Part shown: piece by piece, positions 1 through 33,744 of the stretch | Layout of the letters: each line of letters starts with the position of its first letter | Numbering within the stretch: the stretch's first letter is position 1 | DNA from: a virus | Lineage: Duplodnaviria > Heunggongvirae > Uroviricota > Caudoviricetes | Reading direction: 5' to 3' (one strand) | Length of the DNA: 33,744 bases | IMG/VR virus record: IMGVR_UViG_2778261543_000005 | Program-made: the position numbers and the translations under genes | The notes under the pieces: generated by a model | Seen by the model: the letters and a program-made list of their open reading frames with translations, nothing else | Told to the model about the DNA's origin: nothing | Databases searched by the model: none

Positions 1-172
1 GACTATCACTTAAATAAGTGATATTGGTTGTCTGGAGATTCAGGGGGCCAGTCTATCCACGTATATGCGCTGCACCGCGCTGAATTCGGGTAAAAGGAAG
101 CCCTCACCGTCCGGCGATTATTGAGTCAATTACATTTCCATAAATGCCCCCGTAGGGGCGGTTAGTTTCTCC

Positions 173-261
173 ACAAAACAGAGAAGAACACCTGCGGTGG
201 CAGCCGCCCGGATGGATTGGGTTATGAGCCCGTCGTCCGGTGATGCTCTTCTCTGTTTTGT
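173..261. repeat. Long inverted repeat (15-bp perfect arms acaaaacagagaaga / tcttctctgttttgt) inside a GC-rich structured non-coding stretch
   Basis: Arms at 173-187 and 247-261 are exact reverse complements; the intervening sequence has further short stems (gcgg..ccgc, cccc gta gggg). No ORF here has a ribosome-binding site or recognisable domain. Confidence 0.5.
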
Positions 262-592
262 AAAAAGGACGGTACCAGCCGGAAGCAAGGGTACAAACTG
301 GTACCGCCAGGACTACACACAGCATAAAGTTGTGGTGCCGGGTGCCTCCCGGTGCCTGGCGAAGGTTGCACACCAGGCGGGTGGGTATCCACAGAAGGTC
401 GACTGTCAGCCTCAACCTTAACCCGCGTGCGCTGAGCCGCATTCACCACAACGCTAAGGATTCTCTCTGGTTGAAAATACTTAGCTGTTATGTGCCTGCT
501 TTTAGCCACATCAGGCGAGGTGGACCTAGTTATTCCCCAACAACAAGGATTCGGTTAATCTGGTTATCCCCAACAACGCAAAAGGAAAAGAA

Positions 593-1027
593 ATGTCCGG
601 TAATATCTATACGCTGTACAAATCCCACTGTGAAAATGTTGGAAAGTATCGGGGCATTGAAATCAGTGGGGTAGTGTCATCAGTCGAAATAAGCAAAGTT
701 GAATCAAGGGCAACATTACTTACTCTTTTGGACCTTGTCTTACATGAGCACCGGAAGAAATTCGGCACTCCCTATAATCAGTTGAATGGGAAAAAGGCTC
801 TGGTTCACCTTATTCTGATGAAGCATCACTGGATGCCAAAACAGATTAATGAGATGAAATTTGATGAACTTCTTCTTTCAATTCAGGATGAACTCACACT
901 TGATAAAATAAGCGTAACCGCCCAGAAATTTTTAGATTATCGAGACTGGAGATCACAAATTCATCACTTTGATGATTTTGACGAAAATGAATGGGATCCT
1001 AATTTGTCTGCACAATATCTAAAGTAA
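593..1027 (+). CDS. Hypothetical protein (144 aa), AT-rich cargo gene
   Basis: ATG at 593 preceded by aaaggaaaag; clean ORF; composition visibly more AT-rich than the phage core. No motif recognised. Confidence 0.55.
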   Translation: MSGNIYTLYKSHCENVGKYRGIEISGVVSSVEISKVESRATLLTLLDLVLHEHRKKFGTPYNQLNGKKALVHLILMKHHWMPKQINEMKFDELLLSIQDELTLDKISVTAQKFLDYRDWRSQIHHFDDFDENEWDPNLSAQYLK

Positions 1028-1205
1028 CATCCTGTGATAAAACCGTGATTTCCTGATCCAGTTTTTTTAAGGAGTCTATTGTTTCCTGTCGATAAGACAG
1101 CACTTCACGAAGCTGGTTTATAGCTGCCAGCTTCTTTGTCATCCACTCATAAATTTCCTCATCTGTGTAGCCAGGCGCGACGATTTTGGGTTCTGTTTTG
1201 TGCAT
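999..1205 (-). CDS. Small hypothetical protein (68 aa), convergent with and overlapping the 3' end of 593-1027
   Basis: ATG at 1205 with a strong GAGGAGG Shine-Dalgarno 7 nt upstream on the minus strand; predicted coiled-coil-like sequence. Track ORF 999-1220 trimmed to this start. Confidence 0.35.
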   Translation of the reverse strand: MHKTEPKIVAPGYTDEEIYEWMTKKLAAINQLREVLSYRQETIDSLKKLDQEITVLSQDVTLDIVQTN

Positions 1206-1264
1206 TTCACACCTCCTCAAGTTATCAGTTACTTGTTGATGGGGACCAGATTGTTAAAGAGCTA

Positions 1265-1288
1265 AGCGTCCTGTAGGGCGCTTTTTTG
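1265..1288 (+). terminator. Intrinsic terminator-like hairpin (agcgtcc tgta gggcgct) followed by TTTTTT
   Basis: 7-bp stem with one G-U pair, then a T6 run on the plus strand. Confidence 0.4.
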
Positions 1289-1470
1289 TTGCTAACGAAT
1301 CATCCTGGACTTCATATGCCCCAGGCGGCTACTTCGTGGGTGTCCTGCCTGTTCGTTGTCATAACACCTTTAAGTTGTAATTTAGTTGTGGTTTTGAATA
1401 TTGTCAACAACTTTATGTGGTTTGAACGAGTAGCCAAGGAGTGCAAGGATTATCAAAAAAAGGAGGTTGT

Positions 1471-2361
1471 ATGGAAGACGCGCTTTACGCTTTTAATTAC
1501 ACACAGAACCGGGACAAGTTATTTGCTAACTTGATTAGCATCATTGATGGAATCATTGCAGATGGAGTTGTCCGTGAAGAGGAGGTTCTTTACTTAGATA
1601 CATGGTTACTTGAAGCAAAGCAGATTATCAATAATGGAGTTATAAAAAGTCTATCTGCTCGGGTGTCGGATATTCTTGCGGATGGAATAATCACATCAGA
1701 AGAACGTGATGACCTTAAAAATAGCCTTCTCCAAATACAGAGGGAAATTCTTGATATCCCTGAAATTGATTTTTACTCCAAGGATGTAGATGTCCATTTA
1801 CTTAATGGACTATGTAAAGGATTAATTGCTGATCGGAACTTAACTCAAGAAGAAATAAGATATCTTAATTGGTGGCTTGAGCAAAATGGAGCTTTGAAGA
1901 ACAACTACCCAGGAAAAAAACTTTATGCACTTGTAAAGGAAATTCTTAAAGATGGTGTTATTACTGAAGATGAGAGTTTAACTCTACATAAGGCATTAGT
2001 AGACTTCACAGGATGTGACTTGGAAAGTGGGGTGGTGGATGGTTTGGCGACCAGGCTGCCTATTGATGTAGGGGCTTCGATAGAGTTAGAGGGTAAAACC
2101 TATTGTCTTACAGGCACTTTTGTTGCAGGAAAGAGAGCCGTAGTTGAAAATTTGATTAAAAATGCTGGTGGGAACATCAGTAGTGGAATTACTCAAAAGT
2201 TGGATTTTTTAGTAATTGGGACGCTTTCCTCCCGTGATTGGAAATTCTCTAGTCACGGAAGGAAGATCGAAAAGGCTATATCTTATAGGGATGATAATGG
2301 TGCAAAACTTAAAATTATTTCTGAAGAAATGCTTTTCGATGCATTACCAAGTTCGCGATGA
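1471..2361 (+). CDS. Cargo protein with N-terminal TerB-like repeated (A/K)DG-x-I/V...EE...L motifs and a C-terminal BRCT-like domain
   Basis: ATG at 1471 preceded by aaaaaggagg. Four repeats (IADGVVREEEV, LADGIITSEER, IADRNLTQEEI, LKDGVITEDES). C-terminus (KTYCLTGTF...IKNAGG...LDFLVIGT) resembles the BRCT domain of NAD-dependent ligases. Domain calls are by eye. Confidence 0.6.
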   Translation: MEDALYAFNYTQNRDKLFANLISIIDGIIADGVVREEEVLYLDTWLLEAKQIINNGVIKSLSARVSDILADGIITSEERDDLKNSLLQIQREILDIPEIDFYSKDVDVHLLNGLCKGLIADRNLTQEEIRYLNWWLEQNGALKNNYPGKKLYALVKEILKDGVITEDESLTLHKALVDFTGCDLESGVVDGLATRLPIDVGASIELEGKTYCLTGTFVAGKRAVVENLIKNAGGNISSGITQKLDFLVIGTLSSRDWKFSSHGRKIEKAISYRDDNGAKLKIISEEMLFDALPSSR

Positions 2362-3030
2362 CCAGAATACCCTACCTATAACATGAATTCTGGCTCGTCT
2401 ATCTTCAAAGGTGAGTATTTCATCTGGGTACTCATCTTTGTTGAAGCTTCTAAGAATCAAGCCACCGTCAGGTAAGTTGATAAGTATTTTAACCCTTAGC
2501 AATACACCATCTCGTACGGCATAAAGATCGCCATCACGAATAGGAACGGTTTGAGAAATATCAACGGCAACAAGATCTCCATTATTGAGAACCGGTAATA
2601 AACTGTTCCCCCATATTTGTACGATCTTGGCATTAGATGCACATACGCCAGATTTTCTCAAATCTGCTCTTCTTAACGGAAACCAGTCAATAGCTGATTC
2701 AACTATTTCAGCCAGACATCCGTTACCTGCCGATAACTCGACATCTAAAACAGGAATGTTTACGAAAATATCGGGGTCTAATGCGGTGCTTTCTGCTTCT
2801 TTTACAACAAGATCAGGTATGGATGCGTTGTCTTCAATACCAAGTTGTAACCACTTTTGTGATACACCTAAAACTTTTGCAATTTCTTTAATTTTGCGCG
2901 GTTGTAGAGTTTCGCCATTCTCTATTTTGGCTACAGATTGTTGTGAAAGTCCAATTTTTTCAGCTAGTTGAGCTTGGCTCATGCCAGCTTTCTCTCTACC
3001 TATCTTTAATCGTTCTGCCAGTGTTTTCAC
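2344..3030 (-). CDS. Phage repressor, CI/LexA-like (N-terminal XRE-type HTH + C-terminal S24 peptidase domain)
   Basis: GTG start at 3030 with GAGGG upstream. N-terminus MSQAQLAEKIGLSQQSVAKIENGE is a typical HTH; C-terminal half matches the S24 self-cleaving fold. Divergent from a Cro-like gene. Confidence 0.85.
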   Translation of the reverse strand: MKTLAERLKIGREKAGMSQAQLAEKIGLSQQSVAKIENGETLQPRKIKEIAKVLGVSQKWLQLGIEDNASIPDLVVKEAESTALDPDIFVNIPVLDVELSAGNGCLAEIVESAIDWFPLRRADLRKSGVCASNAKIVQIWGNSLLPVLNNGDLVAVDISQTVPIRDGDLYAVRDGVLLRVKILINLPDGGLILRSFNKDEYPDEILTFEDRRARIHVIGRVFWSSRTW

Positions 3031-3165
3031 AACATATCCCTCTCTTTTTTGATGAGGTTACAACTTTATGTTTTAGCTTTCCAACACCTAAAAGTTGTGG
3101 TAAAAGTTGTTAATGTTGTATTCTTTCAGCTCGTAACAACTTAACTACCAAAAAAGGAGAAAGCT
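3031..3165. promoter_or_regulatory. Divergent promoter/operator region between repressor and cro-like genes with repeated ACAACTT / AAGTTGT half-sites
   Basis: Half-site copies at about 3060-3066, 3092-3098, 3104-3110 and 3135-3141 in both orientations, in the intergenic space between divergent regulators. Confidence 0.55.
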
Positions 3166-3414
3166 ATGACACCTGAGCAATTAGCCTTATCGGAGGCAAT
3201 CGCTCTGGCTGGTGGTCAATCAGAATTGGCTCGGAAGCTCACAGCCAGCAGCGGTCATTTAGTAAAGCAACAACATGTCTGGAACTGGTTGAACAGAGAA
3301 AAGCGTCCCCCTGCAAAGCTCTCGATATTCATTGAAAAGACCACTGGCATATCAAAAGAAAAATTACGTCCAGATATTTTTCAAAAGATTAAAGATTCAT
3401 CAGATGAAAAGTAA
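3166..3414 (+). CDS. Cro-like small HTH regulator (YdaS/Cro family-like)
   Basis: 82 aa, divergent from the repressor, RBS aaaaaggaga upstream; small HTH protein at the canonical cro position. Confidence 0.7.
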   Translation: MTPEQLALSEAIALAGGQSELARKLTASSGHLVKQQHVWNWLNREKRPPAKLSIFIEKTTGISKEKLRPDIFQKIKDSSDEK

Positions 3415-3436
3415 CCACAGTTTTAAGGAGATAGCC

Positions 3437-3994
3437 GTGGGCAAGCATCACTGGAAAATAGAAAAACAGCCTGAGTGGTACGTGAAAGCTGTCAGAAAAA
3501 CTATCGCGGCGTTGCCGGGGGGTTACGCTGAAGCCGCTGACTGGCTGGATGTAACAGAGAACGCTTTATTCAACCGCCTTCGTGCAGATGGCGATCAGAT
3601 TTTCCCGCTGGGATGGGCAATGGTTTTACAGCGTGCTGGTGGCACTCACTTCATTGCTGATGCTGTGGCGCAGTCTGCAAATGGCGTCTTTGTGTCTCTT
3701 CCTGACGTCGAGGATGTGGACAACGCCGATATTAACCAGCGTCTGCTGGAAGTCATTGAACAGATCGGCAGTTATTCAAAACAGATTCGTTCAGCAATCG
3801 AAGACGGTGTAGTGGAACCGCATGAGAAGACAGCAATTAACGACGAGCTGTATCTCTCAATTTCGAAGCTGCAGGAACATGCAGCACTTGTCTACAAAAT
3901 TTTTTGCATTTCAGAAAGTAATGACGCCCGCGAGTGTGCAGCTCCGGGCGTCGTGGCGTCGATTGCTTCTGGTTGTGGAGAAACTAACGCATGA
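3437..3994 (+). CDS. Hypothetical early protein at the cII/YdaT position
   Basis: In-frame GTG at 3437 with AGGAG 6 nt upstream (alternative ATG at 3404 lacks an RBS); stop overlaps the next ATG (ATGA). Function not recognised. Confidence 0.45.
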
Positions 3995-4329
3995 ACAGTT
4001 TAACAACACACTACCGTCGCTCGCAACTGATTGCGCTTCCTTTACCGGGTGGAAAAGCGAAGGTGGAGTATTGCTATGCAGTGAATGTACCAGGTGACAG
4101 GGAAATTGTAACCCACAGCTTTGCAGAGTGGGCTGTGGGTGATTTCAACCGGCAGAAGGAGACAGTCCTTTGCGACAAGTTAACCGCTGGTTCAAAGATC
4201 ACTACGGAGTGCCCGTCAGAGTCATTCGTTGGGAACCGGAAACACAACGGGTTATCTACCTTCGCGAAGGTTATGAGCATGAATGCTTCAGTCCGCTCGA
4301 ACAGTTTCGTCGTAAATTCAGGGAAATAG
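3991..4329 (+). CDS. Hypothetical early protein (112 aa)
   Basis: Translationally coupled to the upstream gene (ATGA overlap); no motif recognised. Confidence 0.4.
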
Positions 4330-4338
4330 AGGTCGGTC

Positions 4339-5280
4339 ATGAGCACTAAATTAACCGGCTATGTATGGGATGGTTGCGCTGCATCAGGCATGAAGTTATC
4401 CAGCGTGGCAATTATGGCCCGCCTGGCTGATTTCAGTAATGACGAAGGTGTGTGCTGGCCATCAATTGAAACCATTGCCCGTCAGATTGGCGCGGGGATG
4501 AGTACCGTCAGAACGGCTATCGCACGGCTGGAAGCAGAAGGCTGGTTAACGCGTAAGGCGCGTCGCCAGGGTAACCGTAATGCGTCGAATGTTTATCAGC
4601 TTAACGTTGCGAAGCTTCAGGCAGCGGCATTTTCTCAACTGTCAGATTCTGACCCGTCAAAATCTGACGCATCAAAATCTGACCCGTCAAAATTTGATGC
4701 GTCGAAATCTGGCAAAAAAGCGGGTTTTCACCCGTCAGAATCTGGCGGGGATCCGTCAGTAAAATCAAAACATGATCCGTCAGATAAAAAATCTTCTCGT
4801 CCGGACGCTTCGCAACCGGACACGCAGACGGATGGACAGGATTTTTTAACTCGCCATCCTGATGCGGTTGTATTCAGCCCTAAAAAGCGCCAGTGGGGGA
4901 CGCAGGATGATTTGACCTGCGCACAGTGGCTTTGGAAAAAAATCATCGCCCTGTACGAGCAGGCCGCCGAATGTGACGGCGAGGTGGTTCGTCCCAAAGA
5001 ACCTAACTGGACAGCCTGGGCAAACGAAATTCGCCTGATGTGTGTGCAGGATGGTCGTACTCACAAACAAATCTGCGAGATGTACAGCCGCGTCAGCCGC
5101 GATCCGTTCTGGTGCCGTAACGTGCTCAGCCCGTCGAAGCTGCGGGAAAAATGGGATGAGCTTTCCCTGCGCTTATCGCCGTCCGTAAGCACGTACACCG
5201 AAAAACGCGAAGACCCGTACTTCAAATCCAGTTACGACAACGTGGACTACAGCCAGATCCCGGCAGGATTCAGGGGGTGA
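4339..5280 (+). CDS. Replication initiator (O-like; N-terminal HTH domain) with an embedded iteron array
   Basis: RBS aaatagaggtcggtc-ATG. N-terminal HTH (GMSTVRTAIARLEAEGWL) typical of phage replication initiators. Internal DNA repeats encode the low-complexity DPSKSDASKSDPSKFDASKS stretch. Confidence 0.65.
   Translation: MSTKLTGYVWDGCAASGMKLSSVAIMARLADFSNDEGVCWPSIETIARQIGAGMSTVRTAIARLEAEGWLTRKARRQGNRNASNVYQLNVAKLQAAAFSQLSDSDPSKSDASKSDPSKFDASKSGKKAGFHPSESGGDPSVKSKHDPSDKKSSRPDASQPDTQTDGQDFLTRHPDAVVFSPKKRQWGTQDDLTCAQWLWKKIIALYEQAAECDGEVVRPKEPNWTAWANEIRLMCVQDGRTHKQICEMYSRVSRDPFWCRNVLSPSKLREKWDELSLRLSPSVSTYTEKREDPYFKSSYDNVDYSQIPAGFRG
4640..4795. repeat. Iteron array / putative replication origin inside the initiator gene
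   Basis: Tandem units tctgacccgtcaaaatctgacgcatcaaaa (4648-4677) and tctgacccgtcaaaatttgatgcgtcgaaa (4678-4707), plus further ccgtcag(a/t)aaatc copies to about 4790; contains an 11-bp inverted repeat gacgcatcaaa/tttgatgcgtc. Confidence 0.55.
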
Positions 5281-5282
5281 TC

Positions 5283-5771
5283 ATGAGTCTTTTGAATGAA
5301 GTTCAGAAATACATTGAAGCCCATCCGGGGTGTACTTCCGGAGACATTGCGGATGCTTTTGCAGGTTACTCACGGCAGCGCGTTCTGCAGTCAGCAAGCA
5401 AGTTACGTCAGAGTGGTCGTGTGGCTCACCGTTGTGAAGGGGATACACGCAGACATTTCCCGCGCCTGACTGAGAGAGCGCAGGAGGCGGAACCGCAACC
5501 AGTTCGTGAAACCAGACCTGTGCGCAATTTCTATGTCGGCACTAACGACCCGCGGGAGATTTTGTGCCTGACCCGCCAGGCTGAAGAACTGGAGTCCAGG
5601 GGCTTATACCGTCGTGCTGCAACGGTGTGGATGGCGGCATTCCGTGAAAGCCACTCCCAGCCAGAACGAAACAATTTTCTGGCGCGTCGTGAGCGGTGCT
5701 TACGGAAAAGCAGCAAGCGCGCTGCATCGGGTGAAGAGTGGTATCTGTCAGGGAATTACGTGGGGGCTTAA
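5283..5771 (+). CDS. PerC-family-like transcriptional regulator
   Basis: ATG at 5283 after aggggg. C-terminal GLYRRAATVWMAAF...FLARRERCLRKS resembles the PerC/Pch family signature. By-eye assignment. Confidence 0.5.
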   Translation: MSLLNEVQKYIEAHPGCTSGDIADAFAGYSRQRVLQSASKLRQSGRVAHRCEGDTRRHFPRLTERAQEAEPQPVRETRPVRNFYVGTNDPREILCLTRQAEELESRGLYRRAATVWMAAFRESHSQPERNNFLARRERCLRKSSKRAASGEEWYLSGNYVGA

Positions 5772-6097
5772 TGACGACGTTAACTCAATGCCAGCAGCAG
5801 GTGCTGGATATGCTGATTTCTTATCAGAAAGAACGTGGCTTCCCGCCAACCAATCAGGAGGTGGCAACCATGCTGGGATACCGTTCGGTGAATGCAGCGG
5901 TGGAGCATCTTCGTGCGCTGGAGAAAAAAGGCGTCATCACGATAAAGCGTGGCGTGGCCCGGGGGATAACGCTTCATACCGCGGTGAAGGACGACGACAG
6001 CGAGGCGGTCGGGATTATCCGCTCACTGCTTGCCGGTGAGGAAAACGCCAGGCTGCGTGCAGCCCACTGGTTACATGAGAGGGGCCTGAAAGTATGA
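5771..6097 (+). CDS. LexA N-terminal DNA-binding domain homologue lacking the S24 peptidase domain
   Basis: Aligns by eye to the LexA N-terminus (LT.RQQ.V.D.I...G.PPT..E.A..LG.RS.NAA.EHL.AL..KGVI.I..G..RGI.L); only 108 aa, no Ala-Gly cleavage site or Ser/Lys dyad. TAATG overlap with the upstream gene. Confidence 0.65.
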   Translation: MTTLTQCQQQVLDMLISYQKERGFPPTNQEVATMLGYRSVNAAVEHLRALEKKGVITIKRGVARGITLHTAVKDDDSEAVGIIRSLLAGEENARLRAAHWLHERGLKV

Positions 6098-6483
6098 AGC
6101 TTATTCTGCCTTTTCCGCCCAGCGTGAACACGTACTGGCGACACCCCAACAAAGGGGCGTTTGCTGGTAAGAGCCTGATAAGCACGGCGGGGCGAAAATT
6201 CCAGAGCGCGGCGTGCGCAGCAATAGTTGAGCAGTTACGTCGTCTGCCGAAACCAACGTCGGCACCTGCTGCAGTGGAGATCGTGTTGTTTCCACCGGAT
6301 AACCGGATCCGCGATCTGGACAACTATAACAAGGCGCTGTTTGACGCCCTGACCCACGCGGGGGTGTGGGAAGACGACAGTCAGGTGAAAAGAATGCTGG
6401 TGGAGTGGGGACCGGTTATCCCGGAAGGGAAGGTCGAGATCACTATCAGTAAGTACGAGAAAACGGCGGGTGCAGCCGCCTGA
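6094..6483 (+). CDS. rusA: Holliday junction resolvase RusA
   Basis: 129 aa; LPFPPSVNTYWRH...RDLDNYNKALFDALT matches the RusA motif pattern; ATGA overlap with the upstream gene. Confidence 0.8.
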   Translation: MKLILPFPPSVNTYWRHPNKGAFAGKSLISTAGRKFQSAACAAIVEQLRRLPKPTSAPAAVEIVLFPPDNRIRDLDNYNKALFDALTHAGVWEDDSQVKRMLVEWGPVIPEGKVEITISKYEKTAGAAA

Positions 6484-6502
6484 TCAAGAGGAGAAACGAA
6501 GT

Positions 6503-7300
6503 ATGAATAATCTGATGGTCATTGATGGTATTGAAGTTCGTCGTGATGCTTATGGGCGTTACAGCCTGAACGATCTGCACAGGGCTGCCGGTTCTCTGGA
6601 TAAGCATAAGCCTGCATTCTGGCTCCGCAATGAGCAAACTGAACGTTTAATAAGCGAGTTGCAGATTTGCAACTCGGTCAATATAGAGCCAGTTAACGTT
6701 ATTCGTGGCGGAAATAACCAGGGGACGTATGTCTGCAAAGAACTGGTGTATGCCTATGCAATGTGGATCAGCCCGTCATTCCATCTGAAGGTGATTCGTA
6801 CTTTCGACATGGTAACCAGCGCACCGGAAAAATTATCCGGACAGGCTGCTGACAAGATGCAGGCTGGTGTGATTCTGCTGGACTTTATGCGCCGGGAATT
6901 AAACCTGTCTAACTCTTCAGTGCTTGGTGCCTGTCAGAAGCTTCAGGAGGCTGTTGGCTTACCGAATCTGGCACCTCGCTATGCCATTGATGCTCCTGCT
7001 GACGCGCCTGATGGCTCAAGTCGCCCGACACTGTCACTGAGTGCACTGCTGAAACAGTATGGTATCTGCCTGACGGCTAATCAGGCATATCACCAGATGG
7101 CGAAGCTGGGGATCGTTGAACAACGCGAACGATACAGCCGTACCGCGATTAACAACATCAAAAAATTCTGGTCGCTGACGGCGAAAGGCTGCATGTTCGG
7201 CAAGAACATCACCAGTCCCGCAAATCCGCGCGAGACGCAGCCGCATTTCTTCGAATCCCGATTCCCTGAGCTGTTAAAGCTGCTCGATACCGTTCATTGA
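6503..7300 (+). CDS. KilA-N domain protein (anti-repressor-like)
   Basis: ATG at 6503 after aagaggag. N-terminus MNNLMVIDGIEVRRDAYGRYSLNDLHRAAG is typical of the KilA-N domain. Confidence 0.65.
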   Translation: MNNLMVIDGIEVRRDAYGRYSLNDLHRAAGSLDKHKPAFWLRNEQTERLISELQICNSVNIEPVNVIRGGNNQGTYVCKELVYAYAMWISPSFHLKVIRTFDMVTSAPEKLSGQAADKMQAGVILLDFMRRELNLSNSSVLGACQKLQEAVGLPNLAPRYAIDAPADAPDGSSRPTLSLSALLKQYGICLTANQAYHQMAKLGIVEQRERYSRTAINNIKKFWSLTAKGCMFGKNITSPANPRETQPHFFESRFPELLKLLDTVH

Positions 7301-7301
7301 G

Positions 7302-8297
7302 GTGACCGTGAGAGCACTACTGACCCCTGAAATTGCCCCGCGTATGGGGATCGTATTGTTCAGGCCAAGTTCAGAGCTGATGCCCCTGTTTATGCAGGGG
7401 CGTGTCCTGCTGGAGCCTGAGCCGGAGCGTTATTCATCTTTCGCCAGTGGTGCCGTTCCCGCGGCATCACAACCGCTGGCGGATGATCCTGCCGTTCGGG
7501 CCGTGTTCCGCAATGAGGCAGTGATCCGTCGTGCTGGTGGCGTGGAATGTCTTGAAAGCTGGTTACTTCGTGAAAAAGGCTGCCAGTGGCCTCATTCCAA
7601 CTGGCACAGCGAGAACATGACCACAATGCGACACGCGCCTGGCGCAATCCGTCTGTGCTGGCACTGCGATAACCAACTGCGCGATCAGTTCACGGAACGG
7701 CTGGAATCAATGGCAACGGATAACTGTGCCCGCTGGGTGTTGTCTGTTGTGCGTCGGGATCTCGGTTTTGATGATAGTCACGTTGTGACAATGCCGGAAC
7801 TGTGCTGGTGGCTGGTTCGTAATGATCTGGCGGATGCCTTACCGGAAAGCGCAGCCCGTAAGGCACTGAGATTACCGAAGCCTGTTGTGCCGTCTGTCAC
7901 CCGGGAAAGTGACCTTGTGCCTTCGGTTCCAGCCACCAGCATCATGCAGGATAAAGCGAAAAAGGTGCTGGCGCTGAAAGTGGAGCCGGAGTCGCCGGAG
8001 TCTTTTATGTTACGCCCCAAACGTCGCCGCTGGGTTAATGAAAAGTACACGCGCTGGGTTAAGACACAGCCGTGTGCATGTTGTGGAAAGCCTGCTGATG
8101 ATCCCCACCACCTGATAGGCCACGGTCAGGGGGGAATGAGTACAAAAGCGCATGACCTCTTTGTGTTGCCTTTGTGCAGAAAGCATCACGACGAGCTGCA
8201 TGCGGATACCGTGGCATTTGAAGAGAAGTATGGCTCCCAGCTGGAGCTGATATTTCGTTTTATCGACCGTGTGTTGGCAATTGGTGTGCTAGCCTGA
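7302..8297 (+). CDS. Phage early protein with C-terminal Cys/His-rich motif (DUF968-like)
   Basis: GTG start at 7302; C-terminal CACCGKP...HHLIGHG...CRKHHDELH suggests a zinc-binding, HNH-like module. Family name from memory, not searched. Confidence 0.45.
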   Translation: MTVRALLTPEIAPRMGIVLFRPSSELMPLFMQGRVLLEPEPERYSSFASGAVPAASQPLADDPAVRAVFRNEAVIRRAGGVECLESWLLREKGCQWPHSNWHSENMTTMRHAPGAIRLCWHCDNQLRDQFTERLESMATDNCARWVLSVVRRDLGFDDSHVVTMPELCWWLVRNDLADALPESAARKALRLPKPVVPSVTRESDLVPSVPATSIMQDKAKKVLALKVEPESPESFMLRPKRRRWVNEKYTRWVKTQPCACCGKPADDPHHLIGHGQGGMSTKAHDLFVLPLCRKHHDELHADTVAFEEKYGSQLELIFRFIDRVLAIGVLA

Positions 8298-8314
8298 TTT
8301 GGTGGAGAAAGTTG

Positions 8315-8680
8315 ATGCGTGATATTCAGATGGTTCTGGAGCGTTGGGGAGCATGGGCGGCGAGTGATAGTTCAGGCGTTGATTATTCACCTATAGCCGC
8401 TGGGTTTAAGGGACTTCTTCCCTATACAAGCAAGAAACGCTTGGCTTGTTCGGATAGTGATGCCTTAATTATTGAAGGTTGTCTTGCTCGTCTAAAGCAA
8501 AAAAGGCCGGACGAACATTCGCTTCTTGTTGCCCATTACCTATACGGTATCTCTAAAAGAAAGCTCGCCAAGGCTCGTAAAAAAGATGAGAAATTGATAC
8601 GTATAGAAATACAGCTAGCCGAAGGATTTATTGATGGCTGCCTTTCCATGCTAGATCTAACATTAGATTTGGACGTTTAA
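8315..8680 (+). CDS. Late-gene antiterminator Q-like protein
   Basis: MRDIQMVLERWGAWAA...IAAGFKG is characteristic of the phage antitermination Q family; sits at the end of the early operon. The track ORF begins at a TTG one codon upstream. Confidence 0.7.
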   Translation: MRDIQMVLERWGAWAASDSSGVDYSPIAAGFKGLLPYTSKKRLACSDSDALIIEGCLARLKQKRPDEHSLLVAHYLYGISKRKLAKARKKDEKLIRIEIQLAEGFIDGCLSMLDLTLDLDV

Positions 8681-8681
8681 T

Positions 8682-8705
8682 AATACGCCCCTGCATGGGC
8701 GTATT
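8682..8705. terminator. Perfect 9-bp stem hairpin (aatacgccc ctgcat gggcgtatt) between convergent Q and KAP NTPase genes; possible bidirectional terminator
   Basis: Exact inverted repeat with a 6-nt loop, flanked by A/T-rich sequence on both sides, lying between two convergent stop codons. Confidence 0.5.
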
Positions 8706-8707
8706 AT

Positions 8708-10039
8708 TTACTGGATGAATGACATTTGATTAATATATTTTATCAATAACTCTCTGGGTGTAGTACTCCAAAAATTTATGTGTTCATAATCAGTATAAAC
8801 ATTTGTGAATTTTTTAAGTTCTTCATCACTTTTAGGGGCAAATCGCTCATTAAGAGTAATACTGTCTTTAATTATTCCGAAGAATACAATGGATATTTCA
8901 GGGATTTGCGATCTTCTCTCATAAGAATAAGGTATTTCTTTTATGTTAAGCAGGTCTGCTAAATAAGATATAGATTCAGCGGTAATTTCTTGTTTTAGTT
9001 TTTCCTTGTTACCAAAGCAATGTATGAAGGCAGCTACGACAAAGATCATATTTATTAAAGGATCACTGCTTTTGTTCTCATCGTCGTTTAACAGTTGAAA
9101 AATGTTAAGATTGCGTGAAAATGTTTGTGTTTCACGTAATGATAAGTTGGTTCGTTGAATTAAATCACGGATAAAGTAACCTGATAATCTATTGATTTTA
9201 TTCAATAACCTTGTTTTTTCTACAAGGTAATCCCAATATATAACAGAGGCTTTACATACGTTGTGACCATTTATCAAACATGTATCTGGAAGCGTGATGG
9301 TATATTTTATAAACTTGTCAAGATACTTTTGTGAGTTAATGCTATAACCATAAATATGATTTATAGATGCTTTTAATTGTTCTGTGTTTGTAACTAAAAT
9401 AAAAAAGACATTATTGATGTCAAAAATGTGTTTTATTGTTTCAATGACATTTGTTGAAAAACTCGGCTTACATCGGTCTAATTCATCAATTATAATTACG
9501 ATTTTTTGATTTTTTGATATGCTTTCGATGCAGGATTTAAGTGAATTTATGTTTTTCTCTGAGTCCATATGGTCTTCAAGCAAATTTTCAATAGTCCCAT
9601 CTATTGCTGCATTGCTTGCTTTCTTCATCGCATCTTGGAATTCTTCGGCAACTTCACTAGCCTCCTGTCGTAAAAACCAACCTGCACCAGCTTTTAGTAC
9701 CGTTTTTAAACCAAAGCGAATTGCAGGAAGAGATCTCTTAATGAAGTGTTGTTTTTCTTCCTCAGGCAAAATGCTGGCAATTGCAGAGGTTATGAGAAGT
9801 AATGGAGATTCTGCATGATCCCCTTTAAAGGCATCAATATAAACAACTTTAGATTCAGTTTCTTGCTCAATAATGAGATTTTTCAGTTTGATACTAAATT
9901 CTGTTTTCCCTGTTCCCCATGCGCCGTCTATTACCAGTGGTGAAATGTCTGCCTCTGGTTTTAGCAACTTGATGATATTTTCAGCGATGTTTCTTCGTTG
10001 GAACTCGTCACGTTCAGTGAAAGATAGTGTATCTAACAT
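8708..10039 (-). CDS. KAP-family P-loop NTPase (443 aa), AT-rich cargo gene inserted antisense between Q and the late region
   Basis: Walker A VIDGAWGTGKTEF near the N-terminus, Walker B IVIIIDELDRC, overall KAP NTPase-like organisation; visibly AT-rich; opposite orientation to flanking phage genes. Confidence 0.8.
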   Translation of the reverse strand: MLDTLSFTERDEFQRRNIAENIIKLLKPEADISPLVIDGAWGTGKTEFSIKLKNLIIEQETESKVVYIDAFKGDHAESPLLLITSAIASILPEEEKQHFIKRSLPAIRFGLKTVLKAGAGWFLRQEASEVAEEFQDAMKKASNAAIDGTIENLLEDHMDSEKNINSLKSCIESISKNQKIVIIIDELDRCKPSFSTNVIETIKHIFDINNVFFILVTNTEQLKASINHIYGYSINSQKYLDKFIKYTITLPDTCLINGHNVCKASVIYWDYLVEKTRLLNKINRLSGYFIRDLIQRTNLSLRETQTFSRNLNIFQLLNDDENKSSDPLINMIFVVAAFIHCFGNKEKLKQEITAESISYLADLLNIKEIPYSYERRSQIPEISIVFFGIIKDSITLNERFAPKSDEELKKFTNVYTDYEHINFWSTTPRELLIKYINQMSFIQ

Positions 10040-10162
10040 AATATAAACCTATTAACTCCTACAGTAAAAAACGAATAATACGACTTTGGGATTAAAAATC
10101 ATTAACGCGGTCCGCAAAAATTCTTGTAATCTGTTAAGAGTGGTTACTTCGCCACACAGCTT

Positions 10163-10194
10163 AAACCCGCCGTCGAGCGGGTTTTGTCGTTTCT
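10163..10194 (+). terminator. Intrinsic terminator (aaacccgc cgtcga gcgggttt + T-rich tail) upstream of lysis genes; candidate tR'-like terminator downstream of the late promoter
   Basis: Perfect 8-bp GC-rich stem followed by ttgtcgtttct, about 140 nt upstream of the holin start. Confidence 0.5.
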
Positions 10195-10336
10195 GGGCTT
10201 TGGTATTCGTTGGGCTTGGTCTATCTAGCTCTTATCCATTGGCTCGGCTTCTTTTACGTTTCCGCTTCTGATTTGCGGTTCGTGGTACTCCCTCAATTTG
10301 CACCTCTTGTATCGGCGAGGTGAGAGATAACTACAA

Positions 10337-10663
10337 ATGCCTCATAACCCAAATACCTGGCTGGAGTTGGTCCAGAGCTGGTGGCGTGGAGACACACCGC
10401 TGGGCGCAGTGATTATGTCGATTGTTATGGCTGGTTTACGTATCGCCTATTTTGGCGGTGGTGGCGGTTGGAAGCGAAAAACACTCGAAATTCTACTCTG
10501 TGGCGCTCTGACGCTGACTTTTGCATCCGCTCTTGAGTATGTCGGATGGCCTAAATCACTATCTGTTGCCATTGGTGGTGGGGTGGGGCTGATCGGTGTC
10601 GATGCTATTCGTGGGGCTGCAATGCGAGTAATCGGTAACAAATTTGGTGGCTCTAAGGAGTAA
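10337..10663 (+). CDS. Holin (lambda S-like, three predicted transmembrane segments)
   Basis: 108 aa with hydrophobic stretches and a charged C-terminus; by-eye similarity to lambda S; immediately upstream of the endolysin. Confidence 0.75.
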   Translation: MPHNPNTWLELVQSWWRGDTPLGAVIMSIVMAGLRIAYFGGGGGWKRKTLEILLCGALTLTFASALEYVGWPKSLSVAIGGGVGLIGVDAIRGAAMRVIGNKFGGSKE

Positions 10664-10666
10664 TTT

Positions 10667-11143
10667 ATGCAGGTACTAAATTCCCAGCGTAAAGCTTTCC
10701 TTGATATGGTGGCTTGGTCAGAAGGAACGGATAACGGACGACAACCGACACGTAACCACGGTTATGACGTTATTGTCGGTGGTGAACTCTTCACTGATTA
10801 CTCCGATCACCCTCGCAAACTTGTCACGCTAAACCCGAAACTCAAGTCAACAGCCGCCGGACGTTACCAGCTTCTTTCACGCTGGTGGGATGCTTACCGT
10901 AAACAGCTTGGCCTGAAAGATTTTTCTCCAGAAAGCCAGGACGCTGTAGCTCTGCAGCAGATTAAAGAGCGTGGCGCTTTACCGATGATTGACCGTGGCA
11001 ATATTCGTCAGGCAATCGACCGTTGCAGCAATATCTGGGCGTCATTACCTGGTGCAGGTTACGGTCAGTATGAACATAAAATCGGTGACCTGATTGCACG
11101 GTTTGAAGAGGCTGGTGGGGTGATAAATGAAGTTGAGCTATAA
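10667..11143 (+). CDS. Endolysin, lambda R-like lytic transglycosylase
   Basis: Near-identity by eye to lambda R (QRKAFLDM.AWSEGTDNGRQ.TRNHGYDVIVGGELFTDYSDHPRKLVTLNPKLKST.AGRYQLLSRWWDAYRKQLGLKDFSP.SQDAVALQQIKERGALPMIDRG.IRQAIDRCSNIWASLPGAGYGQ). Confidence 0.9.
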   Translation: MQVLNSQRKAFLDMVAWSEGTDNGRQPTRNHGYDVIVGGELFTDYSDHPRKLVTLNPKLKSTAAGRYQLLSRWWDAYRKQLGLKDFSPESQDAVALQQIKERGALPMIDRGNIRQAIDRCSNIWASLPGAGYGQYEHKIGDLIARFEEAGGVINEVEL

Positions 11144-11519
11144 GCTGGTTATCGCTGCTTTCTTCGTTACTGTCATTGGTTCTTTCATCTGGTCAGCCAA
11201 CCACTACTACAGCAAATATCAGTACGAAAAGAAACGTGCTGATGAGGCTGAACGAAATGCTGGATCAGCAACAGCCATTACCAATAACGTCCTGCAATCA
11301 CTGCAAATCGTCAATACAGTACTGGAGGCTAACCAGCATGCAAAACAGCAGATCGCACTGGAGTCACAGAGAACCCAGGAAGATATCAAAATGGCTGTTG
11401 CGGATGATGATTGTGCTTCACGTGCTGTGCCTGCTGCCGCTGCTGACCGGTTGCGGAAGTACGCGGACAGTTTACGTGAGCGTTCCGGTGGCACCACTGC
11501 CACCCAGCCTGACTTCTGA
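11127..11519 (+). CDS. Rz-like inner-membrane spanin
   Basis: N-terminal transmembrane segment followed by a coiled-coil-like region; position after the endolysin; partly overlaps Rz1. Confidence 0.6.
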   Translation: MKLSYKLVIAAFFVTVIGSFIWSANHYYSKYQYEKKRADEAERNAGSATAITNNVLQSLQIVNTVLEANQHAKQQIALESQRTQEDIKMAVADDDCASRAVPAAAADRLRKYADSLRERSGGTTATQPDF

Positions 11520-11661
11520 TACTCCTGTACCGTTTATACCTAATCCGCTGACGTATGGTGCCAGTCTGGAGCTGAATGTGAGTCTGTTGTCTGCGCTGGC
11601 TAACTGCAATCGGGATAAAGCTGATATTCGTAAAATAGATGCAGAGAGAACTAACCATTAA
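11404..11661 (+). CDS. Rz1-like outer-membrane lipoprotein spanin (overlapped architecture)
   Basis: ATG at 11404 in the +1 frame of Rz; signal peptide with lipobox LLTGC; Pro-rich mature part. The track ORF 11176-11661 is the long open frame containing it. Confidence 0.6.
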   Translation: MMIVLHVLCLLPLLTGCGSTRTVYVSVPVAPLPPSLTSDTPVPFIPNPLTYGASLELNVSLLSALANCNRDKADIRKIDAERTNH

Positions 11662-11682
11662 GCAATAAAATTGTCAAATTAA

Positions 11683-12309
11683 TCAGTTGTCAAATGAATA
11701 TACGTTAAAGGTATATGTCGACATAATTTCACCAAGTACCTCAATACATACACTTTTTTTATGAAAATTACTGGGAAATGAACTTAGCTCCTCAAGACAT
11801 TGCACATAAGTGCTGATATCACTTGCATCACGTTCAAGGAATTTCACTTGACCAAAAGAAGGAGTTTTAATCTTGGTTCTTTGCTGGATTATATGGATAA
11901 AGTGTGTAGTTGGTGAAACTATTACTCTTGAAATATCGGAAATGATGTCTTCTTGAACTTGCCGATAAAGTAAATCCTTTGGGTAATGGTGTTTTATCTC
12001 GATGGTTGCAACATTGCCATTATGTTCAGACGTTAATATCGACTGGTTATAAAGTGATATGTCAACAGCGCCGATACCGAGTTTTGGATGCTCACTTAAA
12101 GCAGTTAGTGTGCTGATTTGATTGAGTATAACAACTAACTCATCACGTATTTGTGTTTCATGTTTGCGATTGTAGAAGTAGCCATTCAGTTCATTTAACT
12201 TTTTATGCATCCTATCGTGACTAATTGCTTCGATCAGTAAATCCTGAATCATACTTTTCTCTAGGTAATCCGAACGGTTGTAAGTGACAGTATTGTGCTG
12301 GCATGTCAT
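11683..12309 (-). CDS. Hypothetical protein (208 aa), second gene of an AT-rich two-gene cargo operon; possible PD-(D/E)xK-like motif
   Basis: AT-rich, opposite strand to the phage core. GIGAVDISLY...(19 aa)...ATIEIKHH is compatible with a D...ExK nuclease core (speculative). Start uncertain; alternative Met 20 at 12252. Confidence 0.55.
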   Translation of the reverse strand: MTCQHNTVTYNRSDYLEKSMIQDLLIEAISHDRMHKKLNELNGYFYNRKHETQIRDELVVILNQISTLTALSEHPKLGIGAVDISLYNQSILTSEHNGNVATIEIKHHYPKDLLYRQVQEDIISDISRVIVSPTTHFIHIIQQRTKIKTPSFGQVKFLERDASDISTYVQCLEELSSFPSNFHKKSVCIEVLGEIMSTYTFNVYSFDN

Positions 12310-12352
12310 TAATATGTAAAGGTATTGTGAATGCCAGAAAGATAACGAAGTA

Positions 12353-12688
12353 TCATCGATAGAAAAACTTTACAGCCCACTCGTAAACAGCTTTGTAAAT
12401 CGGTTCATGGTAAATACTATCGATACTATTCAGATGTGCGATCATCGCCTCCACAGTTGTAGTGGTTGTTTCTAATATTTCGATTATTGCAGGGCGGTCA
12501 TCATCTTCATCGAAGTATTCGAACAGCAGTACAGGTTTACCATGCAATTCAGCATCTGAGACTCTAAGGTTACAACTACCGCTCAACTCAAAGTGAATTT
12601 TGTAATTACCTTCTACAGAATGGCCTACGGGGAAAAAGTATAGGGTGTCATCTTTGTTCAAAAGCCATTCCCATTCATAACTATTCAT
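12353..12688 (-). CDS. Hypothetical acidic protein (111 aa), first gene of the two-gene cargo operon
   Basis: ATG at 12688 with AGGAG 7 nt upstream on the minus strand; acidic stretch EYFDEDDDRPAIIEILE. Track ORF 12353-12706 trimmed to the RBS-supported start. Confidence 0.55.
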   Translation of the reverse strand: MNSYEWEWLLNKDDTLYFFPVGHSVEGNYKIHFELSGSCNLRVSDAELHGKPVLLFEYFDEDDDRPAIIEILETTTTTVEAMIAHLNSIDSIYHEPIYKAVYEWAVKFFYR

Positions 12689-12838
12689 TTGTGAACTCCT
12701 GTTCATTGAGTTTCAACAACTATCAACTACATCCAGCGAAGCATAAAAGATCGTTTATGGCAAAACCGGAATGGAGTGCGATTCGATTCTGAGAAGGGTG
12801 CCACGTATCGTACGCGAACCATCCAAGAGGATTATGCA

Positions 12839-13189
12839 ATGCCCCTACGAACCCCAAAAGCCTGCCGCGTTCGCGGCTGCCGTAATACCACTACAGACCC
12901 GTCAGGCTACTGCGAAAGCCACAAAAACGAAGGCTGGAAACAATACAAGCCGGGGCAATCTCGTCATCAGCGCGGTTATGGTTCGAAGTGGGATGTTATC
13001 CGCGCGCGTGTGCTGAAGCGTGACAAAGGTTTATGTCAATTATGTCTGCATGCTGGTGTGGTGGGTGAGGCGAAAACCGTTGACCACATCATTCCCAAAG
13101 CGCATGGCGGCACCGATGCCGACAGTAACCTGCAGAGTCTGTGCTGGCCGTGTCATAAGGCGAAGACGGCCCGTGAACGGCTGAAGTAA
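12839..13189 (+). CDS. HNH endonuclease (packaging-associated)
   Basis: ATG at 12839 after aagagg; Cys-rich zinc motifs (CRVRGCRN, CQLC...H, CWPCH) and DHIIPKAHGG HNH core; directly upstream of the terminase genes. Confidence 0.8.
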   Translation: MPLRTPKACRVRGCRNTTTDPSGYCESHKNEGWKQYKPGQSRHQRGYGSKWDVIRARVLKRDKGLCQLCLHAGVVGEAKTVDHIIPKAHGGTDADSNLQSLCWPCHKAKTARERLK

Positions 13190-13215
13190 GAACCAGTTCC
13201 CATTGCCAGAGGGGA

Positions 13216-13275
13216 GGGGCGGGTCAAATCCCTGTGACCTGACGTCTTCCGGACTGCCCGCCCCATCGTTTTTTT
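13216..13275 (+). repeat. Inverted repeat GGGGCGGG...(33 nt)...CCCGCCCC followed by a T7 run; terminator and/or part of the cos/packaging region
   Basis: Perfect 8-bp arms at 13216-13223 and 13257-13264 with an internal ggtca/tgacc stem, then T run 13269-13275, between the HNH and small terminase genes. Confidence 0.4.
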
Positions 13276-13314
13276 ATACCCGCGAAAAATGAAATTTAAC
13301 CAGGAGTGCCGCAT

Positions 13315-13809
13315 ATGGCTGGAACGGCGGGGCGTTCCGGGCGTCGCCCCAAGCCAACGGCGCGCAAGGCGCTGGCCGGAAACCCCGGCAAGCGAGCCCT
13401 GAACAAAGATGAACCTGTTTTTACGCCCATCAAAGGCGTTGAGCCACCGGAGTGGTTCGCAGAAGAAAATCTCCCTCTCGCCACGATCATGTGGCAACTG
13501 ACAACCAAAGAACTCTGCGGTCAGGGCCTGCTGTGCGTGACTGACCTCGCGGTGCTTGAGCGGTGGTGCGTAGCCTATGAGTTCTGGCGACGTGCCGTGA
13601 AAAATATTGCCAGCCAGGGCAACACCATCACCGGTGCAATGGGCGGTATGGTCAAAAATCCGGAGCTGACCGCCAAGAAAGAACAGGAGTCCGAGATGAG
13701 CAGCACGGGGGCAATGCTCGGACTCGACCCCAGCAGCCGCCAGCGTCTGATTGGCCTGGCGGGGCAGAAGAAAGCCACTAACCCGTTTCTGAAAATTATC
13801 GAATCATGA
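13315..13809 (+). CDS. Terminase small subunit (P27-family-like)
   Basis: ATG at 13315 after caggag; basic N-terminus [22 protein letters not shown]; immediately upstream of and overlapping the large terminase. Confidence 0.7.
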
Positions 13810-15539
13810 GCCGGAAATCTTACCCCAACGTAAATGCAGCCAATCAGTATGCCCGTGATGTCGTGCGCGGAAAGATTGTGGCCTGCCAGTTTGTGATTCA
13901 GGCCTGCCAGCGCCATCTTGATGACCTGATGGCGGAAAAAAGTAAGTCGTTTCGTTACCGCTTCGACAAGGACCTGGCTGAACGGGCCGCGAAATTTATT
14001 CAGCTGTTGCCGCATACCAAGGGTGAGTGGGCATTCAAACGGATGCCCATCACGCTGGAGCCGTGGCAGCTCTTTGTGATCTGCTGCGCGTTTGGCTGGG
14101 TCAATAAAGGCTCCCGGCTGCGCCGCTTCCGGGAGGTGTATACCGAAATCCCCCGTAAGAACGGCAAATCGGCAATCTCTGCCGGTGTTGCCCTGTATTG
14201 TTTTGCCTGTGATAACGAGTTCGGCGCGGAAGTGTATTCCGGTGCCACGACGGAGAAACAGGCATGGGAAGTCTTTCGTCCGGCACGACTGATGTGTAAA
14301 CGCACACCCATGCTGACGGAAGCGTTCGGGATTGAGGTTAACGCCTCAAACATGAACCGTCCGGAGGATGGTGCGCGGTTTGAACCGCTGATCGGTAACC
14401 CTGGTGATGGTTCATCACCCCACTGTGCGGTGGTGGATGAATATCACGAGCACGCCACCGATGCGCTTTATACCACGATGCTTACCGGGATGGGGGCGCG
14501 ACGTCAGCCACTGATGTGGGCCATCACCACCGCCGGGTACAACATTGAGGGGCCGTGCTACGACAAGCGGCGGGAAGTTATCGAGATGCTCAACGGTTCG
14601 GTACCCAACGATGAACTGTTCGGGATCATCTATACCGTTGATGAAGGTGACGACTGGACCGACCCGCAGGTGCTGGAAAAAGCCAATCCAAATATTGGCG
14701 TGTCGGTTTATCGCGAATTTTTGTTAAGTCAGCAGCAGCGTGCGAAAAATAACGCCCGTCTGGCAAACGTCTTTAAAACAAAACACCTCAATATCTGGGT
14801 GTCGGCGCGTTCGGCGTATTTCAACCTGGTGAGCTGGCAGAGCTGCGAGGATAAATCACTGACCCTTGAGCAGTTCGAGGGGCAGCCGTGCATTCTGGCC
14901 TTTGACCTGGCGCGTAAGCTGGATATGAACAGCATGGCGCGACTTTATACCCGCGAGATTGACGGTAAAACGCATTACTACAGTGTGGCCCCGCGTTTCT
15001 GGGTACCGTATGACACGGTGTACAGCGTCGAGAAAAATGAAGATCGCCGGACAGCCGAACGCTTTCAGAAATGGGTGGAAATGGGCGTTCTGACTGTTAC
15101 CGCTGGTGCGGAGGTGGATTATCGCTACATCCTCGAGGAGGCCAAAGCGGCGAACAAAATCAGCCCGGTCAGTGAGTCACCCATCGACCCCTTCGGGGCG
15201 ACCGGGCTGTCGCATGACCTTGCTGATGAAGACCTGAACCCCATCACCATCATTCAGAACTACACCAACATGTCCGATCCGATGAAAGAGCTGGAAGCGG
15301 CGATTGAATCGGGGCGCTTTCATCATGACGGCAATCCCATCATGACCTGGTGTATCGGCAACGTGGTCGGCAAAACCATTCCGGGTAACGATGATGTGGT
15401 GAAGCCTGTCAAGGAGCAGGCGGAAAACAAAATCGATGGTGCGGTTGCGCTGATTATGGCGATCGGTCGGGCAATGCTCAAAGAACCCGACGATTTCCTC
15501 TCATCTCTTGATCCGGACGATGCTCTCTTAATTCTATGA
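13806..15539 (+). CDS. Terminase large subunit
   Basis: 577 aa; ATPase and nuclease regions typical of large terminases; position between small terminase and portal. Confidence 0.9.
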
Positions 15540-15697
15540 AATCACTAATTGCTGATGTTATCGGGCTGGCTGGTTTTGGCCTGCTTACGTGCGGGTTTTA
15601 CCTGCAGTTTGGTATGGCTCCGGCTCTGATGCTGTCCGGCGGTTTACTGCTGGTGGGCGCACTGGCTATGGCCAGAAGGGGGACGCGTGCTGCTTGA
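15536..15697 (+). CDS. Small hydrophobic protein (53 aa, two predicted TM helices) between terminase and portal
   Basis: ATG at 15536 overlapping the terminase stop; translation [53 protein letters not shown]. Below the track length cut-off; no RBS checked. Confidence 0.3.
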
Positions 15698-16913
15698 TGC
15701 TCTGTTCAGAAGTAAATCACTGGAGAATCCTTCCACCCCGATAACCGGGGATGCCGTTGATACTGATGGGCTGTTCCGGGCAGACGTTTATGTCAGTCCT
15801 GAAACTGCGATGAAACTGGCTGCGGTGTATTCCTGTATCTATGTCCTGTCTTCCAGCCTTGCCCAGATGCCGTTGCATGTTATGCGCAGGCACAATGGGA
15901 AGGTTGAGCCCGCACGCAATCATCCGGCGTTTTATCTGGTTCATGATGAGCCCAATACCTGGCAAACCAGTTACAAATGGCGCGAACTGAAGCAACGTCA
16001 CATCCTTGGCTGGGGGAATGGGTATACCTGGGTGAAACGTAATCGTCGCGGTGAAGTCATATCCCTGGATTGCTGTATGCCGTGGGAAACGACGCTGATG
16101 AATACTGGTGGCCGATACACCTACGGTTTGTACAACGAATATGGGGCGTTTGCGATCAGCCCCGACGATATGATCCACATCCGTGCGCTGGGTAATAATC
16201 AGAAGATGGGGCTGAGTCCGATTATGCAACATGCCGAAACAATAGGCATGGGGATGAGCGGTCAGAAATACACAGAAAGCTTCTTCAGCGGTAATGCCCG
16301 TCCGGCGGGGATAGTATCCGTTAAAAGCGGACTCAATAAGGACAGCTGGGGCTGGCTTAAAGATCAGTGGCAGAAGGCATCGCAGGCGTTACGCAGCCAG
16401 GAAAACAAAACCATGCTGCTGCCAGCCGATCTGGATTACAAGGCACTGACTGTGTCGCCAGTTGACGCTCAGATCATTGACATGATGAAACTGAACCGTT
16501 CAATGATTGCCGGTATTTTCAATATTCCTGCGCACATGATTAATGACCTCGAAAAAGCCACCTTCTCCAATATTTCTGCGCAGGCGATTCAGTTTGTCCG
16601 CTACACGATGATGCCGTGGGTGACGAACTGGGAGCAGGAGCTTAACCGTCGCTTGTTTACCCGCGCTGAGTTAGCCGCCGGGTATTACGTCAGGTTCAAT
16701 CTGACGGGGCTTTTACGCGGAACTCCGCAGGAGCGCGCGCAATTCTATCACTTCGCTATTACCGATGGATGGATGAGCCGTAATGAGGCCCGCGCATTCG
16801 AGGATATGAATCCGGTTGAAGGGCTGGATGAGATGCTGGTAAGCGTGAATGCTGCTAACCCGGCAGGAGATTTTAAGCCCCCAAAAAATGATGAGGGAAA
16901 AACCAATGAATGA
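15687..16913 (+). CDS. Portal protein (HK97-family-like)
   Basis: 408 aa; GTG start after aaggggg; follows the large terminase and precedes the prohead protease. Confidence 0.85.
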   Translation: MLLDALFRSKSLENPSTPITGDAVDTDGLFRADVYVSPETAMKLAAVYSCIYVLSSSLAQMPLHVMRRHNGKVEPARNHPAFYLVHDEPNTWQTSYKWRELKQRHILGWGNGYTWVKRNRRGEVISLDCCMPWETTLMNTGGRYTYGLYNEYGAFAISPDDMIHIRALGNNQKMGLSPIMQHAETIGMGMSGQKYTESFFSGNARPAGIVSVKSGLNKDSWGWLKDQWQKASQALRSQENKTMLLPADLDYKALTVSPVDAQIIDMMKLNRSMIAGIFNIPAHMINDLEKATFSNISAQAIQFVRYTMMPWVTNWEQELNRRLFTRAELAAGYYVRFNLTGLLRGTPQERAQFYHFAITDGWMSRNEARAFEDMNPVEGLDEMLVSVNAANPAGDFKPPKNDEGKTNE

Positions 16914-17508
16914 CCGTGAAATCCGTTGTTACAGCGGTGAGGTGCGTGCTGAGCGGCATGACGATAACCCTGCGCACATTATCGGTTATGGATCGGTGTT
17001 TGACTGTCGTTCTGAGCTGATATTTGGTTCATTCCGCGAAATCATCCGGCCCGGCGCTTTTGACGATGTGCTTGGTGATGATGTACGCGCACTGTTTAAC
17101 CACGATCCTAATTTTATTCTTGGGCGTAGTGCAGCAGGCACGCTGAATCTTTCAGTTGATGAGCGCGGATTGCGCTATGACATCCAGGCTCCGGAGACAC
17201 AGACCATTCGTGATCTGGTGCTGGCCCCGATGCAACGTGGAGATATTAACCAGTCATCTTTTGCTTTCCGTGTCGCCCGTGACGGCGAGGAGTGGTATCA
17301 GGATGAGGACGGGGTTGTTATTCGCGAGATAACCCGCTTTTCCCGTCTGCTGGATGTCAGTCCTGTGACATATCCTGCCTATCAGGAGGCTGACTCGGCT
17401 GTTCGCTCCATGAAAGCATGGCAGGAGGCGCGCAACAGCGGCGCGCTACAGAAAGCCATTAATCAACGTATGGCGCGTGAACGCGTCCTGACCCTTCTTA
17501 ACGCGTAA
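16906..17508 (+). CDS. Prohead protease (HK97 family)
   Basis: ATG at 16906 overlapping the portal stop; between portal and major capsid. Confidence 0.8.
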   Translation: MNDREIRCYSGEVRAERHDDNPAHIIGYGSVFDCRSELIFGSFREIIRPGAFDDVLGDDVRALFNHDPNFILGRSAAGTLNLSVDERGLRYDIQAPETQTIRDLVLAPMQRGDINQSSFAFRVARDGEEWYQDEDGVVIREITRFSRLLDVSPVTYPAYQEADSAVRSMKAWQEARNSGALQKAINQRMARERVLTLLNA

Positions 17509-17518
17509 AGGAAACATC

Positions 17519-18748
17519 ATGAAACTGCATGAACTGAAACAGAAACGTAATACTATCGCAACTGACATGCGCGCCCTGAATGAAAAAATTGGTGATAACG
17601 CATGGACGGAAGAGCAGCGCACTGAGTGGAACAAAGCAAAATCCGAACTGGAAGCGCTTGATGAACGAATTGCACGCGAAGAAGAACTGCGTCGTCAGGA
17701 TCAGGCGTACATTGAAAGCAATGAGGAAGAGCAGCGTCAGAATCTTGATCCGGAAAACAATCCACAACAGGATGAGAAACGAGCTCAGGTTTTTGATAAG
17801 TGGATGCGTCACGGTGCCAGTGAGCTGACATCAGAAGAACGAAAGGCGTTGCGTGAACTTCGTGCCCAGGGCGTAGCTCAGGATGAAAAGGGCGGATATA
17901 CCGTACCAGAAACATTCCTGGCGAAAGTTGTTGAGAAGATGAAATCCTACGGTGGCATCGCCAGTGTGGCGCAGATTCTTACCACTTCTGACGGTCGCAC
18001 TATGGAGTGGGCAACAGCTGATGGTACTTCCGAAGTTGGTGTTCTGCTGGGCGAAAATGAAGAAGCCGGTGAAGAAGACACCGATTTCGGTATGGGAAGC
18101 CTTGGGGCGCTCAAAATGACATCGAAAATAATTCGTGTGTCTAATGAGTTGCTGCAGGACAGTGCGATCGATATGGAAGCTTATCTTGCCCGTCGCATTG
18201 CTGAACGTATTGGTCGTGGTGAAGCCCGTTATCTGATTCAGGGAACTGGTGCTGGTACGCCTAAACAACCCAAAGGGCTGGTCGCATCTGTGACCGGCAC
18301 AACACAGACTGCCGCGGCAAATACGGTGAAGTGGCAGGAAATTCTGGCTCTGAAACACAGCATTGATCCTGCATATCGTCGCGGACCGAAATTCCGCCTG
18401 GCGTTTAACGATAATACGCTGAAACTGATCAGTGAGATGGAAGACGGTCAGGGACGCCCTTTATGGTTGCCGGATATTGTTGGTGTGGCACCTGCTTCAG
18501 TGTTGAATGTACCGTATGTCATTGATCAGGAAATTGATGATATCGGGGCGGGTAAAAAATTCATGTTCTGTGGTGACTTTGATCGCTTCATTATCCGTCG
18601 TGTGCGATACATGATTCTTAAACGTCTGGTTGAGCGTTACGCGGAATATGATCAGACCGGTTTTCTGGCCTTCCATCGTTTTGACTGTATCCTGGAAGAC
18701 ACCTCTGCCATTAAAGCGCTGGTGGGGAAAGGTAGCGTTGGTGGTTGA
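17519..18748 (+). CDS. Major capsid protein (HK97 fold)
   Basis: 409 aa with an N-terminal coiled-coil-like delta domain; follows the protease. Confidence 0.85.
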   Translation: MKLHELKQKRNTIATDMRALNEKIGDNAWTEEQRTEWNKAKSELEALDERIAREEELRRQDQAYIESNEEEQRQNLDPENNPQQDEKRAQVFDKWMRHGASELTSEERKALRELRAQGVAQDEKGGYTVPETFLAKVVEKMKSYGGIASVAQILTTSDGRTMEWATADGTSEVGVLLGENEEAGEEDTDFGMGSLGALKMTSKIIRVSNELLQDSAIDMEAYLARRIAERIGRGEARYLIQGTGAGTPKQPKGLVASVTGTTQTAAANTVKWQEILALKHSIDPAYRRGPKFRLAFNDNTLKLISEMEDGQGRPLWLPDIVGVAPASVLNVPYVIDQEIDDIGAGKKFMFCGDFDRFIIRRVRYMILKRLVERYAEYDQTGFLAFHRFDCILEDTSAIKALVGKGSVGG

Positions 18749-18774
18749 TTAGTCTTTTTACGTAATACAGCACG

Positions 18775-18816
18775 CCGCGTAATGCGGTTTTTTTGTGCCC
18801 GCGTTCTGGCGGGCAC
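18775..18816 (+). terminator. Hairpins downstream of the capsid gene (ccgc gtaat gcgg + T7; gtgcccgc gttctg gcgggcac)
   Basis: A short stem with a T7 run, then a perfect 8-bp stem immediately before the next gene's RBS. Confidence 0.4.
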
Positions 18817-18826
18817 AGGAGGTTTT

Positions 18827-19150
18827 ATGCTGTTAAAAATGGAAGAGATTAAGCTTCAGCTCCGTCTGGATGATGATTTCTCTGATGAAGATGAGTTGCT
18901 TGAACTGCTTGGTAAGGCCGCTCAGAGTCGTACGGAAAACTTCCTTAACCGTAAGTTGTATGCAACCGCAGATGACAGGCCTGCGGATGATCCTGATGGG
19001 CTTGTGATATCTGATGATGTGAAGCTGGCGCTTCTGCTACTTGTCAGCCATTTCTACGAAAACCGCTCAACGGTTACAGACGTTGAGAAAATGGAGTTGC
19101 CAATGAGTTTTAACTGGTTGGTTGTTCCTTATCGCCTTATACCACTATGA
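18827..19150 (+). CDS. Head-tail connector protein (gp6-like)
   Basis: ATG at 18827 after caggagg; small acidic protein directly after the capsid gene. Confidence 0.6.
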   Translation: MLLKMEEIKLQLRLDDDFSDEDELLELLGKAAQSRTENFLNRKLYATADDRPADDPDGLVISDDVKLALLLLVSHFYENRSTVTDVEKMELPMSFNWLVVPYRLIPL

Positions 19151-19557
19151 AAATTCGTCAGGCGCAGACCAGCGCAACCTACATTCTGCCGGACCCCGGC
19201 GAACTGAATAAACGCGTCCTGATCCGCCAGCGGGTGGATATGCCCGCGGATAACTTTGGCGTGGAGCCTCAATACCCGGTTGCGTTCCGGGCATGGGCGA
19301 AGGTTATCCAGACCAGTGCCACCACCTGGCAGGAAACCGCGCAGACCGGAGACGCCATCACCCATTACATCACCATTCGCTACCGCCGGGGGATCACTGC
19401 TGATTATGAGGTGGTCTGTGATGACAGTGTGTACCGGGTGAAACGTCAGCGCGATCTGAACGGGGCGCGGCGCTTTCTGCTGCTGGAGTGTACGGAACTG
19501 GGCGAATTTACGCAGAGTCACGGAGGCAGCAATGGCGACTCCCTTTTTTCACGTTGA
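19147..19557 (+). CDS. Head closure / head-tail adaptor protein
   Basis: Position and size in the head-completion block; overlapping start/stop with neighbours. Confidence 0.5.
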   Translation: MKIRQAQTSATYILPDPGELNKRVLIRQRVDMPADNFGVEPQYPVAFRAWAKVIQTSATTWQETAQTGDAITHYITIRYRRGITADYEVVCDDSVYRVKRQRDLNGARRFLLLECTELGEFTQSHGGSNGDSLFSR

Positions 19558-20038
19558 TGTTCAGCAGCCCGCGGAGATGCGCTTTAACCGCGCCCGTGTC
19601 CGGCGGGCGTTTGTCACGATTGGGCAGCGTCATATGCGTGATGCCCGTCGGCTGGTGATGCGCCGTGCGCGGTCGGCACCGGGTGAAAACCCCGGTTATC
19701 AGACCGGACGCCTGGCTCGTTCGATTGGTTACATGGTGCCGGGAGCCAGTAAAAAGCGAGCCGGTTTTATGACACGCATTGCCCCTAACCAGCGCAACGG
19801 GAAGGGGAACCGGATGATCTCTGGTGACTTCTATCCGGCGTTTCTGTTTTTTGGTGTCCGGGGAGGAGCAAAACGTCGTCGTAGTCATCATCGTGGTGCA
19901 TCCGGTGGCAGCGGCTGGCGGCTGGCTCCACGTAATAACTTTATGGTGGAAACGCTTGAAAAGAACCGCAGCTGGACACGCTATTTTCTGGCGCGGGAAT
20001 TGCGTAAATCACTGAAGCCGGAGCGACGACACAGATGA
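19532..20038 (+). CDS. HK97 gp10-like tail-attachment protein
   Basis: Position in the head-tail joining block. Confidence 0.5.
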   Translation: MATPFFHVDVQQPAEMRFNRARVRRAFVTIGQRHMRDARRLVMRRARSAPGENPGYQTGRLARSIGYMVPGASKKRAGFMTRIAPNQRNGKGNRMISGDFYPAFLFFGVRGGAKRRRSHHRGASGGSGWRLAPRNNFMVETLEKNRSWTRYFLARELRKSLKPERRHR

Positions 20039-20595
20039 AACTGACGCCTGTTATTGCTGCGCTGCGTGCCCGCTGCCCGTATTTTGAAAACCGGGTGGCA
20101 GGCGCGGCACAGTTCAAAAATCTGCCGGAGGTCGGAAAGCTGAGACTCCCGGCGGCGTATGTGGTACCGGGTGATGACTCTCCGGGAGAAAACAAAAGCC
20201 AGACCGACTACTGGCAGGAGCTGAAAGAGGGCTTCTCCGTGGTTGTCATACTGAGTAACGGGCGTGATGAGCGCGGTCAGTTTGCCTCGTATGATGTGGT
20301 GGACGATGTCCGGCAGATGCTCTTTAAGGCCCTGCTGGGCTGGAACCCGGAAGCGTGCGGTAACCCGATTACCTATGACGGCGGCACGCTGCTGGATCTG
20401 AATCGTCATGAGCTGATTTATCAGTTCGATTTTTCGGTCATCAGCGAGCTGACTGAAGACGATACCCGCCAGCAGGATGATCTGAACAGTCTGGATGAAC
20501 TGCAAACGCTGGCGATTGATGTTGATTATCTCGAGCCCGGTAACGGGCCTGACGGCGATATCGAACATCACACCGAAATAACCCTTCCTTCCTGA
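20035..20595 (+). CDS. Tail completion / tail-terminator-like protein
   Basis: Position between head-completion genes and sheath. Confidence 0.45.
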   Translation: MKLTPVIAALRARCPYFENRVAGAAQFKNLPEVGKLRLPAAYVVPGDDSPGENKSQTDYWQELKEGFSVVVILSNGRDERGQFASYDVVDDVRQMLFKALLGWNPEACGNPITYDGGTLLDLNRHELIYQFDFSVISELTEDDTRQQDDLNSLDELQTLAIDVDYLEPGNGPDGDIEHHTEITLPS

Positions 20596-20603
20596 GGATC
20601 CTC

Positions 20604-20774
20604 ATGTTTGTCAAACCTGTTAAAGGGCGGTCAGTTCCTGACCCTGCCCGCGGCGACCTTTTGCCCGTCGAAGGGCGAAATGTTGACGAGAACAACTACT
20701 GGCTGCGCCGTGAAGCAGCGGGTGATATCCGGCGCGTGAATAAAAAGGTGAACACCGATGACGATAAGCTTTAA
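20604..20774 (+). CDS. Small conserved protein preceding the sheath gene (DUF2635-like)
   Basis: 56-aa ORF MFVKPVKGRSVPDPARGDLLPVEGRNVDENNYWLRREAAGDIRRVNKKVNTDDDKL, overlapping the sheath start; below the track length cut-off. Family name from memory. Confidence 0.4.
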   Translation: MFVKPVKGRSVPDPARGDLLPVEGRNVDENNYWLRREAAGDIRRVNKKVNTDDDKL

Positions 20775-22254
20775 CACCATTCCGTCGAATACGCTGGTTC
20801 CGCTGTTTTATGCGGAAATGGATAACCAGGCGGCGAATACTGCACAGGACAGCGGAGCATCGCTGCTGATTGGTCATGCCAATAACGGTGCAGAGATTGT
20901 TGCCAACAGTCTGGTACTGATGCCGTCGGCAGACTATGCACGCCAGATTTGTGGTGCGGGAAGTCAGCTGGCGCGTATGGTCGAGGCTTATCGCCAGACC
21001 GACCCCTTTGGCGAGCTGTATGTGATTGCCGTTCCGGAAGCCACAGGCGCGGCGGCAACGGTTACGCTGACGGTGACCGGAGCAGCAACCGAAACCGGCA
21101 CGGTGAATGTTTATGTGGGACGTACCCGCGTGCAGGCACCGGTGACCAACGGCGATAACGTCACGACGATTGCCAGCAGTATCCAGGATGCCATCAATGC
21201 CGTTCCGGCCCTGCCGTTTACGGCCTCATCTTCGGCAGGCGTGGTCACACTGACCGCGCGTCATAAGGGGCTTTGCGGGAATGAAATTCCTGTCAGCCTC
21301 AATTACTACGGCTTTGGTGGGGGCGAAGTGCTGCCAGCGGGCGTACAGATTGCTGTGGCGACGGGTACCGCCGGAACGGGCGCTCCTGTTCTCACCGGTG
21401 CGGTGGCTGCAATGGCGGATGAGCCGTTTGATTATATCGGTCTGCCGTTCAACGACACGGCCTCCGTTAACACGCTGGTGACCGAGATGAACGATACCAG
21501 CGGTCGCTGGAGCTATGCGCGTCAGCTGTATGGTCATGTGTATACGGCAAAGACCGGCACGCTGTCAGAACTGGTGACCGCAGGTGACCAGTTTAACCAG
21601 CAGCACATTACCCTGGCTGGGTACGAAAAAGAAACCCAGACACCTGCCGACGAGCTGGCGGCAAGCCGTACCGCCCGCGCAGCGGTGTTTATCCGCAACG
21701 ATCCGGCACGTCCCACGCAGACCGGTGAGCTGGTGGGTATGCTGCCTGCGCCGAAGGGGAAACGGTTCACGATGACCGAGCAGCAGACCCTGCTGTCTCA
21801 TGGCGTGGCAACGGCGTATGTCGAAAGCGGGGTGCTGCGCATTCAGCGTGATGTCACCACGTACAGGAAAAACGCTTACGGGGTTGCGGATAACAGCTAC
21901 CTCGACAGCGAGACGCTGCATACCAGCGCGTATGTGCTGCGCAAACTGAAATCCGTCATTACCAGTAAGTACGGGCGTCACAAGCTTGCCAGCGACGGTA
22001 CCCGCTTTGGTCCCGGTCAGGCGATTGTCACCCCGGCGGTGATCAAAGGGGAACTGCTGGCAACCTACCGTCAGCTTGAGCGTGCGGGGATCGTGGAAAA
22101 CTACGAACTTTTTAAGCAGTACCTGGTTGTGGAGCGTGATGCCAGCGATCCGAACCGCCTGAACACGCTGTTCCCGCCTGACTATGTTAACCAGTTGCGT
22201 GTCTTTGCCGTGGTTAACCAGTTCCGTCTTCAGTATTCAGAGGAGTCCGCATAA
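20758..22254 (+). CDS. Contractile tail sheath protein
   Basis: 498 aa; followed by the tube gene with overlapping stop/start. Confidence 0.85.
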   Translation: MTISFNTIPSNTLVPLFYAEMDNQAANTAQDSGASLLIGHANNGAEIVANSLVLMPSADYARQICGAGSQLARMVEAYRQTDPFGELYVIAVPEATGAAATVTLTVTGAATETGTVNVYVGRTRVQAPVTNGDNVTTIASSIQDAINAVPALPFTASSSAGVVTLTARHKGLCGNEIPVSLNYYGFGGGEVLPAGVQIAVATGTAGTGAPVLTGAVAAMADEPFDYIGLPFNDTASVNTLVTEMNDTSGRWSYARQLYGHVYTAKTGTLSELVTAGDQFNQQHITLAGYEKETQTPADELAASRTARAAVFIRNDPARPTQTGELVGMLPAPKGKRFTMTEQQTLLSHGVATAYVESGVLRIQRDVTTYRKNAYGVADNSYLDSETLHTSAYVLRKLKSVITSKYGRHKLASDGTRFGPGQAIVTPAVIKGELLATYRQLERAGIVENYELFKQYLVVERDASDPNRLNTLFPPDYVNQLRVFAVVNQFRLQYSEESA

Positions 22255-22610
22255 TGGCCCGTATCGGGGGAACCTGTTATTTCAAAATTGACGGTCAGCA
22301 GCTATCGCTGACCGGCGGCATTGAGGTGCCCATGAACAGGACGGTCAATGATGACATCATCGGCCTGGACGGTTCAGTGGACCGCAAGGAAACTCACCGT
22401 GCGCCTTATGTTAAAGGGACCTTCAAGGTGCCGAAGAATTTTCCGGTGAGCAAAATCACCTCGTCTGATGAGATGACCATCACTGCCGAGCTGGCGAACG
22501 GTCAGGTCTATGTACTGTCGTCTGCCTGGCTGCACGGCGAAGCGAACCATAATGCCGAAGAAGGCACGGTCGACCTTGAGTTCCACGGTGAAGAAGGGGA
22601 TTACCAGTGA
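22254..22610 (+). CDS. Tail tube protein
   Basis: 118 aa immediately after the sheath (ATAATG overlap). Confidence 0.8.
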   Translation: MARIGGTCYFKIDGQQLSLTGGIEVPMNRTVNDDIIGLDGSVDRKETHRAPYVKGTFKVPKNFPVSKITSSDEMTITAELANGQVYVLSSAWLHGEANHNAEEGTVDLEFHGEEGDYQ

Positions 22611-22930
22611 TTGAGCTTGTACTTAAAAAACCGATCATCGCCCACAAAGAAACACTGCATGTGCTGGAAATACGTGAGCCTACGTATGACGAGATTGAGG
22701 CGCTGGGGTTCCCATTCTCTGTTTCGCCTGATGGTGGTATGAAAATGGACAGTCAGGTGGCGCTGAAATATATCCCGCTTCTGGCCGGGATTCCGCGCTC
22801 GTCTGCAGCGCAGATGACGAAGCTGGATATTTTCAAGGCAGGCATGATTGTAATGCGTTTTTTTACCGGCTTGGGGACGGAAGAGACCTCAGGAAGCGAT
22901 TCTACAATGTCGCGTGGTTCTGGAAATTAA
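22607..22930 (+). CDS. Tail assembly chaperone (short form)
   Basis: Between tube and tape measure; contains the slippery T TTT TTT run near its 3' end. Confidence 0.65.
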   Translation: MIELVLKKPIIAHKETLHVLEIREPTYDEIEALGFPFSVSPDGGMKMDSQVALKYIPLLAGIPRSSAAQMTKLDIFKAGMIVMRFFTGLGTEETSGSDSTMSRGSGN

Positions 22931-23022
22931 ACCCCCTTGAACTTCGCCGGACGGCTATTTCCCACTTTGCTGATCTGGAGGCAGAGGCCGTCCGTATAAA
23001 TGAGGAGATGAAGCATGGCTGA
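22607..23022 (+). CDS. Tail assembly chaperone, predicted -1 frameshift-extended form
   Basis: Slippery heptamer T_TTT_TTT at 22858-22864 in the 0 frame; the -1 frame is open for 52 codons from 22864 to a TGA at 23020-23022, overlapping the tape-measure start. Confidence 0.45.
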
Positions 23023-24922
23023 TAATTTTCAGCTGAAAGCCATCATCACCGCCGTTGACAGGCTATCCGGCCCGCTTAAAGGTATGCAGCGTCAGCTTAA
23101 GGGATTTCAGAAAGAAGTCTCCAGCCTTGCTCTGGGCGCTGCCGGGGCGGGTACTGCAATAATGGGGGCACTGGCACTCCCTGTAAAATCAGCCATCACC
23201 CTTGAATCGAAGATGGCTGATGTCCGCAAAGTGGTGGACGGTCTGGATACGCCGGATGCATTTAAGGCCATGACGGAGCAGGTACGCGCTTTGTCTACAG
23301 AGCTTCCCATGTCTGCAGACGGGATCGCGGAAATTGTGGAGGCTGGCGGTCAGGCCGGGATTGCACGTGATGAACTGATGCAGTTTGCCACTGATGCGGT
23401 GAAGATGGGCGTGGCCTTTGATACAACGGCTGAAGAGTCCGGGCAGATGATGGCCCAGTGGCGTACTGCGTTTAATATGACGCAGGATGAAGTGGCCGGG
23501 CTGGCTGACAAAATCAACTACCTTGGTAATACCGGCCCGGCGAATGCGAAGAAAATCTCCGATATTGTTACGCGTATTGGTCCTTTAGGTGGTGTTGCAG
23601 GTGTGGCTTCCGGCGAAATTGCGGCAATGGGGGCAACCATTGCCGGGATGGGCGTGGAGTCAGAAATTGCCGCCACAGGGATCAAGAACTTCATGCTTTC
23701 CCTGACCGCGGGAAATTCTGCGACAAAATCGCAGAAACAGGCATTGCGTTTTCTGCGGATCAATCCGAAGAAATTAGCTGCTGATATGCAGAAAGATGCC
23801 CGGGGCACCATGCTGTCTGTACTGGATGCGATGGCTAAAGTGCCTAAAGAAAAACAGGCCGCTGTGCTGAATGCCCTGTTCGGGAAAGAGTCTCTGGGCG
23901 CGATAGCACCTCTGCTGACTAACCTTGATTTGTTGCGTACCAACTTCAGGCGGGTTGCGGATTCCCAGCAGTATGGCAGTTCGATGCAGAAGGAATATGC
24001 TTCGAGGGCAGCGACGACGGAAAACCAGCTTTTACTTCTGCAAAATCAACTTGATGCCATTTCTTCCACGCTGGGGGAAACGTTTCTTCCTGAGGTTAAT
24101 GATGGTCTTGAAGCGGTAAAACCGCTCCTTGAGGAAGTGAGAACGTTTGTCCGTGAAAACCCGGAGCTCGTTAAGACCATTGCTAAAATCGGTCTGGCCT
24201 TACTGACGGTGGGAGCCGCTGCAGGCTCTTTGTCCAGAATTATGAAAGTTCTCGGCGGTGTGATGAATATGACGCCAGCTAAGGGGCTGATTGCTCTTCT
24301 GGTTGGTGGCGCTTACCTCATTATTGATAACTGGGAAACCGTAGGCCCTGTCATAAAAAAAGTCTGGCACGTGGTGGATGAAACGGCGCAGGCGATGGGG
24401 GGATGGGAAACTGTTCTGAAAGCGATTGCCCTGTTTATGGCAACCAAATGGGTTGCTGACGTTACCAAATCCATTACCGCAGTGACCAGAGAGATGCGTA
24501 CGCTGGGGAAGGTATCGGCAGAAACGGGATTGATGGGGAAAGGCCGCGGCTTTATCGGGAAGGCCGGGGTATATGGTTTTCTGGGAACCCTGATGTATGA
24601 GCCGGTTAAAGATACTCTGGAAAGTGTTGTTCCTGAAGATACGGTTAACTGGCTGGATAATAAAGGGCTGTTTCTGGCTTCAGACTGGACGCCTTTTTTT
24701 GATCGTAAAGAGTACGAGCAGTATCAGGCCAGCCTGAGCCAGTACAAACCCAATGTTCCGCTGTTGAATCCATCTTCTTCCATGACACAGCACAGCGAAC
24801 TGAAAGTCACGTTCGAGAATGCTCCGCCAGGTATGAAGATAATTGATGTACCGGGCAAAGCCGATCCCCTGATGAAAATCACGCACGATGTGGGATATTC
24901 CCCTTTTCGTTTTCCACGATAA
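23015..24922 (+). CDS. Tail tape measure protein
   Basis: 635 aa, Ala/Gly-rich with predicted helical and hydrophobic segments; follows the chaperone. Confidence 0.85.
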   Translation: MADNFQLKAIITAVDRLSGPLKGMQRQLKGFQKEVSSLALGAAGAGTAIMGALALPVKSAITLESKMADVRKVVDGLDTPDAFKAMTEQVRALSTELPMSADGIAEIVEAGGQAGIARDELMQFATDAVKMGVAFDTTAEESGQMMAQWRTAFNMTQDEVAGLADKINYLGNTGPANAKKISDIVTRIGPLGGVAGVASGEIAAMGATIAGMGVESEIAATGIKNFMLSLTAGNSATKSQKQALRFLRINPKKLAADMQKDARGTMLSVLDAMAKVPKEKQAAVLNALFGKESLGAIAPLLTNLDLLRTNFRRVADSQQYGSSMQKEYASRAATTENQLLLLQNQLDAISSTLGETFLPEVNDGLEAVKPLLEEVRTFVRENPELVKTIAKIGLALLTVGAAAGSLSRIMKVLGGVMNMTPAKGLIALLVGGAYLIIDNWETVGPVIKKVWHVVDETAQAMGGWETVLKAIALFMATKWVADVTKSITAVTREMRTLGKVSAETGLMGKGRGFIGKAGVYGFLGTLMYEPVKDTLESVVPEDTVNWLDNKGLFLASDWTPFFDRKEYEQYQASLSQYKPNVPLLNPSSSMTQHSELKVTFENAPPGMKIIDVPGKADPLMKITHDVGYSPFRFPR

Positions 24923-24946
24923 CGCAGTCCTTTTTGAGGTCAGTCT

Positions 24947-26323
24947 ATGGATTTATCCTCATTTCCCACCCGACCTTCATTACTTTCGTCGTCTTCAGGC
25001 TGGCGTGACAGACTTCAGGACGCGTCATTTCGCGGCGTGCCATTTAAGGTTGAAGAAGAAAGTGCGGGAACCGGTCGCCGTGTGGAAACACATGAATACC
25101 CGAACCGCGACAAACCCTATACCGAAGACCTGGGGAAAATCACTTTTCGCCCGTCCATCACGGCTTATGTGGTGGGAGATGACTGCTTTGACCAGCGCGA
25201 TCGCCTGATTGACGCGCTGAATAAACCCGGTCCCGGCACGCTTGTCCACCCGACATATGGTGAGCTGAAAGTCTGTGTTGACGGGGAAGTTCGGGTCAGC
25301 ACATCGAAAAGTGAAGGGCGTATTGTCCGCTTTGACCTGAAGTTTGTCGAAGCAGGAGAACTCTCTTACCCCACATCAGGTGCGGCGACGGCGCAGACGC
25401 TGATGTCATCCTGTTCTGCACTGGATGACTGCATCAGTGACAGCTTCAGCGGTTTCAGTATCGATGGTGTGGCGGATTTCGTGCAGAACGACGTTATCGG
25501 TAATGCCAGCATAATGCTGGGGTATGTTTCTGATGCGATGAAAGTGGTGGATTCTGCCGTATCGGATGCCGCCAGGCTGTTGCAGGGGGATATCTCGGTA
25601 CTTCTGCCGCCGCCATCGTCAGGCAAAAATTTCGTTGAGCAGGTGCAGAAAATGTGGCGTACCGGGAAACGCCTTTATGGTAACGCCAGCGACCTGGTCA
25701 CCATGATCAAAACGCTTTCCGGTGTCAGCCTCGGCAGCGATCTGCAACCGCGCGGCGTCTGGAAAACGGACAGTAAAACCACCGCCACGGCGACGCAGCA
25801 GCGTAACGTGGTTGCCAGTACCCTTCGTACGACCGCAATCAGCGAAGCGGCGTATGCCGTCACCCAATTGCCTGCGCCAACAACTTCCGCGGTGATGCAG
25901 AATTCCTCAGTGGGGCAGGCAACAACACCCGCGCAGAGCACTGGCTGGCCTTCCGTCACGCATCCGGCACTGAACAATGCACCGGCGGTGAAAAACACGG
26001 TTGACCTGCCGACGTGGGAAGAACTGACTGACATTCGCGACACACTGAATACGGCAATTGATAAGGAGTTGTCCCGTACAACCAGCGATGCGCTGTTTCT
26101 GGCGCTGCGCCGGGTGAAAGCAGATCTGAATGCGGATATCAACACGCGCCTTGAACAGTCTGCACGGATCATTCAGCGCACACCGGATGAGGTTTTACCC
26201 GCGCTGGTGCTGGCGGCGACCTGGTTTGATAACGCGGCGCGTGACGCGGACATTATCCGGCGTAATGCCATTACGCATCCCGGCTTTGTGCCGGTGATCC
26301 CTCTGAAGGTGCCAGTGCAATGA
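24947..26323 (+). CDS. Mu N-like DNA circularisation protein
   Basis: 458 aa at the Mu gpN position, after the tape measure and before baseplate hub genes. Confidence 0.7.
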   Translation: MDLSSFPTRPSLLSSSSGWRDRLQDASFRGVPFKVEEESAGTGRRVETHEYPNRDKPYTEDLGKITFRPSITAYVVGDDCFDQRDRLIDALNKPGPGTLVHPTYGELKVCVDGEVRVSTSKSEGRIVRFDLKFVEAGELSYPTSGAATAQTLMSSCSALDDCISDSFSGFSIDGVADFVQNDVIGNASIMLGYVSDAMKVVDSAVSDAARLLQGDISVLLPPPSSGKNFVEQVQKMWRTGKRLYGNASDLVTMIKTLSGVSLGSDLQPRGVWKTDSKTTATATQQRNVVASTLRTTAISEAAYAVTQLPAPTTSAVMQNSSVGQATTPAQSTGWPSVTHPALNNAPAVKNTVDLPTWEELTDIRDTLNTAIDKELSRTTSDALFLALRRVKADLNADINTRLEQSARIIQRTPDEVLPALVLAATWFDNAARDADIIRRNAITHPGFVPVIPLKVPVQ

Positions 26324-27399
26324 ACGACAATGTCACGCTACGGGTAAATGGCCGGGAGTGGAATGGCTGGACATCGGTGCGCATCGGTGCCGGTATTGAA
26401 CGGCTGGCGCGGGATTTCAGTGTGGAGATCACTCGCCAGTGGCCGGGAGATGAGGGTATCACCACGCTTCAGCCGCGCATTAAAAACGGTTCAAAAGTGG
26501 AAGTGCTGATTGGTGATGAGCTGGTGATCACCGGCTGGGTGGAGGCGACTCCCGTTCGTTACGATGCCCGTTCGGTCAGCACCGGTATTGCCGGACGTAG
26601 TCTGACGGCTGACCTGATTGACTGTGCAGCCGAACCGACACAGTTTAACGGACGCTCGCTGGTGCAGATTGCGCAGGCGCTTGCTGCGCCTTTCGGCATT
26701 GAGGTGGTGAACAGCGGTGCGCCGTCGGGTGTTATTCCTGATGTTCAGCCTGATCACGGTGAAACGGTGATTGAGGTAATCAACAAAATACTCGGTCAGC
26801 AGCAGGCGCTGGCTTACGACGACCCGCACGGCAGGCTGGTGATTGGCGGTATTGGCTCAACGCGGGCACATACCGCGCTGGTACTTGGGGAAAACATCCT
26901 TTCCTGTGATACGGAGAAGAGTATCCGGGAGCGGTTTTCTGTTTACCAGGTGGCGGGGCAGCGTGCCGGAAACGACGATGATTTCGGTGAGGCCACCACC
27001 ACCGCGCTGCGGGCCCGCACAGAGGACGCATTTATTGCCCGTTACCGTCCGATGTATATCAGGCAGACAGGGCAGGCCACGGGGGCAGGTTGTATTGCGC
27101 GTGCTGACTTTGAAGCCCGACAACGGGCGGCGCGGACGGATGAAACCACCTATGTGGTGCAGGGCTGGCGACAGGGTAACGGTACGCTGTGGCAGCCCAA
27201 CCAGCGGGTGATTGTCTTCGATCCGGTCTGTGGTTTCGACAATACCGAACTGCTTGTCTCGGAAGTCACGTTTACTCAGGACCAGAACGGCACCCTGACG
27301 GAAATCCGTGTCGGCCCACCTGATGCTTATCTGCCTGAACCCGAACCCCCCGGCGCGCGGAAAAAGAAAAAAGCCAGAGTACAGGAGGACCCGTTCTGA
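26320..27399 (+). CDS. Baseplate hub protein (Mu P-like)
   Basis: 359 aa; Mu-type gene order; C-terminal basic tail ARKKKKARVQ. Confidence 0.7.
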   Translation: MNDNVTLRVNGREWNGWTSVRIGAGIERLARDFSVEITRQWPGDEGITTLQPRIKNGSKVEVLIGDELVITGWVEATPVRYDARSVSTGIAGRSLTADLIDCAAEPTQFNGRSLVQIAQALAAPFGIEVVNSGAPSGVIPDVQPDHGETVIEVINKILGQQQALAYDDPHGRLVIGGIGSTRAHTALVLGENILSCDTEKSIRERFSVYQVAGQRAGNDDDFGEATTTALRARTEDAFIARYRPMYIRQTGQATGAGCIARADFEARQRAARTDETTYVVQGWRQGNGTLWQPNQRVIVFDPVCGFDNTELLVSEVTFTQDQNGTLTEIRVGPPDAYLPEPEPPGARKKKKARVQEDPF

Positions 27400-27947
27400 T
27401 GAGGACGATTGAAGCCATGCAGCGACAACTTCTCGGCCTGATTGGGCGGGCAGTGGTGAAAAGCATCAGTGCCGCCACGAAATGTCAGACTGTGGATGTG
27501 TCCCTGATTGCCGGTGAACCCAAAGCCGGGGTTGAACATCTTGAACCCTACGGTTTTACCGCAAGGGCAAACAGCGGTGCGGAAGCGGTGGTGTTGTTTC
27601 CGGATGGCGACCGTTCTCATGCGGTGGTTGTTACGGTGTCGGACCGGCGCTACCGCCTGAAAGGGCTGCAGACGGGTGAGGTGGCTGTCTATGACGATCA
27701 GGGGCAGTCTGTGACGCTGACCCGGGAGGGGATCGTGGTGGACGGTGCAGGTAAAACGATCACGTTTCGCAATGCGCCCAGAGCACGTTTTGAAATGGAC
27801 CTGGAAGTGACCGGACAGGTGAAAGACCTGTGCGACTCCGGCGGTACCACCATGTCAGCGATGCGGCTTGCCTATAACGGGCATCGTCACAGAGAGAACG
27901 GTCAGGGCAGTAACACCGACAAACCTGATAAAGCGATGGAGGCATGA
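27399..27947 (+). CDS. Baseplate spike / assembly protein V-like (Mu gp45-like)
   Basis: 182 aa; position in the baseplate block. Confidence 0.7.
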   Translation: MRTIEAMQRQLLGLIGRAVVKSISAATKCQTVDVSLIAGEPKAGVEHLEPYGFTARANSGAEAVVLFPDGDRSHAVVVTVSDRRYRLKGLQTGEVAVYDDQGQSVTLTREGIVVDGAGKTITFRNAPRARFEMDLEVTGQVKDLCDSGGTTMSAMRLAYNGHRHRENGQGSNTDKPDKAMEA

Positions 27948-28372
27948 TGGAACTGTGGCTGACGGTGAACGGTAAACGCACCTGCGCCAGCGCACAGCTG
28001 GATCCGCTGACCCGCGCCGTGGTGATTTCCCTGTTTACCTGGCGGCGGGCGGAGCCTGATGACAACGCCGATGTCCCGATGGGATGGTGGGGGGATACCT
28101 GGCCTGCGGTACAGAATGACCGTTACGGCTCCCGACTGTGGCTGCTTCAGCGCAGCAAACTGACCAATCAACTGGTGCAGACGGTAAGGGGGTATATCCG
28201 CGAATGCCTGCAATGGATGATTGATGACGGCGTGGTGTTCCGTATTGATCTGGATATCCGCCGTACCGGGATTAATGAACTGGGTAACAGTATCACTCTC
28301 TGGCGTCGTGACGGACCGGTAATGATTTCTTTTGATGATCTGTGGAGTGCGATAACGCATGGCGGACAGTGA
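27944..28372 (+). CDS. Baseplate wedge protein (Mu gp46 / T4 gp25-like)
   Basis: 142 aa; position before the J-like baseplate protein. Confidence 0.7.
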   Translation: MMELWLTVNGKRTCASAQLDPLTRAVVISLFTWRRAEPDDNADVPMGWWGDTWPAVQNDRYGSRLWLLQRSKLTNQLVQTVRGYIRECLQWMIDDGVVFRIDLDIRRTGINELGNSITLWRRDGPVMISFDDLWSAITHGGQ

Positions 28373-29417
28373 ATTTCAGCGCCCGACGCTGGCAGAAAAT
28401 ATCAGTATGCTCCGTAACGATTTATTCGCCAGGCTGGACGTCAGCGACACGCTCCGGCGCATGGATGAAGACGTGCGGGCAAAGGTGTATGCGGCGGCGC
28501 TGCATACGGTCTACGGGTACATCGATTATCTGGCAATGAATATGCTGCCTGACCTGTGCGATGAGTCCTGGCTGGCGCGACATGCTGCGATGAAACGGTG
28601 TCCGCGCAAGGGGGCCACGGCTGCCAGCGGGTATATGCGCTGGGAAGGTGTCAGCGATGGCCTGAAGGTGACTGCCGGGAGCGTGATTCAGCGCGATGAC
28701 CTGGTTCAGTACACGGCAACTGCCGATGCAACCAGCTCCGGTGGTGTCCTGCGTGTGCCGATCACTTGCTCAACTACAGGCGCGGTCGGTAACGCTGACG
28801 ACGGTACGGCATTAATCCTGGTCACGCCGGTGAATGGTCTGCCGTCTTCCGGTGTTGCAGATACCCTGACTGGCGGATTCGATACTGAAGATCTGGAAAC
28901 GTGGCGCGCCCGCGTCATTGAGCGGTATTACTGGACGCCGCAGGGCGGGGCTGACGGGGACTATGTCGTCTGGGCTAAAGAAGTGCCCGGCATTACCCGC
29001 GCATGGACATACCGTCACTGGATGGGAACGGGAACTGTCGGTGTGATGATTGCCAGCAGTGACCTGATTAATCCCATTCCGGAAGAATCAACGGAAACGG
29101 CGGCAAGACAACATATCGGGCCACTGGCCCCGGTGGCAGGCTCTGACTTGTATGTGTTCAGGCCGGTGGCACATACGGTGGATTTTCATATCCGCGTGAC
29201 GCCGGATACACCGGAAATACGGGCTGCCATCACCGCGGAGTTGCGTTCGTTCCTGCTGCGTGATGGTTATCCGCAGGGAGAACTGAAGGTGTCGCGTATC
29301 AGTGAGGCGATTTCCGGTGCGAACGGGGAATACAGCCATCAGTTGCTTGCACCGGCAGACAATATCTCCATTGCAAAAAATGAACTGGCGGTTCTGGGGA
29401 CGATTTCATGGACGTGA
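28359..29417 (+). CDS. Baseplate J-like protein (Mu gp47-like)
   Basis: 352 aa; position in the baseplate block. Confidence 0.75.
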
Positions 29418-29992
29418 CAAACGATGATTACATCCGTCTGTTGTCTGCACTGTTGCCCCCCGGTCCGGCGTGGTCAGCCAGCGATCCGGCGATTGCCGGT
29501 GCGGCACCGTCATTAACCCGCGTTCATCAGCGTGCGGATGCCCTGATGCGGGAGCTGGATCCGCGCACCACCACCGAACTGATAAACCGCTGGGAGCGTC
29601 TGTGCGGCCTGCCGGATGAATGTATTCCCGCAGGGACACAGACCCTTCGCCAGCGTCAGCAACGACTGGATGCGAAGGTTAACCTGGCGGGCGGCATCAA
29701 TGAGGATTTTTACCTTGCACAGCTTGCTGCCCTGGGCAGACCAGACGCTACCATCACGCGATACGACAAAAGCACGTTCACCTGCTCATCAGCCTGCACT
29801 GACGCTGTGAATGCGCCGGAATGGCGGTATTACTGGCAGGTCAACATGCCAGCAGCCACCAACACCACCTGGATGACATGTGGCGATCCCTGTGATTCCG
29901 CACTGCGTATCTGGGGGGACACCGTTGTCGAGTGCGTGCTTAACAAACTCTGCCCGTCGCATACCTACGTAATTTTTAAATATCCGGAGTAA
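29408..29992 (+). CDS. Tail protein (Mu gp48 / YmfQ-like)
   Basis: 194 aa immediately upstream of the tail fibre gene. Confidence 0.65.
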
Positions 29993-29995
29993 TCC

Positions 29996-30739
29996 ATGCA
30001 TCGTATAGACACGAAAACCGCGCAGAAGGATAAGTTCGGCGCGGGTAAGAACGGTTTTACCAGTGGTAACCCCCAGACTGGCACGCCTGCCACCGATCTG
30101 GATGATGACTACTTTGACATGTTGCAGGAAGAACTTTGTAGCGTTGTTGAGGCATCCGGTGCCAGTCTTGAGAAGGCGCGGCACGACCAGCTGCTTACCG
30201 CGCTTCGTGCGCTGCTGTTAAGCCGCAAGAATCCGTTTGGCGATATCAAATCGGATGGCACCGTGAAAACGGCTCTCGAAAACCTTGGAATAGGAGAAAC
30301 GGGAAAATACGACATTCTGCCAGCATCAAGAGGAGGCACTGGAGCGTCAACTATAGCCGGAGCATTGATAAACTTTGGTCTGAGTGATTTAGTGACTGCC
30401 GGATTAGTACAGGTGGAATCTGGTACAGACTTTATTACTGCTAAGATTCCATTTCTGTCAGGTGGTAGCAAGCGATTCCTGATGATACATGCCATCAAGG
30501 CGACAATGCCTGCAAATAATAACGGGTATAACCTTACTGTTACATTCCCGACTGCCTATGATAATGCACCGATACCAATTCTTGGCTCGACCGTAGGGTC
30601 GACTTCAACAACGGGTGGTACCACAGAGTCAATGAATATTTCATCAGTCACAAAATCGGGTTGCATCATTTCTTCAGCATGGCAAACATGGCATGAGGGG
30701 CAGGTATATCTTTTAACGATTGGAGGAGTTGCAGCATGA
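29996..30739 (+). CDS. Tail fibre protein; constant N-terminal part (about 29996-30285) fused to a variable C-terminal part inside the invertible segment
   Basis: A Pin-type crossover site lies inside the gene at 30274-30298; followed by a tail fibre assembly gene. Confidence 0.7.
30274..30298. repeat. Invertase crossover site (left), hix/gix-like
   Basis: tctcgaaaaccttggaataggagaa; its reverse complement matches the right site at 18 of 25 positions with a conserved CCAA(C/G)GTTT core. Confidence 0.6.
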
Positions 30740-31122
30740 AATATTATTCACCTTCAATTAATGGATTTCCCGAACAAAAGACTGATGACAGTATTGAGAT
30801 CAGTGAAGAGGTCTGGAGAATACTTCTTAGTGAAATTTACTCAGGCCGGGAGTTATTTAACGATGGCAGCGTACCCGCTACCCGTGTGCCGCAACCTACG
30901 CAAGAACAAGTAATTGCAGCCGCAGAAAATGAGCGCCAACGATTGCTGAATTATGCTGATACCGTAATGCTCGACTGGCGTACAGAATTGATGCTGGGTG
31001 AAATCAGCGACGCCAACAGGGCTAAATTGTCGGCGTGGCTGGCTTATAAAAATCAAGTTAAGTCGGTTGATGTGACAACTGACCCTGAGCATGTTAACTG
31101 GCCTATTCCCCCGGAGGCGTAG
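30736..31122 (+). CDS. Tail fibre assembly protein (active orientation)
   Basis: C-terminal motif ...[32 protein letters not shown] typical of Tfa proteins. Confidence 0.75.
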
Positions 31123-31555
31123 GCCATTCAATATCTGGAGCACTGGAAATATCGACCATTTCCAGTGCATCCAGATAATCCAGCCACAAATTATATTGTG
31201 CCAGTTCCTCACCTTTCAAACGACCGATAGCTGCTTTACCAGGCCATTGCTTACCGTTCATGTATTCGTTGGCATGGTCAATTCTCGACTTTTTCTCTGA
31301 GTCAGCCGCAGCAAGTTGTTCTTTATGCGTAGGTGACGGAAGATCTACCCAGCAAGGCAACCCATCATCACCAATGCCACGCATTTTACCCTCAGGAGCG
31401 TTTCCCATGAAAACCAGTGCATCTTCAGCATCTATATTGATGCCGTCTGACGGCCATGTGCCAGCAGTTAAATAATCATATTTCAGTGCCACAAGATAAA
31501 AAGCATTTTCCGTCGGGCTGAATACATAGTCGACCATTAATATCCCACTCCCCAT
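31103..31555 (-). CDS. Tail fibre assembly protein (alternative, inverted orientation)
   Basis: C-terminal motif ...[33 protein letters not shown] typical of Tfa proteins; convergent with the other Tfa. Confidence 0.75.
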   Translation of the reverse strand: MGSGILMVDYVFSPTENAFYLVALKYDYLTAGTWPSDGINIDAEDALVFMGNAPEGKMRGIGDDGLPCWVDLPSPTHKEQLAAADSEKKSRIDHANEYMNGKQWPGKAAIGRLKGEELAQYNLWLDYLDALEMVDISSAPDIEWPTPPGE

Positions 31556-31932
31556 ACTGCCACTGTTGAATTAGATTTCGTGTATGCGCAAGCGGCTTTG
31601 AATTTGACCCGGTCAACAATCGCTGCGCTAACAAAAGGGGCTCCATTAGTCGCGTAGATCACAGAATTGACCAGCGAAGGATTGATGGAAAGGCAAGCAT
31701 TAGGAAAGGCAACCGGCCATGAGCCATCAACAACGACCATATTACCGTCGGTAGATTGCGGCACTGATAGCGTCTTCCACTGAAGCAATGCTGTTCGTTG
31801 TACTCCACCAATTAATACTGGAATAGTGATGTTACCTGCACTGCTGGCTAATGCTGTCGCAGCAGGCATTTTCGCTGCTTCTCCCAAACCAACGTTTATG
31901 AAAATGCAGAAATAACGAGCAAATGGCATCAT
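31537..31932 (-). CDS. Alternative (silent) tail fibre C-terminal cassette, lacking its own N-terminal constant part
   Basis: Open frame on the minus strand running through the right crossover site at 31879-31904; would fuse to the constant fibre N-terminus after inversion. Confidence 0.5.
   Translation of the reverse strand: MMPFARYFCIFINVGLGEAAKMPAATALASSAGNITIPVLIGGVQRTALLQWKTLSVPQSTDGNMVVVDGSWPVAFPNACLSINPSLVNSVIYATNGAPFVSAAIVDRVKFKAACAYTKSNSTVAVWGVGY
31879..31904. repeat. Invertase crossover site (right), hix/gix-like
   Basis: ttctcccaaaccaacgtttatgaaaa, an imperfect palindrome about 55 nt upstream of the invertase start. Confidence 0.6.
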
Positions 31933-31958
31933 TCCTGCTTTTGTCAGGGAGATCTACC

Positions 31959-32513
31959 ATGCTTATTGGCTATGTACGTGTGTCAACAAATGACCAGAAC
32001 ACAGATCTACAACGTAATGCGCTGAACTGTGCAGGATGCGAGCTGATTTTTGAAGACAAGATAAGCGGTACAAAGTCCGAAAGGCCTGGACTGAAAAAAC
32101 TGCTCAGGACATTATCGGCAGGTGACACTCTGGTTGTCTGGAAGCTGGATCGGCTGGGGCGTAGTATGCGGCATCTGGTCATTCTGGTTGAGGAGTTGCG
32201 CGAACGAGGCATCAACTTTCGTAGTCTGACGGATTCAATTGATACTAGTACCCCAATGGGGCGCTTTTTCTTTCATGTGATGGGTGCCCTGGCTGAAATG
32301 GAACGAGAACTGATTGTTGAACGAACAAAAGCTGGACTGGAAGCTGCTCGCGCACAGGGACGAATTGGTGGACGTCGTCCCAAACTTACACCAGAACAAT
32401 GGGCGCAGGCCGGGCGATTAATTGCATCAGGCGTTCCTCGCCAGAAGGTGGCGATCATCTATGATGTTGGTATATCGACACTGTATAAGAAGTTTCCGGT
32501 CGGAGATAAATGA
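31959..32513 (+). CDS. pin: Serine DNA invertase, Pin/Gin/Hin family
   Basis: MLIGYVRVSTNDQNTDLQRNAL... N-terminal catalytic-serine domain and C-terminal HTH; near-identical by eye to Pin-type invertases. Track ORF begins at an upstream in-frame ATG (31923) that overlaps the crossover region. Confidence 0.9.
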   Translation: MLIGYVRVSTNDQNTDLQRNALNCAGCELIFEDKISGTKSERPGLKKLLRTLSAGDTLVVWKLDRLGRSMRHLVILVEELRERGINFRSLTDSIDTSTPMGRFFFHVMGALAEMERELIVERTKAGLEAARAQGRIGGRRPKLTPEQWAQAGRLIASGVPRQKVAIIYDVGISTLYKKFPVGDK

Positions 32514-32514
32514 A

Positions 32515-32549
32515 ACCGTAGCACGTCGTATGCAAGATCGTGCTGCGGT
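32515..32549. terminator. Hairpin (accgtagcacg ... cgtgctgcggt, 11-bp stem with one G-U, 13-nt loop) between convergent pin and GIY-YIG genes; candidate bidirectional terminator and copy A of a direct repeat
   Basis: Lies between two convergent stop codons with U-rich flanks; shares the 15-mer ACGTCGTATGCAAGA with 33545-33559. Confidence 0.45.
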
Positions 32550-32570
32550 TTATGCTTATCACTTAAAGAC

Positions 32571-33440
<870 letters not shown>

Positions 33441-33531
33441 CTAAGCCTTTGAATTTACATAGTACAAAAAAGATACTTTTCCTCATAATGTGAATTAATT
33501 TTATGTTTCGTTTGATGATTGGACCGGTCTC

Positions 33532-33572
33532 GAAACCCGTAGCCACGTCGTATGCAAGAACGTGCTGTGGCT
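33532..33572. repeat. Copy B of an about 40-bp imperfect direct repeat (copy A at 32512-32549) bracketing the GIY-YIG gene
   Basis: gaaacccgtagccacgtcgtatgcaagaacgtgctgtggct versus gaaaccgtagcacgtcgtatgcaagatcgtgctgcggtt; identical 15-mer core plus flanking similarity. Confidence 0.5.
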
Positions 33573-33744
33573 GGCTGGTGAACTTCCAATAGTGCGAATA
33601 TTGAATGATGTCCAGCCGTTACCGTTTTTACGTGTTTATTAGTGAACAAACCACTCGTCAGCAGACTCCTAGGTATGAACAAAAGTTTTAGGGAAGGTGC
33701 GAACAAGTTCCTGATATGAGATCATCATATTCATCCGGAGCGCA

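Follow-up and report, generated by a model that had tools for sequence, protein, structure and literature searches.

A probable small-RNA cassette in the early-left operon of an SfII/SfV/e14-type prophage, built of STnc100-like, DicF-like and Y-shaped RNA modules

The window analysed here, the whole 33,744-nt stretch of IMG/VR record IMGVR_UViG_2778261543_000005, opens with 55 nt from the end of an IS2-like insertion sequence (IS3 family), followed by a GC-rich stretch of stacked RNA modules on the minus strand. The sequence of positions 1-55 occurs at 20,798 places in 4,686 Escherichia coli genomes, and in one of the loci compared (L360) an IS3-family transposase gene with a programmed frameshift begins 37 nt inside the IS end. 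Prophages that are 100% identical to the window match it only from position 56, and in place of the unseen prophage end of the preliminary description there is an IS2 insertion with its joint at 55/56. As placed in uninterrupted relatives, the insertion lies 7 nt upstream of the yfdR start codon, and it severs the RNA cassette from yfdR-xis-int in this genome. The order in intact relatives is cI, pL, cassette, yfdR, xis, int and tRNA-Thr. A pL-like leftward promoter is found at 1407-1379 of the window, and a 69-aa gene and an opposite-strand gene lie between it and the cassette, so that transcription from pL must run for about 900 nt, partly antisense; in ST64B and mEp460, annotation and sequence reading gave no annotated gene on the cassette strand between pL and the cassette. 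The stretch itself is widespread: of 5,426 complete E. coli genomes, 3,051 have a match to positions 100-500, and in 1,852 no less than 80% of these positions is present. K-12 is among the matching genomes, and the match is annotated there as ymfH in the e14 prophage. The features referred to below are as follows.

1-55, minus strand: terminal 55 nt of an IS3-family (IS2-like) insertion sequence, recognised as multi-copy sequence with a joint at 55/56
104-442, minus strand: ymfH-type open reading frame, 112 aa, ATG start, annotated in some records and non-coding by its substitution pattern
145-172, minus strand: M4, the conserved motif GGAGAAACUAAC (172->161) and a small GC hairpin (160->145), recognised by recurrence in phage loci
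173-261, minus strand: M3, a Y-shaped three-way junction that contains the inverted repeat of the preliminary description, supported by covariation
262-325, minus strand: M2, a 64-nt DicF-like small RNA, assigned by DicF homology, the Rfam DicF model and position
329-452, minus strand: core of M1, with several helices, STnc100/PasD family (e14 subtype), assigned by Rfam STnc100 and covariation
453-485, minus strand: 5' hairpin of M1 before helix P1 (GCUAAGUAUUUUC...GAGAAUCCUUAGC), recognised as inverted repeat I2
485-329, minus strand: M1 as a whole, a sub-threshold, covariation-supported STnc100/PasD member

The perfect 15-bp inverted repeat from which the preliminary description argued for structure is real. 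Its left arm, ACAAAACAGAGAAGA at 173-187, matches the reverse complement of 247-261 at every position, and the longest perfect inverted repeat in 300 shuffles of positions 100-500 was 13 bp (mode 7). The repeat lengthens to 25 nt at 84% complementarity and, read as RNA with G.U pairs counted, forms a 20-bp stem. The reported contrast in composition also stands, with a GC content of 0.58 at 151-450 against 0.36-0.42 at 451-1200. The copies described as direct repeats are present but are in fact halves of hairpins rather than repeats proper: GGTACC at 271 and 300 falls within the two arms of a terminator stem (270-278/298-306), and the GGTGCC copies at 334, 341 and 351 are the reverse complement of GGCACC inside CCAGGCACCGGGAGGCACCCGGCACCAC, from which, on the minus strand, the P3, P4 and P1 helices of the STnc100-like RNA arise. 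The minus strand of the stretch folds at -168 kcal/mol (z -7.8) and the plus strand at -151 kcal/mol (z -3.4), and the G.U pairs in both M1 and M3 identify the minus strand as the RNA strand. The strand had been left unspecified in the preliminary description; all modules lie on the minus strand. The minimum free energy fold of the 381-nt region misses P1 of M1, and covariation rather than that fold was therefore used as the basis for the structures. Rfam at gathering thresholds gave zero matches in the whole window.

The M1 core is closed by helix P1, which pairs 452-444 with 337-329. The Rfam STnc100 model (RF02076) matches the minus strand at 482-260 over its full length (1-206) with 43.1 bits (E 2.9e-7), which falls short of the gathering score of 47 because the first hairpin of STnc100, CCCCCUGUGCGGAGGGG, is replaced by GCGGCUCAGCGCAC in M1. 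The Rfam scan suggested in the preliminary description thus yields a family match for M1, although below the gathering score, and none for M3. The hallmarks of the family are present: P1 is followed by GGUGAAU and by a P4 hairpin, CCGGG-AGGCA-CCCGG, that abuts the 3' strand of P1. An invariant 20-mer, ACCGGGAGGCACCCGGCACC at 353-334, comprises the P4 hairpin and the start of the P1 3' strand and recurs exactly in more than 240 loci across Enterobacterales. When 20 sequences were aligned (alignment A1), 96.3% of the cells were paired, compared to 33-49% with the partners slid, and there were 31 double-change cells, with covariation in P1 and P2; none of 500 shuffles attained the observed score. 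At the site of the M1 5' hairpin, ST64B and phiES15 carry a hairpin of other sequence.

The STnc100/PasD RNAs of EPEC and EHEC prophages likewise have P1 followed by GGUGAAU, the identical 20-mer and the same multi-branch architecture, and they too are prophage borne with a terminator after the element. Among the family copies, 129 of 210 have a terminator 25-150 nt after P1, mostly within 25-80 nt. Family members have been found to be transcribed with low ribosome coverage in EHEC, one copy being verified by Northern blotting (PMC5331693), and the PasD relatives are small RNAs to which Hfq binds (bioRxiv 10.64898/2026.05.13.724894). M1 differs from these RNAs in its location, which is the leader of the pL operon whereas STnc100/PasD lie downstream of Q and stx near nanS-p, and in its 3' module, which is DicF-like. 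Many canonical STnc100 copies also have a promoter of their own at P1, in contrast to M1 in the window, where a scan found no sigma-70 promoter for the element and only a weak GAGAAT could be seen by eye. A conserved block at 492-520 was considered as an M1 promoter, but its appearance is that of a promoter for the gene on the opposite strand (TTCACC-16-TATGCT in e14), and in a sigma-54 reading of the same block the spacing is off by one.

M2 begins with a single-stranded 5' part, AUGCUGUGUGUAGUCC, followed by the stem GGCGGUACCAG/CUGGUACCGUC, which pairs 306-298 with 278-270, and by the tail UCCUUUUU with its U-run at 266-262; stem and tail together are an intrinsic terminator. Aligned with K-12 DicF, M2 is identical at 46 of 56 bases (82%; z 6.5), and none of 500 shuffles aligned as well. 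The two RNAs share UGGCGGUAYCAGUUU, and the DicF-type terminator stem GGCGGUAYCAG...CCGCC with its U-run is present in M2. The Rfam DicF model (RF00039) scores the window at 15.7 bits (E 0.15), which does not reach the gathering score of 48 and compares with 76.7 bits for genuine DicF; a relative of the window (L332) scores 29.6 bits (E 1.7e-4). The position of M2 matches that of DicF in the Qin prophage, in the early-left operon with long-stem structured elements on both sides (window and the identical prophage L001 versus Qin, L358). In Qin, a structured element closed by P1 comes first, followed by DicF (76.7 bits), then, 12 nt on, by an STnc100-like element (38.8 bits, E 6e-7) and finally by dicB. 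The dicBF region and the window thus share a long-stem-closed element, a small RNA with a GGCGG...CCGCC-UUUUU terminator, a second long-stem element and then downstream genes. They differ in that the element after M2 is the Y-shaped M3 while that after Qin DicF is an STnc100-like RNA, and in the genes downstream, which are yfdR-xis-int here and dicB in Qin.

M3 is closed by a stem of 20 bp (261-242 with 192-173), from which an arm closed by 240-236/212-208 leads to the tip GGG-CUCAUAA-CCC at 231-219, with a variable hairpin, c, at 207-194. The fold has an energy of -45.5 kcal/mol (z -7.3), and classes 1, 2 and 3 of the element all fold to the same Y shape, the window copy belonging to class 1. 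In an alignment of 29 distinct sequences (A2), 95.5% of the cells were paired, as opposed to 40-52% with the partners slid, with 37 double-change cells at 7 pairs and none of 500 shuffles attaining the observed score; the RNA strand is settled by a U.G at pair 22:101 in 24 of the 29 sequences and a G.U at 6:117 in 10. The check by covariation that the preliminary description had called for therefore comes out in favour of structure for the helices of both M1 (20 sequences) and M3 (29 sequences). The tip, GGGCUCAUAACCC, is identical to the anticodon arm of the E. coli initiator tRNA, and it is nearly invariant over the 29 diverse copies while the surrounding stems vary. A T-run lies 20-75 nt upstream in 118 of 134 M3 copies and is, in the examples listed, a terminator U-tract just before the stem. 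Directly 3' of the Y-shaped element, dozens of phage loci carry the M4 motif as GUGGAGAAAC(U/C)AAC and a hairpin, the sequence of which differs between loci. Rfam searches with M3 alone and with its class-2 relative gave chance-level matches, none of them to tRNA, and no matching description was found in Rfam or in the literature searched. M3 is a conserved, covariation-backed motif with an initiator-tRNA-like arm and without a match among the Rfam families. A search of the window with the complement of the M3 loop, GGATTGGGTTATGAG, returned the element itself and two chance-level matches with three mismatches.

Taken together, these results make it probable that the minus strand of 145-485 is a small-RNA cassette that belongs to the early-left operon of a lambdoid prophage of SfII/SfV/e14 type and the counterpart of the dicF region of Qin. 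Known prophage small-RNA families are present here in new variants, along with one undescribed RNA motif, M3. Of the possibilities raised in the preliminary description, the structured noncoding RNA is thus the one borne out, in the form of three stacked modules with covariation and homology to known small-RNA families. That the stretch instead encodes a small protein, called YmfH in K-12 e14 and SfII_35 in phage SfII, is suggested by the 112-aa ATG frame at 104-442 on the minus strand, by the name ymfH in K-12 and the label hypothetical protein in many records, and by a ymfH clone that was scored as triggering the retron-Sen2 toxin (10.1101/2020.06.22.160242). We find this highly improbable. 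Substitutions are spread evenly over the codon positions (18/18/16 compared to ST64B and 12/9/11 compared to e14), the indels are 1, 1, 22, 2 and 5 nt long and break the frame, ST64B has stops in every frame, and PGAP marks the frame as frameshifted in a prophage 100% identical to the window (L001). The frame also starts inside a covarying helix region and then runs through three RNA modules. Searches of Pfam and NCBIfam with the four open reading frames of the stretch gave no match, and these frames, dismissed in the preliminary description as frame noise, do exist but carry no coding signature. The RNAs on the clone could equally cause the retron effect, which offers an RNA-based explanation for it. 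Nor is the stretch a decayed gene remnant, as had also been considered, since the only gene annotated there (ymfH/SfII_35) lacks a coding signature and the RNA structures are under selection. The perfect 15-bp palindromic arms would fit a role in the DNA itself, be it as cruciform, site of recombination or attachment, origin or operator, and they lie near the IS insertion, in the half of the prophage that is closer to the integrase gene, but this too is highly improbable. The helix is kept by G.U and U.G pairs, each of which would turn into an A.C mismatch on the opposite strand, so the structure is strand specific and belongs to RNA, not DNA. Most relatives are mismatched at one stem position and the arms vary in a compensatory way, which argues for selection on pairing and not on a protein-binding sequence. 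The integrase gene and the attachment site, near tRNA-Thr, lie about 2.6 kb further left in intact relatives, and the IS2 joint at 55/56 is away from the repeat; the recombination site proposed earlier is accordingly not borne out. An alternative within the RNA world is that the cassette acts only in cis, as a leader or attenuator that gates pL transcription into yfdR-xis-int, possibly as a processive-antitermination RNA like HK022 put or the rrn boxA systems, with the small RNAs as by-products. The order of promoter, structured RNA, intrinsic terminator and genes is in line with this, as is the lack of a recognisable N gene in SfII/SfV/e14-type phages. The pL leader contains a hairpin and, after it, an rrn-type boxA that is almost perfect (GCUCUUUAACAAU, 1262->1250), the boxA-like UGCUCUUUC stands directly 5' of P1 in SJ46, L041, L089 and others, and members without a terminator run into a ribosome-binding site and an ATG (L019, L020, L059, L078, SJ46 and Qin dicB). 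HK022, too, lacks an N gene, and its put RNA is likewise structured and placed behind an early phage promoter, ahead of the first terminator. However, putL shows no sequence similarity to the cassette, and reading the HK022 pL-nun region revealed neither sequence nor structural resemblance. There is no boxA beside M1 in the window, and, unlike put, many canonical copies of the cassette family stand alone as promoter-to-terminator units, with a start site at P1 and a terminator at the end. Moreover, STnc100, PasD and DicF accumulate as discrete RNAs (bioRxiv 10.64898/2026.05.13.724894; PMC5069750; PMC5331693), and binding to Hfq and to mRNAs is known for DicF and PasD (PMC5069750; bioRxiv 10.64898/2026.05.13.724894). 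A purely cis-acting role is in our view unlikely.

A different question is whether M3, and perhaps M1, is a tRNA mimic and not merely a processing stem, which would be compatible with a small-RNA cassette. M3 would then be a Y-shaped RNA without a D arm that presents the anticodon arm of the initiator tRNA, and in some phages it could be a CCA-ended tRNA-like molecule and a decoy or ligand for a recogniser of tRNA-fMet. Candidate recognisers of this kind would be anticodon nucleases like VapC, MetRS and the 30S P site. The arm GGGCUCAUAACCC, near-invariant in the 29 copies, is the same as the anticodon stem-loop in the initiator tRNA that E. coli has in 4 copies, and the window sequence GGGCTCATAACCC (231-219, minus strand) is found in that tRNA. 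In Klebsiella phages, a 70-nt class-2 homologue (L249, 1543->1474) begins 6 nt after a tRNA-Arg gene in an array downstream of Q, and occupies the next tRNA slot; its acceptor-like stem of 6 bp, GGCCUG/CAGGCC, leads into ACCA or GCCA, and where a tRNA has its T arm there is a covarying hairpin, also of 6 bp. The acceptor-like stem of class 3 changes in a compensatory way (GGCCUC/GAGGCC and GGGCUC/GAGCCC) while the GCC tail is kept, and an element at the M1 position in L332 scores 29.5 with the Rfam tRNA model, above the gathering score of 29. On the other hand, ARAGORN calls nothing at any M3 or M1 variant or in the window, its calls near M3 and M1 copies, including the class-2 loci L249 and L250, being neighbouring genuine tRNAs only, and the Rfam tRNA model (RF00005) does not match the class-2 copy even at E values up to 10. 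M3 lacks a D arm, a T-loop sequence and a cloverleaf. In the window copy, GGAGAAAC comes after the 20-bp stem and there is no CCA tail, and the copy is therefore not chargeable as it stands; the 6-bp stem with NCC(A) is found only in class-2 and class-3 relatives. Class 3 also drops three G-C pairs (GCGGCUCAUAACCC), by which the conserved unit may be a 13- to 15-nt loop and not a 7-nt anticodon loop. That M3 represents an undescribed family of phage RNAs mimicking the initiator tRNA is accordingly a tentative proposal that we consider possible but doubtful. Under it, the Klebsiella-phage form would be a tRNA-like RNA of about 70 nt, without a D arm, CCA ended and at the end of a tRNA array, the SfV/e14-type form would sit embedded behind a DicF-like small RNA, and the invariant GGGCUCAUAACCC arm would bind or decoy a tRNA-fMet factor, for example a toxin-antitoxin anticodon nuclease, MetRS or the 30S P site. 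In a wider version, the elements of STnc100, PasD and the flanks of DicF would all be tRNA derived, with P1 as the acceptor stem and P4 as the T arm, and would be processed from phage operons by the tRNA and RNase III machinery. Should M3 be such a mimic or decoy, phages would have in it a novel kind of RNA for counter-defence or translation control.

For the small-RNA cassette that we favour, expression, RNA ends, cleavage by RNases III and E, Hfq binding and targets are inferred by analogy. Transcription would come from the leftward pL-like promoter at 1407-1379, and the transcript would fold first into M1, a multi-helix RNA of about 125 nt whose fold is supported by covariation. The lack of a convincing promoter at M1 itself and the long, partly antisense run from pL weigh against the proposal, as do the STnc100 and DicF scores below their gathering values. 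In Qin, DicF is cut from the operon transcript by RNases III and E, and its 53-nt, 72-nt and 190-nt species come about through RNase E, RNase III and termination (10.1101/2023.04.14.536235; PMC5069750). Termination at the stem and U-run of M2 may similarly yield an RNA of about 200 nt and a cut by RNase E in the linker a DicF-sized RNA of about 60 nt; these products are proposed because the 190-nt and 53-nt species of Qin arise in this way. Polymerases that read through would go on to transcribe M3, the 20-bp stem of which begins directly behind the U-run and is the likeliest place for RNase III to cut, since the RNase III 3' end of 72-nt DicF maps into the long closing stem of the following element in Qin. 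Such a cut would trim the small RNA and part it from the yfdR-xis-int message. A simple RNase III-site model leaves the invariant loop of M3, GCUCAUAACCCAAUC, without a purpose, and the loop points to a second, sequence-specific role.

With this reading, the protein annotation of ymfH in K-12 e14 would be corrected to an RNA cassette, and K-12 would gain a second, previously unrecognised DicF-like RNA. STnc100/PasD and DicF, which have been studied as separate small-RNA families, would be joined in one modular architecture with a known processing logic of RNase III stems, RNase E and a terminator. The freed DicF-like RNA may base-pair in trans with host mRNAs. The hairpin loop of M2 is longer than that of DicF and of other sequence, and the ftsZ-complementary stretch of DicF is therefore apparently not kept. 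Judged by eye, complementarity to the ribosome-binding region of ftsZ is 8/11 for M2 compared to 9/11 for DicF, and in duplex energies against the ftsZ leader even DicF itself is not separated from shuffles. In one relative (L266) AGUUUCUCUCC is present in perfect form.

The stretch at about 100-500 is non-coding and its RNA strand is the minus strand, on which it reads as a chain of structured elements. These and the neighbouring features discussed here are as follows.

485-329, minus strand: M1, an STnc100/PasD-like RNA, recognised by STnc100 homology and covariation
325-262, minus strand: M2, a DicF-like RNA consisting of a linker and terminator after M1, reading AUGCUGUGUGUAGUCCUGGCGGUACCAG...CUGGUACCGUCCUUUUU
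261-173, minus strand: M3, a Y-shaped element in which the inverted repeat closes a three-way junction
172-145, minus strand: M4, the motif GGAGAAACUAAC with a small hairpin
104-442, minus strand: a 112-aa ymfH-type ORF, compared with its counterparts in ST64B and e14
1-55: an IS3-family element end, with 20,798 occurrences among E. coli genomes
1407-1379: a strong leftward promoter-like site (TTGACA, 17 nt, TAAATT)

The GC-rich character and the 15-bp perfect inverted repeat pointed out in the preliminary description are both real: GC is 0.58 at 151-450 versus 0.36-0.42 in the kilobase after, and ACAAAACAGAGAAGA (173-187) is matched without a mismatch by its reverse complement at 247-261; when 100-500 was shuffled 300 times, the maximum length of a perfect inverted repeat was 13 bp (mode, 7). 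The reported direct repeats exist as copies but are hairpin halves rather than direct repeats as such, with GGTACC at 271 and 300 lying within both arms of a single stem and GGTGCC at 334, 341, and 351 reading as GGCACC on the opposite strand, within three neighbouring helices. The minus-strand RNA folds far better (-168 kcal/mol, z -7.8) than the plus strand (-151 kcal/mol, z -3.4). With the folds of M1 and M3 also backed by covariation, the earlier suggestion of a structured noncoding RNA holds, and a DNA-level site is a very unlikely explanation of the stretch. The proposed Rfam scan was informative for two of the elements, with STnc100 and DicF matched below threshold and no Rfam family matching M3.

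STnc100 (RF02076) was matched in an E-value scan at 482-260 on the minus strand over the whole model, with 43.1 bits (E 2.9e-7) against a gathering score of 47. A 20-mer of M1, ACCGGGAGGCACCCGGCACC, occurs without change in over 240 loci of Enterobacterales genomes and viral contigs, frequently as tandem copies. There are two types of 5' end, the canonical GGUGAAUCCCCCUnnGCGGnGGGGC and the e14 type GGUGAAUGCGGCU(C)AGCGCACGCGGG; the window copy is of the latter type. Among 20 e14-type sequences, the helices P1 (which closes M1), P2, and P4 and a small hairpin were 96.3% paired, compared to 33 to 49% with the pairing partners shifted, with 31 double-change cells, and none of 500 shuffles reached the covariation score; G.U pairs fix the RNA strand. 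M1 is a homologue of STnc100 with a confirmed fold. In many canonical copies a sigma-70 promoter is positioned for a transcription start at P1, whereas the window copy has a 5' hairpin (485-453) in place of a promoter. A terminator lies 25 to 150 nt past P1, mostly within 25 to 80 nt, in 129 of 210 copies. STnc100 and PasD relatives are described as prophage small RNAs: EDL933 transcribes 11 STnc100 copies, which show little ribosome coverage and of which one was confirmed by Northern blotting (PMC5331693), and PasD was discovered through Hfq RIL-seq (bioRxiv 10.64898/2026.05.13.724894).

The M2 piece of the window scored 15.7 bits (E 0.15) with the Rfam DicF model, and the equivalent piece of the relative L332 scored 29.6 bits (E 1.7e-4). 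Direct alignment of M2 with K-12 DicF gave 46/56 identical positions (z 6.5; 0/500 shuffles as good), and the variants in e14 and the relative L266 outscored it, so that homology of M2 to DicF is demonstrated at the sequence level. The DicF loop is complementary to the ftsZ ribosome-binding site, whereas the corresponding loop in the window differs, with 8/11 matches by eye against 9/11 for DicF; the relative L266 carries a perfect AGUUUCUCUCC. Duplex energies were uninformative here, since not even DicF itself stood apart from shuffles. M1 and M2 are divergent members of known prophage small RNA families, below the Rfam thresholds. No mention of a link between the STnc100 and DicF families was found in the literature searched.

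The stretch is syntenic with the dicF locus of the Qin prophage, where the order is ydfC, an element of about 130 nt closed by GGUUGUGGC...GCUGCAAC, DicF (76.7 bits), an STnc100-like element, and the dicB start codon. In both loci, the DicF-like RNA is flanked by structured elements, which in the window are M1 upstream and M3 downstream. The Qin STnc100-like element is of the e14 type, lies 12 nt past DicF, and is closed by a stem of about 16 bp; its score was 38.8 bits (E 6e-7). The 53-nt DicF has its 5' end from RNase E and its 3' end from termination, while RNase III generates the 5' end of the 190-nt form by cutting 137 nt upstream and the 3' end of the 72-nt form by cutting read-through RNA (10.1101/2023.04.14.536235; PMC5069750). 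By our reading of the coordinates, both RNase III positions would be the closing stems of the two flanking elements. In Qin (L358 1368-1727), the dicF-dicB intergenic region contains a subthreshold STnc100-like element (1565-1705) as the 5' UTR of dicB, and the 137-nt extension is itself a structured element with a P1-like closing stem; neither was mentioned in the DicF literature searched.

M3 consists of a 20-bp stem, the arm CCGGA-CGAC-GGGCUCAUAACCC-AAUCCA-UCCGG, and a short hairpin that varies in sequence and length yet is always present. Its fold is established: 95.5% of cells were paired in 29 distinct homologues, compared to 40 to 52% for shifted partners, with 37 double-change cells at 7 pairs, and 0/500 shuffles reached the score. 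One pair is U.G in 24/29 sequences and another is G.U in 10, and the structure is therefore RNA of the minus strand. A T-run lies 20 to 75 nt upstream in 118/134 copies and, in the examples listed, is the U-tract of a terminator ending just before the M3 stem; the structured element before that terminator varies by phage (exact 20-mer, mEp460 type, CAAUCCGCGAAAUGGCGCGG type as in Qin, short types, or none). GGAGAAACUAAC and its hairpin directly follow M3 in most class 1 copies.

The segment GACGGGCUCAUAACCCAAUCC of M3 is nearly invariant, and the sequence at its tip exactly matches the anticodon stem-loop of the four-copy E. coli initiator tRNA, which would favour a role as a tRNA mimic. Class 2, in Klebsiella phages, is a 70-nt homologue located 6 nt past tRNA-Asn and tRNA-Arg, downstream of Q, with the stem GGCCUG/CAGGCC followed by ACCA or GCCA (1474-1543 in phage GZ7, L249; also L250, L260, L261, L277, L281, L287, L291, L300, and L318). 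It is tRNA-like, without a D arm, with a CAU anticodon-like loop and an NCCA end, and forms the unannotated last unit of the tRNA array. Class 3 has the stem GGCCUC/GAGGCC or GGGCUC/GAGCCC and then GCC, and all classes fold into the Y shape. However, ARAGORN and the Rfam tRNA model made no call on the M3 classes, and we consider mimicry unlikely.

The K-12 e14 copy of the stretch (90% identity) is annotated as ymfH, but that it encodes a YmfH protein is very unlikely. Substitutions in the 112-aa ORF are even over codon positions (18/18/16 versus ST64B and 12/9/11 versus e14), indels are of 1, 1, 22, 2, and 5 nt, every frame is interrupted by stops in ST64B, and PGAP flags the ORF as frameshifted in an identical prophage. 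The four overlapping ORFs, dismissed initially as frame noise, indeed have no Pfam or NCBIfam match. An expression clone of ymfH reportedly triggers the retron-Sen2 toxin RcaT (10.1101/2020.06.22.160242), and since the clone (e14, L006 3989-4300) contains most of M1, the DicF-like RNA, and M3, this effect may be due to RNA. Mutations in the conserved P4 hairpin and the M3 loop of e14 suggest decay in a defective prophage. The literature searched did not mention a reassignment of ymfH to RNA.

From position 56 on, the window is 100% identical to prophages at the tRNA-Thr adjoining proA, in which the leftward order is a LexA-type repressor (ymfK), a small leftward gene, an opposite-strand ECs1072-family gene, this stretch, yfdR, two small genes, xis, int, and the tRNA. 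This order and the promoter-like site at 1407-1379 make the stretch a leader for the distal early-left genes. The IS end is IS2-like by its terminal sequence, and in L360 a frameshifted IS3-family transposase begins 37 nt inside it. It is inserted 7 nt upstream of the yfdR start as placed in intact relatives, severing yfdR, xis, and int from their leader. A match to the stretch was present in 3,051/5,426 complete E. coli genomes, of which 1,852 have 80% or more of it; it also occurs in phages SfII, SfIV, SfV, mEp460, ST64B, and phiES15, Stx2c phages, and others.

Transcription would arrive from the leftward early promoter pL and terminate at M2, RNase III would cut in the long stems, and RNase E would free an RNA of about 60 nt that could act in trans with Hfq. 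A purely cis-acting role, as an attenuator or in antitermination, has some support. The pL leader (1250-1283, minus) contains a hairpin (1283 to 1264), terminator-like when read on the plus strand, and then AGCUCUUUAACAAU (1262-1250), a near-perfect rrn-type boxA when judged by the consensus UGCUCUUUAACAA, which suggests antitermination of the NusB/NusE type in a phage that lacks a recognisable N gene. BoxA-like sequences also adjoin P1 in certain relatives, and there are family members that have no terminator and lie directly against start codons. On the other hand, HK022 put is unrelated, and the existence of stand-alone promoter-to-terminator copies argues for a discrete RNA.

Canonical STnc100 copies occur in tandem, two or three to an array, in L045 (three, spaced by about 257 nt), L044, L062, L086, and L136, from Superficieibacter, Citrobacter braakii, and viral contigs, each copy examined in L045 and L062 having its own promoter and terminator. 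P1-family phages (SJ46, L004 3001-3130; P1; P7; RCS47) carry an e14-type STnc100-like element between upl and tciA, among phage tRNA genes, which lacks a terminator, abuts the tciA ribosome-binding site, and has an M3-loop remnant, GGGGUCAUAUCCCAAUC, just upstream. At the M1 position in L332 (4364-4488, minus) and L338, there is an RNA with an Rfam tRNA score of 29.5 (gathering, 29), normal D and T arms, an insertion of about 55 nt, and an acceptor stem, GUUGUGG/CCACAAC, equivalent to P1; ARAGORN made no tRNA call there. This hints that STnc100-type elements derive from tRNA.

An ORF of about 300 aa (1441-2361, plus) with a C-terminal BRCT domain (Pfam E 1.3e-6) lies between the repressor gene and the leftward promoter; its absence from the otherwise identical prophage L001 suggests a moron, possibly defence related. 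The block CCACC..GCCUGA.GUGG..AAAAG.CAGGCAC is kept at 492-520, L006 4340-4390, and L003 3215-3260 though the opposite-strand gene next to it is not the same in each (one of the ECs1072 family, ymfI, or, in phiES15, an unannotated ORF), and on the plus strand it is promoter-like (e14: TTCACC, 16 nt, TATGCT) and aimed at the opposite-strand gene. The leftward transcript opens with about 60 nt (window 1290-1345, minus; L002 3440-3505), GAACAGGCAGGACRCCCACGAAGUAGCCGCC...GAUGAUUCG, that are conserved between the prophage and ST64B, whose leaders differ further downstream.

What the first reader, a model, noticed from the sequence alone, without database searches (positions are those of the whole stretch)
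593..2361. AT-rich cargo cassette next to the immunity region: unknown 144-aa protein, antisense small ORF, and a TerB-repeat plus BRCT protein
Just beyond the repressor gene lies an AT-rich block encoding an unrecognised 144-aa protein, a 68-aa convergent ORF with a strong GAGGAGG RBS overlapping its 3' end, and a 297-aa protein combining four TerB-like (A/K)DG...EE...L repeats with a C-terminal BRCT-like domain. BRCT domains bind phosphorylated or nicked DNA ends, and the TerB-like repeats would be ligand-binding by analogy with tellurite-resistance TerB, so this architecture could be a sensor of DNA damage or phage DNA. The 3' end of the BRCT gene overlaps the repressor 3' end convergently.
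Basis: partly seen in the sequence, partly recalled or inferred. Interest (0 to 1): 0.7.

Follow-up and report, generated by a model that had tools for sequence, protein, structure and literature searches.

The report
Prophage repressor-linked BRCT DNA-end-binding protein
Next to the repressor of this E. coli prophage lies a real but uncharacterised gene for an enzyme-free protein with a BRCT domain, which in other proteins binds DNA ends and nicks; relatives ride in the repressor's transcription unit of many unrelated temperate phages, so it is probably made in the dormant state, possibly to fend off other phages.

Summary
All three ORFs, the GAGGAGG RBS, both 3' overlaps and the C-terminal BRCT domain are real. 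The interpretation needs revision in three ways.

1. This is not one cassette. ECs1072 and the 68-aa ORF belong to the SfIV-like left arm. The BRCT gene belongs to the immunity module OL–BRCT–cI–cro, kept together and co-diverging in 80/80 viral contigs.
2. "TerB" holds only at motif level. The N-terminus is a tandem duplication of an ~85-aa four-helix bundle.
3. The BRCT gene's promoter sits inside OL, back-to-back with PL. The layout matches lambda PR/PRM.

Homologues lie directly downstream of unrelated repressor types in Vibrio phage K139 (annotated lysogenic operon cI-orf2-glo-int), Pseudomonas phage phi1 and several metagenomic phages. The gene is dispensable: one lineage has an internal deletion and another a nonsense codon.

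Best reading (inferred, about 0.4): a lysogen-expressed, non-enzymatic binder of 5'-phosphate DNA ends or nicks, occupying the Rex/BstA slot and acting in superinfection exclusion or defence. No experiment exists for this protein or its homologues.

Interest is moderate. It is a widespread, untested class of lysogeny-module protein.

The parts
593..1027 (+). ECs1072-family gene (144 aa), function unknown. It belongs to the SfIV-like left-arm segment, not to the immunity module.
   Evidence: ORF. NF033230 at 157.8 bits and phrog_5286 at E 1.5e-90. Present in only 11 of 80 BRCT-bearing viral loci. No PDB or PADLOC hit.
999..1205 (-). 68-aa ORF (orf68), the first gene downstream of the inferred PL. 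It is convergent with ECs1072 and overlaps it by 29 nt.
   Evidence: GAGGAGG RBS. phrog_1744 full length, E 6e-35. RefSeq WP_000549623.1. Co-occurs with ECs1072.
1251..1262 (-). Exact rrn-type boxA-like sequence GCTCTTTAACAA in the PL leader.
   Evidence: Single exact match in the window. The resemblance to boxA is from my own knowledge.
1264..1283 (.). 8-bp GC-rich hairpin. It reads as an intrinsic terminator on the + strand (followed by TTTTTTG). On the - strand it is a stem-loop just 5' of the boxA-like sequence.
   Evidence: terminator scan; sequence.
1364..1378 (.). Operator OL-a, ACACCTTTAAGTTGT, covering the inferred PL start site.
   Evidence: The palindrome ACAMC-N5-GKTGT occurs only here and at 3084-3098 in OR. 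The chance expectation is 0.11, and 0 of 100 shuffles reach 2 matches. The block is almost invariant in 16 diverged loci, the two degenerate half-site positions being the only variable columns.
1379..1407 (-). Inferred early-left promoter PL: -35 TTGACA at 1407-1402, 17-nt spacer, -10 TAAATT at 1384-1379.
   Evidence: Matches 10 of 12 consensus positions. Both hexamers are invariant and the spacer varies across 16 loci.
1407..1421 (.). Operator OL-b, ACAACTTTATGTGGT, lying between the -35 hexamers of PL and the BRCT promoter.
   Evidence: It shares the 12-mer ACAACTTTATGT with OR at 3060-3071. It is invariant across the aligned loci.
1422..1450 (+). Inferred promoter of the BRCT gene: -35 TTGAAC at 1422-1427, 17-nt variable spacer ending in TGC, -10 AAGGAT at 1445-1450.
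   Evidence: The -35 region and the TGnAAGGAT block are highly conserved across loci as diverged as 56% protein identity, with only scattered substitutions (the sixth -35 base varies and two loci depart in the TGn/-10 block), while the spacer between them varies freely. The consensus scan did not call it, so it is weak. Its function is inferred.
1471..2361 (+). BRCT-protein gene (296 aa). Helical unit 1 spans codons 8-96 (nt 1492-1758). Helical unit 2 spans codons 100-186 (nt 1768-2028). The BRCT domain spans codons 206-291 (nt 2086-2343).
2344..3030 (-). cI-type repressor (HTH_3 + Peptidase_S24, 228 aa). Its last 18 nt overlap the end of the BRCT gene.
   Evidence: Pfam; coordinates.
3031..3165 (.). 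OR region, with operators including 3060-3074 and 3084-3098.
3166..3414 (+). cro-position gene (YdaS family HTH, 82 aa). It co-diverges with cI and the BRCT gene.

Best explanation
**What it is (shown).** The window is an SfV/SfIV-like lambdoid prophage of E. coli. The finding covers two unrelated mosaic pieces.
- **Piece 1** is the outer end of the early-left arm: orf68, with the ECs1072 gene on the opposite strand.
- **Piece 2** is part of the immunity module OL/PL – BRCT gene – cI – OR – cro.

**The protein (shown).** It has no enzymatic domain. It consists of two tandem copies of an ~85-residue four-helix bundle. Each copy carries two acidic 'ADG-x5-E' helix-loop-helix motifs, which are TerB-like only at motif level. 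These are followed by one BRCT domain that keeps the Thr-Gly / Arg / Lys phosphate-pocket residues (T214, G215, R222, K265). These align with the corresponding residues of the RFC1 and LigA BRCT domains.

**How it works (inferred).**
1. The gene is transcribed from a weak promoter built into OL, back-to-back with PL. An operator abuts its -35 hexamer, as OR2 abuts lambda PRM. The resident repressor would then shut PL and keep, or switch, the BRCT gene on in the lysogen. In other phages the same outcome comes from placing the gene directly behind the repressor in the lysogenic operon.
2. In the lysogen the protein binds 5'-phosphorylated DNA ends, nicks or gaps through its BRCT pocket. The paired acidic bundles act as a ligand- or partner-sensing and oligomerising part.
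3. I commit to superinfection exclusion or defence against incoming or replicating foreign phage DNA as the purpose. This is the job of other genes in this slot, such as lambda rexAB and BTP1 bstA.
For: **Module membership**
- BRCT, cI and cro are present together in 80 of 80 IMG/VR loci. They diverge in parallel (100% down to 69%, 72% and 62-67%), with a few loci showing steeper cI divergence (to about 50%). ECs1072 and orf68 are present in only 11-12 of those loci.
- The SfIV homology ends at window ~1359.

**Protein**
-. T214, G215, R222 and K265 are at least 90% conserved in 58 diverse homologues.
- The isolated RFC1 BRCT domain binds recessed 5'-phosphate DNA with Kd ~10 nM (PMC9293004).

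**Lysogenic expression by context**
- Vibrio phage K139 carries an annotated, TSS-mapped lysogenic operon PL->cI-orf2(BRCT)-glo-int.
- Pseudomonas phage phi1 has repressor->BRCT.
- Metagenomic phages show the same order: L006, L160, L161 and L163, L171 cI-x-BRCT-int, L173 with a P2/186-type CI->BRCT->x->int, and L175.
- The BRCT proteins are 28-45% identical to each other. The adjacent repressors are barely related or unrelated.

**Promoter and operators**
-.

**Link to defence**
- The only PADLOC hit is PDC-S48, a defence-island candidate. PDC-S48 is a DEDDh exonuclease fused to this same repeat+BRCT module.

**Accessory status**
- One lineage carries an internal deletion with OL and the promoter retained (24 E. 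coli records share that pattern; one was inspected). Another lineage carries a nonsense codon.
- Elsewhere selection is purifying: dN is 0.14-0.25 with dS saturated.
Against: - There is no effector domain and no partner gene in this module.
- No validated defence model in PADLOC matches.
- In K139 the record assigns exclusion to glo, not to orf2.
- Distant homologues sit at syntenic, non-island chromosomal positions in Pseudohongiella and elsewhere. That is atypical for defence genes and hints at a housekeeping role in DNA metabolism.
- The consensus scan did not call the BRCT promoter. Its activation by cI is argued from geometry only.
- No terminator lies between the convergent BRCT and cI genes. 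Co-expression in the lysogen would therefore cause transcriptional collision.
- DNA binding was not tested.
Confidence: 0.4

Rival explanations
1. Modulator of the lysis-lysogeny switch. The BRCT protein senses DNA damage (nicks, gaps, ends). It then tunes prophage induction, for example by affecting RecA*-dependent repressor cleavage or repressor stability, as Hex does in phage 434 and as proposed for RexA.
For: It is tightly and recurrently linked to repressor genes. BRCT domains are classic DNA-damage modules. A 2026 preprint on Roseobacter prophages reads cI/BRCT modules as DNA-damage-responsive regulators, from genomics only (PMC13345283). 434 Hex is a precedent for an immunity-region protein of this kind (PMC3564112, listed).
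Against: The adjacent repressors belong to different families: self-cleaving HTH+S24, P2/186-type PF07022+PF16452, and HTH only. A mechanism tied to S24 autocleavage therefore cannot be general. The gene is lost by deletion or nonsense mutation while cI, cro and the operators stay intact. The BRCT proteins evolve more slowly than, and independently of, the repressors.
Confidence: 0.2
2. Host-benefit DNA-maintenance factor (lysogenic conversion). A cellular nick- or gap-binding adaptor was co-opted by phages. It helps the lysogen tolerate DNA damage or stabilises replication and repair intermediates, for example by recruiting or shielding LigA substrates.
For: Homologues are core-like chromosomal genes in conserved synteny in many Pseudohongiella, SAR86 and other genomes. 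The repeat+BRCT module is fused to DEDDh exonucleases, HhH modules and a giant SF1 helicase-nuclease. The closest BRCT sequences are those of LigA and RFC1.
Against: No repair genes are linked to it in phages. Selection for such a function in prophages of many unrelated types is less obvious than selection for exclusion. The exonuclease-fused relatives were flagged by association with defence islands (PADLOC PDC-S48).
Confidence: 0.18
3. The gene acts mainly through its transcription. Convergent, terminator-less transcription from the OL-embedded promoter runs antisense into cI. This helps to shut off repressor synthesis after derepression, and the protein is secondary.
For: The 3' ends overlap by 8-18 nt and no terminator lies between the genes, in all 80 viral loci of this clade. 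The deletion derivative keeps the promoter, the RBS and the 3' end.
Against: The ORF is intact in 78 of 80 loci and under strong purifying selection. In at least nine other phage lineages the gene is co-directional with the repressor, so antisense action cannot be the conserved function.
Confidence: 0.07
4. Counter-defence protein. It acts as a decoy or sponge, with the BRCT or acidic bundles binding a nucleotide signal, or as a LigA-like decoy. This would protect the phage or prophage from host immune systems.
For: Some BRCT domains bind NAD+ or poly(ADP-ribose) (PMC10386641; PMC6334254 listed). The protein has no enzymatic domain, as is typical of sponges.
Against: Placement in the lysogenic operon, rather than among early lytic genes, argues against it. 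No similarity to known sponges was seen. Chromosomal homologues exist in non-phage contexts.
Confidence: 0.07

Closest known systems
Vibrio cholerae phage K139 orf2 (also in Kappa, VPUSM 8, 919TP, VcP032)
   Same: A true homologue: 32.6% identity over 95% of the protein, 301 aa, with the same two-bundle + BRCT architecture. It is encoded in the repressor's transcription unit. The GenBank record annotates PL as the promoter of the lysogenic operon, with a mapped start site, followed by cI-orf2-glo-int.
   Different: K139 is a P2-like phage with an unrelated repressor. Its gene is co-directional with cI rather than convergent. Its function is also unknown, and the record assigns exclusion to the neighbouring glo gene.
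Lambda RexAB, Salmonella phage BTP1 BstA and 434 Hex (immunity-region accessory genes)
   Same: They occupy the same genomic slot, between OL/PL and cI or just behind cI, and follow the same logic of expression with the repressor in the lysogen. Some relatives here (L160, L162) even pair the BRCT gene with a small membrane Zn-ribbon protein, reminiscent of RexA/RexB. The properties of Rex and BstA are from my own knowledge. Hex is from PMC3564112.
   Different: There is no sequence or fold relationship. PADLOC returns no Rex or BstA hit. The window's module has no membrane partner. This resemblance is in how it may work, not in family membership.
PADLOC PDC-S48 (phage-defence candidate; DEDDh exonuclease + repeat + BRCT)
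   Same: It shares the C-terminal non-catalytic module: one helical unit plus BRCT. The window protein's residues 119-251 match profile positions 239-377 of 411, at E 2.4e-7. Fusion proteins P0221 and P0189 match the model over nearly its full length or its N-terminal ~260 positions.
   Different: The window protein lacks the N-terminal DEDDh exonuclease altogether and has a second helical unit instead. To my knowledge PDC-S48 is itself only a computational candidate.
BRCT domains of NAD-dependent DNA ligase LigA and of RFC1 (p140)
   Different: No ligase, HhH or AAA+ modules are present. There is an 8-residue insertion with an invariant D256-W257 ('SRDW') before helix alpha2. Some sources annotate the protein as 'NAD-dependent DNA ligase', which is wrong.
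TerB domain (PF05099), and the TerB-like proteins of the Shango, Bunzi and Dionysus defence systems
   Same: It shares the acidic helix-loop-helix motif (h-x-ADG-x5-E-x3-L). TerB is the top Pfam hit for the family consensus, and 13 of 58 members hit it. TerB domains occur in validated defence systems, where their role is unknown (bioRxiv 10.1101/2025.09.30.679545).

Membership tests
BRCT domain superfamily (PF00533) | Sequence match above the curated Pfam gathering score. | tested here: met
   28.8 bits against a gathering score of 21.3, over residues 216-300 of the 306-aa ORF. 56 of 58 family members hit BRCT.
BRCT domain superfamily (PF00533) | A beta-alpha-beta-beta-alpha-beta-alpha fold that superposes on solved BRCT domains. 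| tested here: met
   [not shown]
BRCT domain superfamily (PF00533) | Phosphate-binding pocket: Ser/Thr-Gly in the beta1-alpha1 loop and Lys at the N-terminus of alpha2. | tested here: met
   T214, G215, R222 and K265 are at least 90% conserved in 58 homologues. TG and R align with the RFC1 TG...R residues. The pocket definition is from PMC10386641. Binding itself was not tested.
TerB family (PF05099) | Sequence match above the Pfam gathering score over the ~118-position domain. | tested here: not met
   The window protein has no hit at E<=1. The family consensus scores 20.7 bits, below 24.4, over profile positions 9-39 only. 13 of 58 members hit weakly, with a best E of 9.5e-5.
TerB family (PF05099) | Structural similarity to a solved TerB domain. 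| tested here: inconclusive
   [not shown]
PADLOC PDC-S48 candidate defence protein | N-terminal DEDDh (RNase T / DnaQ-like) exonuclease fused to the repeat+BRCT module. | tested here: not met
   Only profile positions 239-377 of 411 are matched. No RNase_T or DEDDh hit was found for the window protein. True members P0221, P0189 and P0227 do have the exonuclease.
Lambdoid immunity (imm) module | cI-type repressor and cro flanked by OR and OL operator clusters of one specificity, with PL at OL. The module is inherited as a mosaic block. | tested here: met
   The same palindromic operator occurs at 1364-1378 and 3084-3098 only. A 12-mer is shared between 1407-1418 and 3060-3071. A PL-like promoter is present. 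The SfIV mosaic boundary lies at ~1359. BRCT-cI-cro occur together in 80 of 80 loci. Operator binding was not tested.
Validated anti-phage systems of the cI-adjacent slot (RexAB, BstA) and any other PADLOC system | Sequence homology to a component of a validated system. | tested here: not met
   A PADLOC scan at E<=1 returned only the partial PDC-S48 hit.
Prophage lysogenic-conversion (moron-type) accessory gene | Expressed from the prophage in the lysogen and dispensable for the phage life cycle. | tested here: inconclusive
   Dispensability is supported by the internal deletion in L178 and a nonsense codon in L107 and L108. Expression is inferred from the K139 lysogenic-operon annotation and from co-directional placement behind repressors. 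No transcript data are available for this prophage.

The most novel reading that the evidence does not exclude
The tandem acidic four-helix-bundle + BRCT proteins may form a widespread, so far unrecognised class of lysogeny-operon proteins. They would work as an enzyme-free, single-protein exclusion or immunity device. The BRCT pocket would capture 5'-phosphorylated ends, nicks or gaps of incoming or replicating foreign DNA, and the bundles would sense a ligand or partner. In this E. coli phage the gene would be driven by a second, PRM-like, repressor-activated promoter hidden inside OL. That would make OL a bidirectional switch like OR.
Probability: 0.25. Interest if true: 0.75.

Novelty: new variant of a known kind. 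Interest (0 to 1): 0.5.

Why it matters
Genes carried next to prophage repressors have repeatedly turned out to be immunity or exclusion systems, such as Rex and BstA, or switch modulators, such as Hex.

This family is found behind the repressors of lambda-like, P2-like and D3-like phages of Escherichia, Vibrio and Pseudomonas, at the regulatory region of a Sulfurimonas phage (no repressor gene seen there), and, per a 2026 preprint, in Roseobacter prophages. It also has many chromosomal and enzyme-fused relatives. No member has a known function.

If it binds DNA ends or nicks in lysogens, three things would follow:
- It would be the first functional role for a stand-alone bacterial or phage BRCT protein.
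- It would be a new enzyme-free mode of exclusion or damage sensing.
- It would give a handle on what the PADLOC candidate PDC-S48 and TerB-like motifs do.

The predicted repressor-flanked divergent promoter pair in OL is also directly testable. It would extend the lambda OR paradigm to OL.

Tried and rejected
- **Single cassette.** Rejected by co-occurrence (11-12 of 80 against 80 of 80) and by the SfIV mosaic boundary.
- **'NAD-dependent DNA ligase' or 'DNA polymerase III epsilon', as some sources name it.** Rejected. Only the BRCT part matches those models, far below their cut-offs.
- **Known RNA genes in the region.** None found by ARAGORN or by Rfam at gathering scores.
- **Structured RNA in the PL leader.** Folding gave z = 0.18, no better than shuffles. 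The candidate stem in the conserved 1318-1355 element is broken in relatives.
- **Broad alignment as a locus query.** The 58-sequence alignment had no stretch conserved enough for the search for related loci. An 8-sequence alignment worked.
- **P0122 in viral contigs.** No relatives found.
- **Primary K139 papers.** Nesper 1999 and Kapfhammer 2002 are not held. What was tested for orf2 is therefore unknown to me. The RFC1 BRCT-DNA paper was also not held.
- **Literature searches.** Five searches found no experimental study of a phage BRCT protein, and none mention PDC-S48.
- **PDB sequence searches for ECs1072 and orf68.** Nothing useful.
- **dN/dS.** It could be computed only for the closest pair, and that partner is a pseudogene. 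dS is saturated for all other pairs.
Full report
**1. Observation**

The features are all present.
- ECs1072-family ORF: 593-1027 (+), 144 aa.
- orf68: 999-1205 (-), 68 aa, preceded by GAGGAGG-N6-ATG. It overlaps the ECs1072 3' end by 29 nt.
- BRCT ORF: the longest ORF begins at a GTG at 1441. The RBS AAGGAGG (1460-1466), the RefSeq annotation and an ATG conserved in 16 aligned relatives put the start at 1471. The protein is therefore 296 aa.
- The BRCT gene's last 18 nt overlap the convergent repressor gene at 2344-3030.
- GC is 0.39 over 593-2361, against 0.53 to the right. The low GC continues through cI and cro to about 3414.

All three proteins belong to established but function-unknown families. 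These are NF033230 and phrog_5286 (ECs1072), phrog_1744 (orf68) and phrog_3989 (BRCT protein).

**2. Where it sits, and why it is not one cassette**

The window is an SfV/SfIV/CPS-53-like lambdoid prophage of E. coli. In strain JB2 it is integrated at a tRNA-Thr gene.

Nucleotide homology to Shigella phage SfIV covers ECs1072 and orf68. It stops at window ~1359. SfIV then has its own cI and no BRCT gene.

In 80 IMG/VR contigs that encode a relative at 69% identity or more:
- The BRCT gene, the cI gene and the cro-position gene are present together in 80 of 80.
- They diverge in parallel: 100% down to 69%, 72% and 62-67%, with a few loci showing steeper cI divergence (to about 50%).
- ECs1072 and orf68 are present in only 11 and 12.

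The same convergent BRCT/cI overlap is kept in Citrobacter, Serratia, Providencia and Rosenbergiella prophages, and in an Aeromonadaceae genome with a barely detectable cI relative.

The BRCT gene is a fixed third member of one immunity module.

**3. The protein**

*BRCT domain.*
- Pfam BRCT is above its gathering score (28.8 against 21.3 bits).
- A profile of 58 diverse homologues finds the RFC1 BRCT (E 3.6e-8) and LigA BRCT domains in the PDB.
- AlphaFold2 on that alignment gives pLDDT 92.4 and pTM 0.88. The model shows helices 10-93 and 106-180, then a BRCT fold at 210-291.
- T214, G215, R222 and K265 are at least 90% conserved. They align with the TG...R residues of RFC1 and fit the Ser/Thr-Gly plus Lys phosphate pocket described for BRCT domains (PMC10386641).
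- The isolated RFC1 BRCT domain binds recessed 5'-phosphate DNA with Kd ~10 nM (PMC9293004).

*N-terminal region.*
- It is a tandem duplication. Unit 1 against unit 2 by hhalign gives probability 99.7% and E 1e-26.
- Each ~85-residue unit is a four-helix bundle carrying two 'ADG-x5-E-x3-L' motifs.

*TerB test.*
- TerB is supported at motif level only.
- The window protein has no TerB hit.
- 13 of 58 relatives hit PF05099 at E<=1, with a best E of 9.5e-5.
- The consensus of unit 2 gives TerB as its top hit. The score is 20.7 bits, below the gathering score of 24.4, over profile positions 9-39 of 118.

*Family size and architectures.*
- The family is large. An exhaustive search gave 1,596 50%-identity clusters at E<=1e-10 and 137 at E<=1e-30.
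- There is a two-bundle form (~295 aa) and a one-bundle form (~210 aa).
- There are fusions to DEDDh exonucleases, to HhH+BRCT, and to a 2,042-aa SF1 helicase/REase.
- The only PADLOC hit, PDC-S48, is the exonuclease-fused form. The window protein matches only its non-catalytic C-terminal part.

**4. Context in other phages**

This is the most informative result. The table lists the lineages where the gene lies co-directionally behind a repressor.

| Phage or locus | Gene order |
|---|---|
| Vibrio phage K139 and relatives (P2-like) | PL -> cI - orf2 (BRCT homologue, 32.6% id, 95% coverage) - glo - int. The record annotates PL as the lysogenic promoter with a mapped start. |
| Pseudomonas phage phi1 (Detrevirus) | repressor -> BRCT, 30-nt gap |
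| L006 (45%-identical homologue) | S24 cI -> BRCT, 57-nt gap |
| L160 | S24 cI -> Zn-ribbon membrane protein -> BRCT |
| L163 / L164 | S24 cI -> 132-aa protein -> BRCT |
| L161 | HTH protein -> 168-aa protein -> BRCT |
| L171 | S24 cI -> 101-aa protein -> BRCT -> int |
| L173 | P2/186-type CI (PF07022 + PF16452) -> BRCT -> 290-aa protein -> int |
| L175 | S24 protein -> BRCT |

The BRCT proteins of these phages are 28-45% identical to each other. Their repressors are barely related or unrelated.

The association is therefore with the lysogenic transcription unit, not with one repressor lineage.

More distant homologues (30-40%) in Pseudohongiella, SAR86, Shewanella and others lie in conserved chromosomal, non-phage contexts.

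**5. Regulatory anatomy in the window**

The region upstream of the BRCT gene is OL.

*Operators.*
- The palindrome ACA(A/C)C-N5-G(G/T)TGT occurs exactly twice in 33.7 kb, at 1364-1378 and at 3084-3098 in OR. The chance expectation is 0.11, and 0 of 100 shuffles reach two matches.
- A second site, ACAACTTTATGTGGT at 1407-1421, shares a 12-mer with OR at 3060-3071.

*PL.*
- A 10-of-12 sigma-70 promoter points left: -35 at 1407-1402, -10 at 1384-1379.
- In 16 loci as diverged as 56% protein identity, both hexamers are invariant and the two operator blocks almost so (only the degenerate half-site positions vary), while the 12-13-nt stretch between the two conserved blocks varies.

*The BRCT promoter (inferred).*
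- On the other side, TTGA(A/T)(C/T) at 1422-1427, a variable 17-nt spacer and a highly conserved TG(C/T)AAGGAT at 1442-1450 (departing in two of the sixteen loci) form a weak, extended -10 promoter for the BRCT gene.
- The inferred starts of PL (~1372) and of this promoter (~1457) are ~85 bp apart.
- Operator 1407-1421 fills the gap between the two -35 hexamers.
- From my own knowledge, this is the layout of lambda PR/PRM around OR2, whose starts are 82 bp apart.

I infer that the repressor bound at OL represses PL and permits or activates BRCT transcription. That would give the same lysogenic expression that other phages obtain by operon placement. This step is inference, because no transcript data exist.

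One caveat applies. No terminator separates the convergent BRCT and cI genes.

**6. Selection and dispensability**

- 78 of 80 viral copies are intact. Two (L107, L108) share a nonsense codon at position 242.
- dN between diverged copies is 0.14-0.25, with dS saturated.
- 48 of 5,426 complete E. coli genomes carry the whole OL-BRCT-cI-OR block.
- A further 24 records match only from window ~2218 rightward, at ~82% identity.
- The one of these that I inspected keeps OL, PL, the BRCT promoter, the RBS, the first five codons and the last ~40 codons. The rest of the gene is deleted.

The gene is thus maintained by selection but is not needed for the immunity switch itself. It is an accessory gene.

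**7. Mechanism and rivals**

*Shown.*
- Domain architecture.
- Absence of any catalytic domain.
- A conserved phosphate pocket.
- Membership of the immunity module.
- Recurrent placement in lysogenic operons.
- Dispensability.

*Inferred.*
- Expression in the lysogen.
- Binding of 5'-P ends, nicks or gaps.
- The biological purpose.

*Best reading.* I commit to superinfection exclusion or defence, at about 0.4. Four points favour it:
- The slot and its expression logic are those of rexAB and bstA.
- The function must be independent of repressor type and of phage type.
- The enzyme-fused relatives were picked up as defence-island candidates.
- Some relatives pair the gene with a small membrane protein.

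*Rivals.*
- **Modulator of induction or the switch (0.2).** It is weakened by the diversity of repressor families and by gene loss with an intact switch.
- **Host DNA-maintenance or lysogenic-conversion factor (0.18).** It is favoured by the core-like chromosomal homologues.
- **Antisense control of cI by convergent transcription (0.07).** It cannot be the conserved function, because most lineages are co-directional.
- **Counter-defence decoy or sponge (0.07).**

**8. Comparison with known systems**

- The protein is a bona fide BRCT protein. All three tested features are met.
- It is not a demonstrable TerB-family member.
- It is not a PDC-S48 member, because it has no exonuclease.
- It is not related to Rex, BstA or any validated PADLOC system.
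- Its closest characterised-in-context relative is K139 orf2, whose function is unknown. I could not access the primary K139 papers.
- A 2026 preprint notes cI/BRCT modules in Roseobacter prophages and assumes DNA-damage sensing, without experiments (PMC13345283).
- TerB-like proteins occur in the validated Shango, Bunzi and Dionysus systems, with an unknown role.

**9. Verdict**

This is a real, conserved and already annotated gene ('BRCT domain-containing protein'). What is new here is:
- its assignment to the immunity module,
- its recurrence in the lysogenic operons of unrelated temperate phages,
- its tandem-bundle architecture,
- the lambda-OR-like divergent promoter arrangement in OL.

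Function remains untested. I rate the novelty as a new variant of a known kind (an immunity-region accessory gene) and the interest as 0.5.

Noticed in passing
window 1251-1283 (- strand): The PL leader carries an 8-bp GC-rich hairpin (1283-1264) followed at once by an exact rrn-type boxA sequence, GCTCTTTAACAA (1262-1251), upstream of orf68. It looks like a nutL- or rrn-style antitermination site. On the + strand the same hairpin plus a T-run reads as a terminator for the ECs1072 transcript. No second copy lies downstream of PR.
   Followed up: partly
window 1318-1355: A ~35-nt element (GGCGGCTACTTCGTGGG(C/T)GTCCTGCCTGTTCG) just downstream of the inferred PL start is conserved in about two thirds of the aligned relatives and replaced by unrelated sequence in the rest. 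Most of the loci that keep it lack orf68 and ECs1072. It does not fold better than shuffles, and its candidate stem lacks covariation.
   Followed up: partly
window 557-576 and 1233-1252: A 20-nt inverted repeat (75% complementary; AATCTGGTTATCCCCAACAA / TTGTTGATGGGGACCAGATT) lies just upstream of both start codons of the convergent ECs1072/orf68 pair. It could be a shared regulatory site or chance.
   Followed up: no
window 3332-3994 (YmfL / CP76 cII-like gene) and BRCT protein residues 58-92: The helical repeat of the BRCT protein weakly matches the C-terminal part of YmfL/CP76-type cII regulators: NF041471 at E 1.6e-4, phrog_6499 at E 6e-5, and PF06892 in 5 of 58 family members. The same 'DG-x5-E' helix-loop-helix motif seems to occur in the prophage's own cII-like protein.
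   Followed up: no
[not shown]
   Followed up: partly
L160 3514-3879, L162 3486-3968; L161 3472-3978, L163 2450-2848: In distant phages the one-bundle BRCT gene is immediately preceded by one of two gene types. One is a small membrane protein with a zinc ribbon (two lineages). The other is a conserved 132-168-aa protein of unknown family sharing the motif 'NPEL...GEL...LG..GG...YLA..QGLRG.DL' (two lineages). These are possible partner proteins, and both are absent from the window.
   Followed up: partly
window ~8686-10413 (from L001 16287-18014, - strand); L167 4078-5528: A cluster of a TIGR04255-family protein plus two small hypothetical genes sits between the Q antiterminator and the holin in this prophage. 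A TIGR04255 protein plus two small genes also follows the BRCT and thermonuclease genes in Sulfurimonas phage SNW-1. It may be another mobile accessory module.
   Followed up: no
source names; phage records Kappa kp3, phi1, PG1, SNW-1: Several public records name members of this family 'NAD-dependent DNA ligase' or 'DNA polymerase'. Only the BRCT domain matches those enzymes. These are annotation errors that propagate.
   Followed up: yes

Follow-up and report, generated by a model that had tools for sequence, protein, structure and literature searches.

Short operator-like motifs from the control region between the repressor and cro genes recur at positions 1361-1420 of the DNA analyzed here (33,744 nt in full, hereafter the window), upstream of a gene encoding a BRCT-domain protein, and the question that this locus raises is what they control there. 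The original prediction took them as the control element of a cargo gene, wired to the repressor or to Cro, such that expression of the gene would be coupled to lysogeny or induction. Our results lead to a corrected reading, namely, that the motifs are OL/PL. Specifically, judging from the sequence and its conservation, it is highly probable that 1361-1420 is the left operator and leftward early promoter of an SfV-like lambdoid prophage and, more tentatively, that the distal operator in this region also serves the promoter of the BRCT gene. The proposed wiring survives in part, in that the putative operators resemble the cI/cro sites and one of them abuts a conserved BRCT promoter, but their primary target appears to be PL, which lies on the minus strand.

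The window as a whole is an SfV-like lambdoid prophage, which, in a near-identical E. coli locus, is located at a tRNA-Thr gene adjoining proA. The genes to the left of 1361-1420 run on the minus strand throughout (a 68-aa gene, yfdP, yfdQ, yfdR, yfdT, an xis-like gene, and int), and to the right are encoded the BRCT protein, cI, cro, and a CP76-type cII (Table 1). The cI product has the architecture of a cleavable CI/LexA-type repressor, with an N-terminal helix-turn-helix (Pfam HTH_3, E 1.4e-15) and a C-terminal S24 peptidase domain (Peptidase_S24, E 1.1e-14). The early-right operon also encodes a PerC-family regulator (5277-5771, plus strand) and a 119-aa protein annotated as LexA family (5738-6097, plus strand), which is apparently the LexA DNA-binding domain alone. 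Within the PL operon, an ECs1072-family gene (593-1027) occupies the opposite, plus strand, shares 29 bp with the 3' end of the 999-1205 gene, and is followed by a strong rho-independent terminator (1264-1283, plus strand) directed at PL; together, this gene and its terminator look like an insulated moron.

Table 1. Features of the immunity region and its surroundings, with conservation in bits per column (profile of 53 unique OL regions from relatives that share ancestry)
Feature	Position	Strand	Description	Bits per column
First gene of PL operon	999..1205	-	68 aa; phrog_1744, no assigned function	
Conserved, structured PL leader	1296..1357	-	about 60 nt; common to heteroimmune relatives and about 1225 E. 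coli genomes; ends where immunity-specific DNA starts	
OL1 operator (putative)	1364..1378		ACACCTTTAAGTTGT, 1 mismatch to ACAACTTnAAGTTGT; spans about -6 to +9 of PL	1.82
PL, leftward early promoter (predicted)	1379..1407	-	-35 TTGACA 1407..1402, 17-bp spacer, -10 TAAATT 1384..1379	-35, 1.94; -10, 1.79; rest of spacer, 0.49
Conserved lone half-site GTTGTG in PL spacer	1385..1390		repeats, at a distance of 11 bp, the GTTGT of OL1 (1374 to 1385)	1.74
Distal OL operator (putative)	1407..1421		ACAACTTTATGTGGT; holds the 12-mer; between -35 of PL and -35 of BRCT promoter	1.95
BRCT promoter (predicted)	1422..1450	+	-35 TTGAAC 1422-1427, 17-bp spacer, extended -10 TG 1442-1443, -10 AAGGAT 1445-1450	TTGAnn 1422-1427, 1.72; next 14 bp (spacer), 0.63; TG 1442-1443, 1.88; AAGGAT 1445-1450, 1.87
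BRCT-domain protein gene	1471..2361	+	296 aa; Pfam BRCT E 1.3e-6; phrog_3989	
cI repressor gene	2344..3030	-	HTH_3 + Peptidase_S24	
PRM, cI promoter (predicted)	3055..3084	-	-35 TTGGAA 3084..3079, 18-bp spacer, -10 TAACCT 3060..3055	
OR-a operator (putative)	3060..3074		ACAACTTTATGTTTT; second copy of the 12-mer; within PRM spacer and -10, as lambda OR3	
OR-b operator (putative)	3084..3098		ACACCTAAAAGTTGT; overlaps PR -35 by 4 bp and first base of PRM -35, as lambda OR2	
PR (predicted)	3095..3124	+	-35 TTGTGG 3095-3100, 18-bp spacer, -10 TATTCT 3119-3124	
cro-like gene (YdaS-type HTH)	3166..3414	+	Pfam PF15943 E 7.8e-15	

The recurrences first described are exact, with the 12-mer ACAACTTTATGT present at 1407-1418 and 3060-3071, and ACACCTnnAAGTTGT present at 1364-1378 and 3084-3098 and nowhere else in the window (0.02 expected). 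They are not independent of each other, being variants of a single 15-bp dyad, ACAACTTnAAGTTGT, of which OL1 is a palindromic copy with one mismatch. With up to one mismatch allowed, the 12-mer matches three times against an expectation of 0.17, a count that was reached in 0 of 100 shuffles. The dyad itself, with up to two mismatches, occurs at 319-333, 1364-1378 (one mismatch), 1407-1421, 3060-3074, and 3084-3098, against a shuffle mean of 0.17. Four of these sites fall in the two control regions, two per region, and the same is seen in 71 unique relatives; that operators are shared between OL and OR in lambdoid phages is textbook knowledge. The half-site AAGTTGT is likewise enriched in the control regions and does not occur at similar density throughout the window: 14 copies were found where 4.4 are expected, six of them within the two regions (at 1372 and 1407, and at 3060, 3092, 3104, and 3136) and two nearby (327 and 2842), and the other 30 kb holds six, which is the chance level. 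The likeness of the two regions also extends beyond the motifs first described, in that each has a half-site, (A)AGTTGT, five bases past a dyad (1384-1389; 3104-3110), and the half-site arrangement after OR-b is the same as that after OL1. A reading in which the recurrence lacks function, either as a chance match or as a relic of duplication or recombination, can appeal to the small size of the motifs and to nothing else, and given the chance expectations of 0.02-0.17 and the fixed position of the sites in 71 unique loci while neighboring spacers diverge, we regard its probability as negligible.

Several smaller features accompany the dyads. Lone GTTGT/ACAAC half-sites without a partner half occur at 1385-1390, 3104-3110, 3113-3119, 3136-3142, and 3028-3035, and these are mostly kept in relatives, with 3113-3119 kept in the closer relatives only. 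Two of them repeat a dyad half in direct orientation (11 bp at OL, 12 bp at OR); another is located in the PR leader, and a further one, a GTTGTG, overlaps the cI start codon. Covariation of the operators was considered and set aside: UPEC_U013 has ACATCT in place of ACACCT at both OL1 and OR-b, and two other loci (L012 and L017) mix the two forms, such that position 4 is tolerant. The YdaT site, given as TTGATT-N6-AATCAA (PMC9986795), was also compared and was rejected, the matching inverted half being absent.

The left pair of sites is best understood from the promoter that it brackets. A sigma-70 scan of 900-3500 returned PL as the top match, with 10 of 12 consensus positions and a predicted start near 1372. 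OL1 begins one base past the -10 of PL, over the expected start, and the site at 1407-1421 begins at the last base of the PL -35, an overlap of 1 bp only, which we counted against the OL/PL model. We read the motifs as OL/PL because they bracket and overlap a strong predicted minus-strand promoter that reads away from both the BRCT gene and cI into the early-left operon. To our knowledge, an OL/PL element is present in every lambdoid immunity region. A tandem triplet of operators spaced by about 23-24 bp was not found, and OL instead comprises two full sites 43 bp apart and one half-site; such a triplet is a feature of lambda itself and not of the lambdoid class.

The right control region can be mapped in the same manner. 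The hexamers of the predicted PRM are kept in relatives, as TTGGAA in the -35 and as TAACCT, TAATCT, TAGTCT, or TAAAAT in the -10. The spacer of the predicted PR carries the half-sites at 3104-3110 and 3113-3119, and in most relatives the aligned position reads TTGTGA-18-TATAAT. A further sequence, ATCAAAAAA, which lies 3' of the -10 in both PRM and the BRCT promoter, was examined as a shared element and dropped, as it is peculiar to the window and not conserved. Taken with the left region, this layout suggests how the switch may operate. In a lysogen, CI would occupy the OL and OR sites, thereby silencing PL and PR together, and after induction, Cro would use the same OL and OR sites; the predicted operators could be occupied by CI, by Cro, or by both. 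PL would transcribe the early-left operon, beginning with the 999-1205 gene, continuing through yfdP, yfdQ, and yfdR, and finally reaching xis and int.

Conservation was assessed over 509 kb of sequence from 71 unique related loci, a set that includes 80 IMG/VR contigs, with the profile drawn from 53 unique OL regions; these relatives share ancestry, such that the conservation scores overstate the count of independent observations. Across the 71 loci, the dyad with up to two mismatches is found at OL1, the distal OL site, OR-a, and OR-b only, plus one site in the shared left arm. OL1 is present at its offset in 70 of the 71 and the distal operator in all 71. Further, OL1 reads ACACCTTTAAGTTGT in 36 loci and its mirror form, ACAACTTTAAGGTGT, in 27, which fits recognition by a symmetric dimer. 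Among the 53 unique relatives, the predicted PL has TTGACA in 50 and TAAATT or TAGATT in 50, with a variable spacer between them. The distal operator sits in a near-invariant block, GTCAACAACTTTATGT.GTTTGA (the dot denotes one variable base), and the 12-mer type of site is, together with its flanks, almost invariant across genera. The same layout extends to four distant loci, from Providencia, Proteus, Serratia, and a record labelled Pseudomonas lundensis, in which cI is 57-71% identical: each has a dyad pair 24-25 bp apart by cro and a second pair 43 bp apart about 1.65 kb off, past a BRCT homologue. The last of these records (L007, titled Pseudomonas lundensis strain I31) carries the whole module together with an enterobacterial-type PL leader, and its copy (cI 71% and BRCT 77% identical) is closer than those of Providencia, Proteus, or Serratia; its species label may reflect contamination or a recent transfer.

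The boundary of the immunity region falls where an OL/PL element would place it. SfV, SfII, SfIV, Kati, and others, along with about 1200 complete E. coli genomes, match the leftward DNA at 95-99% up to 1357-1360, and this breakpoint is the edge of OL1, such that the site lies at the border of the immunity-specific segment, where heteroimmune relatives diverge. Beyond it, both SfV and SfIV carry a TTGACA promoter of their own, together with GGTACA-type repeats that are found again in the cI/cro region of the same phage, and Kati has a different promoter and different repeats at the same spot. The comparison is closest for SfV (and also SfII and SfIV), which shares with the window the early-left operon, a PL leader of about 97% identity, the position of PL, and the cII-like and replication genes, but differs in cI, cro, and the operators and lacks the BRCT gene, with cI and a terminator following directly after PL; in SfIV as in SfV, no gene intervenes between the PL region and cI. 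The immunity region of the window was found in no sequenced phage record, and the closest phage repressor to its cI is 44.5% identical. The complete module is present in 48 of 5426 complete genomes and in many IMG/VR contigs, and a variant with the BRCT gene deleted is present in 24 genomes. NCTC9038, RM7190, and 2012C-4221 are among the strains with the module.

This variant separates the motifs from the BRCT gene. In UPEC_U013 and 23 other E. coli genomes, the gene is cut to a 62-aa remnant next to two intact OL sites and an intact TTGACA-17-TAGATT promoter; because OL/PL persists in 24 genomes where the gene has been deleted, the motifs appear to be independent of the BRCT gene and to serve PL. 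The promoter assigned to the BRCT gene has, in this lineage, decayed, with TG changed to GG, AAGGAT to AAGGGT, and the spacer shortened to 16 bp. These observations bear directly on the view that the motifs are a dedicated control element, at which the repressor or Cro mainly sets BRCT expression. Such a role would be in keeping with the location of the sites, 50-107 bp upstream of the BRCT start codon, and with the abutment of one site to the conserved BRCT promoter, yet it leaves unexplained the near-consensus promoter on the opposite strand between the two sites, the presence in heteroimmune relatives of their own operators at the same place where no such gene exists, and the persistence of the sites and PL in 24 BRCT-deleted genomes while the BRCT promoter decays. 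We consider dedicated control very improbable, and as the sole role of the motifs, it is already contradicted.

With the motifs read as OL/PL, a second question is whether the distal operator additionally serves the BRCT gene. The gene needs a promoter of its own because the terminator at 1264-1283 blocks read-in from the left and because the cI transcript cannot be shared. Such a promoter is predicted immediately past the distal operator, where all 53 unique relatives have TTGAnn and 47 of them have TGnAAGGAT, always at the same offset; conserved hexamers flanking a variable spacer of fixed length (17 bp) are the footprint of an extended -10 promoter, and transcription would start near 1457, within the A-run that precedes the ribosome-binding site. 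The -10, AAGGAT, has three of six consensus positions, and the promoter was missed by a generic promoter scan. Other candidates were rejected, namely TTGAAC paired with GATTAT, which has a 20-bp spacer; TTGTAA-16-AATATT, which overlaps PL and is not conserved; and TTGTCA at 1401-1406, which has no -10. A GTG at 1441 was likewise rejected as an alternative in-frame start, since the A-run of relatives contains frame-shifting length changes and is, hence, non-coding.

The position of the distal operator relative to this promoter resembles that of an activating site. The first base of the BRCT -10 is located 31 bp downstream of the operator center, at 1414, and the center of OR-b, at 3091, lies at the same distance from the -10 of PRM; we take this spacing to be within about 1 bp of that of lambda OR2 relative to PRM. 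In lambda, the activating operator is centered at about -42 from the start, and here a putative operator is found about 42 bp upstream of the predicted BRCT start, touching a weak -35, as in PRM. By a purely geometric argument, activation of the BRCT gene by the repressor is plausible: CI at 1407-1421 would stimulate BRCT transcription in a lysogen, making cI and BRCT a co-expressed pair.

Two alternatives accept the sites as OL/PL and differ in what they imply for the BRCT gene. First, the BRCT promoter could be constitutive, with its adjacency to the operator reflecting the tight packing of the immunity region. Extended -10 promoters may work without an activator, and a TTGAnn -35 with an extended -10 TG, as seen here, can do so; this we hold to be possible, if doubtful, as the operator-promoter distance lacks any indel in 53 unique relatives in which the flanking spacers are free to vary and equals the distance from OR-b to PRM. 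Second, CI, or Cro after induction, could repress the BRCT promoter from 1407-1421, which would make expression of the gene transient or lytic. The predicted BRCT start is no more than about 90 bp from either operator, and cooperative binding across 43 bp, or about four helical turns, might bend the DNA, occluding the promoter. The operator is, however, clear of the BRCT -35, spacer, and -10 and is placed where lambdoid repressors activate, and the homologues of the gene in K139 and phi1 (discussed below) lie in the repressor operon and so are expressed in the lysogen. Repression therefore seems unlikely.

The BRCT protein has four similar helical repeats in its N-terminal region, for which no Pfam match and no PDB sequence match were found, and a C-terminal BRCT domain; PADLOC returned only a weak match, to the candidate system PDC-S48. 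Homologues that are 56-77% identical occur at the same position and in the same orientation in four other genera, as well as in 80 IMG/VR contigs. In all relatives found, including those with cI identity as low as 57%, the gene stands beside this repressor family, which makes the label of cargo misleading; from the comparison of these loci, it is a conserved member of the immunity module across several genera. A similar association exists outside this module. Specifically, in Vibrio phage K139 (L006, 2280-3858) and Pseudomonas phage phi1 (L093, 1569-3112), a BRCT homologue lies directly 3' of the repressor gene in the same operon, and is therefore expressed in the lysogen there. The K139 homologue, orf2, is 33% identical to the BRCT protein over 95% of its length, and the K139 repressor (the one compared) has no detectable similarity to the cI of the window. 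This suggests a recurrent functional link between the BRCT protein family and prophage repressors. A search of the literature on BRCT proteins linked to prophage immunity found nothing relevant.

The window differs from K139 in that orf2 is co-transcribed with cI, whereas the BRCT gene here is convergent with cI and has its own predicted promoter by the OL operator. The convergent 3' ends overlap by 18 bp (2344-2361), and by 9-18 bp in all relatives, and no clear terminator was found for the two transcripts. Antisense interference between them is possible, and since the genes converge with overlapping 3' ends and no terminator between them, BRCT transcription could feed back on cI. We put forward, as a tentative hypothesis, a three-gene immunity unit in which the repressor would switch on a PRM-like promoter at OL for a BRCT protein that always travels with the repressor family; transcription of the BRCT gene could in turn affect cI by way of antisense RNA or polymerase collision, and the BRCT protein might be expressed in the lysogen as a partner of the repressor, with a role, for example, in phage exclusion or in sensing DNA damage.

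Placed beside well-studied systems, the proposed layout can be compared with that of lambda (and also of 434 and P22), in which a CI-type repressor gene (HTH plus S24 peptidase) likewise lies between two operator clusters built from one dyad motif, with one cluster over the leftward early promoter and the other over the divergent PR and PRM. Lambda also has an OR site that overlaps the PR -35 and lies next to the PRM -35, and its heteroimmune relatives, too, diverge at the operators. The differences are that the dyad is 17 bp in lambda and 15 bp in the window; that lambda has three tandem sites (about 24 bp apart), whereas each cluster of the window has two full sites, separated by 43 bp at OL and by 24 bp at OR, together with lone half-sites; and that the window has a divergent promoter at OL, which lambda lacks, and has no N gene. 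An accessory gene between the repressor gene and OL also has precedents, in rexA-rexB of lambda and in the cI-orf2-glo-int operon of K139, where such genes are expressed in the lysogen. For an immunity type found commonly among E. coli prophages, the analysis thus defines the operator sequence, promoters, and boundaries. The novelty lies in mapping the operator sequence and promoters of this uncharacterized type and in the hypothesis of a repressor-coupled BRCT partner gene. The BRCT protein is possibly a repressor-activated partner of prophage repressors in three phage lineages and, if so, would represent a new lysogen-expressed function in the genetic switch.

Downstream of PL, the leader RNA appears to have a conserved fold. 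RNAalifold predicts a closing stem and two hairpins, with four compensated pairs, the compensatory changes being CCUGG/CCAGG versus CCCGA/UCGGG and CCGGU/ACCGG. Neither the leader nor the control regions matched an Rfam family, and no second copy of the leader was found downstream of PR or elsewhere in the window. In this phage group, which has no N gene, the leader may represent a put-like element or a processing element. HK022, which also has no N gene, likewise has a structured RNA of about 60 nt just downstream of PL, the antitermination RNA put, which acts on RNA polymerase; this likeness is one of placement and predicted fold and is a lead only, and put is found in both the PL and PR leaders of HK022, whereas the window has no PR copy.

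Farther along the early-left operon, 260-482 on the minus strand matches the Rfam small RNA family STnc100 at 43.1 bits (E 3.3e-7), the gathering score of the family being 47. The fifth operator-like site, at 319-333 (ACAGCATAAAGTTGT, two mismatches), lies inside this STnc100-like stretch. It is probably not an immunity-specific operator, being missing from the homoimmune UPEC_U013 relative and identical in the heteroimmune SfIV, SfV, and Kati.

Follow-up and report, generated by a model that had tools for sequence, protein, structure and literature searches.

In Escherichia coli LexA, the self-cleaving S24 domain doubles as the dimerization domain. The cleavage fragment LexA(1-84) is said to have been found by Little and co-workers, and by Neher et al. 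in 2003, to bind operators weakly and to be unstable as a ClpXP substrate; its poor binding reportedly comes from the want of the dimerization domain. Among phages, the only characterized LexA DNA-binding domain found without the catalytic domain is gp6 of GIL01, a tectivirus of Bacillus thuringiensis. This 66-residue truncated LexA homologue recognizes a palindrome of its own, GaCACAnnTGTGaC, and serves as an activator of the late promoter P3 (PMC6182141). LexA itself contacts DNA with helix 3, through Ser39, Asn41, Ala42, Glu44, and Glu45 (PMC3091678). A different case of a small phage protein imitating a host DNA-binding protein is lambda NinH, a homodimeric, DNA-bending mimic of host Fis encoded in the nin region (PMC7166090).

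The window examined in this study (the whole stretch of 33,744 nt, from a lambdoid tailed prophage) encodes a LexA-like protein of 108 residues. It has in common with E. coli LexA (1LEA, 3JSO) the winged-helix fold, the residue numbering, the residues S39, N41, A42, E45, and H46, and the wing R64-G65-I66. It differs in having neither the S24 peptidase/dimerization domain nor the LexA-type dimer, in carrying Val in place of Glu44, in the addition of a predicted C-terminal hairpin, and in being phage encoded within an early lytic operon. Compared with LexA(1-84), the phage protein is equipped with a conserved tail, which may solve both the instability and the poor binding.

The GIL01 protein is likewise phage encoded and without a catalytic domain, but it lacks a tail, its recognition helix has diverged strongly (Lys38 occupies the position of LexA Asn41), and its virus is a tectivirus rather than a tailed phage. 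When gp6 was compared with the PHROG 362-type family to which the window protein belongs, hhalign returned a probability of 96.5% with 33% identity over 63 columns, while BLASTP gave no pairwise alignment between gp6 and the window protein. Each of the two proteins is nearer to the LexA of its own host than to the other and, with no BLASTP alignment between them, they are probably independent captures. Hence, although the two certainly share the domain, a common origin as a phage gene appears doubtful from the sequences compared. The parallel with NinH is one of logic and location only, as NinH has a Fis-type helix-turn-helix of unrelated fold and there is no sequence relationship. Weak whole-chain Foldseek matches to MecI, MntR, and MepR (E values of about 1e-2 to 5e-2, rmsd 6 to 12 Å) suggest a layout similar to that of the MecI/BlaI, MntR, and MepR repressors, in which an N-terminal winged helix is followed by C-terminal helices, but there is no sequence homology to these proteins and the phage tail has two helices only.

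The gene, its neighbors, and its distribution

The LexA-like gene and the features around it are listed in Table 1. The reading frame could also begin at an upstream GTG (position 5738), but ATG 5771 was preferred as the probable start because the resulting N-terminus, MTTLTQCQQ, matches the MKALTARQQ of LexA and because the database clusters of 107- to 108-residue proteins start there. The first-pass annotation had described the gene as translationally coupled between a PerC-like regulator gene and rusA, and both junctions were found as described; the protein would thus be translated by coupling to its neighbors. Among 322 related loci from five clades, approximately 300 keep the ATGA overlap, whichever gene comes next.

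Table 1. Coordinates of the LexA-like gene, its predicted protein elements, and neighboring genes in the window
Feature	Position	Strand	Evidence or remark
PerC-family gene (upstream)	5277..5771	+	Pfam PerC, E 7.5e-9; PHROG 1324
TAATG junction	5769..5773	+	Sequence; PerC-like stop and LexA-like start overlap by one base, the last A of TAA being the first base of ATG 5771
LexA-DNA-binding-domain protein, CDS including stop	5771..6097	+	ORF list and sequence (ATG to TGA, 108 aa); Pfam PF01726; PHROG 362
Winged helix-turn-helix domain, residues 1-69	5771..5977	+	AlphaFold2; Foldseek to 3jso_B; HMMER to 1LEA
Recognition helix, residues 40-52 (VNAAVEHLRALEK)	5888..5926	+	Numbering as in E. coli LexA
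Codon 44	5900-5902	+	GTG = Val, in place of LexA Glu44
C-terminal helical hairpin, residues 73-103	5987..6079	+	AlphaFold2; candidate dimerization module
ATGA junction	6094..6097	+	Sequence; rusA ATG at 6094 overlaps the LexA-like TGA (6095-6097)
rusA Holliday-junction resolvase gene (immediately downstream)	6094..6483	+	Pfam RusA, E 1.2e-14
DUF968 / HNH-type gene	7302..8297	+	Pfam DUF968, E 1.5e-79; most constant neighbor of the family
Q antiterminator gene	8312..8680	+	Pfam Phage_antitermQ, E 1.8e-52; marks the end of the early-right operon

The placement in an early operon, also proposed in the first-pass annotation, was borne out. The operon is transcribed rightward in the order CII-like, replication protein, PerC-like, LexA-like, RusA, KilA-N, DUF968, and Q, so that the gene lies between the replication genes and Q; a gene for an S24-type CI repressor is located upstream on the opposite strand, and the lysis and virion genes come after the operon. 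In a consensus scan, no promoter-like site and no + strand terminator-like site was found adjoining the LexA-like gene, the weak sites detected lying elsewhere in the operon. Given this position and the lack of adjoining sites, the gene would share the rightward early promoter with the replication genes, rusA, and Q and be expressed in the delayed-early phase, so that its product would be made upon induction or infection but be absent from the quiescent lysogen.

Neighbors were counted in the 322 related loci of the five clades. Of the 267 loci with 4.3 kb or more of downstream sequence, 262 (98%) have DUF968 on that side of the gene, and this near-obligatory synteny with the DUF968 HNH gene is new here. 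The late regulator Q was found a few genes downstream in every clade. Other neighbors were less constant: rusA was the next called gene in 204 of the 322 loci and was missing from the whole Klebsiella clade, which rules it out as an obligatory partner, and a Dam-like methylase was the preceding called gene in 146 loci but does not occur in the window. DUF968 was also considered as a functional partner on account of its strong linkage. Yet it is widely present without the LexA-like gene, with 186 sequenced-phage records against 61, and it occurs in Vibrio phages and as P1 PdcB. Because DUF968 is three times more widespread, the linkage looks like shared module order rather than dependence.

At 96 to 100% nucleotide identity, the LexA-like gene was detected in 2233 of 5426 complete E. 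coli genomes (41%), and it was also found in SfV, SfII, SfIV, mEp460, cdtI, and the Stx2a- and Stx2c-converting phages. The window protein is 97 to 98% identical to the representatives of two clusters, which comprise 782 and 2527 sequences. The gene is already annotated under several names, and gp6 provides a characterized precedent for a truncated phage LexA homologue. A 100% identical gene in E. coli strain 165 is labeled “LexA family transcriptional regulator,” the mEp460 copy “LexA DNA binding domain protein,” the SfV copy (orf42) “unknown,” and PHROG 362 “transcriptional repressor.” A Foldseek search of BFVD likewise returned many phage proteins of 65 to 90 residues labeled as LexA DNA-binding domains. 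When genome contigs were searched with a profile of the family alignment, the matches were mostly genuine lexA genes. Fused products occurred in the databases only as clusters of one member, which resemble frameshift or gene-calling artifacts. No experimental study of the prophage protein was found in a full-text literature search, and the SfIV genome paper is silent on it. The protein is therefore among the commonest unstudied regulators of E. coli prophages and is carried as well by the SfV-group serotype-converting Shigella phages and the Stx2a and Stx2c phages.

The DNA-binding domain and the C-terminal tail

The first-pass annotation had aligned the protein along the N-terminal winged-helix domain of LexA and had made this alignment dependent on a profile search. 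The alignment stands: the Pfam LexA_DNA_bind profile (PF01726) was matched over its full length (positions 1 to 65 of 65) with an E value of 2.9e-19 and 69 bits against a cutoff of 23.7. The E. coli LexA DNA-binding domain in 1LEA was matched by residues 2 to 69 in a phmmer search of the PDB (E 7e-16), and identity to this domain was 44 to 51%. A structure was predicted with AlphaFold2 from 26 family members (mean pLDDT 80) and superimposed by Foldseek on DNA-bound LexA 3JSO (3jso_B) with an rmsd of 1.0 Å over 68 residues at 50% identity. In the model, the winged helix comprises helices at residues 6 to 22, 28 to 35, and 40 to 52 and a two-stranded wing at 56 to 58 and 66 to 68.

The domain that follows in LexA is missing, as had also been claimed. 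No match to Peptidase_S24 was obtained for the 108-residue protein in the Pfam profile search, and the NCBIfam lexA equivalog model TIGR00498 was matched only at model positions 1 to 91 of 203, with 70.8 bits against a cutoff of 110.95. A frameshifted full-length lexA was ruled out, there being no S24 match and the next gene being rusA. Because the domain carrying Ser119 and Lys156 is absent, the protein cannot undergo RecA-stimulated self-cleavage, in agreement with the earlier description of it as uncleavable. Similarity to LexA does extend past the acidic linker into the cleavage-site region, where A88-G89 (LLAGE) aligns with A84-G85 of LexA (VAAGE). That this dipeptide is a functional cleavage site, or imitates such a site, was considered but appears unlikely, since it is not conserved across clades (AN, ER, AE, DD, and NG occur at the same position) and a helix is predicted for the segment.

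The numbering of the protein is that of E. coli LexA through residue 69, which allows the DNA contacts to be compared directly. Four of the five contact residues of LexA are present (S39, N41, A42, and E45), the exception being Val at residue 44; H46 is shared as well, 10 of the 13 residues of the recognition helix are identical to LexA in the E. coli clade, and the wing R64-G65-I66 is invariant across the family. Among 146 short, tailed family members, none has Glu at position 44, where V, A, N, T, F, or L is found instead. Position 45 is usually Glu or Asp in these members, with Leu, Thr, or Ile in some clades, so that the 44/45 pair changes between clades (VE, AE, ND, TD, FE, LL, and LT) and the Klebsiella clade has lost both glutamates. 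The comparison set, 96 proteins of LexA length (185 to 260 aa) found by the same searches, has Glu44 in 82, with 44/45 being EE in 71 and ED in 8. This systematic loss of Glu44 beside a variable residue 45, read from the alignments, is new here. The enterobacterial hosts presumably share the LexA operator, and the variation at 44/45 therefore argues against exact SOS-box binding by the family as a whole.

The earlier description of a standalone domain was correct in that the autoprotease is absent, but the domain is not bare: it is followed by a conserved C-terminal segment predicted to form a helical hairpin, with helices at residues 73 to 87 and 93 to 103 and a low-confidence linker at 71 to 74. 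The phrog_362 match includes the tail (E 1.4e-59, residues 1 to 108 on profile positions 1 to 106 of 106), and the hairpin was likewise predicted for a 41%-identical member from the Klebsiella clade. Across the clades examined (E. coli/Salmonella/Citrobacter, Cronobacter, Klebsiella, Atlantibacter, Kosakonia, and Enterobacter), the tail motif is kept at 40 to 60% identity to the window protein; A97 never varies in it, and L101 hardly or not at all. A family-wide hairpin, as modeled, is a new feature for this family. By analogy with repressors of similar layout, it is probably a dimerization module that replaces the lost dimerization domain of LexA.

Operator sequences in the window and in related phages

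A scan of the prophage for CTGT-N8-ACAG boxes, proposed in the first-pass annotation, returned no exact site in the 33.7-kb window, where 0.48 would be expected by chance. Sites with one mismatch in the core numbered 17, close to the chance expectation of roughly 12; nearly all were in coding sequence, and none had the typical AT-rich spacer. A pair of near-SOS sites within kilA-N, at 6905 and 6931, was attributed to chance. When CTGT/ACAG half-sites were searched in both orientations with spacings of 0 to 20, the only match that was apparently intergenic was CTGTC-N5-GACAG at 1086 to 1100. This site was not retained as an operator, as it probably lies within a short, unlisted leftward ORF past the predicted pL, a candidate frame suggested by an RBS-like GAGGAGG and an ATG near 1205.

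Palindromes were also enumerated without reference to the LexA consensus (arms of 4 to 6, spacers of 0 to 14). Only the codon-driven CAGC/GCTG was enriched in the window. Palindromes between genes could be assigned to CI-type operators (AAGTTGT/ACAACTT) or to terminator-like hairpins, and neither these regions nor the surroundings of the predicted promoters yielded a candidate palindrome. With no candidate site in the window, the targets of the protein in this phage would have to lie on the host chromosome or on other elements resident in the cell.

The related phages presented a different picture. In about 70 of 81 loci of the Klebsiella clade, dinI is preceded by a consensus SOS box, TACTGTTTATTTATACAGTA, which is 508 nt upstream of the LexA-like gene, the gene order there being dinI, a gene of unknown function, the LexA-like gene, a small gene, DUF968, and Q. 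In loci of the SfIV type, a consensus box is situated between a rusA pseudogene and kilA-N, approximately 790 nt downstream of the start of the gene. In relatives, further consensus boxes fall within cI coding DNA and at a methyltransferase moron. Overall, the density of SOS boxes in the E. coli and Klebsiella clades was 1.0 to 1.2 per 10 kb, with about 0.14 expected. By these boxes the phage group is connected to the LexA regulon; binding by the phage protein does not follow from them, and they may simply be host-LexA sites for morons. That the window has no SOS box, although its relatives have canonical boxes close to the gene, is new here.

On the question of SOS-box binding, or of a modulation of the SOS response or of prophage induction as suggested in the first-pass annotation, the observations point in both directions. 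Retention of S39, N41, A42, E45, and the wing, together with the boxes of relatives within 0.5 to 0.8 kb of the gene, points toward it. The consistent absence of Glu44 and the variation at 44/45 between clades point away from it, as do the lack of an exact box in the window and the Klebsiella clade, which has the nearest boxes and is without both glutamates.

Possible roles of the protein

The reading tentatively preferred, which still falls short of a confident assignment, is that the LexA-like protein is a noncleavable, tail-dimerized, delayed-early regulator that binds operators with CTGT-like half-sites. GIL01 gp6 and lambda NinH serve as precedents. Two chains would pair via the hairpin and read a two-fold symmetric operator. 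Since Glu44, which is suspected to read the G of CTGT, is replaced, the CTGT-like half-site operators occupied would be SOS boxes or close variants of them. The protein would persist on these operators while the host LexA is destroyed, acting by promoter occupancy. The helical tail and the Glu44 signature offer concrete experimental handles on the protein. Induction of the SfV-group phages and of the Stx2a- and Stx2c-converting phages is SOS dependent. If SOS boxes were bound, the protein would constitute a built-in, noninducible brake on the host DNA-damage response and could affect toxin-phage induction, prophage competition, and antibiotic-induced mutagenesis.

A somewhat unlikely alternative is that the protein is a regulator of the gp6 type, in which the LexA domain has drifted to a private phage palindrome and switches a phage promoter, for example in the timing of late genes or of moron genes, leaving SOS boxes unaffected. 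The activation of P3 by gp6 is a precedent for such a role, and the profile alignment indicates that the family is related to gp6; the diversification of residues 44/45 between clades is what phage-specific operators would predict, and the gene is located a few genes upstream of Q in every clade. However, no candidate operator was found in the window, where the noncoding palindromes are of CI or terminator type with no class enriched, and the overlapping neighbors leave no linked noncoding DNA that could travel with the gene in mosaic exchange. The recognition helix of this clade is also far nearer to that of LexA (10 of 13 residues) than the helix of gp6 is. [quoted passage not shown]

A bolder form of operator binding is that the hairpin-paired protein is a RecA-proof stand-in for LexA that re-occupies the CTGT-type operators vacated by the cleaved host LexA. 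Its consequences would be considerable. The host SOS regulon would be shut down during lytic growth, and the LexA-controlled genes of rival prophages and colicin plasmids, as well as the phage's own SOS-box morons (dinI and kilA-N), would also be silenced, amounting to a phage-encoded SOS off-switch in approximately 40% of E. coli genomes, including those of Stx2a and Stx2c phages. Such re-silencing of the SOS response is considered improbable because of the loss of Glu44, the variation at 44/45 between clades, and the lack of boxes in this phage.

It is very unlikely that the protein serves instead as an accessory DNA-binding subunit that targets or tethers the Dam-like methylase, RusA, or the DUF968 HNH protein, with the tail as the protein contact. 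The almost constant DUF968 downstream, the frequency with which RusA follows and the Dam-like methylase precedes, and the conserved stop/start overlap with the next gene are all compatible with such a role. But the partner is inconstant, with RusA missing from the Klebsiella clade and Dam from the window; the linkage to the more widely recorded DUF968 resembles shared module order; and fused products are confined to the artifact-like, single-member clusters.

Finally, that the gene is an inert remnant of a captured lexA, without present function, is scarcely credible: the match to the lexA model, running through the linker and the cleavage-site region, does suggest truncation of a full lexA, but thousands of genomes carry the gene with an uninterrupted reading frame, the motifs, including the non-LexA tail, are kept across clades that are 40 to 60% identical, the coupling junctions are maintained, and the conservation of the family across genera argues for selection.

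SOS boxes at related loci

Consensus or consensus-quality SOS boxes were found at related loci carrying the LexA-like gene (Table). In the Klebsiella-clade prophages, as at L171, the boxes were located before dinI and before the small gene preceding it, so that the LexA-like gene falls within a dinI operon headed by SOS boxes. Approximately 70 of the 81 loci of this clade were similar to L171 in the boxes at dinI, and the recognition helix of the clade (NAVLLH) was found to be without both of the glutamates, Glu44 and Glu45, with which LexA contacts DNA. In Shigella phage SfIV, whose rusA is a pseudogene (CGA to TGA), a consensus box was found before kilA-N, on an intergenic segment that is missing from the window. 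At 26 loci of the E. coli clade, exemplified by L090 and L091, a box of consensus quality fell, unexpectedly, within the reading frame that encodes an S24-type CI repressor.

The search of representatives also identified three proteins of 140 to 165 aa (P0133, P0156, and P0160) with two LexA DNA-binding domains in tandem on a single chain. Such chains could act as covalently linked pseudo-dimers, with no need of a dimerisation domain.

Table. Coordinates of features in the window and at related loci
Feature	Location	Strand	Position and remarks
Perfect palindrome, 20 bp, TATCACTTAAATAAGTGATA	window 4-23		very start of window
AAGTTGT/ACAACTT repeats	window 1365-1412 and 3050-3140		predicted leftward promoter and cI-cro intergenic region, respectively
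306-aa ORF	window 1441-2361	+	C-terminal BRCT domain (E 1.4e-6)
DUF968 protein	window 7302-8297	+	C-terminal HNH-like motif
Perfect palindrome, 28 bp	window 8680-8707		separates convergent Q and KAP NTPase genes
KAP-family P-loop NTPase, 443 aa	window 8708-10039	-	between Q and holin gene, on the opposite strand
Degenerate LexA-like box, CTATTAACTCCTACAG	window 10049-10064		10-25 nt upstream of KAP NTPase start codon
Consensus SOS boxes	L171 3714-4406		before dinI (TACTGTTTATTTATACAGTA) and before preceding small gene
Consensus SOS box, TACTGTATTTATGAACAGTA	L001 (SfIV) about 5266-5285, within 4824-5385		~100 nt upstream of kilA-N
Consensus-quality SOS box, TACTGTTTTTACATACAGTA	L090 1332-1347; L091 506-521		within S24-type cI, ~210 nt from start

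The KAP-family NTPase and its upstream box

Among the candidate defence families of PADLOC, the KAP NTPase matched PDC-S20 (E 6.9e-177). It also matched PifA and QatA, though more weakly, and together with the adjoining 28-bp palindrome it looks like a defence-type moron. The exact form of the degenerate LexA-like box upstream of it, CTGTTAACTCCTACAG, was found in one relative (L117). The match in the window may be fortuitous, because its spacer includes the Shine-Dalgarno complement.

Immunity region and DUF968 protein

For this prophage's immunity type, the CI/Cro operators are presumably the repeats at the predicted leftward promoter and between cI and cro, and the half-site of the palindrome at the start of the window appears, from its sequence, to recall lambda-type operators. 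Located between the predicted leftward promoter/operator region and cI, the BRCT-domain ORF runs towards cI and shares sequence with the 3' end of that gene; it matched PADLOC PDC-S48 weakly. A weak match was obtained between the DUF968 protein and a RecA-dependent nuclease family, and the protein aligned over its full length with PdcB of phage P1 at 25% identity. DUF968 was found in 186 sequenced phages, Vibrio phages among them.

Follow-up and report, generated by a model that had tools for sequence, protein, structure and literature searches.

What does a gene do that a lambdoid E. coli prophage carries, in antisense orientation, between its Q antiterminator gene and its lysis genes? The window analysed here, i.e. 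the whole 33,744-nucleotide stretch of the IMG/VR virus record IMGVR_UViG_2778261543_000005 (Caudoviricetes), holds such a gene. An earlier note had read it, from the letters alone, as the gene of a KAP-family P-loop NTPase and had put forward an anti-phage or lysogenic-conversion role.

Identity and fold of the KAP-family NTPase

The open reading frame begins with ATG and encodes 443 amino acids on the minus strand. It comprises the following features:

8708-10039, minus strand: gene of the KAP-family P-loop NTPase (PF07693, PDC-S20, AF2 model)
9902-9925, minus strand: Walker A (P-loop) codons, residues 39-46, GAWGTGKT
9506-9805, minus strand: residues 79-178, a helical insert separating the two Walker motifs
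9470-9499, minus strand: Walker B codons, residues 181-190, VIIIDELDRC
8711-9088, minus strand: fast-evolving all-alpha C-terminal domain, residues 318-443 (126 aa)

A Pfam profile search, as had been suggested in the earlier note, matched the protein to PF07693 (KAP_NTPase) with an E-value of 9.4e-71 and 238.9 bits (cutoff 20); residues 15-317 aligned with positions 1-292 of the 293 in the profile. The Walker A motif lies in the context DGAWGTGKTEF (residues 38-48) and Walker B in IVIIIDELDRCKP (residues 180-192). Both KAP-type signatures are present, GxxGxGK[ST] as GAWGTGKT (39-46) and hhhhD[DE]LDR as IIIDELDRC (182-190). Among 46 homologues of 38-92% identity G39, W41, G42, T43, G44 and K45 of Walker A were invariant and T46 nearly so, while D185, E186, L187, D188, R189 and C190 of Walker B were invariant throughout; no other 20-residue block of the protein has an entropy as low as that of the Walker B region. 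The full-length profile match and the invariant motif cores confirm at the level of sequence that the protein belongs to the KAP-family NTPases, as the note had claimed. In 50 complete E. coli genomes the gene already bears the RefSeq label 'KAP family NTPase', and a PADLOC model that covers it has existed since 2023. The matching PHROG, 8614, is labelled as of unknown function.

The gene is indeed AT-rich as well as antisense, with a GC content of 0.329 and a GC3 of 0.282 compared to about 0.5 in the flanks. The corresponding GC values of neighbouring genes were 0.556 for a DUF968 gene, 0.517 for the holin gene and 0.434 for Q.

The AF2 model of the protein (pLDDT 81, pTM 0.75) predicts a KAP/AAA+-like fold with an Orc/Cdc6-like AAA+ core; absence of a KAP or P-loop fold would have spoken against the earlier reading. 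The nearest solved folds are those of the defence ATPases BrxC and RdrA at 10-15% sequence identity, and no sequence relative was present in the PDB at E ≤0.01.

In canonical KAP proteins the stretch separating the two Walker motifs harbours transmembrane helices (Aravind 2004, as cited in PMC12632615). The corresponding helical insert of the protein studied here includes a strongly conserved amphipathic segment, LPAIRFGLKTVLKAGAGWFLRQ, in which K and R are present. P105, A106, K116, A117 and L123 are invariant in the 46 homologues, W121 and Q125 nearly so. The pLDDT is below 50 at residues 113-134 and 140-154. Membrane segments, which the earlier note had proposed to look for, were assessed by Kyte-Doolittle means over 19 residues with a threshold of about 1.6. 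The insert reached means of 0.99 and 0.76 and the protein-wide maximum was 1.53. Thus no window attains the threshold, and by this measure the protein has no transmembrane helices and does not span the membrane. A TM-anchored KAP protein of the Tmn or EF_KAP kind was ruled out on the same grounds, and the analogy with membrane systems is weakened by the lack of transmembrane helices.

No enzymatic effector domain was recognised in the protein, and no fold relative of the C-terminal helical bundle is known. We propose that this domain (318-443) sets specificity or serves as a sensor. Alignment with the 65%-identical homologues also displayed an indel near residue 330.

The insertion site between Q and the lysis genes

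The surroundings of the gene are made up of the following features:

8312-8680, plus strand: Q antiterminator gene, 122 aa, left border of the slot (PF06530 Phage_antitermQ)
8679-8708, no strand assigned: inverted repeat with a perfect 12-bp stem, a 6-nt loop and flanking A/T runs (folding)
10040-10093, minus strand: cargo-specific region upstream of the KAP gene (5' UTR, possible promoter; sequence reading)
10094-10162, plus strand: late-promoter-like module, right border of the slot (conservation in relatives)
10163-10194, plus strand: tR'-like intrinsic terminator, 8-bp stem (hairpin 10163-10184) followed by TTTTGTCGTTT (terminator scan)
10337-11519, plus strand: lysis cassette of holin (10337-10663), endolysin (10667-11143) and spanin (11127-11519)

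The Q product matched the full PF06530 profile with an E-value of 1.8e-52 and PHROG 79, an anti-termination protein Q-like family. In the lysis cassette there were matches to PF05106 (Phage_holin_3_1, E 5.7e-25) and DUF2570 (E 1.6e-4), and in strain XH988, whose prophage region is identical, RefSeq lists a lambda-family holin, a GH104 endolysin and a lysis protein. The late-promoter-like module contains the palindrome CGCGGTCCGC at 10106-10115 and an invariant block, GTTAAGAGTGGTTACTTCGCCACA, at 10133-10156. It is kept in SfII, cdtI, 1720a-02, PhiR40_1, PhiR49_1 and WGPS2 irrespective of cargo or downstream genes, is present in 61 of 80 IMG/VR relatives and is also found upstream of the KAP homologues in four genera. 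From its position we infer that the module may consist of pR' and a Q-binding site. The tR'-like terminator downstream of it is likewise kept in relatives. No Rfam family reached its gathering threshold in the Q-lysis interval or in the rest of the window.

The distance from the Q stop codon to GTTAAGAGTGGTTACTTCGCCACA is 1,453 nt in the window as opposed to 45-47 nt in 1720a-02 and five IMG/VR relatives, where Q runs straight into the late promoter as the note had stated for lambdoid phages. The KAP gene thus occupies an insert of about 1.4 kb bounded by the stop codon of Q and the late-promoter/terminator module. Judged by sequence comparison it is a moron: it separates genes that adjoin each other in related phages, deviates in GC content and has its own predicted terminator hairpin. 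The best explanation is that a lambdoid (SfII/e14-like) E. coli prophage took up the gene at a recombination hotspot bordered by the stop codon of Q on one side and the late promoter on the other.

The perfect hairpin reported after Q is real and slightly larger than given there (8679-8708 versus 8682-8705). It overlaps the stop codons of Q (8678-8680) and of the KAP gene (8708-8710). Folded as the plus strand it has a free energy of -17.8 kcal/mol (z-score -3.6) and as the minus strand one of -17.7 kcal/mol (z-score -4.8), and none of 200 shuffled sequences folded as well. In alignments the empty allele lacks such a hairpin, and each of the other cargo types has a different GC-rich one of its own at this position. 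The hairpin is likely a bidirectional intrinsic terminator that belongs to the cargo. It was not listed by a simple terminator scan because the T-tract is partly within the stem.

Upstream of the KAP start codon the minus strand carries a -10-like hexamer, TATTAT, at 10080-10075; the accompanying -35 region is poor. The Shine-Dalgarno-like motifs AGGAG and TAGGT precede the ATG. The homologues of Enterobacter and Citrobacter have a TATnnT hexamer at the corresponding position, which that of Cronobacter lacks. A consensus scan found no strong sigma-70 promoter for the KAP gene, with 8 hits versus 7.0 expected; the hit adjoining the ATG would initiate transcription within the open reading frame.

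Because it adjoins regulatory and lysis genes in an apparently complete prophage, the KAP gene could be thought to serve the phage's own lytic cycle, either in counter-defence against a host immune system or as a helper of replication or packaging, and loaders and remodelers are indeed found among AAA+/Orc-like folds. Yet the gene is oriented opposite to all lytic transcription and is separated from the early operon by the predicted terminator. Most close relatives do without the gene and hence do not need it; furthermore, homologues in P2-like prophages are placed in a cI-int lysogenic operon and no isolated phage genome carries the gene (see below). We regard a lytic-cycle role as improbable.

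Cargo turnover, distribution and selection

The earlier note had suggested that the slot might carry variable cargo in related prophages. It does: besides the KAP gene at least 11 other, unrelated cargo types were found there, or the slot was empty. All cargo is antisense and AT-rich with a GC content of 0.33-0.43. Several match defence models, namely PDC-M53 (in SfII), PDC-S42, a CBASS-type HNH effector/PDC-M68A and a TIR-TM protein (E 2e-57). Most types are unannotated, e.g. DUF6731 with a TM protein, or proteins of 339 and 379 aa. On the other hand, the slot of PhiR49_1 contains an OmpD/Lc-type porin, which is not defence cargo, so occupancy of the slot alone does not mean defence. The KAP gene itself is absent from most close relatives; conservation in all of them would have spoken against the note's proposal.

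Homologues reside in the same antisense post-Q slot in Enterobacter and Citrobacter (65% identity) and in Cronobacter (44%). A clade of 43-47% identity from E. coli, Yersinia and Serratia is located between the cI repressor and integrase genes of 186/P2-like prophages, on the same strand and with gaps of 12-30 nt, so that the gene is part of the lysogenic operon there. The cI-int region of P2-related phages has been described earlier as a defence hotspot (PMC9122126; PMC13586616). Two prophage positions are thus occupied by the homologues, the post-Q slot in four genera and cI-int, and all contexts found were prophage cargo slots. No gene co-varies with the homologues, their neighbours being Q and the late promoter or cI and int, which indicates a stand-alone gene. 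About 1% of complete E. coli genomes carry a member of the family, which also occurs in prophages of Salmonella, Citrobacter, Enterobacter, Klebsiella, Cronobacter, Yersinia and Serratia. None of the isolated sequenced phages among 50,697 records carried the gene, the sole match being a Salmonella contig. We found no literature on the junction of Q stop and late promoter as a defence hotspot; Brenes & Laub 2025 lay outside the search.

Compared with a 93%-identical allele, dN/dS of the KAP gene was 0.14, and the NTPase domain is under purifying selection. In a protein-guided codon alignment with the 65%-identical homologues dN of the C-terminal domain was 2.3 to 2.7 times that of the NTPase domain. 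An arms-race sensor would be expected to show just this combination, a conserved NTPase joined to a hypervariable C-terminal domain.

These data also bear on the view that the KAP gene lacks a current function and was caught at a recombination hotspot as an inert or decaying passenger. Such decay is seen in the IMG/VR relative L056, whose KAP copy is disrupted into open reading frames of 113 and 280 aa, and the promoter of the gene in the window is a candidate only. Against this stand the low dN/dS, the invariance of the catalytic motifs in homologues down to 38% identity and the intact gene in all 50 carrier E. coli genomes, with 100% length and at least 95% identity. In addition, a Cronobacter prophage remnant has retained the KAP gene while most of the phage was lost. 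An inert passenger is thus very improbable in our opinion.

Proposed function and comparison with known defence systems

The search of defence HMMs proposed in the earlier note yielded an end-to-end match to the PADLOC model PDLC04956 of PDC-S20 (E 4.5e-177, 588 bits, residues 3-442 versus positions 4-449 of 450) and partial matches to PifA and QatA, both validated ATPases of defence. Three more PDC-S20 models matched with E-values from 8e-52 to 3e-29. PDC-S20 is a single-gene family of the same length (about 440-450 aa), with no difference from the KAP protein at the sequence level. By these profiles the KAP protein is a member of this candidate family and not a new kind of system. PDC-S20 stems from the guilt-by-embedding set of Payne et al. 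(PADLOC-DB v2.0.0), in which families were nominated from genes embedded in BREX, DISARM and type I RM loci, independently of prophage context. Its source describes the 145 PDCs as untested candidates. Literature searches returned no mention of PDC-S20, including any anti-phage phenotype, and no KAP proteins are contained in Vassallo 2022, DefensePredictor or the 2026 STAND survey. The post-Q and cI-int contexts are additional and independent context evidence for PDC-S20. Because PDC-S20 is a candidate family only, we infer the defence role of the KAP protein rather than read it from the match.

We favor the view, which we hold to be fairly probable, that the gene encodes a soluble single-gene anti-phage KAP ATPase, expressed in the lysogen from a moron cassette and protecting lysogen and prophage against superinfecting phages. 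The transcript of the gene in the lysogen would run counter to lytic transcription. The C-terminal helical bundle would recognise a protein or complex derived from the phage, and recognition would turn the Orc/Cdc6-like AAA+ core into an ATP-dependent oligomer, compare the ring-forming RdrA. Since no enzymatic effector domain is present, the protein would either act directly on a phage target, by ATP-driven remodelling or sequestration, or, in the manner of PifA, attack the envelope via the conserved amphipathic hairpin at the site of the KAP TM-insert.

Alternatively, the gene might be a lysogenic-conversion or housekeeping moron without a role in defence, which acts in host physiology, envelope or stress signalling, prophage maintenance or confers some other benefit on the lysogen. 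The porin in the slot of PhiR49_1, the literature without a defence phenotype for PDC-S20 and the diverse roles of the KAP superfamily (Aravind 2004, as cited in PMC12632615) are in line with this. Yet the protein matches a defence-candidate HMM from end to end, has an ATPase domain in common with PifA and QatA and has defence ATPases as its nearest solved folds. Moreover, only prophage cargo slots were found as contexts, one of them a described defence hotspot, and the hypervariable C-terminal domain on the conserved NTPase fits the pattern of an arms-race sensor. A moron of this kind appears unlikely.

The anti-phage role may be extended to a joint reading, rather doubtful in our estimate, in which the slot is a dedicated, orientation-locked immunity slot and its occupant an effector-less KAP ATPase with an output by hairpin or sequestration. 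Upon induction, N/Q-type antiterminated read-through out of the early operon would cross the cargo terminator and silence the cargo by convergent transcription. Silencing of the backward-facing cargo by read-through would give the prophage automatic self-immunity. The output would be mediated by a conserved degenerate transmembrane hairpin (79-125) or by ATP-driven sequestration of a phage protein. If true, such a mechanism would set the KAP protein apart from the KAP-effector fusions known to date.

The KAP gene is a good candidate for experiments and of moderate interest. If defence were shown, one of the 145 candidates of PADLOC, PDC-S20, would become a validated system. A compact (443 aa), soluble and effector-less KAP ATPase would then be available that is suited to study how KAP immune ATPases sense and stop phages; the question of their sensing and action dates back to the description of PifA. 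Likewise, in lambdoid phages of the SfII, cdtI and Stx types the junction of Q and late promoter would be a place to mine for defence genes. Since the same phage backbone bears Shiga toxin and cdt genes in relatives, the turnover of cargo is relevant to the competition between prophages of pathogenic E. coli.

Single-gene KAP defence has precedents. EF_KAP and three metagenomic KAPs were shown by experiment to be single-gene phage defences that depend on Walker B (PMC12632615, RADS preprint). The metagenomic proteins of that work include KAP-effector fusions. EF_KAP shares with the KAP protein the single gene, Walker B, a C-terminal region without a known domain and thus the same architectural logic, but differs by two N-terminal TM helices, a C-terminal region of 322 aa, its origin from Firmicutes and a mode of action that is not abortive infection. 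Reve is a single-gene KAP defence system of P4 satellites (PMC13586616). It reportedly goes unannotated by PADLOC, which argues for a KAP family other than PDC-S20.

KAP-type ATPases are also part of QatABCD and Tmn. QatA matched locally around Walker B (PADLOC E 7.8e-12). Membership in QatABCD was ruled out by a score of 34.4 bits with NF041923 versus a cutoff of 600 and by the neighbours, Q and holin instead of qatBCD. Tmn was ruled out as well, with no Tmn model at E ≤0.1 among the PADLOC matches and no TM segment in the protein. RdrA and BrxC are about twice as long as the KAP protein, and their partners, the RdrB deaminase and BrxB plus PglZ, respectively, are absent near the KAP gene; membership in RADAR was ruled out because an RdrA-like ATPase paired with an RdrB adenosine deaminase was not found.

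PifA of the F plasmid excludes T7 by abortive infection; it is triggered by T7 gp1.2 and gp10 and associates with the membrane, and neither these triggers nor the membrane association can be assumed for the KAP protein. Its profile matched with an E-value of 6.3e-18 and 62.7 bits, residues 7-252 aligning with positions 13-255 of 720. Both proteins have a homologous KAP NTPase domain, are encoded by a single gene on a mobile element and lack a recognisable enzymatic effector. However, PifA has about 720-740 aa, of which only the N-terminal third aligns, while the KAP protein has 443 aa and an unrelated C-terminal bundle. PifA membership was ruled out by the partial alignment and the length.

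Known morons between Q and lysis genes of lambdoid phages are the lc/nmpC porin genes of PA-2 and DLP12 and the stx genes. Together with the prophage defence hotspots of P2/P4 and the cI-int hotspot of K139-like phages they resemble the KAP locus in that AT-rich autonomous cassettes are inserted, with a high turnover of cargo, between genes that adjoin each other in relatives. Yet stx lies downstream of pR', whereas the KAP slot is narrow, has the stop codon of Q and the late promoter as its limits and so lies upstream of pR', and holds all of its cargo in antisense orientation.

An antisense KAP NTPase gene directly after Q

The antisense 443-aa protein with Walker A and B motifs described in the earlier note was found as an ORF of 443 codons at 8708-10039 on the minus strand of the window. 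DGAWGTGKTEF occupies residues 38-48 and IVIIIDELDRCKP residues 180-192.

Gene neighbourhood of the KAP ORF
6470-7300: KilA-N
7302-8297: DUF968/HNH
8312-8680: Q antiterminator (PF06530, E 2e-52)
8708-10039, minus strand: KAP ORF, directly after Q
after the KAP ORF: non-coding stretch of about 300 nt, terminator-like hairpin at 10163-10184
beyond the non-coding stretch: holin (PF05106), then endolysin, then spanin

With a GC of 0.329 (GC3 0.282) the gene is as AT-rich as had been claimed, compared with 0.556 for the DUF968 gene, 0.517 for the holin and 0.434 for Q. The perfect hairpin reported at 8682-8705 proved to be the core of a larger element at 8679-8708 with a 12-bp perfect stem and a 6-nt loop, which separates the KAP ORF from the convergent upstream gene and overlaps the stop codons of both. 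The folding energy was about -17.7 kcal/mol whichever strand was taken (z -3.6 and -4.8); 0 of 200 shuffles folded as well.

E. coli XH988 carries an identical copy of the region within a complete-looking prophage (integrase/excisionase, CI-like repressor, HK97-type head, sheathed tail); the RefSeq name is 'KAP family NTPase'. The gene was present in 50 of 5,426 complete E. coli genomes, in each case on the chromosome, at full length and with at least 95% identity, and was absent from the isolated phage genomes in a collection of 50,697 records.

The profile searches proposed in the earlier note yielded a full-length Pfam KAP_NTPase match (PF07693, residues 15-317; score 238.9 bits, cutoff 20) and an end-to-end match to the PADLOC single-gene candidate family PDC-S20 (E 4.5e-177). 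Matches to PifA (6e-18, confined to the first third of the PifA profile) and QatA (8e-12) were partial. Membership of the QatA equivalog was rejected at an NCBIfam score of 34 bits, far under the cutoff of 600. PHROGs assigned the protein to family 8614, function not annotated. PDC families are 145 candidates nominated by their embedding in BREX, DISARM or type I RM loci (10.1101/2024.01.29.577857); no mention of PDC-S20 by name was found in the literature searched.

Conserved NTPase core and variable tail

At least 2,189 homologues with lengths tightly around 440-447 aa were found, the hosts being Salmonella, Citrobacter, Enterobacter, Klebsiella, Cronobacter, Kosakonia, Yersinia, Serratia and Rahnella. 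Invariant positions in an alignment of 46 sequences were the Walker A and B residues, the motif F-x2-RDE-x2-R in the N-terminal part, several His/Tyr residues and the motif LSLRE. Mean identity to the query was 56% for residues 1-317 and 22% for residues 318-443. In protein-guided codon alignments the C-terminal dN was 2.3-2.7 times that of the NTPase domain in eight of eight comparisons, and the overall dN/dS was 0.14 against an allele of 93% identity. Judged from these values, the NTPase core is under purifying selection and the C-terminal tail is diversifying. Compared with the homologue of locus L032, dS was 0.33 in the NTPase part of the gene at 8708-10039 and 0.09 in its C-terminal part; this about fourfold difference suggests recombination inside the gene, by which C-terminal domains may be shuffled between alleles.

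TM prediction, also proposed earlier, was negative: no 19-residue window reached the hydropathy of a TM helix (maximum 1.53; 0.99 in the insert between Walker A and B). In canonical KAP proteins, as related in papers citing the work on them, a membrane hairpin occupies the position of this insert. The insert (LPAIRFGLKTVLKAGAGWFLRQ) is among the best-conserved parts of the protein and was predicted with low confidence (pLDDT <50 for 113-134 and 140-154). These results show an intact KAP/AAA+-like ATPase that is under selection and whose C-terminal bundle diversifies. Both the selection on the gene and its intactness argue against an inert passenger, which we regard as very improbable.

The junction of Q stop and putative late promoter as a cargo hotspot

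The DUF968-Q module is common to related phages, as is a conserved block from near 10094, in which the palindrome CGCGGTCCGC and the invariant 24-mer GTTAAGAGTGGTTACTTCGCCACA are followed by a terminator (window 10094-10194). From its position, its conservation with the Q type whatever the downstream genes, and the lambda paradigm we infer that the block is a Q-dependent late promoter with an early terminator. The presumed module is very strongly conserved despite varying cargo and downstream genes and spans four host genera; no Rfam family was found for the short terminated transcript expected from it. In the slot between the DUF968-Q module and the block, related phages were wholly different.

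Slot content in related phages
1720a-02: slot empty
SfII: two genes with PADLOC PDC-M53A/B matches, antisense
cdtI: small unannotated protein (147 aa) and DUF6731 protein, antisense
Stx2a_WGPS2: different two-gene pair, antisense
PhiR40_1: single 148-aa gene, antisense
PhiR49_1: OmpD-type porin, antisense

We surveyed 80 IMG/VR contigs with Q 77-99% identical, 61 of which had a locatable right-hand motif. The distance from Q stop to motif took at least 12 discrete values from 45 to 2,250 nt in these 61. The earlier note had suggested comparing related prophages for variable cargo, and slot content was indeed variable or absent, ORF clustering giving 13 architectures. KAP accounted for 11 loci and a further, disrupted copy. 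The DUF6731 pair was present at 17 loci, and six had an empty slot: the Q stop was 45-47 nt from the motif in five, and in the sixth the 430 nt held no ORF. The remainder were about eight other types. Representatives of these matched PDC-S42, a CBASS-type HNH effector/PDC-M68A and TIR-TM (E 2e-57); another slot type gave a weak NYN nuclease match. The disrupted KAP copy, split after Q into 280-aa and 113-aa ORFs in the IMG/VR relative L056 (UViG_2645727905_000013), was the sole decayed allele among the 12 KAP-bearing loci.

All substantial slot ORFs were on the minus strand (slot GC 0.33-0.43); given random orientation, the probability of at least 11 independent cargo types all being antisense is about 5e-4 or less. 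Immediately 3' of the Q stop each cargo has a GC-rich hairpin of its own; the empty allele lacks one. The comparisons show that the slot is a hotspot for cargo in a locked orientation, many of its alleles being unannotated, and that the KAP gene is apparently autonomous cargo at a site rich in defence candidates. The porin allele shows that the hotspot is not exclusive to defence; that the KAP gene is a non-defence moron is unlikely in our estimate.

A second AT-rich antisense pair (11683-12706, minus strand, GC 0.36-0.39) is flanked by the spanin genes on one side and by the HNH/terminase module on the other. Neither its 208-aa ORF (PHROG 12494) nor its 117-aa ORF (PHROG 14397) was matched by Pfam or PADLOC. 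Of 5,426 E. coli genomes, 82 have the pair, labelled 'hypothetical protein', and it was found in no deposited phage; the equivalent slot of XH988 holds a DUF6236 gene instead. Tai-type defence genes have been reported at this position, upstream of the packaging module (PMC11364771). At 1441-2361 (plus strand) a 306-aa BRCT-domain protein is encoded (Pfam BRCT, E 1.4e-6; weak PADLOC PDC-S48, E 2.7e-7). Its gene is convergent with that of the CI-like repressor (2344-3030, minus strand; HTH_3 and Peptidase_S24), with an 18-nt overlap at the repressor 3' end. The segment 1441-3030 is AT-rich (GC 0.36-0.41), and the BRCT-gene segment may be a third moron, adjoining the immunity region.

Prophage contexts and a candidate defence function

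Enterobacter and Citrobacter homologues (65% identity) occupy the same antisense place directly after a PF06530 Q gene, as does a Cronobacter homologue of 44% identity; the prophages concerned have differing lysis and packaging genes. The lambdoid prophage that carries KAP in the Citrobacter locus L012 has, in its early region at 10240-11466, a gene with a colicin domain (PF01024) and a GIY-YIG gene. The Cronobacter loci L019 and L020 (4010-8790) hold a remnant of DUF968, Q, KAP, holins, endolysin and spanin only, adjoining the chromosomal genes nrdEFI and alaE. The KAP gene has therefore outlasted most of its phage.

A second clade, 43-47% identical and from E. coli, Yersinia and Serratia, lies between cI and the integrase gene of 186/P2-like prophages. 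In phage 186 the cI-int operon is the lysogenic transcript, so that expression in lysogens is very probable for the second clade, located in the same operon. P2-related phages have a described defence hotspot at cI-int (PMC9122126; PMC13586616). In both contexts the KAP gene is on the strand opposite lytic transcription, and across the loci compared the family is shown to occur in prophage-restricted contexts on the lysogenic strand. A lytic-cycle or counter-defence function is improbable: the opposite strand, the terminator and the cI-int context speak against it, and relatives can dispense with the gene.

We consider it reasonably probable that the KAP protein has a defence role. It would be produced in the lysogen, where the variable C-terminal domain could bind some component of a phage that infects the cell. 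On the model of RdrA, which forms a heptameric ring, the protein might then oligomerise in an ATP-dependent manner. Infection would be blocked in either of two ways: the target could be sequestered or remodelled at the expense of ATP, or the conserved amphipathic insert could cause a lesion of the envelope, as with PifA.

What the analysis adds to the databases is the exact insertion anatomy of the gene, the demonstration that the junction of Q stop and presumed late promoter is an orientation-locked hotspot, many of whose alleles are unannotated, the two recurring prophage contexts, and a quantified contrast of conserved NTPase and diversifying tail. The KAP gene is a well-supported defence candidate. 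Its product belongs to a catalogued candidate family, already bears the KAP NTPase annotation and is not a new kind of protein. Single-gene KAP defences are already documented in other lineages: EF_KAP and three metagenomic KAPs, which need Walker B (PMC12632615), and Reve of P4 satellites (PMC13586616), with PifA likewise a precedent.

Follow-up and report, generated by a model that had tools for sequence, protein, structure and literature searches.

Two cargo genes in tandem between the lysis and packaging genes of an Escherichia coli prophage, one encoding a predicted PD-(D/E)xK nuclease and candidate single-gene defence

The AT-rich insert between the lysis and packaging genes of an Escherichia coli prophage holds two co-oriented genes, and the explanation that we lean towards, with modest confidence, is that they are two independent cargo genes, the larger of which encodes a nuclease that serves as a solo prophage defence. 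The larger protein is assigned from its predicted structure and conserved residues to the PD-(D/E)xK nuclease fold, within a small family, as yet without a name, whose structural type is that of EcoRV and SwaI, and the assignment is carried decisively by the conservation of the catalytic residues. The smaller gene encodes an acidic protein and appears to be an independent moron, because it is found repeatedly alone and antisense next to the packaging genes in phages of several types. The initial annotation had read the two genes as a toxin/immunity or other two-gene system, a reading that does not agree with their distribution, since outside E. coli they do not occur together.

The window, i.e. 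the whole stretch of 33,744 nucleotides that was analysed, is an E. coli prophage. Over positions 11600-12800 it matches the UPEC_U013 chromosome with 100% identity, and there the prophage lies beside tRNA-Thr/proA. The gene order in the UPEC_U013 prophage is lambda-type holin, endolysin, Rz/Rz1, HNH, P27-type small terminase, large terminase, HK97-type head and contractile tail. The gap between Rz1 and HNH contains two open reading frames, both on the minus strand (11683-12309, 208 aa; 12353-12706, 117 aa), which bears out the earlier description of two co-oriented genes running opposite to the surrounding phage genes in this slot. On the left, Rz1/LysC ends at 11661, and on the right the HNH gene (12839-13189) is followed by the small and large terminase genes. 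The GC content of 11662-12775 is 0.37 compared with 0.50 for the whole window, so that the region was rightly called AT-rich. The features are collected in Table 1.

Table 1. Features of the insert between Rz1 and HNH, in window positions
Feature	Positions	Strand	Basis or remark
Gene of the predicted PD-(D/E)xK (restriction-endonuclease-like) protein, 189 aa	11683..12252	-	ORF runs on to 12309 (208 aa); Met20 is the likely start
Intergenic spacer, 100 bp	12253..12352	-	Promoter scan; upstream regions aligned for Enterobacter, Klebsiella and Pectobacterium
Gene of the 111-aa acidic protein, phrog_14397, RefSeq WP_001089763.1	12353..12688	-	ORF; PHROG match, E 1e-77
AGGAG ribosome-binding site of the small gene	12696..12700	-	Direct sequence reading; 7 nt before ATG
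Remnant of a foreign small-terminase gene, first six codons (MAKPEW)	12757..12774	+	Alignments; translations of TerS starts
Whole variable insert, probably two stacked morons, GC 0.37	11640..12838		Alignment to the empty-slot locus L031; composition

The slot itself is variable. When the endolysin-to-terminase stretch was used as query against E. coli records, 3337 of them shared part of it, and 75 covered at least 80% of it at one place. In one related prophage (L031) the slot is empty and lysC and HNH lie 26 bp apart, while other prophages with the same flanks carry unrelated hypothetical genes, a DUF6979 protein or, according to their annotation rows, iss, KilA-N or YfbU genes; the bor homologue among these is iss. 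The slot was thus correctly equated with the cargo position of lambda bor. As with lambda bor and E. coli iss, the genes of the window sit between Rz1 and the packaging genes, are oriented against the late operon and form an AT-rich insert. Both bor and iss encode lipoproteins of the outer membrane that confer resistance to serum, whereas the two proteins studied here have no signal peptide and no similarity to either of them. Homology to the phage with the empty slot breaks off within the final codons of Rz1, to restart exactly at the start codon of HNH, and the insert therefore extends from about 11640 to 12838, some 1.2 kb. In having extra genes between otherwise adjacent genes and a distinct base composition, it agrees with a moron insertion.

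The right end of the insert carries a trace of how it was assembled. Upstream of the small gene, the sequence ATGGCAAAACCGGAATGG reads MAKPEW and continues as nonsense thereafter. This 18-nt stub matches the first six codons of small terminases of the Terminase_2 / Sf6_terminase type, which begin MAKPDWG... in L011 and L009, and in both of these loci that TerS gene adjoins the same cargo genes divergently. The alignment behind this comparison comprised the upstream regions of the small gene in L011, L013 and L016 and that of the nuclease gene in L009. The P27-type small terminase of the window itself differs in type from the stub, which is therefore a recombination scar at the edge of the module, left when the module was imported from another phage type. 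The simplest account of the insert would be that two alternative occupants of a recombination hot spot were stacked in tandem by recombination.

The reading of both genes depends on their start codons. For the large gene the most likely start is Met20 of the open reading frame, which gives a protein of 189 aa and not the 208 aa given in the initial annotation. All 15 aligned nuclease homologues begin MI(Q/H/N/R)xLL, the match of phrog_12494 begins at residue 20, and the RefSeq annotation of the gene is 570 bp long; the 208-aa start was rejected on these three observations. With Met20 as the start, the two genes are separated by 100 bp instead of 43. For the small gene, the ATG at 12688 (111 aa) is preferred because the ribosome-binding site, noted before and found again here, precedes it at the distance listed in Table 1 and because phrog_14397 covers residues 1-111 end to end. 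Between genera, dN/dS of both genes was 0.05-0.15 in the four comparisons that could be computed, with dN of about 0.1-0.5 and dS saturated, which argues that both are real genes under purifying selection.

The structural model of the larger protein supports a nuclease. AlphaFold2 with 16 homologues gave a model with pLDDT 84.6 and pTM 0.85, comprising a helix (29-46), strands at 50-53, 65-68 and 80-89, a helix (97-107), a strand (117-127) and a small C-terminal helix or hairpin, and thus containing the restriction-endonuclease-like core of helix, three strands, helix and strand. When 1.84 billion representatives were searched exhaustively with an HMM, only 42 relatives of the nuclease emerged. 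Among 33 aligned relatives, with identities down to 18%, the only invariant columns are K30, E32, D64, E85 and K87. In the model helix 1 carries K30 and E32, D64 stands where strand 2 begins, and strand 3 carries E85-x-K87. This is the canonical order E...D...ExK, and E32, D64, E85 and K87 are predicted to form the metal-binding and catalytic site. From the VD and EIK motifs, a PD-(D/E)xK core had been proposed before on the assumption of 19 intervening residues; the residues chosen then are indeed family invariants, but D64 and E85-I-K87 are 20 residues apart in the 189-aa numbering. The proposed core itself is upheld by the predicted fold and the invariant residues. The 189-aa protein may cleave phosphodiester bonds in a metal-dependent manner, as enzymes of the PD-(D/E)xK superfamily do.

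Profile searches point in the same direction through relatives of the protein. The full-length family member P0084 matches PDDEXK_4 (PF14281) with 24.1 bits (cut-off 22.3) over the region that holds the D and the ExK, and another family member matches HSDR_N (PF04313) with E 1.4e-4; both relatives that were checked, P0084 and P0105, are full-length homologues of the nuclease (hhalign probability 99.7% for P0105). These families of the PD-(D/E)xK clan are matched by one relative each but not by the window protein, which has no Pfam or NCBIfam match, like 31 of the 33 aligned relatives, which have no Pfam family. Sequence searches of the PDB with single-family and broad profiles returned nothing for the nuclease, and Foldseek gave no match at E <= 0.001 in the PDB or BFVD. 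The nearest structures belong to the EcoRV-like branch of type IIP enzymes (R.SwaI, 5tgq; BglI, 1dmu; EcoRV, 1eo3), but the nuclease is just 12-17% identical to them and has no sequence match to any PDB chain. Neither of the two proteins matched a Pfam, NCBIfam or PADLOC family above noise. Both PHROG families (phrog_12494 for the nuclease, phrog_14397 for the small protein) are catalogued as "unknown function", the RefSeq entries are hypothetical proteins, and no mention of the RefSeq accessions, the PHROG identifiers or DUF6508 was found in the searchable literature, including the DefensePredictor supplements.

Whether the two genes form a functional unit can be judged from their distribution. 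In 5.8 billion proteins the nuclease family comprises 27 clusters and the small-protein family 15, and all named sources are Enterobacterales, those of the small protein being Escherichia and Pectobacterium. A profile scan of contigs with the narrow alignment found four species-representative nuclease loci only. Among 50,697 sequenced phage records, megablast and tblastn matched neither gene, and the plasmid collection gave a single match, a 19-kb E. coli record, apparently a mis-binned piece of prophage. The small gene stands alone and antisense beside the first packaging gene in L011-L014 and L016-L018, whose small terminases are of the Terminase_2 type, it has the same solitary antisense placement in phages with a DUF2280 small terminase and a metallopeptidase gene (L035-L038), and in L015 it is alone at a non-phage site of Pectobacterium. 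The phage backgrounds in which it occurs without the nuclease gene thus number at least four, to which the one non-phage site is added. The nuclease gene, in turn, is alone or has unrelated neighbours in L002-L010, L019 and L021. In Klebsiella electrica the gene is intact and keeps all catalytic residues; 41 bp separate its start from an Sf6-type terminase gene that runs divergently, and no partner precedes it. In Pectobacterium it lies outside a phage and has no partner, and in Yersinia it has no co-oriented gene upstream. In Enterobacter hormaechei an unrelated ORF of 72-75 aa precedes it, and in Proteus an unrelated ORF of 103 aa whose N-terminus, by reading of the sequence, resembles a signal peptide. 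The Enterobacter ORF was considered as a diverged copy of the 111-aa protein and rejected, as the sequences are unrelated.

This distribution bears directly on the possibility that the small acidic protein restrains a nuclease toxin, the two together acting as an abortive-infection or addiction module. In its favour are the shared orientation of the genes, their spacing of 100 bp in which no terminator is predicted, the acidity of the small protein and the constant association of the two in E. coli; in Enterobacter, too, a small acidic ORF (75 aa, pI 4.65) precedes the nuclease gene. However, a conserved toxin pair should be found as a unit, and several genera and types of phage have one of these genes but not the other; neither the Enterobacter nor the Proteus ORF that precedes the nuclease gene is related to the 111-aa protein, and the 41-bp gap in K. 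electrica leaves no space for a partner. Both genes are present together in 79-80 of 5426 complete E. coli genomes (at least 95% identity), always with the same flanks, so that the linkage in E. coli is that of one recent prophage lineage. The two genes are therefore not a conserved pair, and we regard a toxin/immunity module as quite unlikely. A functional link specific to this lineage is possible in E. coli, where the two are always together. Because the nuclease gene is tolerated without a constant neighbour, its product would not be a constitutively lethal toxin.

The spacer between the genes aligns with the region preceding the nuclease gene in Enterobacter, Klebsiella and Pectobacterium, but here it is decayed, and a deletion of 10 bp removes the conserved extended -10 element TGTATAAT that is found in the other genera. 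A promoter-like sequence, TTTACA-17-CACAAT, is present in the spacer at 12320-12292; a consensus scan returned two promoter-like sites and no terminators, numbers that are not above the shuffled expectation. Because the extended -10 has been deleted here, the nuclease gene may rely on read-through from the small gene.

Thus, under the explanation that we favour, the insert would consist of two independently mobile single-gene morons stacked in the lysis-packaging slot of one E. coli prophage lineage. The nuclease gene would be expressed in the prophage state, in the direction opposite to that of the late operon, like lambda bor, and its product would cut incoming foreign DNA, either of another phage or of a plasmid. 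This would be a restriction-like or abortive defence by a single gene, for which no methyltransferase next to it and no immunity protein would be required, and self DNA might be spared by host methylation, by a specificity for modified DNA or by activation that depends on a trigger. The 111-aa protein would be a separate cargo with its own role on the lysogen side, and in E. coli the two genes may share a transcript, but the 111-aa protein is no obligate partner of the nuclease. A defence role expressed in the lysogen is our best guess for the nuclease because of the position, orientation and composition of its gene and because of the defence associations of its distant relatives.

These associations with defence islands come from two or three distant relatives. 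P0105 is encoded in a type I R-M island (L023) with the order hsdM, hsdS, SMODS/AGS_C, SLATT, a 228-aa gene, P0105, AbiEi, AbiEii and hsdR; in L030 a distant relative lies 3 bp upstream of hsdR, and another is near a HipA module and a helicase. Other distant relatives are encoded on small Rep3 plasmids, some of them fused to DUF6508. In the prophage of the window, the other cargo slot, in the gap between Q and holin, holds a minus-strand gene for a KAP NTPase (8708-10039) that matches the PADLOC model PDC-S20 with E 4.5e-177. BstA, HK97 gp15 and P22 SieA are single-gene defences of prophages and PDC-S20 is a candidate system in PADLOC, and the genes studied here are likewise cargo of a prophage hot spot. 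The PADLOC 2.0 models show no sequence relationship to the nuclease or the small protein, neither of which gave a match at E <= 1.

A more narrowly defined possibility is an orphan type II-like enzyme whose methyltransferase is located elsewhere (Dam, Dcm or a phage-borne enzyme), or a type IV-like enzyme that acts on modified DNA. The predicted fold is nearest to the type IIP enzymes SwaI, BglI and EcoRV, 189 aa is a typical size for such an enzyme, the gene is tolerated in several genera without an adjacent partner, and the close homologues come solely from Enterobacterales, which are Dam-positive. R-M operons carry a methyltransferase, whereas the 189-aa nuclease is solo prophage cargo without an adjacent one: no methyltransferase gene lies beside the nuclease gene in the window or in L002-L010, L019 and L021, nor beside the distant relatives that were examined, and the methyltransferase domain is absent from the ten early-region ORFs of the window that were scanned. 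Moreover, the phage backgrounds differ, so that no constant phage methyltransferase could be the partner, and distant relatives are found on Acinetobacter-type Rep3 plasmids and in metagenomic hosts. Because there is no adjacent methyltransferase and the phage backgrounds differ, the locus is not a classical R-M system, and we consider the orphan enzyme unlikely. Such an enzyme would be a more specific version of the solo-defence explanation and does not contradict it. A related proposal is that the 189-aa protein is a minimal restriction system without a dedicated methyltransferase, in which Dam-type methylation or a phage-specific DNA state spares the host and the 111-aa protein has been recruited as a modulator specific to the E. 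coli lineage; taken as a whole, this proposal seems improbable to us.

That the nuclease gene recurs directly beside the first of the packaging genes, in phages whose terminases differ, could also be explained by a free-standing homing endonuclease that cuts the empty slot by the small-terminase gene, after which repair copies the gene together with its flanks. PD-(D/E)xK homing endonucleases exist, and the terminase 5' stub that travels with the cassette resembles co-conversion of a flank. However, the small gene, which does not encode a nuclease, behaves in the same way and carries a clear TerS stub, so that recombination at a hot spot suffices as an explanation. The occurrence of relatives at non-phage chromosomal sites, in type I R-M islands and on plasmids, the lack of either gene among the 50,697 phage records and an orientation that opposes late transcription also speak against homing, which we regard as very unlikely.

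Finally, the genes may be passengers without a role in defence, the larger one encoding a repair or recombination nuclease or being a decaying remnant, and the smaller one acting on host physiology in the manner of bor or iss. No known defence model matches them, related phages carry iss and assorted hypothetical genes in the slot, and the promoter element of the nuclease gene looks damaged in the window. On the other hand, purifying selection is strong, the ORFs have stayed intact both in about 75 E. coli genomes and between genera, none of the catalytic residues varies, and distant relatives are embedded among defence genes, all of which makes passengers of this kind unlikely in our judgement.

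The small protein offers fewer clues to its function. It is strongly acidic, as had been noted before, with a pI of 4.56 and 20 D/E against 8 K/R residues, and it carries the run FEYFDEDDDRPA, and the acidic run FDEDDD is present in it. By reading of the sequence, it has neither a signal peptide nor a membrane segment. Its AlphaFold2 model (pLDDT 53) shows, with low confidence, an N-terminal half rich in beta structure followed by two helices at the C-terminus. Of the anti-restriction DNA mimics of the Ocr and ArdA type, which were considered for it, Ocr is all-helical, whereas for the 111-aa protein a beta-rich half is predicted at this low pLDDT. Searches of PDB sequences gave noise only, and there was no match to Pfam or to an annotated PHROG. 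As to its role, we can only guess at a small inhibitor of a competing phage or of a host system.

Both genes already have entries in PHROGs and RefSeq, and the larger one is here assigned to a nuclease family that is absent from PADLOC 2.0. The locus is a clean example of how prophage cargo is assembled, in which two hot-spot "alleles" that derive from other phage types stand in tandem with a six-codon scar. It also calls for caution, as adjacent co-oriented cargo genes should not be taken for a functional pair on the strength of their co-occurrence in a single species. The nuclease belongs to a PD-(D/E)xK family without a name that travels as prophage cargo, and it is a plausible candidate for a single-gene defence. 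Should the 189-aa protein prove to be active in defence, the known anti-phage systems would gain a compact family of single genes, and one would have to ask how an enzyme of restriction type, lacking both a methyltransferase and an immunity partner, avoids cleaving the DNA of its own host.

The edge of the AT-rich insert that carries the nuclease gene and the small acidic gene is marked by a recombination scar, a six-codon terminase stub (see the table), and the small terminase of the window phage itself is of the P27 type, unlike the foreign gene from which the stub derives. The neighbours of the nuclease gene vary in other genera. In a Klebsiella electrica P22-like prophage (L009 6773-7650), the slot that holds it also contains, downstream of it and pointing the same way, a 56-aa ORF and a gene for a ClpP-family protease, which are further unrelated cargo. 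In Enterobacter hormaechei prophages (L002-L006 5683-5910), a conserved 72-75-aa ORF separates the nuclease gene from the terminase gene, and this arrangement recurs in phages that differ in large terminase and portal. The product of this ORF is mildly acidic (pI 4.65) and unrelated to the 111-aa protein of the window.

Features located in the window and in a metagenomic locus
Feature	Location	Strand
306-aa protein with C-terminal BRCT domain (E 1.4e-6)	window 1441-2361	plus
cI-like repressor gene	window 2344-3030	minus
KAP-family P-loop NTPase, 443 aa	window 8708-10039	minus
MAKPEW, six-codon stub of a foreign Terminase_2/Sf6-type small-terminase gene	window 12757-12774	plus
Type I R-M operon interrupted by an embedded island, metagenomic	L023 755-11938	

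Distant relatives of the nuclease were also found. One of them (P0105) is encoded in the island embedded in the metagenomic type I R-M operon, where the gene order is hsdM, hsdS, SMODS/AGS_C, SLATT_4, a 228-aa gene, P0105, AbiEi, AbiEii and hsdR. Some others, of about 284-316 aa (P0091-P0095 and P0098; L024 1-857), bear a C-terminal DUF6508 domain, a domain of which we found no mention in the literature searched, and one of these is encoded on a contig of 9.7 kb in an assembly of Acinetobacter baumannii, where a Rep3 replication gene is present on the contig too. In the plasmid collection, the sole match for either of the two genes was NZ_CP148394.1 (positions 17-755), a non-mobilizable E. coli record of 19 kb that stems from a single-cell assembly. 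The small gene lies at the extreme end of this record, together with a nuclease gene that is truncated. Where the match falls, the annotation of the record in the E. coli collection gives stfP, a phage tail-fibre gene, and the record is probably a prophage fragment rather than a plasmid.

A second cargo slot of the window, likewise AT-rich (GC 0.35), is flanked by the Q antiterminator and the holin and holds the KAP NTPase gene. In PADLOC, this protein matched the candidate defence family PDC-S20 (E 4.5e-177), with PifA and QatA as weaker matches. In the otherwise near-identical prophage of E. coli UPEC_U013, the same slot is occupied by a different hypothetical gene and a DNA methyltransferase. 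Near the repressor, the gene of the BRCT protein lies in an AT-rich stretch and overlaps the cI-like repressor gene at the latter's end; PADLOC PDC-S48 matches its product weakly (E 2.7e-7), and this gene, too, may serve as cargo or in defence and be expressed from the prophage.
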